Source: Amoeboaphelidium protococcarum X5 (taxonomy: Eukaryota; Fungi; Aphelidiomycota). Taken from it: DNA of 64,000 nt. Where the stretch lies: the NCBI GenBank assembly GCA_023515725.1, contig JALDTO010000155.1:1-64000 (forward strand), written 5' to 3'. Numbering within the stretch: the first letter of the stretch is position 1; every line of letters starts with the position of its first letter. The position numbers and the translations under genes are program-made. Below are positions 1 to 64,000 of the stretch, one piece after another. The notes beneath the pieces are model-generated. The model saw only the letters and a list, made by a program, of their open reading frames with translations. It did no database searches and had not been told where the DNA came from.

Positions 1-2851
1 ATTAAGCTTTGAACGCGCCATGATATCCGACTGCAGCGCCACTTCTACAATGTTCATCATCGCCATCACCGTTACCGTCTTCCAGATGTAGGCCATTATC
101 ACTTCTGATGAAGTTTCCGTGTCTTCCCATCTGAGTACGTAGCGGCAGATGAGCATAATGCTAGACATCCTTTCGGTTGTGAAACATAAACTTCACCACT
201 GCCTTCTTACTCTTTCTACTCGGGGCAATATGAGTCGGATAACCAACAAGAGTCTTTCTCTTGATAACCAGTCTATCAGGATGTGGACGCAAAGAAGTTC
301 CGCGGCCTACGATAATTGGTGCAGAGTCTTTATCATCTTCACCCCCAGTCGTTGACTGCTTCATATACAGCACTGGACATTTACTTCCTATGGTGATAGG
401 CGCAATAACAGACGCGACAACCTATTGCCCGGCTGCAACGTATTTCACCTGCTTTGACTTGTAAATTGCAGTTTTGCGACCACCTCCGCGAGATGTCTTC
501 AAAGACTGTAAATCTTACGGTACCATCTATGAAAACACCGGCCAACCTTAATACACACGCGGACCAACCATCATGAGCAACTCATCTTTACTCTTCAAAA
601 TTGGCATCCTGGTCAGCTGTTCAATCAATTCCGCAGTGGGATCAATATCGAAGTCAATCTTCTTTCCATTTGGTTTATCACAGGCAATTCTGGCACTCTT
701 CTACCTCTATAGACTAAAGTTCATCGCTGACTATTCATGCTCAAATGGCAAAAGTCCAAAAACAGCCTTGATTAAATTCTTTTCCATAATCTGCTAAAAT
801 TCAACAACCGGAACATTTTCCAAGTATAATCTTACGCGTCTACCAGGTGTACTCAACTATGAGGCGAGAATATCTTCATCCTGATCCATCTCATATCCAC
901 CATTAAAATCTCCTTCACAATCATGTTTTCCTTATACTTCGCCATACATTACACAATCATACTCGCGATAGATCTACTATTCAATAGACTGGAGCATATG
1001 AGAATGGAAATCCCTACCATTACGAGAGAATCGCTTCAACTGATCATAACCATCAGGTAGACCATCGTCAAGGTCCCACTCGGCATCATCAAGACGGTTC
1101 ATCAATCCTCTGTACTTGCGATAACGATCTTTAACTAGAACATCAGGTGGGAGCGGAGCAACTTCATCAGGATACTTCATGTACTCTTTCATTTCCTTGT
1201 ATTCTCTGAGAAGCTATGCGCGATAGTCTCCACCATCATTTACATCACCGCTCATGTTCTCATCATCAGTTCCTAAATCAAGTTCCTGATCATCTCCAGC
1301 AGATTTTATTTATCTTCTCTGCATACGAAGTTCTTCCAGAGCCGCTTGATCATACTCTTCATCCTCTTCATTCTTACCGCGTTAAGTGTTAGTGCGGACA
1401 TATTCCATTAGACACTCTACCTCAGACTGTTCATCTTCCTCACCACTGAGCCAAGCTTTGACATAACTTTTGCCTTCCGCATCAACTGCAGAACCGCTAT
1501 TACTAGATCTACCATTTGTCATTAGCACTTGATCGCTATTCTACTACCGATCATCCAGTTCACCTTCTTCATCCTCCTCTTCCTAAATGTCGGATAAGTA
1601 CGCTGAATGTCCGCCTACCATCGATCGGTCGCTATCATCATCATCATCATCCATACGCTCATTCCATTATTGGTCAAATTATGCATCGAAATGGGACAAC
1701 ACGCCAAAAGTAGATGATGGTAGGACCACTTTCTCTACGGATCTCCCGTCTCTACTCAAAACTTCAATCTTGGAGCATTTATAGTCACCCAAGTACTTCA
1801 GATGAACATGGCGATTGATATTAAATGGCATACCACGACTGAATCCTTCAATTACAACTACGGATTATTGAGATTCTTCATTATTCAAAGCATCGACTTC
1901 ATTATCAGGCAAAACTGAATGTTTGTCAACCAGCATGTACGGATAGAGTTCGCGCCACTACGTATTAGTTGGAATCAGTGTATGCAAGACTCTTTTCAAT
2001 TGGTCATAGCCAGCACAGTGAGCATTTTATGATACATCTGATGATGAAATAATAAACATCTTATGGTCTTTAGATTAACCACCCATCTCTTGTACCATAA
2101 ACTACTGACAACTCTTCAACACGGCTTTAACATCTTTCTCTTTCTGAATCTGGTCAGTATTCAACAGCAGAGACATGATGTACAATCCAACTCCTTTGTT
2201 CTATAAAGATGATCCACCCCCTACATTACTATTAGTAGGCAGCGATGGGATTCCAAAAGATCTCAGAGCCTCCAGCGTGGCCATACCCAATTCATCCACC
2301 TCATCCTGCGCGCTCAATGCAAACACAACAAAGTCACATACAGTCAGACCTTCAACAATCTTGAGCAGAAAATCTTATTTATTACATGCGATATCTCTAA
2401 TACCTCGGTGATACGCATCGCTTTAATCATCTATAGCTTTTTCGGAGTTGAATAAAGTATCAGGACGTTCAATAACCACAAATTGACAAGAATCAATAGA
2501 TTAATTAGAATCAGACGCATCTTCTCCATTCTAATCTTGCCGTGTCAGCATAAAATCTGGACATTGGATATTAGGACACAGCGGGACGTACAATCCTATC
2601 TTCTTCACACCGCTCCTTCTGAACTGGACAATACTCTATCGCTGCATCTACTACTACTTCTACCTGGTGATAGACGCGCTCTTGGAAAGCAGCGATTTAG
2701 CACTACTACTACCATTAATACTCCGTACAGACTCTCTGCCTCCACTTCTACTCTTACTCTTGTTCTTCTTGTTCGCCTTATTGCTCTAATGGTAATACCT
2801 ACCACTTCTATGATGATGCGACTACTCCCCACTCTTTTAATCTCTCGCCAT
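1..2851 (-). CDS. TSR1: Pre-rRNA processing protein TSR1 (BMS1/TSR1 family), 3' end cut by window edge
   Basis: With TAR=Gln, ATG at 2851 (MARDQKSGEQSHHHRSG...) is in frame with track ORFs 977-1192 (DRYRKYRGL) and 161-373 (RLVIKRKTLVGYP...VVKFMFHNRKDV) and continues to GYHGAFKA at the edge. These match the Tsr1 C-terminal domain. Confidence 0.85.
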
Positions 2852-3229
2852 AATAAATACTATTCCAACACGCGTTATCAGCTAATAATAAATGCTACTA
2901 GATATTTAACTACACAAAAGGGAAAGATGAGTCTCAATCTGGAATGAAAATAGATCAAAAATTCTGATATTTTTTCTGCAGGTCGAGAGATCGTCACAGT
3001 GGAGAGATTGATAGAATTTTAACTGCAGAAGAGAGGGACTTTCTTAACCGAAATCGGATACGCGTCTTGACTGATCAGAGTTGCACCCTTATCATAAATA
3101 GGTCGTCGTTAACGAGTTTCATCATCATCATCAACAACTGATCAGTCTCTAACTAGCGACTTGCATTTTGATAAATTTCAAGATTCCTGGTTATAAAAAT
3201 CCAAAGTCTCTATTATAGAAAGAAATTGA

Positions 3230-4975
3230 ATGATAATGTTTAGACGTACCGCTTAGTTATAGACGCGTCATCTGTTGAATGGAAATGCTGGTAGGCAGTT
3301 CTCTGCAGCATAGTCATAAGGCGAAGTTAAGAGTGATAAACAAGTACCAGCGCTATGGCAGGAGCTTAATAAAAGTAATCCGTAGAATAACGCGTCTTCA
3401 TCATCGCTGCCTATTCAGAAGAGCTCATACAAGGTACAGAAACTGACTGGATAATAACAACAGTCTCGCGCGTCATTGCCACATAGTACTGCCACGAAGT
3501 AATCTGTTAATACCGTCAAGTCTCCTCCTATCAAAGGTAATCAGAATCAGGTTGCGAGTTATTACCGCAATGTAATTTTAGAGTTGAAGAGCATCTATCA
3601 CGCAAAGAGTGGGTACTATGGAGATGGTCTATTTAATGCCAAGAACTAGGAGCGAAGTATCACCTGGGCCGACTATAAGAATAATTAGGCCTGCAATTAT
3701 AAAGCCAAGAGAATGGCTGCATTCCTTCTGGGTACAGGTGCACTTATTAGTCATCCATTAACGACTTTTCTGGGTCTTAAATACGCCTTCTTATCCGGAT
3801 CTCTTACAATGTCTGGTGCAAAGTTACTTGTCGATTCTATCTTAACTTATGGAGTTAGTCCATTTGTGCTGAAAGGTTTGTCATATTCTTCATGGTTGCG
3901 TAGTCGATTGCCAATGTTCCTGTTTGATGGTAACTAGAAATCAGTCGCGGAATCTAATTTGCATGCTGTGGAACAAGCGTATGGCAAGGAGCGAGTTTAT
4001 AATGTGGCGAATGCTTAGTAGTTGCTGTCCATCTATAACACTGTACTGCGTAAGAATGAGCAATGGCAGTTGATGATGAATCGATTGCAAGCGGGTAATC
4101 TTCAAGTTAGTCAGATGTATTAGACTGTCATACATCTCCTGCCGTATATGATGGATCATGGCTTGACATTCTCCAATCTGTCTCTATCTAGTCGCAATTA
4201 CAGATCTTATGCGTGTTCTATTCTATAGCCAGGTATTACAGTGTCAGCCGCTGATTAGTCGCCTGATCAAGATTCCATGACTAAATTGATTAATGATCAC
4301 GATGGAGTGTCGTCTAATGTTATGAAGAAGAGTTCACCGTTGTCTTTTGTGTCGAGAGTTAGAACTCAGCATGGATTGACCAAGGTGATGGACCGCCAAT
4401 TAGCGTAAGCTGAGATTATCTACAATCTAAAGTATGATGAGAATTTCAAGTCTGGAGATCGTCATTATGGATTTGTTAATGATTCTATCTATCAAGAGGA
4501 TTTGAAGTATATTCTGAACAATCTCGTCGGTCTTCAAGGTTCCACTATTCAAGATTTGATCATGGTGCAGCAGGACGTAAAGGCTATCGATCAGTTGTTG
4601 TTTTCATACGCAAGATTTGCTCATTTCATGTGCGAAATGAGGTTGAAGGTACGTGGTTCATGCAGTGGTCTTCCTGTGTGTGATTCGAAAAAGAGCACCA
4701 TGTTCGATTTGCGATCTGCTCTCAATGAAAAGTTGATGGATAATCGCGTCAAGGTCAAGTCACCTAGTGAGTATGAAAATTAGTTTGAGAAGGAACATTA
4801 GGATTACTTTTCATACCAAGATACCGAAATTAGCCAAGTGGATAATGAGTTGAGCGCCTAAACTAGTTAATAGAAAATGCAATAATGTCAACCGGATGAT
4901 CTGATGCTTTCAGCCTATGTCCTGGCTAAGACTCTAATTGTGTGTTCAAGTCATTTGAAAACTATTTAGAAATGA
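3230..4975 (+). CDS. Hypothetical protein (~581 aa), probable mitochondrial presequence and a hydrophobic segment
   Basis: ATG 3230 (MIMFRRTAQLQTRHLLNGNAGRQFS) is in frame with track ORFs 3713-3937 and 4502-4783, ending at TGA 4973-4975. No family recognised; not every internal codon was checked. Confidence 0.65.
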
Positions 4976-5077
4976 AATCATTAAGAATAGAGAAATAAGT
5001 TTAAATGAATTTTATATATTTATATGACATTTTCACTTCCAGATCTAATAATCTAAAATCTCCAGTCCAGAAAGTCA

Positions 5078-8000
5078 TCACTACCTGCTCGCCATCTCGA
5101 ACCACTAAGATAAAGCTTCACTCAGGATGGAAGGCAGCGAGTCGAGATCACGCAGAACAATGTAAAAGTCAAAAGGAAATGTGTCCATGTACTTGGTCAT
5201 CTTGAGCTATCCATTGGCATCAAATGAGACATTCTTCATATCCATGATGGAATGTTGCCTTTAAGTAGATGGGTCAGAACTCTACAGCTACTAATACTTA
5301 CCACCAGCCTGATTCTAAGTAGATTTATCCATGTCCAGCACAATGAACAGAGTCATAATCTTGTCATTCACCGTGGCCTACCTGACCATCTAGCGGATAT
5401 TCTAATGATCTTCACAGATGCCATCAGAAATGATTATCTACAACTACCACAAATCTTGGCCTGAACCACCTCGACTACCCATTCTCTATTACCGCAGCAT
5501 TGACACTGACTGGGATAGCAATTGTCCCACAATGGTCTTGTCTTGATTAAAAGTGAACTAGCTGATCATATTGGCTCCACCATTAGCATCACCAGAAGCA
5601 ATACCAGAGCTAAGAGGTGCATCAAACGGATGGATCATACGCACACTCTCACCAAACGATGCCACTCCAACCTGTCCGACTTCGAGCAGCGTCAAGGCTC
5701 TGGATATTAAAGCTAGACTTTCAAATGCAAGTCGAATACACTTTCCATCAGCCATACTCTTGGAATCATCCACCGCAATGAGCACTTGGTAACTTCTCTT
5801 CTATGGCTTGGTTCTCCTCAGCCATATTTTGTCTTTGCGGTACTGAGAGGCAATGTATGGTATGATTTTGCGCATATTCAACCGCTTACCAGTTTTGTAA
5901 TCACCTCTGAGATGTGAGTTCACATTAGGCTCTAGAATAAGACGCAACTTCTCGCACAGCTGAGTACTCAGTGACGAAGTTCTCTACAAGCAATCATTCC
6001 ACACTTGGGACGAAGCATTAATCCTAGATTTCATATCAATACTATGGTTAGAGTAAAGCTGAGCAATTTCCTAATCATCCAGGACGGCTGATGGTGATTA
6101 TGCTGATAAATCCAATAACTTTACTTCAGATGAAAGCTGATTTTCAGATTGATGTTATTCTGAATAGAAAGCCGCATCTACAGAAGGCTCTTCATCCACA
6201 GACATTAAATCATTGCAGTCAGTCAAAGACTCGTCCTATTCTGTATCATCTCTGAGCTTGGCCTTCTTATTGCGGGACTAAACTTGACCAGAGAGGAGGA
6301 TTTCATCTGATTCCAAACTTAAGTCTTCTTCCACATTCATTTAATCATCTCCTTCATCCTGATCCACCACTACCTAATCGTCTTAGTCACCATCTTCCTC
6401 AGGATTCTCAACCACCATCTGTTTGGCTTGATCCATTTGATCTTTGGTAGCAACACCTTGCGCTTGAAGATCAGTATCAACATCGTCTTAGACGAATTTC
6501 ACCTGCATCTAATTCTACTGAGCATCCAAACCGCTTGACTATGGTGTATTCTACTTATCGTCAGCTGACGCATCAGTGACATTCTTAAAGTCAACTTTAC
6601 TGTTCATCGCAGCCAACTTTCTATTAGCATTTGCTTCCCTGCCCTTTTCTTGCTACAAATCACCAATTTACGTCTATAACGAAGACTGATTACTCTATTT
6701 AGAATCTGAGGCAAGACTTTATGAAGGATTATGGGACTGATCTTCCTTTGTATCCTGCTACTTATCTTCAGAGACTACATCGAATTCATCTTACTAGCGC
6801 GATATCTAGGATTAATTTCCATCGACACCATCAATACCATACTGCACTTCATCATTCAACATCTGCTGCTAGTCCAACACGGTCTCATCCTTACCATCAG
6901 TTTCGTATTGAGGTTGATCTTGTGCGGATTCATCTTCATCACCATTAGTAGAATCTTGTTCAGCCATAGGATTCACTAAACTATCCTCTTCACCATCCTA
7001 ATCCTCTCCATTCTCTTCAGGACTTTCTTCTACATCTAGAACATCATCTTAGCAGTCATCTTCCTGTTGATGATCCTACTCAGACTATTAACCAGCATCT
7101 TCGACATCATCTAACTGCATATTCTCTGGCAAATCACCATCTTCCTAATCCTACTACTCCAACTCTTGATCATTATCAACATCATTAGAGCTCTCGTTAT
7201 CACGCTACTATTGCGGCCTGTCAACCATATCATCTTCATCGACTTGCTCATTAACTTCTGGATTGTCCTATTTGCTCTAATCAGCGACGAGGTCTTCATT
7301 CTACTCACCGGACATTTCATCCTCAGCCGCTGCAATATTACTATCATCAGCCTGGCCATCACCTTTAGAAACTCCCTCCTATGTCCTTTCTTCCTGCTCC
7401 TCTTGATCCTCATCTTCATCGTCATTATTCCACATCTTCTCGTCAAGTACCTCTTGATCGTCGAGATCATCCTTGTCATCAGCAGTGTTGCCCATCTGCT
7501 CATCCAAATCATCTTGATCTCGCTCATCTTCCTAGTCATCTTCTTCATTCCTTTGCATACTCTCAAACTGACCATCAAAGTCATTCTGCATATCAAGGCC
7601 TTCATCCTCATCCTTATCCTGCTACTCTTAATCATCATCATCATCATCATCATCATCACTTTACTCCTTCTCGTTATCATTTATCTCATCCTTCAGTCCT
7701 AACACTTGCTCTTCATCTTCAATCTCGTCACTGACATCGCGATCGCCCTTCTCACCGGCAGCCATACCAGTACCATCTAACTGAGCCTTATCGTCCACGG
7801 CATTATCATCACCGGCGTCAGCGTCGGCAAGTTCCTCCGATAAGCAGAAGCCTTTCTAAATCAGTAGAGTGTTGACATGAATCAATATGCCGCACAATCT
7901 CATACTTTCAACCAGACTTGAAGCGGATTGATTAAAGACTTTAGACACCAGAGACTGCAGACTGAATATGAACGGGAGCACTCGAGTAATAGACTCTAAA

Positions 8001-11000
8001 TTGCTCCAAAGAAGTACACCGTTTATCATGTCATCCATTTATGATGAGTGCAACTTATTGAATGTCGCGTGTTATTGCTGAGCTGAGATATTAAAGTAAC
8101 CTTTCACTAGAGGAATAGAGTCATCGATAATCTCTTCACTCGTCGCATCTTCATTATCCACGCTAGAGCTTACTCTTTGAACAAATAAAAGAATTCCTTC
8201 AATCACCTTGGAAGTTGAGGCAGCATCTTCAGTCATTTGATTACATGACGAAGTACTAAAGTATGATAATACTTCTCTTACCTCATTCTAGGACTCTTAA
8301 ATGACATTACGCAGCCTTTGATTATGACCAGGATCTGTAGATGACAAGAGCGACATCAACTATTAGCCAATCTAGTAATGCAGCTGACTCGCGACACTGA
8401 CATCTTGACTCAAAGTAGGACATTTAGACAACTGATCTACAATGCTGTCCAATGTGCCAATATAAGCTTTCCACGCCTCTTCACCATCATTCACAACAGC
8501 CATCTGCATTAGAACAACTTGCAAAGATTTAGCCACGCAGAGAAGTCTCGATAAATCCACCGGGCCGTCTAGAATCACCAAGTCATTATTACTGGCACAA
8601 AATTATAGATATTTACAGACTTGGTCAACTGACTGAAGACTTTACACTGCACACTGATTAAGACTAATCCAACCAGATACAGCTTTGCACAACAGACTTT
8701 CAATCAGAGAGGTGAATTAAGACATTTGATCTTTGGATACCTGTTGATGGCATGTGCCCAGCTGATCTTACATTGCCGTGAATGCTGCCACATTTTCATG
8801 AAGTAGTCGGCTCAGCTATTGGCAACTATCAACGTCCAACAAAGACTATTAAACGCCAACCTTCATCAAGGACTGAGGATCTAACCTCTCTACAGTCTTT
8901 AATCCAGCACCCTTCAAAACTTTCAGTAAACGATTAAGAGCATTTTCCTTCATCTTTCGCAGATTCTTAATCTAACTGATATTGTCAGCTGTTGGACCAG
9001 TAGACTCCAAATCTTTGTTCATCTACTTGAAATTTCTCAAATGATCAAGAATTTCATCATTCAACGACTAAATTCCATCCACCTAAGGAAGTGACTAAAC
9101 AATACGAGCACCTACACGATCAATCTTGCGAATTAGAGCCTGAGATGATTAGTTCACAGATCCTAGATCAATTTGCCATTCACTTGATTACTGAGCTTAA
9201 GATGCATGCAAAGCAAGAGGAAGGACGATAGGAGATATCAAATGGCAATCCTTCATTCGATCCAACACCAAATACTACATCCTCATATTATACTATTCGA
9301 TAACTTTGGCTACCGGCACCGATAAAACTTCATTGATGTAGTTGTGAATGACCTTGTTGATCTTGCGACAAGAAGCATCAACGTAGCTTTTCAAATTGAA
9401 GTAGTTGATGTCCTTCCATGAAGTCAGTCTAGCAATATCCTTAATCTCCTTCTTATACTTCTCCATCTTACTCTGGATAAGCAGTTGACACTCTGGAAGA
9501 AATATAGCAAACTAATCCACGGCAGACTAAATCATGATCGCAACAGACTGCCGACCCATCAGCGCGTTGACTCTAGCAAAAGCCTTCAACATTGACAACT
9601 TGGTACCAAATCGACCAGCCTAGGAACTCTTCACATACTAGATTAGATTATCATACGATCCAGCCAGATAGCTCTACTCGGATAAGGAATCGTCAAAAGG
9701 AGACAGAAGATTAAAAGCCAGATGATGCCACTTATCAAAGTCCGCCTCTACCCATTATCGTTCATTCAACTGTAAAGCATCCAACCACTTGGAGATCTAC
9801 TCTCTGCGATACTGAAGCACATACTAAGAGATATCATCCAAAAATGACTGCAGAGACAATTCTTTAGAGGCATAATCTTACCACTCCTGAAGCTTGACAA
9901 GCAGCAACTCTAACCCACCAACAATTTTGGCCAAACTCTGTGCCGAATCAAAACCCTAAATTCGATCAGCAATCTTCAAAATCTGAACCAAAATTGGATT
10001 CTCTGGCCATAGAGTGATCAATTCTTAACAGCGATCAATCAACTTTTGCAATTTGTTGATAACGAGTGAACAATCTTGATCAACTTTAGAGAGAATCTTG
10101 ATCTTTCTGTCAATAGTGTAGAGCATAAGAGGCTACAACTCAATGTCTATGGCGCATGATTGACTTTTAGAACTACCGAATAATTCTTCACTGATCAAGT
10201 CAAGTCCTTGCAAAGTCATATCACGCAGGTCACTATTCCGAGTATCAGAAAAGATGCTTAAGAACATCTTGGCCATTGAGGAGACTGACAATGCTTCATT
10301 AGAGCATTGTGCAGTATTATCATCTGATTATACCTCTTACATGACCAACTCGCCTTCATCATCAAAGTACCATTACTGATCGGTACCCTTAGAATTTGAT
10401 TACGTTAGGTAGTCCACCACTTCATCTGAGAACTTGTATAAAGAATCCTTAGTCTCCGAGAGTAAAGCATTCTTCTTCTCCATTTATATTCTTTGATCAG
10501 CATATCCAATTAATCGCGATACAAATTCCTCAGGAATGACACCATATTGTCTATAGAATACGCGACATTAAGTAAAAGCATACGTCCAAGCACCTGAAGC
10601 CATATCAACAACTTTACCTGGTTAAGCACTAAAATAAACTCGCCATGAGGGAAGTATGTACTTTGATGAATCTCTAACAACAGGACTCCTCATCTCCTTC
10701 AGCCGGTAAGTTATGCCAATATAGAACATGCACAAAATAGTTTGAACCGGTAACACAATATCCATATACTCCACGTAGCTTGTAGCCAGCCTAGATTAAA
10801 ACTAATAAATCCCATCAAGTAATTACTCCAACAGATTGGCGTCCGATACAGACATGATCTTTTACAACGACAATGTATTTCGGAACATTTTCAACTCTTG
10901 ATGCAAAGCATAAAACTTTTAAGTAGCAACTCTAGGCGGGAATCTACCATACAATTCATCATAGGTTCGCTTGAGGTGAGACAATTTCTGCTCTAAAAAC

Positions 11001-14000
11001 AAAGTCAATGGGGATTACTAACCCCCAGTCAGCTGCTCAGTAATATACGATGACAACTTAAGATCAGCCTCCATATCCCGCCTTTCAACAGACAAAATCG
11101 CCAGCTCACCACTCATTCTATTCATCGGATCATACACATTGTCGATAACAAAAGAATCATACCACCGCTCGGCCAATTTGAGCCAATTACTGGATTAAGC
11201 ACTAGATGCAGTGACATCAATCAGGCCATCAGGATGCACAGCACTCCAGTCACCTAATAGCTTGAGCATCGCATTCTACATGAACTCTTCAGGCTCAATC
11301 TAAGCGTAGAATTCTCTGACTTGGTGTAGATGTTACAGCGCGGACTTGACTCCGCTAAACTAAACATGGTTCACAGATTACAGCAAGTCAAAGAGTCTAG
11401 CACAAAAGAAACCATCGCTCAGATTCAAAGCACCATTCAACGTATAACATTACTGCGTAATAATTTGCATGAGCTTAATGTTACTGGTCTTATGGTCCAC
11501 AAGATACTACTTCAATGTAGTGGCTAGATCCTATCTCTAGCTAAACACCTCTTACAAAACGAGCGATTTAACATGTCTCAAATCAGAGCTTAACCCATCA
11601 GAATTAGCCAAACTTTGCCACAAGTCCCAGATCTTGTCCACAGACGCGAGCTTAGATTGAGTTTAAAACTGACGAGCTAAAGAGGACACCTAAGCAGACA
11701 ACTTATCTGAAAGATTATACAAGCCACAGACTGACAGAAACTTATTAACCACTGCAGTGTCAATGTACGCTACCTGAGCAGAACTCTCACCCAGCTTCAA
11801 ATGCTCAACAGCCATATATAGAACATGGACTAGCTAAATCCAATCAGCTTATTTAGCTTCACATCTCACAAAATCACACAGATCCACTAGCAAAAAGTAA
11901 ATCTATCGCATCACAAATTGGAGCTCAGACAGTGAGATAGACTTGAATGAATAAGAGAACTGATCAATAGCTCTCTTGACTAAATGGTCCAAGTATTTAT
12001 ATTAGGAGACCGAATCGTTTGCAGATGCTTGCAATCTGCAGAGAGCGTAATCAACTAAAATAGGAGATTATGCTTTAACAGGTAAACCGCATTCATCAAT
12101 AACAGCATTAAATAGTGGAAAACCTTCCAGAGTGTTCTAAAGATGCATAATTTCCCAATAATTGAACACAGACGCGTTCAAACTCTTCATGATCTGAGCA
12201 CATGCCAGTTGATACTCTAAAGGACTGAATGTAGTAGACACTGCACTCCATAAGCCTCTAGATACTTGATCAGATGGTAGGAAAATCTCAACACCTCGAT
12301 TACGCATAGCTCTCGAGAGTTCACATCTATAGTTGACATCAACGCCCAAAATCAGTCTAAACTATGGATGTCGCTGAATACACCGAACACCACCATTAAC
12401 AATACCTTACTCTGACACAACAAGACATCCATCCTCTTCCATCACAGAATTCAAGCGATCCAATACGGATGGATTGCAAATGTTGGCATTATTCAGATAG
12501 AGCCAATGTCCATTCTGCATCGCTTGCACCAAAGGACCGTCGCGCCAGACAAACTGCACCTATCCGTCGATCAATCTCTCAATTCCTTGCAAAAGGCTAG
12601 ACATTAGAACTTGATCGCCATCAGTAGAACACTCGGCAATCTTCTTTGCCAAGTTAAGCCACTCTTTGTGAGAATTCTTAGCTAAAACAATAAGCTAATC
12701 AACACTCTCACTTAATGGCGATCCATAGCTTTAGTTGACCACAGCATGGAACTGATCAATCCTCCAGGATATCGAATTCTGCTCGAAAATACCCACCAGA
12801 TCATATGGATCCGTCTGCCTATCAAGATTAACCGTTATCAGATCAGAGCCAGATACAAGTGCCAAATTCTTGATCAAATCAAAACACATAGCGGCATCAT
12901 CAGAAGTCAGGATGGCCATTTAATCCAAGATGGAACATTGGATCAGTGCTCTAAGTCCTCGCAAGAACTCCTACTCATACCGGATAGATGGTGTTCCACT
13001 GGAAAATGATCTACGTGTCAATCTATCGATACTCCACACTCCAACTTTGAAATGGTGCTCATCAATGGATGGAACAAGAGAGCTCTCTACAAAAGCAGAT
13101 GCGCCAAAGATCTCTTCAAATAAAGTTATCACAGTAGATCTATCATGCTCACACCTAAATCTCAAGATATATACCAGAAAGATAGCATCACACAGCGCAC
13201 CAGTTCCGTATTCTTTCAATATGTCCACACATCGAAAAATGTCACGCAAGTTGAACTCCCACGGGTATCCCAATTGTCCAAAATTAATGTCACTAACGCA
13301 TAGAGTGGATAACCTCTCGTTAAACTGAACAAGATTTACAAGCAATTAGTCATCGATGCTTCCACTGTACCGTGCTCGGCAAATAGACAGATAATCTTCA
13401 GTGTCCATATCATCAATCCAAATGCGAATGAAACGATTAAGGAAACTAGCAGGCAATCCCTTACGTCCACCTCCTTGAGATAAAGGATTTTATGCAGCAA
13501 ATAGTCTGAACTCTGCATGACACTCAAAATATTGATCCAGCTCAGGAATGTACACGGTAGATCGATGATCAAGAAGAGCATTTAATCCCTCGAGCACTGA
13601 CTGACTGGCAAGATTCATCTCATCCAACAGCACCCATTATCCATCCTTCATTGCACGCAGCAAAGGACCATCTCTCCACTCGAATCGCGGCTGGTCATTA
13701 TTATCGCCACCATCAGATGGAAGATCACTACCAAACAAATCAATCAAATCAGTCTACTCTGACAAATTGATTCTCACAACTTGCTTATTGTTCAGCTTGC
13801 CAATGGTGGTAACGATAGAGGATTTACCACAACCGGGACTGCCTTCCAACAGAATAGCACGCGCCTTTGTAAAGCTCATTGCACGGACAATCTTGATAGC
13901 ATTTAATCTCGCCTAGCTGGCAACAAAAAAGGAATCATCATAATGCTCCAAGCCATATTTAGGTTCGATTCCATCAATGAAAGGTGCAATAACGTTGGCA

Positions 14001-17000
14001 TATTGCTACTTCACGGAGCCTTACTGACTTGAAATAGTGTCCAAAAACACCAACTTATATCCCTCAAGTACAAATTTCAAATGATCATCATACTATAGCG
14101 ACAAGTTATCGCGAATGAAATCACACCATAAAATGATTTCACGTATAGACACAGAGAAAGACTCTATAGATCTAAGACGAGACATAATCTCCATCTACAA
14201 GGACACAGCGTCATCTAACTAGCTCAAATTATTTCCAAAAGCACGAGCAAGTTTGGAGTGTAATATCATACGCAAGTCATCCACATTACTCCAGTCAATA
14301 TCGACCCAAATCTCAGTAAATCTGTTCCTTAGCGCAGGACTGAGCTCCTTCTTTCCAAAGTCACCGCCCGGATTCATTGTGGCGATAAACTTGAACTCGT
14401 CATGAGCACGAATATAATAAATCTCAGCGCAATCATTTCTCTCCATAACCGTGATCTAACGAGATGATTCTAGCACAGAATTCAGCCTCTCCACCACAGC
14501 ATCATCAGCAAGCGAGATTTCATCAAGCAAGATGATACCACCACTCTTCATAGTTGACACCAACGGACCATCAGTCCATTCGAACAATTTCGCTTACTGC
14601 TAATTATCTTGATCACACTAAGATGATGAATTTCTAACAGGCCTCATTCCACCAACAAAATCTGAGCTCTCCGTGTTCTGATGGCAGTTGACAATATCCA
14701 ACTTCTAAGAGTGAATTTTGGCATATTACTACACAACCGTAGTCTTTCCACAACCTGTGACACCAACCAACAGTACAGGCTCATTATGCTGAAGCGCACG
14801 ATCTACAAGAGCATACAGCCTCTTCATAGACGACGTCAGCACCAACTAATGATCACCGTCAGCATTGACCAGAGACTAGTTTTAGCCGTACAGTAACTAA
14901 GGGTCGATAGAGCATCGGAAATGCTATTCAAGTACTTTTTTGACAAGCAGCTTCTCTTCTTCATTCCTCAGCCTTTCTGCCAGTAGCATGTATCCATCAT
15001 CTCCAATAGGCTATTCACCGCCAGAATTCTCACGGGACGCCCAACGAAATAGATCTCTCAACGTCATGAATCCATCTTTACCATTGAAGAGCTTCGACTT
15101 TGATCTGTGCAACTGCAAATCCTAATACACCTTGATCATCTTCTTTGCATAGCTAGGAGCTATTCTGCATCTCTTCTGCAAGATCAACTCTAGTTCATCT
15201 GCAGGAATATCATTGAAATGCAACTCTATAAATCTATTCCTGAAAGCCCTGGACAACTGCTTACGACCGCCATATATTAATCCAGCTGGATTCTGAGTGG
15301 CAAACAGACGGAAGCCATCTTTAGGTCGCACCACCTCACCAGTCTCGGGTATGACCAGCTCTTGATTGTCATCCAACAATCTATTGAGTGCCTCCATAAC
15401 ATCAGACGGAGCCAAATTCAACTCATCAAGAACGATCCACCACCCATTTCGCAGCGCTTGGACCAGCACACCATCTTTAAAGACAAAATTCTGAGCCACC
15501 CCATCCCAAACATAGCTGCCAATATAATCCTGCATATCAGTGTGCTCATGATTGTTAATACGAACCATCTTATTGCCAGTTTAAATGGCAAGATATTCAA
15601 TCATGGAAGTCTTACCAGCAGATGTAGGCCCTTGAATCAAAACTGGAATAGAACTTAGGAGAGTACTGCACAGATTTCGCAGATTACGTTCAACAGATTT
15701 GGTGACGACATATTGATCCACAAATTGAGCCTACTACTCATCCGGCCTATAAACACCCTTCTCAACATTCAACTAATACAAGCAGATCCAATCTTAGTTA
15801 CTACAATCCTAAGGCTTCACTCCAGACTTTGATAGAAACAAACGAAGTGCATTGGAATTGCTGTCAGGCAGCAAATACTTTCGCAGAACGGATACAGCGA
15901 TCCCCAAAGATTTCTAGTTAAGCGGAGCACAGAATATAAGATATAATCCTTCATACAGAGATCTTAGAGTAGAGAACTGCGAAGAAAATCTCAGGGAACA
16001 TTACAAAGCTCTGGATAGCGATCTAGTGGAGTAATGAGGCTACTCTAATGACACTTCACCAATCTCCAACTACCTATTTTGAGATAATGTGCGCATGTGC
16101 AAATAGAACTTGGCCACCTATTTGATAAGATTTAAATGATCTGAAGGTACCGAGAGATCGACCACACCCAAGAGCGCTTACAATTTCAATGAAATCACCA
16201 TAAGAAGATCCTAGAAATCTTGACAAGATTCGTCAACCTGCAAAGAGTCATTAGTAATACATACAGACTAGGCCAAATTATTCTCTGGCGATCCCACACA
16301 GAGCTCAAAGAATCGCCTTCTAATAGAATCCGGCAACGGCCTTTTACCAACATCAGTACTTGGATTCATACAGCCAAAAATGCGGAAATCTGGATGTCGC
16401 TTAATAACCTAAACTTCGCCGCTCTCGATAATGGTGACTTCTTGCTAATCCATATCAAGAATACTACTAATGCACGACAATGTCTCGGCAGTCGCCAGAT
16501 TAATCTCATCCAAAAGTACCCATTCACCTTGCTTAATTGCTTTCACCAGAGCACCTTCTACGAATCCAAAAGTCAACTTTTACTACGAAGAAGTATAAGA
16601 ATTTAAATGCGCAATCTTAGACTCAAAGTCAGCCACCATAGACTAAAACTTTCCCCAATCTTTTAGAAGAATATGATCAATCGCAGAAGACTATGCCGCA
16701 CTCTTCTTTGCAAACATCTTCAAGCTCATACTCCAGAGCTAGAAGAGTCGCTTCCAAGCACTTTGCTACCAAGCCAGCTTACAAGCATCTAGATACTTTT
16801 TATTATCCTTTACAGAGAAGGTGCGTCTGAATACAGAGTCAAACAACTCCTTGATTGGCAATGCAACATGCAGCTTCATGTCCACGGGCTTGTAACTACC
16901 TAGTAAATCACTGACCTCCGACTACTAAGACATATTGATAACAGTCATCTTAATTCCACAACAATCAGACAGAAACTGGACCACAGTGGTCTTGCCGCAA

Positions 17001-18970
17001 CCAGTCTCTCCAACCAATAGCACAGGCTACTTAATACTTGGATGCACTCCTATAACTAGCTACTCCACGATCTTCTTGGCGTGGGTATTCAAAGCAATCA
17101 TTGGCCTATTATTACCAGTGCTACTAAATGACGATCTTCGTTATAGTTACATATATCCAACCTTGATGACTTGGCTGTTCAATTACACATCAGGTATCCT
17201 CTGCTTCATGTGGTACAAAACTGATTCTTCAGATACGCCAATCTATTAAGCAAACTCTACAGTCAGCCTGAGTAGACTATCACTGAACGGGCAGCTACTC
17301 AAAAACACATCAAATCCCGAGGCAAAGATTACAACTCTAGACTCATAACTCAAAACTTCACCATTGCTATTGTTATGATCATGATCTCCTAACAAAATAT
17401 AGACCCGTCTGCACCAATATAATAATTAGCTTAAACCTGGGACAACAAAGAATTCAGTCTACCGAGTAAACGTCTGATGGTTACTCAGCAGCCAAGAATA
17501 TCCTTAAATAATCCAGTCAATCACTTACTACGAGACTACAGGAAACTTTTCGTTCAACAGCAATTTAGTATCATCAAGAGAGAATTCAGTGAACTTAAGA
17601 ACTTAGTAGTCTTTAAATTGAACCTGACTTGACAACTCAGACACAAATCCAGGACCATTCTAACATGGATACGTGCATATCACTTTAAAGTTGAAATGAC
17701 ACTGAACAATATCATTGACACCAGGACCAATACGTACAAATCCTTGATGCAAAACTTAAAAGAATAGAGATACTACATCTTCACTCAACATACTGACATC
17801 TTCAACAACCAGCCACTAACCTATTCTCGCAGCTCTGGTCAAAACACCTTCCTTATACTCAAAGAGACGGGAACCAGACTCAGACATTGTCTGCCCACCA
17901 ATCAAAGACTTTGAGTCGGTAAGATGATTCAAATGAACCACCGTGACTTGCTAATTTAACTAAGAAGCTAGATACTATATAGTCAGTGACTTGCCACTAG
18001 ATGAACTGCCAACAATACAAATAGGCTTCCGGCTTTTACAAATAGCGCTTCCAAGACTTTCAAGATTAGACAATGACGTAACAGTAGATATGAAGTTATC
18101 CAACTTTATCTACGAGCTAGCAAAAGATAAATTCTTGATAATTACTAAATTGTGTCCAATATACAGGACATTGTTACAGACTCCCAAGTATGACCGATCA
18201 CACGACTGAGATACCAACTTTTACAGTGCAGACTACCGATCAATCTCAGACTTGGCGCATTTAACAAGACCCCTCTCCAGCGATCCCTTCATTTCCAAAT
18301 CATCTCCATTATACTGCAATTAGGATACCAACTGTGGACTGAACAATTGAGAAATGAGACTTAAATAAACGCGACATTCTAAATCTTGTTCTAAACTACA
18401 GCGCAATACGAACGATGACCAGTCAGGGACAAAGTTCAACATCATTCGCTCTTGCGACACCAACAAACGATAAAAACTCAGCAATAGACGCCTCTTTGAG
18501 ATGATACTGCCAGATAACAGTATATCATTAATTAATCTCTAATTCTACTGCACTAGCTAAATAATAGAATTGACATTATGACCAAGACAGCAAGAGAAGT
18601 AGGCACAAAAGAACAAGGAATCTGTGAAAGGAGCCGCGTCTTCAGAGGGAGCAGACTCGAGCCAACACGCCACAACTTCTACCAGGACCAGATTACCAAT
18701 ACATTAACAAATATCAATTATAATGGCGTCATTATCTCTTGTTATCATTTCCACTATTATTTTTGAAATAAAATAGATCATATCATTTCCATTGCTGACC
18801 TATGCCAAAGACTTCTTCCACTCTGACGCGACTTTTTGATACTCCTAGTTGTGCTACCAAGCATCAAATGAGATGTTCAGCTTATACTTTAACTAATCAA
18901 CAGTAGAGCATTCTAAATGCCAAGACTTTTATCTTTTACTGACATGTTCCACCATATCCTCTTTAGTCAT
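5078..18970 (-). CDS. MDN1: Midasin/Rea1 AAA-ATPase (~4630 aa, apparently intronless)
   Basis: Track fragments 5558, 7856, 8372, 12971, 14219 and 15122 share one frame. Motifs: WIVLDELNLA, FATQNPAGLIYGGRKQLSRAFRNRF, ATMNPGGDFGKKELSPALRNRF, D/E-rich tail (~6100-7850), MIDAS motif VDDSKSM, C-terminal YMDTFPFDFYIV. Most upstream ATG with good context is at 18970. Confidence 0.95.
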
Positions 18971-19330
18971 TTTGTGTGATATAGTTTTGACAAATTTTCA
19001 TCAATCGGAAGATTCTTTGAATTGAAGAGAATTTTGAGATGCGCGTCGCTTACTCTCTCATCATTAGAGGTCTAATTTGACGACTTGTTACGAAATCCAT
19101 TAAGAGAAGCGCGCCTCTCAATATAGAGTGAGCTGCAGGAGAGAGCAACACTGCACTGTATGAGATATAAGTAAAACAATGAAAAACGCGCAAGATCAAA
19201 TCAGTTAGTTAAAACAAAATGGTATTACTTCAATTACTTCATTCCAAAATTCAATATTCTTAATTCAACTACTTCTTCGCAATAGTATCACAATTCACAT
19301 TGACAGACAGCTAGTTTACTTGGAACCAAT

Positions 19331-22186
19331 TCACAGCACTCTTCTGCTCTCATGTACTTCATAAGAGCGACTGCCCCAGGTAGGAAGAGGCTTGTCTTGC
19401 TATAGCATTGGCTCACTTCCATACTGCAGAGCTTATTATCTTTTTTCCAATCCAATCTTGGACTGCTGCTTCAGTGCAGCCAACTAGCGTTCCAACTTCA
19501 GCAGAGAGTCGTACACGTTCTTCTCCATACTGTCTTGAATGTTACTCTTGATTCTACCCGTCATTATTGGGTTGAAAATCTTGTATAAAGTCTTGTGCTT
19601 GGCCTCTTCAAATTTCAGGTTCACATTGTGTACCTTAAAGTGGCAGGTGTCGATGCGGTAGACATCTTCGTTCAACCAAGGCAACAGAGTAATCACCAGA
19701 CGACAGTCAATGTTGGCAATCTTCATATCCAGTAGACCAGAATCAGACATCTTTGGGAAGGACTTCTTGTGATACCAGAAACGGATATCATTCGCCAGAA
19801 TCTCAGGGACAGTGAAGTCCAATGTGATGGTCGTGGATGAAGTTCCCTCGCGCATATTGACGTGAGATTCGGAACTCAGGTATGCATCATCAGGAGTCAG
19901 GCCGGCAGCTGCAATGTTAATATGATCCACATAGTAGTCCATCTGATCATCGCTACCCTGCACTTGATCAATAGGAATAACAGAGATACGGTCCAGGACA
20001 AACTTGACCAATCTAGGGATATCACCAATCAGTTCCGGCTTAATCGTAGGAGTTCCATCTTGATCCAGGAAGAGAGTAACCATCAAGTCGTTCCAATCAG
20101 CAGCATACTGACGCACCAAGCGATCACCTAACAGAGACTGAAACATGTTTGAAGACTCCTGCATAATGGTATTCACAGGCTGGCGATACTTCATTGCATA
20201 CCACTCAGCATCTCTAGACAGAGCTTCCGTATCGGCAAGGAACTGCTCCTGCTCAACATACTCGGAATCCTTCAACATCAAGGTAATCATTGCAACCAGA
20301 CGGTCAAACCACTCTTTACCATCAGTATCATTACGTGCAATAGTCTACAACTCAGTATAAGCCTCAACCATGGTGGACAAAGAGTAGTTTGTGAAATTCT
20401 CAATCACCTCAATAGCCTTCTGACGAGCAATCTGCATATGGCGCTAAGCATCAGATGGAACACTCACCTAAGCCTTGCTATTATCAACGACACTGCTCAG
20501 ACGCAGAGCCACTTCATTGTACAACTCCAACAATTTGTCCACAGCGCGCTGGAAATTATCACGACTATGGAGACGCAGCAAGGCAGTCTTCAACTGTGCA
20601 ATCAGCTCATCCAGCTTTGGACGCAGCTCTCTCTTCAACTCCTTGGCATGAGTCTTTGCAACACCTTGTGCCTTCTAAGCACTATCTCTAGCCAATTCAG
20701 ACATTTCAGTGGAAGAGATACCTTCCTACTGCTGCTGAGTAGACGACATTCCAGGCTCATTGTGAGCAGTGTAAAACTTGTCAGATGACTCTACCCAATC
20801 AGGCTTTACAGTTTCCTAATCACCACTAACCTGCTCATAGCCAGACTACTCACCAATAGTACCAACTGACGGCTGGAACTTATCCTGAGGCAACTAGTAA
20901 CCAGTTGGAGAGTGGACGCCACTGTCAACACCAGAACGACTAAAATCATCCTTACCTTCAGATAGCGGCTTGTTCTCAGCAACCTCAGGTTCACCATAGT
21001 CATGCTTCTTCAACTCAGACTGCAACTCCTATGCCAGAGGATCACGGTTGATCTCAGAGTGAGAACCGCTCTTATGAGTAGGATCATAATCCTAGTTCGC
21101 CAAACGACCAGATTCATTCAGATGCAAGTTCTCAATAGGCAAATCCTTGTCACCGGAACTCTTTTGCATACCAGAGTACATTGGATCAGAGCCATAGACA
21201 TCACTGGAAGATACACCAGAGTTGATGTCCTTCTCACCACTACGCTTAGATCCATGAGCAGCCATACCAATAGCACTAGACAACATCTAGCCAGCAGCGT
21301 TAGCAGCAGTCTTTGTCTTCTATTGAGCAGAGGTCAGCTGCTCTTCATCAACGCGTCTATTCGCCAACTCAGAAGACTCAGCAGCCTAATGACCATAGTG
21401 TCCAACACGATGAGCAGCGACATCACCATACTGATCAGCAGATCTCTCAACCTGAGTCTGCACACGCGGCAATACATCCTAAGCCTTCCCTTGCACATCA
21501 CCCTGCACCTCCTTGACACCTTGTGCGACATGATCAGAAGTGATGTTCAACGCATCTTGACCCAGATCCAGAATGTAGTCCAACAGATCCTACACAACCT
21601 CAGTCAGATCGGACAGAGCAGATCTAAACTCGGAGGATTGCACAAACAGAGTGATCAAATCAATAAACTCCTTCACCTCATCCTTGGCATCGACAGCAGC
21701 GCCCTTGATACCTTGTTTCATTGTTGGAGAATTAGCCATAGCTGCGGATGCCAAACGAGCATGATACAAAAACTCTTGCAGAGTATCATCAGGATTCTTG
21801 CGCACCAACAATCTGCGAGTAGTCTCCAGCAGATGCTCAGTGGAGCCCAGTACCTACTTACCACTAGTGCTCACGACAGGATGAGCATGAGACAGCGTGT
21901 TCTAAACCTCCTTCAACATCTCGCTTGCCTGTCTAGTCGTTGGCATGCGTTGATCGCGCGCAGCACCAAGCATCTCCTTAGCTTTCACCACAACCTTCTC
22001 TTCAGGCGCAGCTTTCACAGGTGGCAGAGCGTACTCGTTACCAATGGCAGCACGGTGAGGAGAGGAGCCAGCAGCGGTAGTAGTACCAAATTCCTTGTTT
22101 GTCAGCTTGTAATCAGTGTCGCCGGTTGGAAACACTGGTTCAGCGACGGTAGCTTTGTTCGTATTGTTATGTAAACGGCCAGACAT
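19331..22186 (-). CDS. HAM1-like / DUF4449 (BPI/TULIP-like) fungal-type protein, ~951 aa
   Basis: Track ORFs 21902, 21590, 21092 and 19484 are in one frame. C-terminal motifs DIRFWYHKKSFPKMSDSGLLD and KHKTLYKIFNP; ends PTWGSRSYEVHESRRVL at TGA 19331. Confidence 0.7.
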
Positions 22187-22878
22187 TATTACTATTATTC
22201 TTAATTACCTATTCAAATAAAATACTTTAAATGTATGTGAAGAAAAAATTGTAACAGTAGATTTCTGACGTTTTATACCAGATCCTCGTGAGTCATTTAG
22301 TTATGTCACCGCCCCCGCTGAGTGATTGGGATGAATGGCCAGATTGACTAACTGCCTTTTGATTGATTGAATGAATGAATGATTGTACCAAAAGGGATGA
22401 AACGGCATGTTGGGTCAACACGGACGTGTCACTCATTGTGAACAAAACATTCAAAGTTCCCATTCAACCGTGAATCATATAATGGTTGATGAAACGCCTG
22501 ATTACTGTCGTTACGCGTATCACAACGCTGAGATTCATTCAACAGGAAATTTGTGTTGAGTCCGAAGTTCCTAAGTGTAAGTGATCTTTTAGCTATTATC
22601 CATTATCGAACTGCTTCTTAAACTTAATAAAACAACCAGTCGCATTATGGCGAAACACTATATGCGCATATCTTTTTTAGTGACAGCCATGAGACGCAAA
22701 CTAATGATTCCACAACTTAGGGGTATCTACCAGCTAAATCTCGTCTCTTTTACAAGTAACACTTAAAACTCTGCGAAATAATTGTATAATAAATCTATTT
22801 AGGTACAACATTATATACATAACACATATGGGTGAAATAACGTATAAGCTTCAAAGACGAAACACACTAGAACTATCA

Positions 22879-25800
22879 TCACTACATGGTGAATGACTTA
22901 GCGATCGACGGCGGAGGCTATAAATTTACATTCTCCAAAACAGAGACCGTGATTCCTTTATATGACGAAGCTTGTGAACTATTTGAACTCGCGTCAGAGT
23001 GAGGCAGTTATTCTGCAGACGATTGCTACTGAGAGCTACCACCTTGAAATCGAGCTTAACGCTATTTTCGCTGCTCCATAATCTTTTATGCCATCGACGG
23101 AGTGCCAGAGGGTGAACTGTCATTGCTATAGTTTGCCAGCTTATCAGATATCTTGTTAATAGACGCATCAAAAGAGGACATCATCATCTTGGAATAATCG
23201 GATAAAAGTATCGGAGGCTTAGGCGCATTTTGAACACGCTCATTAGGATTATTCTAAATCAGAGCTTAGTCATCAAAGTCCCTTTCTGGATTATCCATGT
23301 CAATGCCAAGATCTTTAAGTACTGAATCCAGTTCTCCAAAAAGCTCTTTCTTATTCTGAGACGACTAAAATTTTTATCTCTCAATCTGCTGTGAGTTTTA
23401 CAGATCAGCCAAATACAGGTCGAATATATTTACATAGATCAATGATAGGTCTGACAATGCACTCAGATTTTCAGAGTCCGGCTAGCTGCCATATCGCGAG
23501 GAGGCCAAAGCCAAGCCATTGACAGTCAGTTACTAATCAAGATGTAATTAAACTTTAGGAATTTCAGGAGCAACTACTTATTATTATACAAGGTCTAAGG
23601 CGATAAGTTGCTCCAGCTGTTTAAAAGATTTGGATCGCATGGTAGATGATGCATTCTTCTTCAACATGAGGACTCTACTCACTTGACCTGACTGCTTCCA
23701 CCAGTTGACCAAATCCAATACAGTGTCATCACGCATCAACTTTATCGCATTATCAGTGGATAATACTTTTTCAGGTGACAAAGTGCACTCGTATAAATTG
23801 TACATGTCATTCAGCTTCTCATCGATCCCACATTTCTACAACATCAAGACAATCACCTCTTGCGCAGTCGTGTTTTCCAACAATCTCACAGATTTATAGT
23901 TGGCAGAATCTTCAAGATATATCTAAATGGAGGTAAACTTCTCATTCTCAATCACCGGAAGCTTTGGAGCGATGGGCTACTCTTAAGGTAGTTTCTATGC
24001 AGACTTTTGGGCAGCGAGCTATGATTTCTGATCATTATAAACGACTTACAGCTTATTATCAGACGAAGAGTCAGTTTTAAGAGCAACCACAGAGACTTTG
24101 TTCTTGATCTTAGTAGAGCTAGCTTTTGATAATGTGGTTGGAGGATCGCTTTAAGTCTGTAGTTAGCCATCACTAGCCTTAATTTTCTTATCACTTCCAA
24201 TACTCCGCTTGCTCTTGGAGCGAGATACAGACTCCTGCTTCTGACTGCTAGAGTTACTAATTATAGACTGCTACTCTTCAGTCATCGTATTCAACTTCAT
24301 TTGACTGTACGGCCTAGTAGGATCAACTTCAAAAGACTGGATAGTCTCACTCTAAGTAGTGACGATCGAGTATGAGCTGTTATCGCGCTTGAATGAAAAT
24401 CCAAATGCCGACTTCTCCCGCTTTCTATCAGATGCAGCAGTTGAATGATCAGACTATTGTTTCTTCAATTCAGAAGGTTTGTTAGCGTCATTAGAACCAG
24501 GATGATCTGCGCTTTCTGCAGTGGATGAGGAGGTGGATCCAAATCTTCCCCTCAAGCGATTGAGAAATTTTCCGTCAGACTATTTATTACCTTTAGGTAT
24601 TGACAGCGCAGAGCCAGCTCTCAGAGTCCTAGTAGGCTGAGAAAACTCGGAAGCATCCGACTTGCCAACCACATCTCGGTCATCGAATGCAACATCACGA
24701 TTCTTAACCTTCTTACGGATCTCAGCAGATGCTGTTGGCGCTTCAGCTATTAAAGATCCAACTCCAAGTAATGCTCGGGCTTTGCTCTTGCTCTTCTTAT
24801 TTTTCTTCACCTAATCTATAGACAGGCCGACCCTGAATCGCTCCTCATCAGAATCAACCTCCTCCTAATTAGCATCACTATCCCCAGAGGATGATGAATC
24901 GAACATTGACTTCATTTTCTTCTTCTTTTCACTTGCTGAAATCATAGGCTAAGCTGCAGCGGAAAGCTTTGAATCTTCATCCTTAGACAGAGGACTGGCA
25001 ATAGGCTCGATAAGACGCTTTAAAGGCTCCGGACTAGCACTTTTGGATGCTTGCTCAAGCGATGGACGCTTAAAAGTGGAACCTTGCTAAAGTAAGGATT
25101 TACCGGAATAGTCCACACTCATAACCTTTTGCATATACGCTTTACTGGCCCTTACTCCAATTATACCTTGTTCGATGCGCGGTACCTTACTCGCAGAGGA
25201 ATTACTTATAGTCAATCCACAGTCTGCCAGCATGACCAAAGTCCAAAACACCATTCGATCATCCGCCACTTGTGACCAATCTCCTCGAGGAAGTGTGCAA
25301 GATATGGAGTACACCTCAACTTCCAATGGATTCATGTCATACATAATATTATGACTAAACTGCTTAGAAAATGGAGCACTCGAAGCAGGATCGGATTCAG
25401 ATGGACGGAGACCGGATTATGACTTTGCACTAGCACTATCCTGATTCTTACACTGGGTTATAGCAACACTGAATGCCTCATACCAATCTTCTAGTATTTC
25501 CGCACTTTCATGAGAATATTATAGATCGAGTAGACTCTGCTACTCTGAGCTCTATTTGCAGCTGATGAGAAGCATATTCTATTCAGAAGCAAGATTAATG
25601 TTCAGGATATTACTCACTGGAATATAATTTAACAAGATCCATGATACATTTTCGAATCCAGACTAAATTCCAGTAGTGTCGCAGAATAGAACCATCAGAA
25701 ACTTTTCAAATAGCATCAAAAACTACCTGCCACCGATGTCATTCAGCAATTCACCATCTTTAATGAGAAAACCAGATTTTGTGCCGCGAAATAAGCAATC

Positions 25801-27330
25801 AGAGCCAAACAAATCATCTTTGGGATCAATATTACCAACAGCCTTCAAACCTTAGGAATTTGGGATATTTCTCTTGATGAATTGACTGAGAAGAGCATGC
25901 TTCCTTTTCATTTTAGCATCAGCCACGTCTCTAAGCAGCTTACTCAAAACGCCCATAGACTTTGTTAGAAATGGATGATCTTAGTGTTCCACAGCGGTAC
26001 ATCGCAATATGGCATATATGTGCAGTGGATACTTCAAAAATCGCTGAAAGGGACAGTAGAGCAGCTGCAACAGAGACAATCCAGATTTCCGAGCATGTAA
26101 AAATTCCTTAAATCCAGACTTACTACAAAGCTAGAAATACACTGACATCGCCTCCATCATATTGGAACAGTATAGCTTGTACAACTCCAGGCCTTGTACC
26201 ATGTTCAGTATCTTCTTGCCAACAATCAAAACATCGTTTTCAGACTCACTTGCATCGTTATTACCGCTTTTTAAAGATAAGGAATCTATAACTTGACGAG
26301 AAAGATTCTGAGAATCAGTTACCTTGATTTAGAGAGACATATTTCCATTAGAGGTACTCGATCGCAACTCCCTGATCTTGTTAATTACATCGATGAGTTC
26401 ACTTACGCCCTTGAGGAAACTTGTATGAAATGCAATGAGATCTTTAAAATTGGAGAATAGAATAGCAAATTCTTTCAGCGAAATTAAATCCTTCCGAGAA
26501 GACAGTGGACTATAATACTTTCTCTCCAGAAGGAGGAGCATCTCCAGGTACGTTTTATCCTTCTCATACATCTCCACAACTAGCTGAGTACGAAGCTCAG
26601 GAGTAAGTGCATCAAACTCGTGTGCATACGAGAGAGCAGTCTCATAATGAGGCTTTTCTTCATAATCAACTACTAAGAGTCGCTCTTAGCTAAATAATTA
26701 GTGATCTAACGGAGACTAACGCGGCGCTAACTTTATCAGATTGAATAGTGAATCAATGACACGATCAGTATTGCCTTGATAGACGAGATCTTCCGGTGCA
26801 AACACAATACGCTCCTTATCTACAGTCGGATGATGCTTATTCAGATAACTGTGAAGACTAAGGAGGTACACGCTGATGTTTTCAATGCTTATAATATCAA
26901 ACTGTGCCGACCAACTACTTAGGCCCATATGATGAGACATCGATGATGACGACCCGGATTGATTCGCCCTGTTGTTTGAAACAGATTTCGAAACCGTCGG
27001 ATTTTGATGCAAAACTAGGCGCAGCATATCAGGCCACAATTTCTCAGCTATATGCATGAGCAGACATCCATCCTTTAGTTCAAGCATAAACTTTTACCGT
27101 ACCATTGAAGCTGTACCATCTTAATTTTATTCAATTTTTACTATTTACACTTCTTTCTAATCCTACAATGAGCCTTACACAGAATGCTTAATCTCCTGAG
27201 CTTTACTGTCTGAGGAGTTTTATGACTTCGCCACCTGCAGTTACTCTCTGATATCCTTTGAGATCTAAAGGTCAAGCTCAGTTTATAGCCAATCTAGGAT
27301 GGCTTGTATTTTATCAAGAGATTCTTCCAT
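22879..27330 (-). CDS. Rho GEF with CH-DH-PH architecture (Cdc24/Vav-like), ~1483 aa
   Basis: N-terminal CH domain (AILDWLQTEL...LKDGCLLMHIAEKL), DH domain (EMYEKDKTYLEML...ILFSNFKDLIAFHTSFL...CPFQRFLKYPL) and a following PH-like region. Five track ORFs share this frame; ends TAG TGA TGA. Confidence 0.8.
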
Positions 27331-27584
27331 TCTCCCCTTATAATAATGATGTGAAATTAAATTACAAAATAGGCTCTCAGTTGAATGGGGGAAACAGTTT
27401 GCATAGACAAATACTTTGTTTACAGGTAGAGAAGGTCACTCACTGCTTAATCATCGTTATCAAAACAACACACATCATGCTTGGATACGGAAATCCGTTA
27501 AGAAACAAAGTAAAAATTAAACCACACTATAGTTTAAAAAAGCAAATGAATAATGAGGAATGTAAAAGTCATGGAATTAATCAC

Positions 27585-28172
27585 TCAGTCATCTTCGTCG
27601 TCGTTATCGTCGTCTTCATTGAAAGTGTACTTGACGCGAGCACCACGAGTTCTTCTACCAGTGGTGATAATATTTGAGGTGTCAAGACCTTCCAGTTCTT
27701 CATTTGGGTCTTCATCCTCATCGACTAAATCAGTGACGCCATACTAATCATCATCATCATCGTCATCGTCTGAATCACGCTATCGTTTGGTAACCTTCTT
27801 TACTGGCTTGCTGGTTGACGCAGCCTTGATTTTAGACTTGGAGCTGGTATCTTCATGCTTGTTCAAGAAGTTAAATTTTTACTTTACAGCTGATTTCTCT
27901 CTTTACTATTCCACGACGGAAGCTTCATTGTCTTATTGTTCATCATCATCATCATCATCAGAGATGACAACCTTGGTCTTTTATTTCAAAGGTTATGGCT
28001 ACTCGCTGCTTTCGGCAGGTTGATCAGCATCCAGCTTTAATGAAGAATCACTGTTTGAGGGCAATTCAGTGTCGGCAGCTTCAGTCTTTTACAGTTTAGC
28101 AGTCGGTACATCAGTAGATACCTCTTCAGCAGGTGCCACGGTTGTATTCATTTTATCAATGTTTTCTGTCAT
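27585..28172 (-). CDS. CHZ1: Histone H2A.Z chaperone with CHZ motif, 195 aa
   Basis: Acidic protein ending ELEGLDTSNIITTGRRTRGARVKYTFNEDDD (CHZ motif). ATG 28172, TGA 27585. Absent from the ORF track. Confidence 0.8.
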
Positions 28173-28844
28173 ATCTCTGTTGGATGATTTGGTGTTAAAT
28201 GGTTGGTTGTAAATAGATCGCTGGTATTAATTAAAGCTTTGATCGAAGTAGAATAATATAGAAGATATATAAGACTATAGGTGCAAATGTGAAAGATGTC
28301 GCGTGAATTGCGCCACGCTGAAAATCGTTTAAGCAAGCAATTATACAAGGAAACGAGTACAGGAGGTTACTTTCGACGGACGGAACTGCAAGTACGAAAT
28401 AGAGGTAACGTTTCTGTTCATAGATACATCCGCAATTGCATATGGCAACGAAATGAGCTTTAGAAAATGAAGTAAAGAAACCTCTAGTGAAGCCTCAACC
28501 TATCACCATAGGAACATTGGTATCGCATTTAACACAATTCACGCGAAATTGCATGTGACTTCCATCGCGCGCTATGATTTGATCATTGGGAATGACAGAC
28601 AGAAGGAGCGAGGGAAATGGTGTGTGAATCATCGTGTGACAAATCCCATTTGGGCGGAGATGGAAATTGGCCGAAAACGTCATTTGAGACTTTTTTCCTT
28701 CTTTTGCTCCGACAACGATTCATTCGTAATCATCACACTCCATCGTACATCTTTACATCTTCTGACGCACAAACATTTAGCTCATATATATATATTGTCA
28801 CACCTTAGAAGAATTTACTAGCATTGAATTGAATTGGATAAATA

Positions 28845-30932
28845 ATGTCGTTATCTGCTCTGTAGTAACCTCCGATTGCTCCGAGTGAATTTGCTCGTAA
28901 AAGGAGTATCTAGCTGGTGATGAGATAATAGCCTAGGCACAGTAGAGTGTGTGGCCAAGACCGTAGACCAATTGATCCACCTCCAATTATTCAGTTTATC
29001 CCAGAGAAGGCCAGGAAGGCTGCTGCGGTAGATCATCAGGCGGCTGGTGGGATTAGCGACTCTATCGGCAGCGGCGATAATAATAATAGCAGTATTGGTT
29101 CCGGTAATATCATGAATAATAGTAGTAGCAGTACAGCCGGTGATTTGGCTTTGGCAAAGTAGTTGAGCACTACCAATACACGATAAAGTCTTCGAGGATA
29201 AGCGAGAGCCACTGGATTCTATAAGGAGTACACGTCATCAGTCTCATCCGGATCGTCGGCGAGTAAGGTGGAGAAATTGAGTGCCTCTCACCAGTCGTAT
29301 AATACAGATACGTCTGGTAGTACTATGCTCACATCATCTACTGATGAATTCTCATCGCCGCTCTGGTTCATGTATGCTTCGCTTGTTGATGTCAATTCTG
29401 GTAAGGAAATCACATTATTGAAAGATGGCAAGACGCGGAGTACTTTTGGCTCTATTGTCTCCTCTCTGTATCGTCTCAAAGATCTCAATAGTTTAGACGC
29501 TGGATTCTTTGTATTCCCAGATTTGAGTATCAGAGTTGATGGTGATTTCTAGCTAAAGTTCTCCCTCTTCTACCTGTACATCGACGGTGTTGGCGGTGAA
29601 AAGGTTAAATTTGTAGACTCTATTGTATCTGATGTATTTCATGTGTATCCTGCTAAGAGATTTCCTGGTATGTCAGAGTCCACTGAACTTTCGCGTCTCT
29701 TTGCTGACCAAGGTATAAAGATTAGAATAAGGAAGGAGTTACGTGGTCGCAAGAATATGACCAATAGTGTCGCATCTACATAAGATTAGCAGTTTGGTGA
29801 CTCGTAGAAGTATTTTGGTGGAGATGGCTCTGGCTCTTCTGCCGATAACTAGACGTCTATTCCTACTTTGACCGCTACCTCTTCTTACAATAACAGTGTC
29901 AGTAATCATCAAGGTTAGAATTAGAACAAGCGATTGAAGTTGAGTGGCGAGGATGCTTCTGGTATTGATTAAAGTTAACATCAGGCTGGCAATAGGTACG
30001 CCTATAGTTCGCGTGATAATTAGGATGGTTCCGTCGTAATGTATCCACGTCGTAATGAGACCACGCGAATGTACAGTCTATCTTCATAAAGCAGCAATGG
30101 AAATGGTAATGCTGGTAACAGTTCGAGAAGGCCGATGGGAAATAGCCATCTGCGGAACGAGGATTCCTATTCAGATGGATCATATATAGATGAGAATAGA
30201 CTACAGAGTCAAAGCGGTATGGATTCCAGCCAGACTAGGCCAACGCTGCCATCGTTAAACAATGCCTTTGGACCTCCTGCTCCACCTCCACCACCGCCTC
30301 CTTCGTAATAGACACCAATGTTATAAGCTTAATAAAAAAGGACTAGTGCGGGTTCTATGCCATATAGTTAGGCGCCACAACAATAGTTTGTGTTTTAACA
30401 GGTGGCCTAGTTCAGTCAGCCTCCTTATCCTGTGATCAACTTCTCTCCAGGTGTCGGTGGGAACAGTAATATTCAGGGAGACAGTCAGCAATAGTAGTAA
30501 GGCGGATATATTGATTATCAACCGCGTCCTGTCTAGCAATCATTCGGTGTCTATGGCGGACCTTGGCTATAATATTAGAACATTTAGTAGTAGTAGTAGT
30601 AGTAGCGTTAGTAGTCATAACAATAGCCTTAGTAGTAGCAATAGCCTTACACTAGCTAGTTGATAATGGGAGGTAATGGTATGCCTCAGGCAATCGTTCA
30701 CTATGTGCAGTCGGGTTATCCTAATCAGAGTTTGTATCCTGGTCAGAGTTAGATTTAGCCAGTGTAACAGTCACCTTAGACGTACTAGTAACAGTAATAA
30801 TAGTCATACATCTAATAATAGCCAATCTGCCGGGATTAGAACTAGTATCCCGTGAATGCTTATAATGGTATGCCGTAGTAATGGTAGCCTTAGTAATGGT
30901 AGAATGATCCGTCACAACTGCAGTACTAATGA
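28845..30932 (+). CDS. Velvet-domain transcription factor, VosA-like architecture, 695 aa
   Basis: [27 protein letters not shown]; [12 protein letters not shown]...[23 protein letters not shown]; [26 protein letters not shown]; long Q/P-rich C-terminus; ends TAA TGA. Confidence 0.92.
30585..30605 (+). repeat. (TAG)7 in frame, a polyglutamine tract in the velvet protein
   Basis: Seven consecutive TAG codons in the velvet frame, within a region that mixes CAA, CAG, TAA and TAG. Confidence 0.85.
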
Positions 30933-30944
30933 TATTGCTATCCA

Positions 30945-31350
30945 TCCTTCTAAGAATGTTGAATTACCGCATTGTGTGCAACGATTCGACAACCCGCCTG
31001 CTCTTATTCGCCAAGTTTTCTATGAAAATGGTCAGTTCTATCCATATAATAGAACTTATTGTAACTCCACTAAACATAATGTTAACGAGATCAATCGTTA
31101 GGCTTTAGACATGCTGCCAACCTAAACTAAAATTATCATGCAACCGACACATGCGTCGGTGATAATCCTCTTGGACTTGATCTAGATATGCTAAGTAATT
31201 TAAAATGCTTGGATTGCCACCGTCTTAGTTGCCACTTGAAGTTTATGCAGAGGCGACTATACTTGCCAAATGATGTGTTCGCTCATGGTCAATTTTACAC
31301 TGCGACCGAAGAGCGACGCCCTGCACGTGACTCCTTGAAAATCATCATAA
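30945..31350 (+). mobile_element. Degenerate Helitron-type PIF1 helicase fragment (frameshifted, internally deleted)
   Basis: Pieces in alternating frames read LIVTPLN / HNVNEINRQALDMLP / YHATDT...LDMLSNLK / GLPPSQLPLEV / LYLPNDVFAHGQFYTA...SLKIII. They are collinear with Helitron helicase motifs ILTPxN..V..IN, GLPPHxLxLK and GLYLPxPVFSHGQLYVA. Confidence 0.75.
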
Positions 31351-31436
31351 AGATCATCGTCATTGCCGATTGCCGATTGGACTCCTATTCGATTAGCTAA
31401 CAAAGGCATATTCTGGCAACGTCATTGCTACTAATT

Positions 31437-31454
31437 CACACACACACACACACA
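31437..31454. repeat. (CA)9 microsatellite
   Basis: Read directly from the sequence. Confidence 0.9.
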
Positions 31455-31675
31455 TTTCTTTTGGTCTAAGAATCTTCGGATTAAATCTTACACATAAACT
31501 GTGCGATTACATTGCTGTAGAAAATTAATTGTAAAGTGCTTTCCCTTTGCTCCGCACATTGATTAATAATTATAGTAGTATACTAATTTGAAGATATCCG
31601 CACATTGTTGAATTAAGAAGGGTCACTTGATCTAATTTAAGCATATTTAAATACAGCGTCAATAAATATTTCCTT

Positions 31676-33409
31676 ATGGTCATTAATTAAGGAAGCATTT
31701 AGTCTCAGTTGCAATAAGAGCAACGTCAGCATTAGTAGTAGTAGGACAAACTGAACGGTGCTGTCGGAGTGTCACATAACAGCAGTAGCCACAAAGAAGG
31801 ACTTGTGTATTAGCGCACAACTTCTACTGATCGAATGAACATGGATGCATTGAATCTAGTTGCTTTTGCTAATCAATCTATGATTAAGGAGCAGCAATCC
31901 CTGGAAGATCAGCAACGATTCTCTTAGTCATCAGTGGATCATCATCATCATCAGGACAGTTTAGAGCAAAGAGAGTCTAGCGAGAGTTATCGGTATAGAC
32001 ATGCCGCTACTGCTACAACTGGATCAAGTCTCGACACTAGCTAGAGCTCGGTTGCCGTGGCTGATGACTCTCTTAATTTCAGTACAAATTCCGGCAATTT
32101 GGTGCAGGAAGTAGATTCATCGGCTTAATCATTGGTTAATTCTGACAAGACTTCTATCAGGGCGCTGCTGGATGATGATCAAAACAGTCCTTTGGAGATG
32201 GCTCTGTAGAGACTTTCGTATACTAGAAGAAGTTTGTAAAAATCTCACATCAGTGTGTCCAAGTTGGGGGACATTGATGAGCATTCTTCGTCTTGTGATG
32301 TGCCTGATCAATTAGAGTGTACGGATAGGAATGCTCCTACTGCTTAGTCTCTACCCGCTTCTCCTATGAGTAGAAAGTATATGAATGCGAGCGGGCCTGC
32401 GCATATGTTTCAGCCTTTAAAGAGAGAAGAGTCGTCAGTGAGTAGTCCCTCTCTGCCCAGCATTAGAGTAGTTGACAGTCAAAGTAATAACTAACATGTC
32501 CGCGATATCTTGAGTCGTCCCGCTGATTTTCCTGTTCATGAGTAATCCTTTCCGTCTTACTAGCATCCTGTTGGTGCTTCTCAGGCGCCTATACAAAGTA
32601 ACGGCCGATATTATTAGCCAACCGCGCCGCCTCTGTATCCTGGCTACCCATATGGTCATCCTATGCAGGGACATTCATAGTATGCTCATGGACCTTTTAA
32701 TGCTCCTGCTGCATGGAGGCCTGCTATGCACTCGGTCAGGCATTGGCATCCCTATGCTGCTCCTCACGTACCTGTTGGCTTTCAGCCATACGCGCATCAT
32801 CATCATCCGTCTTCCGCGCCTTATGCTGTCCAACCGGGACCTAACAGTAGTTGGGCAGTGTATTCCATGTAAGGCAGGCTTTATAGCAAAACACCGTAAC
32901 AAGTCTCACAGTAGATGTATAATGAAGAGTCTGATGAAAAGAAGCGGTATATGTGTGACGTGTGCGGTAAGCGATTTGCGCGGCCATCATCTCTGACGCA
33001 GCATATGAGAGCGCATACTGGTGAGAAGCCGTTTGTATGCTCTTATGCTGGCTGTAGCAAGAAGTTTAGTATTTTGAGTAATCTGCGCCGTCACTTTCGG
33101 ATTCATGACAGCACTGCTGGTGATTAGGCGCTGTAGAATCGTCGCCAATCTTCAGCCTCATCAGAGATGGAAGAGGATTTTGAAGAGGAGGAGGAAGGAT
33201 CTGAGTTGGTCAGTGAACGCACGTCTCCAGATTCACAGATCAAGGCGAATGATAGAGAATAAGGTCATGGAGCACATTTTAGGTAGATCGAGGACCCGCG
33301 ATAGTAATAATAATAATTTCATCATCAGCAAGAAGAAGAAGAATGGTAATAATAATCATCCGCGTCCACGTCTGATGGGCGCAATTTGCAAAAGCATTAA
33401 TCATTATGA
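31676..33409 (+). CDS. Two-finger C2H2 transcription factor (MtfA-like finger pair), 577 aa
   Basis: [53 protein letters not shown] with Q/P/H-rich flanks. ATG 31676 and TGA 33407 are in frame under TAR=Gln. Confidence 0.85.
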
Positions 33410-33708
33410 GTTGGACTGTTTGAACGCACGATTAAATGCACACTGGCTCGCATTTGCACATTAATTGAGAATTAATTGAGAAGACAAAGTGGACTTTCTG
33501 AAGTTTATAAGAGATTTGATGATTGAAAGTTTGGGAACAAATATATTTTTTAAGTTGTAGGTATATAATTCTGTAATAGATTTATACGCGCTGTTTTGAA
33601 TTCGCAGACCACAAAGCATACAGTCCAAGTGCGACGGTGAACTAACCCCTCTTTTCCCCTTTAAGCAAAAAACTTTTAGAAATCTTCAACACGATCAAGA
33701 CAATCGAG

Positions 33709-35547
33709 ATGGAAGAAGATTAGGATGATATTGTAAGTGTTTAGGAGGAATCTTTATCAGAATTATGGGCCGTAGAATTTCCTGGACACGTTATTAGTAT
33801 AAACAAGGCTGAGCGAATGCTTGGCGGCATGTAAGAGCTGTATCAAAGGGTGTAACATGGTCATCAAGTAGATTTGCGATTGAGACCTTCCAGTATAAGC
33901 GCGCATCCAATTGCTGGATAAACTGTGACTACCAACAATTTATATCTGATTAAATTATCTTTCGAGTAGAGCGATGGTTATGAGCTGCTTGGCGGTATAG
34001 GGAAGGTGGTGAAATTTCGTGAAATGCCCGATTTTCAGTATCACTCTGTGGATGCTGGCGATGATTTTCACAAACTCATGCTGGCTGTTGGCGATGGGGA
34101 TACTGATGTTATTGATAAAGTACTCGCTGGTGATAATGATTTGAAATTCGCGTCCAAATATAATAAAGATGGCTCCCTTCTACCTATACCCGTCCAATTC
34201 TCTCGCGTCAAAGTGCCATATGATTACAAGTACAAGTAGCACGGAAATATCTCCACCACCTCAATTGATATAGCTGATCATAATGGTCTTTACTCAGAGA
34301 GATACAGTGAGGATACAGGCGAATAGCGATAAATTGCCTCTTCCTCAAATAGCCATAAGTTTGTTTAGTATCAGTATGACGATAACACTTCCGTGCCTCA
34401 GAATCCTCCAGCCGCCTATGACATTAATAATAAGGATCCTTCTAGTGCACATTAATAGGAAGAACAGTTAATGTTGACCGTGCAATCTTTATTTGATAAC
34501 ACTCGCCCGCTGTGGTTGTTCTATTAATTGCATAGTGAAGTCAAAAAGACTATACCGAATGTATCAGCGGAGATTTTGAAGAATGCCGTTGGATAAATTG
34601 CATATCGGTTTAAGAATGGACCATGGCGCTTTTGTTGGGCCAAATTTGGGTATGATCCACGCTTAGATAGTACGGCAAGATTCCTGCAGCTAATAGAATT
34701 GCGAGTGCGAAATATTGATATGCATTTTGCTGATGAATTCAGAACGTACGTGAATAATCTACCAACATCTCTGCCTGAGCATCTAATGGACCTAATACCA
34801 TATCAACCCCTTCAGCTCAGTGGACGACTTATGCAGATGGTTGATGTGAGAATCCCTCAATTTCTGCATCTCTTATCTCAAAGTGGAAACTGTTTACGGG
34901 ATGCTGCTGATGTTCATACTGGATTTTTTACTCAGCGAATGCTCACAGTATTGAGGCGATTTACACTCAGTATCGTGTCCACAGCTGAGTCTCAGTATAC
35001 ATACTCTCTCATAGATGATGAGATGCTGGATGCACTGTTAGAAAAGTCTTTGGCTTCTCTCGTTTAGAATTCAACGCGTTCTCATAAGCAACATGATGAT
35101 GATGATGATGTCGATTAATCTCGATAGGTTCCTCAATAGCAATCATAAAGTCATAGTATCGTTGACTCTAGTACGTTGTTGACTTTTTTAGATAACAGTC
35201 AGGCATTGAGTGGATAGACTAATCTCTTATCTCTATCATAACCAAAGTCTATAACTGAACTTTTAATGACAACTACCGGGCAAAGACGTGAGAATTTCCT
35301 GAATCAGCAGGTGGACGCTCTGATGAAGCAATTAGATCCCAATTTTGTCAATAATAATGATGGCGATGATGATGCCGATGTTTATGACTATGAGCTGGAT
35401 CATCAACTGAATAATGAAGAGTTTGAAGGCTCAGATTATGACATACTTGGTGATGATGAAGATTCTGATCATCCATCATACAATGAAGACGGATATGGTG
35501 TTGATAATGATGGACCTGAAGATTAAGATGATAATCACGAAGACTGA
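33709..35547 (+). CDS. TFC1: TFIIIC subunit tau95 (Tfc1/GTF3C5), 612 aa
   Basis: AVEFPGHV...AERMLGG, FREMPDFQY, AYRFKNGPWRFCWAKFGYDPR and an acidic C-terminal tail. Confidence 0.88.
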
Positions 35548-35624
35548 TAAAGTCATAGCTTGATATAGAATAAGTCAAAGGAATGTCAATTGCATTGAAT
35601 AAAGCGTGTTATTACCACCAAAAT

Positions 35625-36785
35625 TCACTATTATAATTATTGTCGATACTCTTCTTTAAGTCCATTCTCGTCAAAGTAAATCTTATCTGCTCCCTTTCTG
35701 GTCAAAATCTCATAGCCGTCATGAGTGATGAGGATACCTTGTTCAAATTACGCACTCCACTTACCATCCTTTGTACATGATGTCCAATTATCAGGCCAGG
35801 TGACATCGTGCCATGAACCAGCGTTAATCATCGGCTCAATGGTGAACGTATTACCAACCTTCATTGTACCGATTGCTTTATTATTAGCATAATGCGGAAT
35901 ATTAGGCACACAGTGGAACAGTCTGTGTATACCATGACCGCAATAAGTCCTGACAACAGAGTGTCCATTCTACTAGGCAACTTTACTAATCACATTTCCA
36001 ATTTCTCTAAATCGCACACCAGGACGACAAATCTTGGTCCCCTCCTCCATACAAGTACGCGCTGAATTGATCAACTTTATCGCTTCTGCATACCTGGGGT
36101 CATCAAGATCAGCACCTTCTCTGGTGACAATATACGTCTCATTCAAATCACCATGGAACCCGTTATAGTAAACTGTGACATCCAAATTGACAATATCACC
36201 ATCCTGGAGTGGACGCTTGTCTGGAATACCATGGCAGATCACCTCATTCACGGATATACATACACTTTTAGGAAGGTTGCGATAATTAAGCGGTGATGGA
36301 TAGGCACCATACTTGATGCAGATATCATGCACGGCGGCATCTATTTCATCAGTAGTTATACCGACACGAATCAGAGAGGCTGCATGATCCAGCACTAATC
36401 TTCCCAGAGCACCAGCCAATCTCATTTTCAATAAATCTTTAGGATCATTAAGCTGAACAATTTGCGCCGCTTTCAGAGTCTATTCAGATTTCGGGATTCC
36501 ATCAATGTGGTAATCAGGCCTAGGAATATGCTCAGGAACAGGTCGGCGAGATGAGAGCGGATAATGAGGTCTCAGCTCTCCAGTATAAGAATATGTTGGC
36601 CATGGATCTCCTTCAGCGGGTGGAGCGGTGTGCTTAAACTTGTGCTATCCCCAGTTCTTTTTGAAGCAGTCTTGAGTGCAGAATACACTAATAGTGCCCA
36701 GCTTTTTACATGTAGGACATTGCATCACGCCAGCATTATCACATCCAATTCCTTCACACAATCTAGTCGCTATATTCGCTGTCAT
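35625..36785 (-). CDS. MAP1: Methionine aminopeptidase 1, 386 aa
   Basis: N-terminal zinc finger (CPTCKK...[11 protein letters not shown]), [43 protein letters not shown]. Ends TAA TAG TGA. Confidence 0.96.
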
Positions 36786-37041
36786 ATTTCAAGCTTAATA
36801 TATAAAGATGTCTTGCCTAAATAGTGGTGGACAATTGCGGATCAACGATGAAAATCACTCAACAATTATATCGAATGATCAAGAGAAAAGAAGAGAGAAT
36901 TTCATTAAGCGATTATTCTTTTGATTGGCTCATCTGATCATTTTGTTGTCGATCCTTTTCCTTCAATCTCGTTTAATTCCTTGCTGGGAGTTAATTTAAA
37001 ACAGAGGAGATTATAGACTAGAGTAAAGATAAAAAATAATT

Positions 37042-37749
<708 letters not shown>

Positions 37750-37802
37750 TTACTCGTGATTTGAAAATCAATGCTATTTTCTATGCAAACTGTATGACAT
37801 TA

Positions 37803-40800
37803 TCAACTATTTCTCTTTGATGCTTCATCTCGAAGCTCTTTTAAAGACTTTCTAGGTGCAGCCATCTTCTTTTAACGGCCATTAGTAGATCGCCGTCTTC
37901 TCTTATGGACACTTTTAGACTGTCCTCTAACATTGCCTTTCTTCTACGGCTTTATCGTCTCATCTTCAGTGCTAGTACTATCTTCAGGTTCAACACTCTG
38001 CACAGACGCTTTACCTTAATTTAACGAGCGCGACTACTTATTATCCTCTTTATCAGCATCATTGTAGCAGGATAATCTATCCACAGCCTTCTAAATTCTG
38101 GGCTTCAATTTCAAAGTAGAATGACTAGGGGATGATATAATGTACTAATTCAAATTTGTCTAAATTGACTTCTTAGCAGACATTGATTTCAAAACTGGCA
38201 CTACAATAGAGTCGACTTTATCCACAGTCCACAGTAGTTTATGAGTGAGGAAATGCCTCAGCTTATCCAATTTTGGAAATTGCCATTAAAATTCCTGACT
38301 AGAATTATCAACCTCAGGATGCAGATAAGCGTCCAGTACACGACGGTCTGGGAATCTGAGAGGAAACTGATACTTTTACATGGCTGCCTTACCCATAGAG
38401 TCAACAAACAACTAATACTCAGCAGGAACATCACTTCCACCAGTACATATACTTTAAAATAGGGCCAAATTACCAATCATATCAGAGGAATCAAACTCTG
38501 CAAGCACTTCCATTGCTCCAACCACTCCAATGCCGCCGACACCATCAGTGTAATCGCAGCCGAGCAGGTAGGCCAGAAATATGATCCGATCCACAGTGAG
38601 ACATAGATGCCGCTCAATATCATCCTTGCTGAAGAATTCAATAAACTTTGCCTGATTATAAAAGTTCCTGTATACTTTAGTCGCACCAAAAGCAAACACA
38701 TCAGAGTCATCACTGATGATACCATCGACAAGGCCAATCTTTTGCAACTGCACACACTATGCCTCAGCTTCACCTGGAGCAATTAAGAATGGCACACCAA
38801 AGAGATTGAGCAATTCCTAGACTTCTAAAACCATATCGCTAGTAACTGAAGTCTAAGTATTAATGGACTACTATTGTCTGTCAATCAAAAGCGCATCGAT
38901 ACTTGAAGAGGACTATTATATTGCAGGATGTGACTATTACAATAAATTCTCATCTGGTACTTGAATCATTTAAATTTTCCCATTCTATACCATTTACTCC
39001 ATGAAGAGATCATTCTTCTATTTAGTATCAACACCATGAGCCTCTGTATTTAACAAAGTGGACGGAGCAGGTGCATTAAACTCTTTGTCGTCAACTCGGT
39101 CAGACAAACTCGACTTCAATAAGGAATCAGCATCACCCGAAAAATCCATACTATGCTCTTATTAAAAGTCAAAATTACCTTCTAACTCTTTATCTTTAAT
39201 CTCTACAAAATCATCAACACTCAGCCTTTGATCTTAAGATTCTACATGAGACTATTAGTTGTTTTCGGATTGAACCGAGGGCTGATCTTTTGTAATGGAT
39301 TACTCCTATTCAATACCAAGAAATTAACTAATATCCGGCAGATCGTAATCAACACTCTCAAACAAAGCGCTGCTCTACGGCTTACTCTCTACTTGTCTAC
39401 TCTATCGACGAGGCTCCTTAAGAATAACATCCTTGGCAAATGCAATCTAGAGAAGTGAATCACATAGAAACTACTTCAATTGCTTCTGCTAAGAATCCGT
39501 CTAATCTAAATAATCTTAAAGCCCCGTCTTCAACTAAGTGTACTACCGCTAAAGCTCTGAGTTACTCCACGTATACAAAGCATCCTGTATAAACTATTCA
39601 TCATCATCAGTGGAATTATCAGGAATATTCAACATTAATTCCTAATAAATCGATATCAGCTTGTCATCACTACCCATATGAGTTCTAATCTCAGTCGCTC
39701 TATCATCTCTGTCCGGATCACTGTTGTTAAAATCATCATTAAAATCAATAGTGGCCGCTTAAAGCCTCTTTCCAACACAACTCTAATTACTCGCGTCCAT
39801 GCTTTATATCTAGGATGCCTTGGGCTACATGGTCCACGTAGAATTGTTATTATTCTTAACCAAAATGTACTCTTTATCTTAATTTGATGCAATACGACTC
39901 TTTTTGACATTGCGATCATTGATGTTGGATAAGCTGTGCATCTTTCTAGTCAACCGACTCCTCTTGACAATACCCTCAACTTACCGCTTACTAAATCGGA
40001 CATCAGTAAAATCTATGGAGCCACCAATGCTTCTACTACCAACTGCACTAGAACCGGTACCATCCTAATCTTCATCATCTCCAGCATAGATATCATGGAA
40101 CGGCTTGTGCCATAATCTACTCCGGAGCTCCTGCAATACAGCCATTTAATCCTAAGCATTCAATCTCTGAAAATCAACAGAATCTATATCAATCATTTCA
40201 AGCTCATACTTTGTGAGTTTCTCCAACTAATGTCTATCACATAATCTTTAAACTCGTTCATACAACGAAGTCAGATCATACACATACTCTTCATCCTCTT
40301 CATTACTTTCATTTTCATTAGAGCTGCTTTCAAAGATTAAATCTTTATCATCCGTATTAGATGTCTTTTTATCGCTAGTACCTGGTGAGATATCATTATA
40401 AACAATAGCCTTCCCTTCAACCACCTTCTGAGCATAATCTCTCAATTTCGCGATGACTACGCGCGACCTTTACAGTTCAATCTTCTCAGCCTCAGCGTGC
40501 TCTTTATTACGACGCAACTGCAATACTTACTTCTTCACCTCGGGAACATTGGGGCCATCAAATACAAAGACGGGACGAATATCATAGTAGAGCAGTTTAC
40601 ACAATCGCTTGAGGAATAGATTAATGTGATGATTAATCATTCCATCCTTCTGCACTTTAATCGCCTGATACAACCATATGGACGCATCAATAGCCACTAT
40701 TTAATTCGACAACGCCTCCAATCTCACTGGAGTTGCAGTCTACACATTTAAATAAAAAAGATTTTTGGTTTAAATATATAATATTAAACACCTACCGGCT

Positions 40801-40831
40801 CCAGTAACTGCCATAATCCTTTGATTCCCAT
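37803..40831 (-). CDS. RAD2: XPG/Rad2 endonuclease, join(40796..40831, 37803..40739)
   Basis: MGIKGLWQLLEP, AIDASIWLYQ, PVFVFDG, long spacer, APGEAEAQC, SDDSDVFAFGA, LLGCDYTDG; one 56-nt intron. Confidence 0.93.
40740..40795 (-). other. Spliceosomal intron (56 nt) in RAD2
   Basis: GTAGGT...ATGTGTAG; removal joins LLEP to TATPVRLEAL in frame. Confidence 0.9.
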
Positions 40832-41032
40832 CTGATTAAACGTCAGAACTCAAGTGATGAAAACTGGGCTCTAAGCAGAGCAGAGAGAGAAAAGATATTG
40901 TTTCAACGACGTAACGGCTGGAATTTCTCTGCGCTCAGATTCAAGTTACAATGGAGAAACGACGCGGGACATTATTGGAATAGACAATTCATTAAATTAC
41001 TACTTAATACCAGCTGTAGTAGTACAAAGTAT

Positions 41033-41731
41033 TCATAAACCACAGCGAAGGTTGGCTGGGAGAGCAGTGTCAATTTTCTTGGGATATGGCAGGTTCAAAT
41101 TGGCCATGAATTTGATAAAATCATCTCTGGACAGTGTAAAGCGTGGATTAAACTAACGTTCTTCACGTATACTAGAACACGTACGAACTTTATAATCATG
41201 AGCCGGATAGACAAGAGTGTCTTCAGGCAACGACATTAACTTCTTGTGCACATTGTCGTATAAATTACCAGCATTGCCTTGCTAAAAGTCAGTTCTTCCA
41301 CAGCCTCTAATAAGCAGAGTATCTCCTGTGAATAACAATCCTTATTACTCGAGATAAAAGCACATGCAACCATCAGTGTGACCAGGCGTTGATATAGCTT
41401 TCAGTACATGATCACCAAACTGCACAGTATCTCCATCATCAAGAAGCAAATCAGCCTGAGCTTAACTAGCGCGAGAAATCACAGACTTGACCTGCTACAA
41501 TCGCTACTTGATCGCTCCAGTTCCAGTTATATGGTCAGCATGACAGTGAGTGTTCATGGCGTATTTCAGACTCAGATTCAACTCTTTGACAAATTGCAAG
41601 TCACGCTCGACATGTTCCACCACAGGGTCAATAATAACAGATTCTCTAGTCTTGACACAGCCGAGAATGTAAGTAAAAGTACTACTCTCTGAGCAGAATA
41701 GTTATCTAAAAATTAAAGATGCTCCAGGCAT
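41033..41731 (-). CDS. ETHE1: Persulfide dioxygenase (ETHE1-like metallo-beta-lactamase fold), 232 aa
   Basis: [79 protein letters not shown]. Confidence 0.93.
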
Positions 41732-41924
41732 ATTACTGCTGATGTTATTATTATTAAAAAATACTCTAATTAAACCAAGCTAGTTCAGTAAGAATTTGGA
41801 TCAATAACAAAGTCTGGGCCGGCCGATTAAAGAAGTATAAAACAAAGAGCACTTCGCGTCAGAACGATAAAGTCAATGTGCAAATCTAGAGACGATTGAT
41901 CTAATTAAATTATATGTTCAAAAG

Positions 41925-42371
41925 TCAATGAGGCTTGGGCTTGAAACCATCTACTGCGAGATTACGCGTCATTGAAGGAATTTGGACTGTCATTCCATCC
42001 AACGCCTTGGACATTTTAACTTGACATCCAAGACGCGACGTTTCTGTAAGACCAAACGCCAAATCTAACATATCGTTCTCTTCATCGGATGGCTCATCCA
42101 GCTTGTCATAATCCTATTGATCCATAATGACATGACACGTTGAACAGGCAAGGGAACCTTCGCATGCACCCTCTAAATCTACGTGATTAGCGTGAGCAAT
42201 GTCCAACAGATTATCACCTTCATTAGCGCGACACTCCACCACATCTCCATCTGAAGTTTTGAATGATACTCGCAATGGTCCATCAGTAGATATTTTCTTG
42301 TGTCGCAATAATCGCGTATAGTTTATATATCGAATATTTGTACTAATTCTGAAAGCTTATCGAGATATCAT
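41925..42371 (-). CDS. YAH1: Mitochondrial 2Fe-2S ferredoxin (adrenodoxin type), 148 aa
   Basis: Arg-rich presequence, [33 protein letters not shown], ending KPKPH-TGA. Confidence 0.93.
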
Positions 42372-42608
42372 CACTTGGCAATCTATAATGAGTCTATAAC
42401 AAGACGTTTTTCGTTGGTAAAATTATCGATAGAACTCTCTCTCTCTCACAGTCTCTGTCTCCGTCGTTGGAATGCTGGAAGTAAACGAGCGAGCGCGCGC
42501 AGAGTGAGAGAGAATAATGCTCGGTCTCGAAATTGATCCACGAGCTCAGAGCTTTATTGTTTAGAAAAAGGATTTTTAAATTGACCAAATTTTAACTTTT
42601 CCCGTAAG

Positions 42609-44327
42609 ATGGACAATGATTAACTGTATGGGGATGTGGTATAGCTGAGGACTGGACAGTTGACTAACAAAGATCAGAATTGGCTAAGTCGATTAGGCAA
42701 AGATTTACTGCGTCGCAAGTCTGTGAGTGCCATCCTGCAAGCGTCGGAGAATTCACATCAGCAGCTGGCTAGAACTCTTACCGCATGGGATTTAATTTTG
42801 ATTGGTATTGGAGGAACCATCGGAACTGGCCTATTTGTACTTACTGGATTAGCTGCATCACAGTTCAGTGGACCTGCAGTGGTATTATCATACATTATCG
42901 CTGGATGTGTGGCATCTCTTGCGGCTCTTTGTTACAGCGAGCTTGCCTCACTTATTCCTGTCAGTGGATCATGCTACTCATATACATATCATACGTTGGG
43001 TGAAGTTGTGGCATTTATCATCGGATGGGATCTGATATTAGAGTATTGTTTTGGTGCAGCGACTGTGGCAGTAGGCTGGTCCGGCTACATTGTATCATTC
43101 TTCCAGGATGCTTTCAATATTCAAGTAGATTAATCGTGGGTCCAACCTCCAATTAAAGTGGATCCTGCGACTGGATCTCTGGTGTCTTCTGGTGCAATAT
43201 TGAACATACCGGCGATGGTATCTGTCGTTGCTGCATCCACATTGCTTGTAATCGGAATCAAAGAGTCTGCTAGAGTAAATGCCATCGCGGTAGCCCTCAA
43301 ATTGTTTGTAATATTCATCTTTCTTGCTGCTGCTATACCACACATTAGTAAGGACAATTTATCGCCATTCATACCTCCAAATGAAGGATAGTTTGGTAAG
43401 TTTGGTGTCAGTGGTGTATTCCAAGGCGCTACTCTGGTATTCTTTGCATATATCGGGTTCGATGCAGTGTCCACAACATCTTAAGAGTGCAAGAACCCAC
43501 AGCGGGATCTTCCTATCGGAATTATGGTATCGCTACTTGTTTGCACCACAGTTTACGTGCTTGTCAGCTTCGTGTTGACTGGAGTTGCCAGTTATACCCT
43601 TCTGAATGTACCTCATCCAATGGCTGTTGCTATCGATTAGATTGGTATTAAATGGCTCGCCGCCATCATTGAATTTGGAGCAGTTTGTGGATTGAGTTCT
43701 GTGCTGATAGTGGAGCTCTTGGGATAGTCTAGAGTATTTTATGCAATGGCCAATGATGGTTTAATGCCGGCAATATTTTCTCACATCCACCCTCGATTCT
43801 AGACACCGTACAAGACCACGATATGTGTGGGTCTCGTTTGTACGCTGCTTAGTGGACTATTTCCTATAAACGTACTGGGGGAGTTGACTTCTGTCGGCAC
43901 TCTGTTCGCCTTCCTTCTCGTGTGCGTTGGCGTTAGCATACTACGTGTGAAATAGCCAAATCTTCCGAGAAAGTTTAAAGTTCCCGGTGGCCCTTACCTG
44001 GTGCCGATGCTTGGTGCTTCATCATGTGTAATGCTTCTTATCGCAGCGAATCACAATTCTTTAATACGGTTCGTAATATGGCTAGGTGTCGGATTATTAT
44101 ACTATGCATTATTTGGTTATGGATAATCAAAACTTAGACGTTAAGTGGATAATATATCTGGTGATCATGTCAGAAAGTCTTCTGAGATTGTGGATCACTC
44201 TGGATCTGGTGATGACGACATTGAAGCAATCGCTATGAGCAATAACGTGTCACAGTCTACTAGCGATGAAAATTTGGTCCATCATCATCCGAGGCCTTAC
44301 TAGCCTTCTCATGAGTACGATTTGTGA
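42609..44327 (+). CDS. APC-family amino-acid permease (CAT/YfnA-like), 572 aa
   Basis: GIGGTIGTGLFVLTG, ALCYSELAS.IPVSGS.Y, FIIGWDLILEY, FFAYIGFDAVST.SQE.KNPQRDLPIGI and multiple TM segments. Confidence 0.93.
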
Positions 44328-44853
44328 CTGAAAGCTATTTTCATAATGATGCGATAATAAATTATAAGTTGGTTTAATTTTGTAAAAAATAAAGTAAACA
44401 ATTCACATACTGTTTACATATTCGTGACACTCAAAAGATACGACTTGTCCGCAAACAATTAGTGTGATCGGATCAACATGCGAACAGATTGTCCTCATCG
44501 CTTCATTTCGACAATTCTCGAGATATTTCGTTCAAACCATTTTCAGTCTAGAGCGCATAGTCTATCTTGTATCCCACACGAATTATTTTCTTTTGAATAG
44601 AGTTTATTGCTAAACGCACAATACTTCTCAACTGCAGTAAACAATTCTCTCTGTTTCACAGATTTGAAATTGTAAAACGATGACTGTCTGATTCATAACA
44701 TCTGATGTCACACGTATTCGTCATTGATGTGACGTACCTTTCTACATCGTGTCTGCCGGCTCTTTTTCCCTTAATACCATAACAGCTAGAATTGTAGTGT
44801 TTTCCCCATCAAGATCAGTAGTATACATCTATCCTAGTTCGTTAAAATTAAGA

Positions 44854-45096
44854 ATGTCTGAAAAGTAAAGTGGTTAAAATCAGTTTGAAGAAGGCGATCA
44901 AGTTCAGTGGAAATGGGGTCGTGGTAAGGTGCACGGTGAAGTTTAAGAGAAGGTTGAAGGCGAGAAGACTATCAAGAGTAAAGGCCATGATATCACGCGC
45001 AAAGGAGACTCTGACAATCCTGCCTATGTCCTCTCCAATAACCGCTCCAAAAATCCAGTGATCAAGAAGGGATCTGAGTTGCAACCTGAAGAATGA
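44854..45096 (+). CDS. HVA1 / DUF2945 Tudor-like small protein, 80 aa
   Basis: MSEKQSGQNQFEEGDQVQWKWGRGKVHGEVQEKVEGEKTIKSKGHDITRKGDSDNPAYVLSNNRSKNPVIKKGSELQPEE*. It fits the family pattern GD.V.W.WG.G...G.V...R.G...PAY...K..SEL and is invisible in the standard code. Confidence 0.82.
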
Positions 45097-45513
45097 GTAT
45101 CATGAAAATGGTTAAATATTGACGGATAATTTTAATCTTGTTTCAGGAATTTTAAATGCGGTACTATAAAGTAAAATGCTTTTGTTGTGAGCCTTTTGAT
45201 CCAAACGCGTCACTACTGCAGCTAGATAAACCACCCCGGAATCACAAGTTATAAGTAAGCTATTAATCTTTCGATTCAACAGCAGCAAGTATGATGTAAT
45301 TCAAACAACTTCTATCTGGTATTTCTAAAACAAAAACAATATTGAGATCGACGACACATTTGGAGGACAGACAGACTCGCTTAGAACCATCTTGGGAACG
45401 ATCTCTATTATCGAACTCAAACATTTCTAGTTTCATCGCCATTTCCAGAACTTTTCCGCCAATCGTTCTTTACAGTATTTTTTCTCACATTTGTAAGTGT
45501 GGAAAGATTTAAA

Positions 45514-46773
45514 ATGTTCTGGTCTGACTGGATTAAGAAGGCAAGTAGAGGTCCCAATGGAAATTATTAAATCTTTGTCCTCTTTCTCATTGCATTTCCT
45601 CATATTACTAGCTAGTTTTATATCGTTCCATTCCTTCGCTCTCATGCAAAGTCGTATTATGTGCTTTATGGATGGCCTGTATTGTTCAATTTGGGATGTC
45701 TAATGATTTATCTTTGTTATTACTTGGCATGCTCTACAGATCCTGGCTCAGTGCCCAAGGATTGGTCTCCAATTACTAAGAATGTTAGCGCGAATGATAG
45801 CTAGAGTAAACAAGATAATGATCAGGATAATGATGATGATGTTGCATTATAACATCTCGTTAATCAGAAATAATAATAAGATTAGATCAAAGACCGATAT
45901 TGTCATCGATGTCGCAATTATAAGCCTCCCAGAGCACACCATTGTTCAACATGCCGCCGCTGTGTTCTCAAAATGGACCATGACTGTGTGTGGATTAACA
46001 ATTGTGTTGGATTCCACAATTAGGCTCATTTCTATCGATTTCTTGTATACGTTGTAGTTACTTGTTCTTTCTTATGGTGGAGCATCATGTACTGGTTCTA
46101 TGATCAGCTGAATGAATACGCCAAAGTTGCTCATTTAGTTCGAAGTGGTGTGCGAGAGAATCCTGTCAATATGGTGTCTCTATTCCTGGCCTGTATCGAC
46201 ATTTTTATGATCAGTCTGGTTCTACTGATGGTGGGAATGCTGTGGATATATCAGACTTGGTATATATGTACGAATACTACCACACTGGAGACTTTTGAGA
46301 AGGATCGAGTGGGGAACTTGGTTTAACGCAAGAAGATTCCACACTATCATTTCCCATATAATGTGGGATTGATTGAGAATATCAGGCAAGTTCTTGGTGA
46401 TAATACTCTACTATGGTTTTATCCATTTCAAGGAGTCAATAGAAAGTATGACGGCCTCTCATTTCCGATTATCATTAATAAAGAGCGTAGATGGGATTCG
46501 GATGGCTCACACTGGCCACCAGCTGAATATCGGGAATATTATCCATCCGCTGCGTATGATGATGAATACGATTCTGATGATGGAGAGTTGATAATCAGTG
46601 ACACTGACAATAAGAGCATACTAAATAGTGGTACTGTTGTAGGTGGATATGAAAGTCCGTCACAGCAAATACAGATTGGTAATCCACGCGTTAGACGAGG
46701 AAGTGAAGGTTATGAAATTAGATTGATATCTCATGAAGAGCGCGAGTATATGGTTAATCATGAATTATCATGA
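45514..46773 (+). CDS. PFA4: DHHC-family palmitoyltransferase, Pfa4-like, with DHDC motif, 419 aa
   Basis: [62 protein letters not shown], and the Pfa4-type [11 protein letters not shown]. Confidence 0.88.
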
Positions 46774-46862
46774 ACTGATCACTGCATTGTGTAAAAAAGT
46801 TTTGAAAGTTATTTGAATAGTGTATGCACATAGAGATAAGAGGAGACTTTATTATTCAAAAT

Positions 46863-47576
46863 TCAAAGGGGATTATGATGAATCAAACTAGGATCAAAGC
46901 TTAATCTTGTAATAGAGTGATTAGAACACATCGAAGTCATCCTATAAATATGAGATTCTTGAAGCTACGTATTATTAAGTATACAAGCAAGACCAGAGCT
47001 GTGATTAATCCCAAATTGATTTATCCATTCAATTATGCTTGTGTGATTTATAATCGGAATTTCATGTACAAGTGAGCAGATTTGATTTTTGCTATCCTGG
47101 CGTTCCATGTACGCGTAGCATTGCTGTATTTTATCTTGTAACCGTTTGAGTAACTTGTCGTTCTCAAAAAGCCCCGTCTAATCTATCAGAGGCAGCTATA
47201 CAGTTGGTACCTTGACATATGACTGCAAATATTAAGTTTCATCAACTGTTTTGCATAATTGTTGAAGCGAGTCAATCAGCTACTACTACTAGTCAATTAT
47301 AGCATTCAACTTTGAGATCTCGCAATCAGTATTATCTCTGGACGACACTTACTCCTCCTTTTAAGAACTCTATACTTCTGAAGTTGACTAAAACTCCAAA
47401 CTAGAATTCAAGGCAATTTCAGTATTGACATATAGAGCGGATATTTCAGGTAAAGATGATCGGCGAGGAGGAATATCATACAACTACTGCGACTATCTAC
47501 GTTCTCTCTTAACATCACCAGATCTCTTGCGACAGGTCGGATCTAGAATATGCTCCTTATCGATCAATACTCTCAT
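46863..47576 (-). CDS. Hypothetical protein, 237 aa
   Basis: Open from ATG 47576 to TGA 46863 under TAR=Gln, includes an in-frame (TAG)4 and fills an otherwise empty gap. No family recognised. Confidence 0.55.
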
Positions 47577-47895
47577 ACTACAAAAATTCACTGGTTCTAT
47601 GTTTTACAACGAGGCTAAGCAGCGAGACTACAATTTTTTAATCTGAAAAATCTATTCGCTTTAAATATACAGCTTGTAAATAAATCTATAAGGGCCGTGG
47701 TAACAACAACATGGCAACAAGGATGTGCGAGATCAAACAAATCAGGCTGATTGTAACGGCGTTTACTGAAAGCCACGCGGTTTAAAGGAAAAGAAGGTTT
47801 TGACGTTGAGGAAGCATCTTGACGCGTCTCTTTTATTCAAATCTGTAAAATTTATCATTATCGTCTCGTAGAATAATCAAGGGATAATCCGTAAT

Positions 47896-49800
47896 ATGAT
47901 ACTACGACTCTGTAGAACTAGACTTTATTCTATTAATTTGGAAAGGAACAAGATTTATCGATTTACTGTTTAGATATCTGAGGATTAGGCGCGTTAGATT
48001 CATGCAGATGCTCTAAATAAGCATACTATCTTTAAATTTGAACACTCTTAGCCCAATATCACGCTGAAATACATCCCATACATTTATACACGCGTCTAGT
48101 TCACCTCTAATATGAATGGTATACTTCTCTGGGATTCGAAAGTGGACATCCCACCTTATATGTTGCTTATGAAGAATACCAAAGAAGAAACGCTGGTAAG
48201 ATATAGTTTCCAACGGATGTTCAACTTTCCGATCCTGATAATATCTGATGGTAGCTCCGTTCGCCGTAAACTTAATGACGTTGATGATATGCTCGCTATG
48301 ATATAAATTGCGTAGCAGGCTGGTGGTACTATTCCTTTGCAAGCGATGGATTTGAATGATGATAACGGGGATAATAGGAGTGAAAGCTCAGATTAATTGA
48401 ACTGCTACTACAATTTCAGGGAGAGTCACTATGATACGAGTATTCTATTGAGGCGCGCTCTGAATGACGTGACTGCCTAGAGGTATCGACGTGATGTAAT
48501 ATAATGGCTCGCAAGCATCAATGGCGTTAAAAAGATAAGGCATCTGCAGATGTCTAAAAAGTCTGACGGAACCGTGTCCTCAAATGACATCTTCATTCCG
48601 TATTACGAGTGCCGCTCATCTCTTGGTACCGTGTACATTAATGCCGTTACTGGCAAGGTGGCACATGGTCTTCAGTACATTCATAGTCATTCTCTGGTTG
48701 CATGTGTATACTTCAGTGCTCTGCTGTTGAATTAATACTTTAATTACGCGCGAGAACATGCCACTTCATTTTGGGACGAGTTAAGCTCATAAATGTAGTA
48801 TTAGTTTCTATTTGAAGAGCTGGATGTGAAAAGTTTATTGATAAAGGCAGCGTGCTCTATTGCGTTATCGCGACTTCCTAAAATATACGATTATGCTGTC
48901 CACTTGCATGATATCAATATATATAAGTCATCCGGTGAGTATTAATTATCTGGTAAAGAGTTGAGTTAGCTGCCATAATTCAATAGGAAGCATCTTTTAG
49001 CATTGTTAAAAGATCATTTGGATTAAGAGAAAGTTAGTGTGGAGCATATTATTGTTGGACAGGACTTTAGCTAATCACAGCTGCGAATTCTGTTCGATGA
49101 GAGTTCGAGCTCTCCACAAGTTCAAAGTTAGACCACCTAACGCATTGTAACTAAGAGGGAGCCTACTAACGAGAATCCTGAAGAAGAAGATGGGTGGGAG
49201 TCTGATATAGAAAAAATCATGGAAGAACCATCTTCCTTGCTAAAAGGGCTAAAGCGATTATCATTTAAATCATCATCTTCGACAAAGGACAGTGAAAAAG
49301 CATAATCTGGTGGTGATAAAGTTAAAGAAGACATACAGGCAAAAGCTTTTAAGAGACCAGCACCGTCAAGTAAATACAAGAGAAGACCCAGATTATTCAC
49401 TAAGGACAATTTCATCATTGATGAATCTCTGCTGTATCGGAATGCTCTGATGAAAAGGTAGTAATCAGCGACTCTGCACGATACTATTAATATCGAGAAA
49501 TCTCGGCAAGAGGTGGAGTATAAATTGGTACATCGAGACTCTCGTTAGCTATATGAATGTCTAGATCTCTCTGGCAAAGAGTTCAGTTCTTAGCAAAGTG
49601 ATATTTAGGCGCAATTTAATACTCTTGCCCACCAGTACCATCCTGACAAGCATTTTGATGCTCCGGAAGCCGTAAGGGATATGTACACTGAGAAATTCAT
49701 GAAGTTAAAGAAGGCCTATGAAATCCTGAAAGACCCTGTCAAGAAGAGATAATATGATGACGAATGTATTTAGAAAATAAGAGTATCTCAGAATTTATGA
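47896..49800 (+). CDS. Protein with C-terminal DnaJ domain, probably mitochondrial, 634 aa
   Basis: Presequence-like start MILRLCRTRLYS; C-terminal J domain LYECL...AQFNTLAHQYHPDK...FMKLKKAYEILKDPVKKRQYD. Confidence 0.8.
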
Positions 49801-49888
49801 ATAGAGTATTTAATTAATTCATACTAAATGGTATTCATCTTGAATTCCTGTTTAATAGACGTATAACTGTAATATAAAGCCTAAACAA

Positions 49889-51059
49889 TCACGCGTCTGG
49901 ATCCTCACATGGACTCAGTTATATGAATGGAGAATTCTTATCGTGTGATAGCTGATAGTACTGAATATGCTCACCATCATCATCAACAGTATCATGCTCT
50001 ATATTATCTTGAATGAATTTCAAAACCTTGGCCAGAAAGTCCAAGTGCACCATGGGATCCCAGTAGCCTTTATGTCGAACTATACGCGGAATTTTCAGCG
50101 TCTCAAATTCAGTCACGCTCTCTATACGGCCATTCTCATCTCTGAACCCGACACAAACTACATTAATAACATTCCTCATAATCTGCATATCTTGAAATGT
50201 ACAACTTACTTCTTTTGGTGGCAACTAGGAATGACTAAAAGTAAAATTTTGGCAATTTAAATCGCTCAAAACTGGCTTGATGCCGTGCATTACGAATCAC
50301 TTTGGATGTCTTCAATTCTACAAATTGTTCAAGTCTATCAGTATTCTATGTTGACACATCTTGCTATTGAATAGAACTTAATCTGGATTCATCAATGCAA
50401 TCAGCTTCAGCTCCGATTAGTACTGAATGGGATCCAATCTTGAGTTTGAGCACAAGTCCATACTAGACGTGAGTATCAATAGTATCATTGTCCCGTCGAG
50501 TAATCTCATCACTAAGATCCGGGGATAGTGTATGACCAAGTGGTGCCGTGTTCATCGCCTCAAACTTGTAACCGTGATAGGTGAGCAACTTGTGCACATC
50601 CGTCAACTCTTCAAACACGGTCCACTTTGGAGATGACTGAATATAAATCACACCATTCACTTTATAGACTTTAAACTTCCATTCCTCTGTCTGAAAATGT
50701 GGATTCTACTGTCTAGAACTATCGCAGGTCAGCATCAGACGCGTCAGTATCCCTCGCCAAGTAACAAAGTCTTCCGTAATATCGTACTTGATGAAATCCA
50801 ATGTTTACAGTATTGCGTCCAACCCCTCATTAATCGTCTAATCACGTTCTATATACTTCTCGGGATAGCCATTACTCAGATTGATCATCTACAGTGCCTC
50901 AGGTGTACACATCGGACTGTACTGTCTCAGAGATTCATTACTCATCGGTTTCACCACTCGATCAGGGCCAATGCTCAAATAGCCAACCTCTTAAGGCTTT
51001 GCGAACGGAACATTTCCAGGTCTAAGATTTGTATTAGCTTTAATGTCAAACTACTTCAT
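49889..51059 (-). CDS. RAI1: Decapping nuclease Rai1/DXO, join(50210..51059, 49889..50157)
   Basis: FVTWRG, YHGYKFE, GAEADC, FVELKT, YFQSFL, ICVGFRDENG; one 52-nt intron. Confidence 0.9.
50158..50209 (-). other. Spliceosomal intron (52 nt) in RAI1/DXO
   Basis: GTAAGT...TAATGTAG; removal restores KRICVGFRD and explains the frame change. Confidence 0.88.
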
Positions 51060-51409
51060 ACTCTTTATCGCTAAGTGACTTTTCTATGTTTAATGTAGAT
51101 TGAATTTAAATAATCAACACTTTTTAGCAGTCCTCAATATACAGTAATTCAGAGCTTGATTAATTGAACGCGCTGTCTATATTTTCCCCGACTGGATCTC
51201 TGAAAGGCGCTTTGTATTATAGCACCCACCGTCTTTCCAATGACTATGAATTTCTCTCCACATAACATCAGCGTTGTCTTTCCCTTTGCTTCGTCGCTCC
51301 TCAGGCCTCTCTTCCTTTGTCGTTTCAATACGCGTTTTATCTGTAAAACAGTCAGCATAAGGAATCCTATACAGTGACACTGCTTAGTTGTGTTAATTCA
51401 AAGTCAACA

Positions 51410-52998
51410 ATGAGTCGAGAAATTATATCATTGCAAGTGGGACAATGCGGCAATTAGAGTAAGATTATAGTTTATAGTGTTTTATGCCTTAACATTAATG
51501 AAATGAATACCGTCTTGTGTAGTTGGAATGGAGTTTTGGGCTCAGTTGTGCGCGGAACATGGTCTCGCACCGGATGGTTTGCCTCTCACCTCTTCTGATT
51601 AGTAGTAGTAGTCTTCTTCTCCCCCTCTGATGGATCGTAAAGATATTTTCTTTTACCAAGCTGAAGATGGTCACTATATTCCTCGCTCGATTCTCGTAGA
51701 TTTAGAGCCACGAGTAAGATTTTTACCTTCATAGCATTTATATTGAGAGTGATTGATCTAGCATCAATATCCGAATGTAGGTGATCAATAATATAATGTA
51801 ATCGCCGTATGGCCTTCTTCACAATCCGGAAAATGTTTACTAAAGCTAGGATGGAAGTGGCGCGGGTAATAATTGGGCTAGCGGGTATCAGAGTGGTGGA
51901 CGACTGAGTGAGGACTTGTTTGACATTCTAGATCGTGAGGCTGATAATGCTGAATCTCTTGAAGGATTCAATCTTATGCATAGTATTGCCGGCGGTACAG
52001 GTAGTGGACTGGGATCGTATCTGCTGGAAATGTTGTCAGATAGATTCCCAAAGAAGTTGATACAAACATATTCTGTATTTCCCAGTCATACTGAGGCTGT
52101 GTCTGATGTAGTAGTTCAGCCGTATAACTCTGTACTATCTCTAAAGAGACTGACTGAGAATGCTGACATGGTCACTGTCTTGGACAATGCTGCTCTAAAT
52201 AGACTAGCTCAGGACTAGTTGCATATTAAGAATGCATCTTTTGCTCAAATCAATCGAATGGTCTCCACGATAATGGCAACTTCTAGTATACAGATGCGGT
52301 TCCCATCTTACACTTACAATAGTATGATTGGCTTAATGTCATCCCTTGTTCCCATCAGAAAATGCCATTACATTACCTGTGCGTATTCCCCCTTTACTCA
52401 CAATGATTTGCGCGATTATGCTGCCAGTAGTAATGTGAATGCGGCGGCAAGTGAGAACTCTGCTAATGCTGTGAATAGAAGCAGATAATCGTTAATGAAG
52501 AAGGCTGGACTTTCTGATATTATGAGAAGACTGTTGTAAACCAAAAGTCGCGTCATTTCAGTAGAAAATACGCCATTAAATTGCTTTTTATCCGCAATGA
52601 CTTTAGTTTAAGGTGATGTTGGCGCGAAAGATGTTCATAAAGCTATTCTCAAGTTGAAGGAGAAGAATACGATGCAGTTTGCACCGTGGAAGCCATCATC
52701 CATGTAGATTAATGTGGCTAGACGTTCACCGTGTCTTGAAGATGGTGATCCTCAAAGTGGCCGTGTAAGTGGTCTAATGCTGGCCAATCACACCTCCGTC
52801 GCTCAACTCTTTAAAAGTACAATCGATCAGTATGATAGACTCAGGAAGAGGAACGCCTTCTTGGAATAGTATAGAAAACTGGACATGTTCAAAGATGGAC
52901 TGGAAGAGTTTGACGTATCCCGGGAATCACTGCTCGAAGTCACTGAAGAGTATCTGGCATGTGAACAAGCTGATTATCTATCAAAGATGAAAGTTTGA
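51410..52998 (+). CDS. TUBG1: Gamma-tubulin, join(51410..51458, 51523..51713, 51781..52998)
   Basis: [81 protein letters not shown]. Confidence 0.97.
51459..51522 (+). other. Gamma-tubulin intron 1 (64 nt)
   Basis: GTAAGA...TGTGTAG, phase 1 within GNQ-I-G. Confidence 0.92.
51714..51780 (+). other. Gamma-tubulin intron 2 (67 nt)
   Basis: GTAAGA...AATGTAG, joins DLEPR to VIN. Confidence 0.92.
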
Positions 52999-53376
52999 TA
53001 AGCATTGCATCCTCTTTGTAGCATTGACTTTTCTATAACGACAAGAATATTTCTTTTGCGATGATTTATTTTCTTTTACGCGCGTATAATTCTATTTTAT
53101 AAACTATTTTCTACTCTCTATAATCTTTGGCTTTAGATAGTCCACTCTGTAAAGGTTGAAACAAAGCGACGAAAGTTTCAGTTTAAGGCCCGCGCGTTTT
53201 AGATTTCGAAATTCCTCGTTTCGAATTCGAATGGGATTCTTTCTCTTCGGTGAGTTGACTTGAGTAACTTTATCTTTCTTTCTGTTTCACTTTTGAACTT
53301 AGGCGTTTCTTTGACTCTTTATCCATTTGACACTCTCTGTATAGTAGTATCTACTTATTATCTCTCTATATTTAAG

Positions 53377-55401
53377 ATGGAGTAGTAGGATAAGCAATCT
53401 TAATAATTGGCTCTCTAGTAGACTGAGCATTCTGTAATTTCCGAGGTTAATTTGACATCGAATCTACAAGTCACTGCCGAACCTCATCTGAGTGCATTGT
53501 CTAATACGGAAATGTCTTCAACTCAAAAGTCTGCTTATGATCAAAAATCTGATCGTATTAGTGCTGAGGATTTTAGTAGTAGAAGTAGTAGTAGTAAGAA
53601 TAGTGATGAGTTGAAAGACAAAGTCCATTTGTAGCTTCCCTCGGAGTTACCGTCTAATGCAGCAAGACGTAAATCGTATGATGATATTGGTATTAAAAAG
53701 CAATAACAACAACAACAACATAATGCTGTAACTTCCGTAACTGTAATTAGTGGCTCTCTTGAAAGTGGTTCAGCTCGGAGGAGTCCTCTTGTAAAATCAA
53801 CTAGTTCGAATATTCTCAGTGGCTCATCTCAACTATTCTCCATTGATGAGTAGTAATAATACGATGCTGGTGCTGGGAATAACGCACGTAATGCTGCGCC
53901 GACGTCTAGATCTAATGCTACAACAAAGTCACATAACATTAAGACTAGAGATAGATAGTAAAGTGTTAGTTCTGTGGCTGGCAATTTTATAAGTAATCTT
54001 CTAGATTTTAGGATGAAGAATTCCAAAGATGGTATCAAGTCCACGAATACGTCTGCTAATAAGTCCAACTTTCCTATTGATAACAAGAGTAGTAGAATTC
54101 AGAGTTAATCCAATACTATAGCCACAGACCGATCTACTCTATCTATTCAGGTGGCCGTTGATAAAGCATTGTCGATTGAAGTGGATTCTGATAGCCAAGA
54201 TTCGGCCGAGTAGTTGAAAGGTGAAGATAATGGGTAGAAATTTAAGGAATAGCAACAGCAGTAGCAATCGCCAGCATCTAAATATGACAACTAGTAGAGA
54301 AGGTAGTCAGTGCAAGACACAGGTATTCTCTTCAGGGACGGTAGTGGTAACTTTAATGGCGGTGGTGTTAGTAATAATCCGGGTGCAACAAAGATAAGTA
54401 CTATCTTTAGAGTTGCTTCATTTGTAAAACGCTCATCTAATTAATCATAATCTTCGCAGGATAAGTAGAAAGACTTGTCACTGACTGGTCAGAGTATAAA
54501 GAACAATGTGCTCTTCTAGCCCGGAAAAAGCTGGTTTGGTAATAGTAATAATAGCAATGGTGATGGCAAAAGTAAAAAGGTTGGCGGCTCCAAATAGCAA
54601 AAGAAGGGCAAGTAGTCTAAAAAGCAATAAAAGTCATAGAATGGCACCTTCGACTCTGATTCTGATGATTTATTTGTTGATTCTGACGAAGATTTCATTG
54701 AGGAGGAAGGTGGAGTTGGCGGTGCTAGTGGAAGATTTATGAGTAACATTGAAGATGATGATGATGATGATGACACTGATGGCGACGGTGTTATCAGTAG
54801 GACTAATAACCAGCTCCTTAATGTTGCAGATGATGGTTTGAATTTCAATCGCAGCTTTAGGAAAGTGCACGATATTCTCAAAGTAACTAATGCTTTCTAG
54901 TCGACCGCATCATCATCATCCACGGCTGGAACTGGTAAAGACAGGCGGAAATAGTCTTCTGGTATTCGTAAGGGACCTCACCTGGGGAGTGAAGATGAAT
55001 TGGCAAAGAAATCTGGACAACACTCAGAAGCAGAAAATAAGATGCTATTGGAGGAAGTCTATAAAGCTCTCAGTCTCCCTTTTGATCTAACAGAGATTGA
55101 AAAGTCTTTAGGCATACTTCACAATTCGGGTAATGGTCATCATCATCATCATTAGTCGCAGTCTTAACTGCAGAACGACCAGCCTCAGAATGTAAGTTCA
55201 TAGAGCGAACGCAATTAGTAGCATTAGCAATAATATCATTTGCCACAGTCTCAGTCCAATGGAAGTAATCATTTGAATATCTCAGATTCTGTAAATTACT
55301 TTACAGGTGATGTCGAATCTTATATTCCATTGGGCAAGTTTAGACGTGGCTACCTCCCGCCGCCAAAAGTAAAAGCTGAATTGCCATACCTTCGCTCTTG
55401 A
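53377..55401 (+). CDS. Hypothetical low-complexity (S/Q/N/D-rich) protein, 674 aa
   Basis: Frame runs from ATG 53377 (MEQQDKQSQQ) to TGA 55399 under TAR=Gln, with mixed CAA/TAA polyQ. No domain recognised. Confidence 0.7.
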
Positions 55402-55731
55402 CAAGTCTTTATTATTGTTGTTGTTATTATTTTGGTATTCTGTGATTGTTATCAAAAATGTACTTGTGCATTAGTTTTTGATCTCTTTCCATAGGTATTT
55501 ATTAATATTATAATCGAAGCATTTTAATACTGAGGTGAAGCTTCTAATTCAAGTACAACGTAGAACTTTATCATTGCGGAACTTTTGATCAGCTCTAACG
55601 CGTCTTGAGCTCTCTTTCAACTCTTACGATCTCTCAGGCTTATAAATTCAAATTTTAACACCGTTCTGAAGATTTAATTGAAGTTCATTTAGACCAAGTG
55701 TTGAATATATTTATTTTTAGTTTAAGCTGAT

Positions 55732-56667
55732 ATGATGAGATTGAGAGTGAAGGATGCCAATGGGAAATAAGTCATTTTGAGTTTGTCTCAGTAGTCCACC
55801 ATGTCGGAGCTGGCGTAGGAACTGTTACAGAATTTTAGTGTTCCCGTTGAAGAGTAAAAGATAAAGATTGCTGTACCTCCGTTCACTTAGATTCAAATAG
55901 AAGGAGATAAGAGTATAGCTGGTGTTATTAAATCTGGAGATTCTTTGATTCTAGAGCGAAAGTCTAATGTTACCAGTAATGCTACTCCGCAGTCATCTGG
56001 CGGTTAGACTTTGAGTGGTGTCAGTAGTAGTAATGGTGGTGGTGTAAGCAAGAGCTCTGACAGTCATAAACTCAGAATTAGGCCAATCGCTGATGATAAC
56101 TCTTGCCTGTTCAATTCTATCGGCTACGTACTATTGAATAAAGATAAGTCGCAGGCGTCATAGTTGAGGTAGTTGATTACCAATACTGTACTTGATCACC
56201 CGCATATCTATAACTCCACCTTTCTCGGCATGGATCCAATGGCTTATATAAGTAGAATTATGGATCCACAGTGCTGGGGTGGTGCTATTGAGTTGTCGAT
56301 ATTTGCAAAGCATTTCCAGACTGAAATAGTGTCTATAGATGTGGAGACTGGTGTTCCATACCGATTTGGTGAAGATTCTGGGTATGAACGGCGCGTCTTT
56401 ATCCTGTACAGCGGTATCCACTATGATGCTATTGCGCAAGGTTGGCCGGGGAATGAGCAGTTGGATGTCACTATATTTCCCGCTCAGGATGATGCATTAC
56501 TAGTTGAGGCTATCAAAGTTGCTGAGGAGGAGCGTAAAGGGAGAAGGTACACCAACACGCGAACGTTCACCTTAAAGTGCGGCAATTGTGGCAAGGCATT
56601 GGTAGGTGAATCTGATGCTCAATCTCACGCCCAACAGACTGGTCACGTTAACTTTGTAGAATACTGA
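55732..56667 (+). CDS. OTU1: Deubiquitinase OTU1/YOD1, 311 aa
   Basis: UBL-like start MMRLRVK, ADDNSCLF, WGGAIELSI, YSGIHYD, C-terminal C2H2 (LKCGNC...HAQQTGH). Confidence 0.95.
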
Positions 56668-56776
56668 ATGGTATTATTATACTTTAACGAGATGTCCTTA
56701 TAAGTCAACGTTTGATTATTTAAAGTCAATTGATAAAATGAATATCAAATAGTTATATAATCTTTCAATACAGAAA

Positions 56777-58489
56777 TCATCTGTCAATCTCACCAAATAC
56801 CACGTCCATAGTACCAATGATGGCGACAACGTCTGCAATCTGATGATATCTGCACATCCAGTCAGCGGCGGATAGGTGAGCAAATCCAGGTGCTCTAATC
56901 TTGCACCTGTACGGCTTACTGCTACCATCACTGATCAGATAGACACCAAATTCACCTTTAGGAGCCTCCACAGCGGTGTAAGTCTCTCCAGCGGGCACAC
57001 TGAATCCCTCAGAGTACAGCTTGAAGTGATGGATCAATCCCTCCATACTCTCCTTCATATAACTTCTAGGCGGTGGTGAGATCTTCATGTCTTCCACCTT
57101 GACTGGACCAGAAGGCATCTTATCCAGACACTGCTTTATGATGCGCAGAGACTAACGCATCTCCTCCACTCTGATCAAATATCTGTCATAACTGTCACCG
57201 TTCTTTCCAACAGGGACATCAAACTCCATATCACCATAAGCATCATATGGCTACACCTTTCTCAGATCCCAAGCAAGACCAGTACTACGAAGCATCGGAC
57301 CACTAAATCCCCAATCCAGGGCCATCTCTGTATTAAACGGCGCGATACCGATCAATCTACTTCGCCAGATGGGGTTAGCAGTGAGCAACTCCTCAACTTC
57401 ATCCACTCTACTGCTAAACTGAGTACACCAAGTGTAGATATCATCCAACAGACCAAGCGGCAAATCCTGAGCCACACCACCAGGACGCACGTATGCTGCA
57501 TGCATTCTAGCTCCACTGACACGCTCATAAAACTCCATCAACTTCTCACGCTCCTCAAACATCCACAGGAACGGAGTGAAAGCACCGATATCAAGAGCAT
57601 GTGTAGTCACAGCCATAATATGATTACCAACACGCGTAATCTCGGCGAACAGAGTTCTAATATACTTGGCTCTATCCGGCACATCAATGTTAAGCAGCTT
57701 CTCCACAGCCAGGCTGAAGCACTGCTCATTAACCATCATACTAACATAGTCGAGACGATCAAAGTACGGCAATGCCTGCAGGTACGTCTTGTACTCGATC
57801 AACTTCTCTGTACCTCTATGCAGTAGACCGACGTGAGGATCAGCTCTAATGACAATCTCACCACTCAGCTCTAGAATCAGACGCAATACACCATGCGCAG
57901 CCGGATGTTAAGGACCAAAATTGAGGATATAATGCTTCAGATTGGACGCTTCTTCAGCCTTGTCTGCCACCTCAGCTTTGACCTGAAGGACATACGGCCA
58001 CAGTTGGATCAATTCTTCAGAATCCAATCGCTGAAAGTAATTATGAGGTTGCATATCCACACCAGACTCTCCTTCAACTGCATCGCTACCAAAAGAACCA
58101 CTAACAGCACGTCCAGCCTCAGGTCCACTCATTTCATCAGGCAAGTGTCTATTGATCAATCCCTTCTGGTCCAGCAGATCAAATAATCTGGTCAACTCGG
58201 CTCTCTTCAAGTTTTGGAATCTAAAGTGAATATTATCCTTGTCCACATTCCAGACATACTTTCGCTCCTTAGACTCTGGAGGCACCACACGATCCTCAGG
58301 AGACTTGATGGCGAACGTTGTCTTGTTAGTGTCCACCTTTGAGAAATCAGACACGATACTTCTATCCTTACCACTGGATACACATCTTTTAACAATTAGG
58401 GGATTACTGCTATTGAAGAATACAGCTGGCCTCACCCACAGTGATTGAGAATATTGTCCAGTTCTAAGTAAACTGCACGACTTTAACAT
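56777..58489 (-). CDS. NDUFS2: Complex I 49-kDa subunit, nuclear-encoded, 570 aa
   Basis: [15 protein letters not shown] (Gln from TAA), [17 protein letters not shown], ending [15 protein letters not shown]. Three track ORFs are in one frame. Confidence 0.97.
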
Positions 58490-58552
58490 GCTCTATCCAC
58501 CCAGTTCCCGTTGATGTTGTTGCTTGTGCTACTGCTGTTTAAATGACGAAAA

Positions 58553-58572
58553 AGAGAGAGAGAGAGAGAGAG
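58553..58572. repeat. (AG)10 microsatellite in the NDUFS2/PPIL2-like divergent promoter
   Basis: Read directly from the sequence. Confidence 0.9.
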
Positions 58573-58785
58573 CAACGGGCGGAAAACCAAAAAATCGACA
58601 AGAAAGATTTAAATCTCACTCTCTATCTCGCTCTCTCCCCTCAGCGCACTGTAGGCTCTGAGAATCTTGTTCATCTAACACCAGAGCACTATTAGTCTCA
58701 AAGATAGAAATTTAGCTGCACAAGGATATCATCGTCCGTCTTTATTATCTGTAGACAAGTGTGCCTAATAGAAATCATCAATAAA

Positions 58786-59292
58786 ATGGGTAAAGGGAAA
58801 GGAGATAAATTGTATATATCGTAGAAGGAATGGAGCAGAGATTTTAAAGGATATCGAGTGAGTGGCGGTAGTGATGGACAACAGTCGCGCGTAGGAAAGC
58901 CAGGCTCGCAGTAATCTCGTCGAATTGTTCACAATGCTCTCGCTCAAAGAGTTTTGAAGGACATGGAGAAATCGACTGATTCTGTTTCACTTCCTCTTTC
59001 AACGAGTGACGCGTCTAAGTAGAATTAATAGTCTGCTCTTGTTTTGCCTAAACCCGCAGTTGGTGATGTAATCGGAGCTTAGTCATCTTGGGTTTCAAAG
59101 CCATCATCTGGTGGAGTTGGCAAGTATTTGAAACTGGATAGTCAAAATATTAATTAATCCAAGTCAAAAGACATTACTGAGAAGAATAATGGGACTCACG
59201 TTCCACGTACTGCAAAAGTCGGTTAATCACATCATCCTAAAGTTGGCACGATGAAGACTTCTCAGAAACTGAGTGATTTTAGCTCATGGTGA
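58786..59292 (+). CDS. Miniature PPIL2/Cyp60-like protein (168 aa) lacking U-box and cyclophilin domains
   Basis: Starts MGKGKGDKLYISQKEW (PPIL2 N-terminal motif), contains GVGKYL and ends LSDFSSW* (PPIL2 C-terminal motifs). The frame is uninterrupted and absent from the ORF track. Confidence 0.75.
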
Positions 59293-59494
59293 TTACATGT
59301 ATAGTCTGTAAAGTGATGTTATATTGTTTCAGAATGTATTTTAGACGTGTTTATTCTAATCTAGAGTTATTCATTTATTGCCAACTTTACACTTAACTTG
59401 CAAGCTTATTTTTCAATGAGGACGTAGCCAGCGTCGGTATAGTTCTTTTTCTCTGCTTACAGAACGAATTGACGTTTTTAGATCAGGTAGAATT

Positions 59495-60412
<918 letters not shown>

Positions 60413-60612
60413 ATATATATAGTTCTCTAAATTTATAATTCTCCAACTGACCAGTTTATCATTTTGATAGAAAGTCCCGTTTGAAGTTTCGCTCTTGACG
60501 CGACCGCGCCGATTTCTCGTCATCTTTCCGCTTTCTTTCAAGCGCTACTGTTATACCGCAGTTGCATCATCTTAGTCGGTGATCCTTAATCGAAAGTAGT
60601 AAGTAAAGTGGA

Positions 60613-61698
60613 ATGACTGTGGAATCTGCAATGGAAGTTGAACAAGAACAGTAATAGAGACAGTTTACGGCGAGGGAGAAAGGTAAATAGCCTGCAGCAG
60701 CTTCACCGCTATCATCCGACTCACTGCCATGGATTGAAAAGTATCGCCCACAATAGCTGAAGGATCTGGTATCTCATCAAGACATCATTTCTACAATTAA
60801 CAAGTTTATAGACGCTGGTCAGTTGCCTCATCTTCTATTGTATGGGCCACCGGGAACTGGTAAAACTTCCACAGTGCTAGCTTGTGCTCGTAAGATGTAT
60901 GGGGAAGACTATCGCAAGATGATCCTGGAGTTGAATGCCAGTGATGACCGTGGTATCGATGTGGTGCGTGAGTAGATTATCACGTTTGCTAGTACTAAGC
61001 AGATCTTTAATCAGGGAGTCAAGTTGATTATTCTGGATGAGGCTGATTCAATGACACAGCCAGCGTAGGCAGCACTGAGACGTGTTATGGAGAAGTATAC
61101 CCGTAATGTGAGATTCTGTATCATTTGCAACTATGTCAGTAAGATCATCCCAGCTATTTAGTCTAGATGCACCAGGTTTAGATTTGCTCCATTGAGACGT
61201 GAGTAGATTCAGGATCGCTTGAAGTTTATTGTTCAGCAGGAGGGCATAGTGATGAAAGATGATGGTATGACTGCTCTGATGCGTCTGGCTAAAGGAGATA
61301 TGAGACGCGCTCTGAACATTATGCAATCGGTCCATGCGGCTTATAATCTGGTCAATGAAGAGAATGTATACTCTTGTGTTGGCGCACCTCTACCTAAAGA
61401 TATTGAGTCTATTGTTCACGCTCTATTAGAGAAGGACTTCGCCGGTGCATATGACTTTATCAGCACTCTGAAGGTGGAAAGGGGACTGGCACTGGCTGAT
61501 TTGGTGACTGAAGTGTTCTAATTCGCCCTTAATATCGATTTTCCGGCCAAGATGAAGACGTACCTGATCAAGGAGTTGGCGGATATTGAATTCAGGTCAA
61601 GCAGTGGTTGCAGTGAGAAATTGCAATTGAGCAGTCTCATTGCCACATTCCAGATTGGCAGAGACATCGCTGCCGGTATACAATCATCATTGTCATGA
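60613..61698 (+). CDS. RFC5: Replication factor C small subunit (human RFC5 / yeast Rfc3), 361 aa
   Basis: [60 protein letters not shown]. Confidence 0.95.
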
Positions 61699-62202
61699 TT
61701 AATCGGTGCATTGTGTTACATGGCTGGGATTTAAAACTTGTTCATATCACTTTATTTCCCGTTTTGACCTTAACGTTGATCATTATCTTTCCATTGCAAT
61801 ACGGTCAGAGTACTTGATCTGCAGCATTTCGATTGCAGCCGCTCTTGAACCTTGTTGGGTTGAAACAATAGAGATTAAAAACTCGAATAACAAAGAAGTT
61901 ATTGGGGAAATAAAAGTGCCATGATGAATGCATGTAATAGTACTACTAGGCACATACCGTGCAGTCGGATGGAGTTTTGACAAAGCATTTGGGTGTAAAT
62001 TACATTGGGAGCTGATGATTGGCTGTATGCAAGCGTTTTCTGATGGCTATAATTAGATCCATCCACAATGGCAATCTAGAAGACACTACGTATTTGGCAG
62101 TTATTTTCTCCCCCGCTCACTCTTCCACTTGGTGACATTTACAATCTTCACATTCTATAGCTTTACATCTCGCACATTCGTACACATCTCCGTTAATATA
62201 TA

Positions 62203-64000
62203 ATGCTCCTGGTGTACTCTGCTCTCTTATTTCTGTCTGCATTATCTGAGATAACAGCCACTCTTTACAACTATCCTATCTGTGACTCTGTGTCCAGCAT
62301 TGATAAGGGACCTGATGGTCAGATATGGCTTGGTTGTATGGATGCTGGTTATTATCAATTGGTTAGATTCTCTCCCACTCAGCGAAAGATTGTTTAATCT
62401 ATCGACTTTGGCCCTGGTAATAGTTATCGCGTAAAAGCGATTAATATTGATCACGACACGGGTGACATCTATGCCGTTGCCGAGACATCTTCTGGGTTTA
62501 ATGGTTAATCAATGGTTGGTGGCATAGATATTGTGTTGATCAGGTATAACTCTGCTGGCACTGTGTAATGGACGCGTATATTCGGCTCTGTCAAGGATGA
62601 TACTGTCAGTGATGTTAAGGCGGACTCTACCAACGGCTTTGTCTACGTTGGTGGAGTAACTAATGGTAAGGTGAACAATCCTTCGTACACCCATTCAACG
62701 CTACATCCTGAATGTTATGTATCAAAGTTTAGATCGTCGGATGGTGGCCATGTTTGGACGCAGTAGGTCCACTATCTAAATGGTTGCATTCTTAATGCAC
62801 TGTTAGTTGATCCCGCAAAGAGCGCAGATATATTTGCAGTGGGTCAAGTGTTTGGGTAGAAGGGCATGATTGTATCTTTCTATGCTTCCAGCGGCTATTA
62901 AAAATATTTCGATCATGTGCATGTGTTTGGTAATTATGCAATGTTCACATCTGCGGTGTTCGACTCTACTGGATCAAAGATTTACGTAGCTGGTGGATTG
63001 GATGGATCTGTGGGTAGTGTTAGTTCATCTGGCGGCAGCGATTGTTGGATTGCTCAGTACTCGAGCTCACATTTGAGTCTCAGCTCGGATGGCTTTGTAT
63101 TTGGATCGTCTGGTGATGATCAGATTGAACATATCGTTATGAATCCACAGACTGGTAGTCTATGGGCGACTGGCTGGATATCTGGCTCTATTGGATCTGG
63201 TACTTACTAAGGACTGAAGGATGGTGTCTTGCTCAACATTAATCCAACCACTCTCGATCTTGTGTCTGCAGAGACATTCAACACTGCTGGATCTAACAAT
63301 GAACAGGGCTTGTCCTTAATATTTGACAGTTATGGCCAGATTAACATTGCTGCAATGTACGGTTCTGCTGGTAAACTGTTGGTACAGGATGCATATGCTT
63401 GGTCTGTAGTACCTTTCCCAACGACTAGTACAACTACTACCACTACGACACCAAGGACTACAACCACCACAACGACCCCAAAGACAACTACTACAACTAC
63501 AACTACAACAACAACAACGACTACTACAACAACAACAACAACGACTACTACTACAACCACCACCACCACTACAACTACAACAACCACTACTCCTAAAACG
63601 ACGATTACTACTACAACCACGACTCCTAAAACTACACCTACGACTACTACCACGTCAACAACTTCGACAACGACTACAACTACCACCAGCACCAGCACAA
63701 CCTCTACTACTAGTACGATGACATCTACTACCACTACAAGTACAACTCCGACTACCACAACGATTACTACTACCTCCACTACCACAACGATTACTACTAC
63801 CTCCACTACCTCAAAAGCACCAACTACTCCATCTACCACTATAGCCACTGCATAAATATCATCATCGTCTAGTACTGCTTCTACTGCCACTACTGCCATA
63901 TCATCTTCTACTGTAACAACATCATCAATAGTATCGCGTACCACCTCGAATGATGGGTAACATGTGACTGGTACGTCTTTATCAAGTGTTGTTTAGTCAA
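62203..64000 (+). CDS. Secreted/surface protein: signal peptide, SBBP-like beta-propeller, Thr-rich mucin stalk (cut by window edge)
   Basis: Signal-like MLLVYSALLFLSALSEITA; repeated blades GDIYAVAET...DIVLIRYNSAGTVQWTRIFGS..DD, GFVYVGGVT, KIYVAG, GSLWATG; poly-Thr region. Track ORFs 62203, 62917 and 63229 are in one frame. Confidence 0.8.
63421..63850 (+). repeat. ACN-codon poly-threonine coding repeat
   Basis: About 140 codons, mostly ACN, punctuated by PK/PR and Ser. Confidence 0.9.

What the first reader, a model, noticed from the sequence alone, without database searches (positions are those of the whole stretch)
58786..59292. Hollowed-out PPIL2: terminal motifs kept, U-box and cyclophilin domains both absent
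Seen: a clean 168-aa ORF, MGKGKGDKLYISQKEW...NALAQRVLKDM...GGVGKYL...LSDFSSW*, with a low-complexity middle. Known: spliceosomal PPIL2/Cyp60 (~520 aa) begins MGK...DK(M/L)YI..(E)(Y/W) and ends GVGKY...FGDFSSW, with a U-box ligase and a cyclophilin domain in between. Inference: the gene lost both folded enzymatic modules but kept its short terminal motifs intact. That would make it a natural minimal spliceosome tether in an intron-poor genome and would point to the indispensable parts of PPIL2. Standard-code annotation misses it entirely.
Basis: partly seen in the sequence, partly recalled or inferred. Interest (0 to 1): 0.8.

Follow-up and report, generated by a model that had tools for sequence, protein, structure and literature searches.

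The report
Domain-less PPIL2 remnant gene
A small, apparently selected gene in this TAA/TAG=glutamine genome keeps only the conserved first ~25 and last ~60 residues of the spliceosomal protein PPIL2, has lost its U-box ligase and cyclophilin domains, and no full-length PPIL2 was found in the assembly, so PPIL2's uncharacterised end motifs may work on their own.

Summary
Window 58786-59292 (+) is a 168-codon frame ending in TGA, with 8 in-frame TAA/TAG read as Gln.

It behaves as a gene. A second syntenic copy on the same contig (165 aa, 87% nt identity) differs only by in-frame indels. dN/dS is 0.41 (bootstrap 0.24-0.74), while the upstream spacer has non-3n indels.

A profile of 65 PPIL2 proteins matches it in two collinear, end-anchored pieces:
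- Profile 7-27 matches residues 5-25.
- Profile 487-542 (the profile's end) matches residues 99-168 (the protein's end).

Scores are 19.6 and 15.8 bits. None of 19,782 shuffles reached 10 bits. The GVGKY...DF-S-S-W-TGA signature occurs exactly twice in the 23.6 Mb genome: these two genes.

Whole-genome scans with cyclophilin, U-box, Rtf2, zf-NOSIP and the full PPIL2 profile found no canonical PPIL2.

In an AlphaFold2 PPIL2 model the termini are low-confidence, although they are as conserved as the domain cores. That fits linear motifs that bind in trans.

Verdict: a real, new domain-less variant of PPIL2. The "tether" function is inference.

The parts
58786..59292 (+). Complete coding sequence, 168 aa plus TGA, read with TAA/TAG = Gln. 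No intron is predicted.
   Evidence: Translation. There is no TGTAG acceptor inside the frame. The frame is kept in the paralogue, with only 3n indels. dN/dS is 0.41.
58786..58860 (+). N-terminal PPIL2-type motif, residues 1-25 (MGK..DKLYI.., ..EW.., ..G..).
   Evidence: hmmsearch domain 1 aligns profile 7-27 to residues 5-25 at 5.7 bits. The family N-termini are listed. pN is 0.027 against pS 0.22 for residues 1-31 between the copies.
58915..58965 (+). Conserved internal block, residues 44-60, probably helical. No detectable PPIL2 counterpart.
   Evidence: One non-synonymous and two synonymous changes between the copies. No Pfam hit. Not aligned by the PPIL2 profile.
59032..59067 (+). Conserved internal block, residues 83-94, identical in both copies even at the nucleotide level.
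59113..59127 (+). GVGKY motif, residues 110-114: the first half of the PPIL2 C-terminal tail signature.
   Evidence: Profile alignment. G and Y are invariant in 45 PPIL2 tails. Genome-wide pattern match.
59275..59292 (+). DFSSW followed directly by the TGA stop, residues 164-168: the PPIL2 C-terminal end motif.
   Evidence: The profile alignment ends exactly at the profile's end and at the protein's end. F and W are invariant in PPIL2 tails. The pattern is found only 3 times in the genome, and two of those are these genes.
58490..58785 (.). Non-coding spacer shared with the divergently transcribed NDUFS2 gene, holding GA/CT tracts. A presumed bidirectional promoter.
   Evidence: 63-76% identity to the paralogous locus, with indels of 13, 1, 11 and 8 nt, none a multiple of 3. 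So the in-frame upstream ATG near 58543 is not coding.
59293..59360 (+). Conserved 3' flank, presumed 3' UTR.
   Evidence: The alignment bin 59261-59360 (which also holds the last 32 nt of the CDS) is 91% identical between the two loci; the next ~100 nt are 47% identical.

Best explanation
This is a real protein-coding gene. It encodes an ~18 kDa, basic, intrinsically disordered protein that descends from PPIL2 (Cyp60) by loss of everything between the family's conserved N-terminal ~25 residues and its conserved C-terminal tail. The tandem U-box, the linker and the cyclophilin-like domain are gone, about 440 residues in all. They are replaced by ~75 residues with no detectable PPIL2 similarity.

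Shown here:
- The frame is real, and a diverged second copy maintains it under purifying selection.
- Both ends match the PPIL2 family profile in the right order and at the very ends.
- No canonical PPIL2 was detected in the assembly.

Inferred, not shown: the two terminal motifs are short linear motifs that bind partners in trans. Most plausibly these are sites on the activating (pre-Bact/Bact) spliceosome, where PPIL2 resides. The protein would then act as a non-enzymatic occupant or adaptor of those sites, without ubiquitin-ligase or proline-binding modules.
For: Gene reality:
- Frame and genetic code.
- Second syntenic copy at G000:C155:950789-951286(-): 165 aa, 87% nt identity, all four indels multiples of 3.
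- dN/dS is 0.41, bootstrap 0.24-0.74, with 0.5% of replicates at or above 1. Conserved blocks give 0.15 and spacers 0.69 (the blocks were chosen post hoc).
- The flanking non-coding DNA carries non-3n indels.

PPIL2 descent:
- A genuine intronless PPIL2 was recovered from a metagenome (L029). It retrieved 2,035 homologues at E<=1e-20; the best 120 were listed, and those that carry a source name are called PPIL2, CYP65 or peptidyl-prolyl isomerase.
- Their termini show MGK.QH.KD..[YF][IL]T..EW...GG.K at the start and G[VI]GKY followed 37-83 aa later by F.[DN]FS.W at the end.
- A profile of 65 of them scores the window copy at 19.6 bits (E 2e-8 per sequence) and the second copy at 15.8 bits. Each gives two collinear domains, and the C-terminal match runs to the last position of both profile and protein.
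- 0 of 19,782 composition-matched shuffles reach 10 bits. The next-best ORF in the window scores 3.9 bits.
- The GVGKY...DF-S-S-W-TGA DNA signature occurs only at these two loci in 23.6 Mb; the reversed control gives 0.

No canonical PPIL2:
- PF00160 hits are PPIA-, PPIB-, PPIH-, PPIL1-, CWC27-, PPIL4- and Cyp40-like genes. None has a U-box.
- PF04564, PF04641 and PF15906 hit only UFD2, FHA-U-box, U-box-vWA, RTF2 and NOT4.
- The full PPIL2 profile hits nothing at profile positions 90-290.

Trans-acting motifs:
- In an AlphaFold2 model of a PPIL2, residues 1-30 have pLDDT 50-61 and residues 466-519 mostly below 50, while the domains are at 80-97.
- Yet the terminal motif columns are as conserved as the domain cores.

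Context: PPIL2's U-boxes bind SNU114 in Bact-type spliceosomes (PMC10208982; PMC13332222).
Against:
- The similarity rests on about 35 informative residues. Searches with stop-free pieces against PDB, Pfam and the ESM Atlas found nothing, and the genome tool's first look did not pick up the tail profile.
- The N-terminal motif lacks the invariant His6.
- Selection was measured between only two paralogues in one genome. No orthologue from another species was available.
- The absence of canonical PPIL2 is absence from a 346-contig assembly of unknown completeness.
- Nothing here shows binding to any spliceosomal protein. The known SNU114 contact of PPIL2 is made by the U-boxes, which are missing.
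Confidence: 0.72

Rival explanations
1. An unrelated, lineage-specific disordered protein whose ends resemble PPIL2 by chance or by convergence on the same binding partner.
For: Only short motifs match. Piecewise searches of PDB, Pfam and the Atlas are blank. The N-terminal domain alone scores only 5.7 bits.
Against: There are two independent motifs, in the family's order. The C-terminal match runs to the last position of both profile and protein, and Met1-Gly-Lys matches the family's start. The total is 19.6 bits, against a maximum of 9.9 among 19,782 shuffles. All four invariant tail residues (G, Y, F, W) are present. The signature is unique in the genome. The genome otherwise shows no PPIL2, so a remnant is what one would expect to find.
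Confidence: 0.1
2. A decaying remnant (pseudogene) of PPIL2 after a large internal deletion, with no present function.
For: It is more diverged between the copies (87%) than the neighbouring genes (94-96%). The spacer segments evolve at dN/dS 0.69. There are no expression data.
Against: Both copies keep a start codon, a full frame and the same stop after dS of about 0.2. All four indels are multiples of 3, whereas the adjacent non-coding DNA has indels of 13, 1, 11 and 8 nt. dN/dS is significantly below 1, and about 0.15 in the motif blocks.
Confidence: 0.06
3. A derived short paralogue, with a canonical PPIL2 present but missing from the assembly; or an assembly collapse that removed the middle of the gene.
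For: The assembly has 346 contigs and its completeness was not measured. Read coverage could not be checked.
Against: The same short architecture is assembled twice, independently, in syntenic but diverged contexts. The region has no N. Other genes of the genome typically appear as two diverged copies, so both copies of a canonical PPIL2 would have to be missing. Four Pfam models and the family profile found none.
Confidence: 0.1

Closest known systems
PPIL2 / Cyp60 / CYP65 / PUB49 (RING-type E3 ubiquitin-protein ligase PPIL2), a component of pre-Bact/Bact spliceosomes
   Same: The N-terminal motif (MGK..DK-L-Y-I-[ST]..EW..G). The C-terminal tail with GVGKY[IL] and an F-S-S-W end at the very C-terminus. 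The spacing between the two tail motifs lies within the family range of 37-83 aa.
   Different: It is 168 aa, against 500-620 aa in the family. There is no tandem U-box (PF04641/PF15906 type), no ordered linker and no cyclophilin-like domain (PF00160), and it has no Cys at all. The N-terminal motif is two residues shorter and lacks the invariant His.
NOSIP and RTF2 (zf-NOSIP / Rtf2 split U-box proteins)
   Same: PPIL2's N-terminal region is scored by the same Pfam models (PF15906, PF04641) that define these families.
   Different: The genome's PF04641/PF15906 hits are RTF2, NOT4 and a U-box-vWA protein, not this gene. This ORF has no U-box or RING part.
Spliceosomal intrinsically disordered 'peptide-like' factors that bind through short motifs
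   Same: Small, basic and disordered, with islands of conservation.
   Different: This is only an analogy from general knowledge. No sequence relationship was tested or found.

Membership tests
PPIL2 (RING-type E3 ubiquitin-protein ligase PPIL2) | N-terminal tandem U-box (Pfam PF04641 / PF15906 / PF04564 type) | tested here: not met
   The profile aligns nothing between residues 26 and 98. There are no Cys. Own-genome scans with PF04564, PF04641 and PF15906 do not hit this locus. The pieces give no Pfam hit.
PPIL2 (RING-type E3 ubiquitin-protein ligase PPIL2) | C-terminal-half cyclophilin-like domain (PF00160) | tested here: not met
   The PF00160 scan of the genome gives 14 hits, none at this locus or at its paralogue. 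The PPIL2 profile matches only the termini.
PPIL2 (RING-type E3 ubiquitin-protein ligase PPIL2) | Conserved N-terminal motif MGK.QH.KD..[YF][IL]T..EW...GG.K | tested here: inconclusive
   Residues 5-25 align to profile 7-27 at 5.7 bits. D, E, W and one G are kept. The invariant His6 is lost and Thr14 is Ser.
PPIL2 (RING-type E3 ubiquitin-protein ligase PPIL2) | C-terminal tail: G[VI]GKY, then 37-83 aa, then F.[DN]FS.W as the last residues | tested here: met
   Residues 99-168 align to profile 487-542 (the profile's end) at 16.2 bits, E 2e-7. All four invariant residues are present. The signature is unique in the genome.
PPIL2 (RING-type E3 ubiquitin-protein ligase PPIL2) | Association with pre-Bact/Bact spliceosomes; E3 ligase activity | not testable with these tools
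   The literature describes the U-box to SNU114 contact. Nothing here measures binding or activity. Ligase activity is implausible without a U-box.

The most novel reading that the evidence does not exclude
The strongly conserved but uncharacterised N- and C-terminal motifs of PPIL2 are autonomous, trans-acting spliceosome-binding peptides that carry a function separable from the U-box and the cyclophilin domain. This organism's introns reportedly nearly all end in (T)GTAG. Here that function alone has been retained, giving a natural separation-of-function allele of PPIL2.
Probability: 0.35. Interest if true: 0.75.

Novelty: new variant of a known kind. Interest (0 to 1): 0.58.

Why it matters
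PPIL2 is present in activated human spliceosomes. Its U-boxes are seen on SNU114, but its role is unclear: its cyclophilin domain is reported to be catalytically inactive, and the physiological role of its ligase activity is unknown (PMC6315705).

Its extreme N- and C-terminal motifs are as conserved across eukaryotes as the domain cores. Yet AlphaFold2 predicts them as disordered, and none of the papers found here discusses them.

A gene that keeps only those motifs under purifying selection, in a genome where no full-length copy was found, argues that they have an independent function. It also supplies a minimal construct, about 25 plus 60 residues, for pull-downs, cross-linking or structure prediction against spliceosomal proteins. 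Finally, it is a clean example of a gene that is invisible to standard-code annotation.

Tried and rejected
I did not trim and resend, so there is no read-depth or RNA evidence, and read laying was not used.
2. phmmer of the two longest stop-free pieces of the paralogue against PDB at E<=10 found nothing. Pfam on five pieces found nothing. The ESM Atlas by features gave no usable hit. These blanks reflect piece length (29-45 aa), not absence of similarity.
3. The genome search with the 54-position tail profile A2 found nothing, not even the two genes. Its first look is too coarse for such a short profile, so it was replaced by an explicit DNA pattern.
4. In the metagenome pattern scan, 16 of the 17 hits are not PPIL2 genes: no profile match within 4 kb upstream. 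Only L029 was useful.
It was redone from references.
6. The whole 168-aa product could not be given to the search, fold or complex tools, because references read through stops are not accepted. All whole-protein work was done in scripts on the stored DNA under table 6.
7. Complex prediction was not used. There was no justified partner, and the product is not admissible. The AlphaFold2 monomer model gives no sign that the two termini dock on each other or on a domain.
8. The large representative search was not run. A tail-only profile cannot reach significance there, and the claim does not rest on absence of relatives.
9. Considered and rejected: an upstream in-frame ATG near 58543 (non-3n indels); an intron inside the ORF (no TGTAG acceptor); residual linker or post-cyclophilin-helix similarity in the middle of the protein (no profile domain reported even at domE 1000).
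10. The FGDF resemblance of the PPIL2 end to the G3BP-binding motif is only a lead. This protein has L-S-D-F instead.

Full report
**The observation**

Window 58786-59292 on the + strand is 507 nt. It opens with ATG and ends with TGA. It holds eight in-frame TAG/TAA codons, at codons 13, 43, 79, 81, 82, 99, 124 and 147. Under the standard or bacterial code the longest piece is 35 aa.

The reassignment is not an assumption. In three other genes of this genome TAG occupies the invariant glutamine of the cyclophilin motifs IQGGD or GCQFF. Domain matches across the genome are interrupted by TAG/TAA and almost never by TGA. Earlier notes of this scan name the organism as Amoeboaphelidium protococcarum (I did not check this). 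Its UAR = Gln code is published (cited in PMC5304391).

**Is it a gene?**

The same contig carries a second copy 890 kb away, in inverted orientation: G000:C155:950789-951286(-), which is L002:1501-1998(-). It is 165 codons long and 87% identical at the nucleotide level.

The two loci are syntenic. NDUFS2 lies divergently upstream and COQ5 downstream. Those genes are 94-96% identical between the loci, and the spacers are 47-76% identical.

Within the ORF all four indels are multiples of three (9, 6, 3 and 3 nt). The 296-bp upstream spacer has indels of 13, 1, 11 and 8 nt. This places the start at 58786 and excludes an upstream in-frame ATG.

Nei-Gojobori dN/dS under table 6 is 0.41. dN is 0.085 and dS 0.207; the bootstrap 95% interval is 0.24-0.74, and 0.5% of replicates are at or above 1.

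Conservation is blocky. Residues 1-31, 44-60, 83-94, 106-133 and 159-168 together give about 0.15. The spacers between them give about 0.69. The blocks were chosen after seeing the alignment, so this split is descriptive only.

There is no TGTAG intron acceptor inside the frame and no N in the region.

The product is 18 kDa, pI about 10, GRAVY -0.9, about 70% disorder-promoting residues, and without cysteine.

**Is it PPIL2-derived?**

The product cannot be handed to the search tools, because references read through stops are not accepted. Its stop-free pieces are too short to find anything. I therefore fetched real PPIL2 sequences.

A metagenome scan for DNA encoding F-G-D-F-S-S-W-stop gave 17 loci. 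One of them, L029, holds an intronless 567-aa gene with U-box, cyclophilin domain and that C-terminus. The other 16 are chance matches.

With L029:85-1785 as query, the word search returned 2,035 homologues at E<=1e-20. The best 120 were listed, and those that carry a source name are called 'RING-type E3 ubiquitin-protein ligase PPIL2', CYP65 or peptidyl-prolyl isomerase. Their Pfam domains are PF00160 plus PF04641, with or without PF15906.

- The family begins MGK.QH.KD..[YF][IL]T..EW...GG.K.
- It ends with G[VI]GKY[IL], then 37-83 residues that include a basic patch, then F.[DN]FS.W as the last residues.

These columns are as conserved as the cores of the folded domains.

A profile built from 65 complete PPIL2 proteins scores the window copy at 19.6 bits (E 2e-8 per sequence) and the second copy at 15.8 bits. 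In each there are two collinear domains:
- Profile 7-27 matches residues 5-25.
- Profile 487-542, the last profile position, matches residues 99-168, the last residue.

None of 19,782 shuffles of the two proteins reaches 10 bits. Among 1,743 table-6 ORFs from the window and the fetched own-genome loci, only proteins with a true cyclophilin or U-box/RING-type domain score higher. The next-best ORF in the window scores 3.9 bits.

At the DNA level, GVGKY followed within 100-200 nt by D-F-(S)-(S)-W-TGA occurs exactly twice in the 23.6 Mb genome, at these two genes. The reversed-pattern control gives zero. The end motif alone occurs three times.

The match is not perfect. The N-terminal motif is two residues shorter and lacks the family-invariant His6, and Thr14 is Ser. 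Residues 26-98 show no detectable similarity to any part of PPIL2.

**Is there a full-length PPIL2 elsewhere?**

Six-frame, stop-tolerant scans of the whole assembly gave the following.
- PF00160 gave 14 hits. On inspection these are PPIA-, PPIB-, PPIH-, PPIL1-, CWC27-, PPIL4- and Cyp40-like genes, mostly in two diverged copies. None has an N-terminal U-box.
- PF04564 found UFD2, an FHA-U-box protein and a U-box-vWA protein.
- PF04641 and PF15906, the models that score the PPIL2 U-box region, found only RTF2, NOT4 and the U-box-vWA protein.
- The 544-position PPIL2 family profile (alignment A1) hit only those cyclophilin domains and, weakly, the U-box-vWA protein. It hit nothing at profile positions 90-290, the PPIL2-specific second U-box and linker.

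So no canonical PPIL2 is detectable. The caveat is that this is a 346-contig assembly whose completeness I did not measure. Because genes here usually come in two diverged copies, both copies of a canonical PPIL2 would have to be missing. PRCC, a reported PPIL2 partner (PMC6315705), is present.

**How it probably works**

Published structures place the tandem U-boxes of PPIL2 on SNU114. An ordered linker (residues 234-266) connects them to the cyclophilin domain about 90 Å away (PMC10208982). PPIL2 is already docked on SNU114 in a pre-Bact state (PMC13332222). None of the papers I could read says what the extreme termini do.

An AlphaFold2 model of a 519-aa PPIL2, built with 59 homologues, gives pLDDT 80-97 for the domains. 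It gives 50-61 for residues 1-30 and mostly below 50 for residues 466-519. The termini are therefore highly conserved but are not predicted to dock on the protein's own domains. That is the usual signature of short linear motifs that fold on a partner.

Two diverged gene copies have lost every folded module yet keep exactly these motifs under purifying selection. This is the strongest argument here that the motifs function independently of the domains.

My best reading is a disordered, non-enzymatic protein that occupies the sites normally bound by the PPIL2 termini, most plausibly on the activating spliceosome. This last step is inference. No binding, localisation or expression was tested.

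**Comparison with what is known, and novelty**

By the domain definition of PPIL2 (U-box plus cyclophilin) this protein fails two defining features. It should not be annotated as an E3 ligase or a cyclophilin. By descent it is most likely a PPIL2 remnant.

I found no report of a domain-less PPIL2. I could not search databases for other small proteins with both termini, so 'first of its kind' is not established. I rate it a new variant of a known kind.

It matters mainly as a natural separation-of-function allele that points experiments at the uncharacterised PPIL2 termini. It is also an example of a gene missed by standard-code annotation. Earlier notes of this scan report that the organism's introns nearly all end in (T)GTAG (unchecked by me beyond the motif scan). 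This makes changes in its spliceosomal proteins of added interest.

**Rivals**

- Chance or convergent resemblance, about 0.10. It is disfavoured by two ordered motifs at the two ends, by the shuffle control and by genome-wide uniqueness.
- A functionless relic, about 0.06. It is disfavoured by frame retention, 3n-only indels and dN/dS below 1 in two copies.
- A missing canonical gene or an assembly collapse, about 0.10. It is disfavoured by two independently assembled copies with the same architecture and by blank scans with four domain models and the family profile.

- No reads were examined.
- No sister genomes were available; the genome tool holds only prokaryotes besides this assembly.
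- Whole-product searches, folding and complex prediction were not possible.
- The large representative search and complex prediction were deliberately not used.

Noticed in passing
G000:C155:949289-952786 (L002) compared with window 57286-60792 (L001): The whole NDUFS2 / short-PPIL2 / COQ5 block is duplicated in inverted orientation 890 kb away on the same contig. Coding identity is 94-96% and spacer identity 47-76%. Most other genes examined have their second copy on a different contig. So this is either a large intrachromosomal inverted duplication or two homeologous segments joined in one contig.
   Followed up: partly
L009 (G000:C155:697601-698128); L014 and L016 (G000:C214:395947-396472): The PPIL1-like single-domain cyclophilin is very divergent, at 94 bits against 170+ for PPIA/PPIB. 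It has an insertion of roughly 25 residues after the FHR-type strand, and altered residues where the QGGDPTGTG loop normally lies. The C214 copy is split into two matches with a TGA between them, which could be an intron or a broken copy.
   Followed up: no
L015 (G000:C182:48226-48957): The Cyp40-like protein (cyclophilin plus a TPR-like C-terminus, 579-aa frame) has a cyclophilin domain interrupted by long charged insertions. It scores only 37.7 bits against PF00160. Only one copy was found.
   Followed up: no
Whole genome, PF04564 scan: The U-box model hit UFD2, an FHA-U-box protein and a U-box-vWA protein, each in two copies. No PRP19-type U-box appeared in the list. Whether PRP19 is present with a divergent U-box was not checked.
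   Followed up: no
window 59293-59360: The stretch just after the stop codon lies in an alignment bin (59261-59360) that is 91% identical between the two loci, while the following ~100 nt are 47% identical. This may be a conserved 3' UTR or termination element.
   Followed up: no
L005, L006, L008 (cyclophilin genes): TAG encodes the invariant Gln of the IQGGD and GCQFF cyclophilin motifs. This is direct in-genome evidence for TAG = Gln.
   Followed up: yes
PPIL2 family C-termini (P0001-P0120): Many PPIL2 proteins end in F-G-D-F-S-S-W, which contains the FGDF sequence known from the literature as a G3BP NTF2-like-domain binding motif (papers listed). The gene studied here has L-S-D-F instead, so the first Phe and the Gly are not required in it.
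   Followed up: no
L029 (metagenome contig Ga0310343_10083733, 85-1788): A complete intronless 567-aa PPIL2 gene on a 2 kb metagenome contig. Its closest named relatives are brown-algal and other stramenopile proteins.
   Followed up: partly
window 59595: GTGAGT lies shortly after the predicted COQ5 start at 59496, and the frame changes near there (ORFs). This may be a short intron in COQ5.
   Followed up: no
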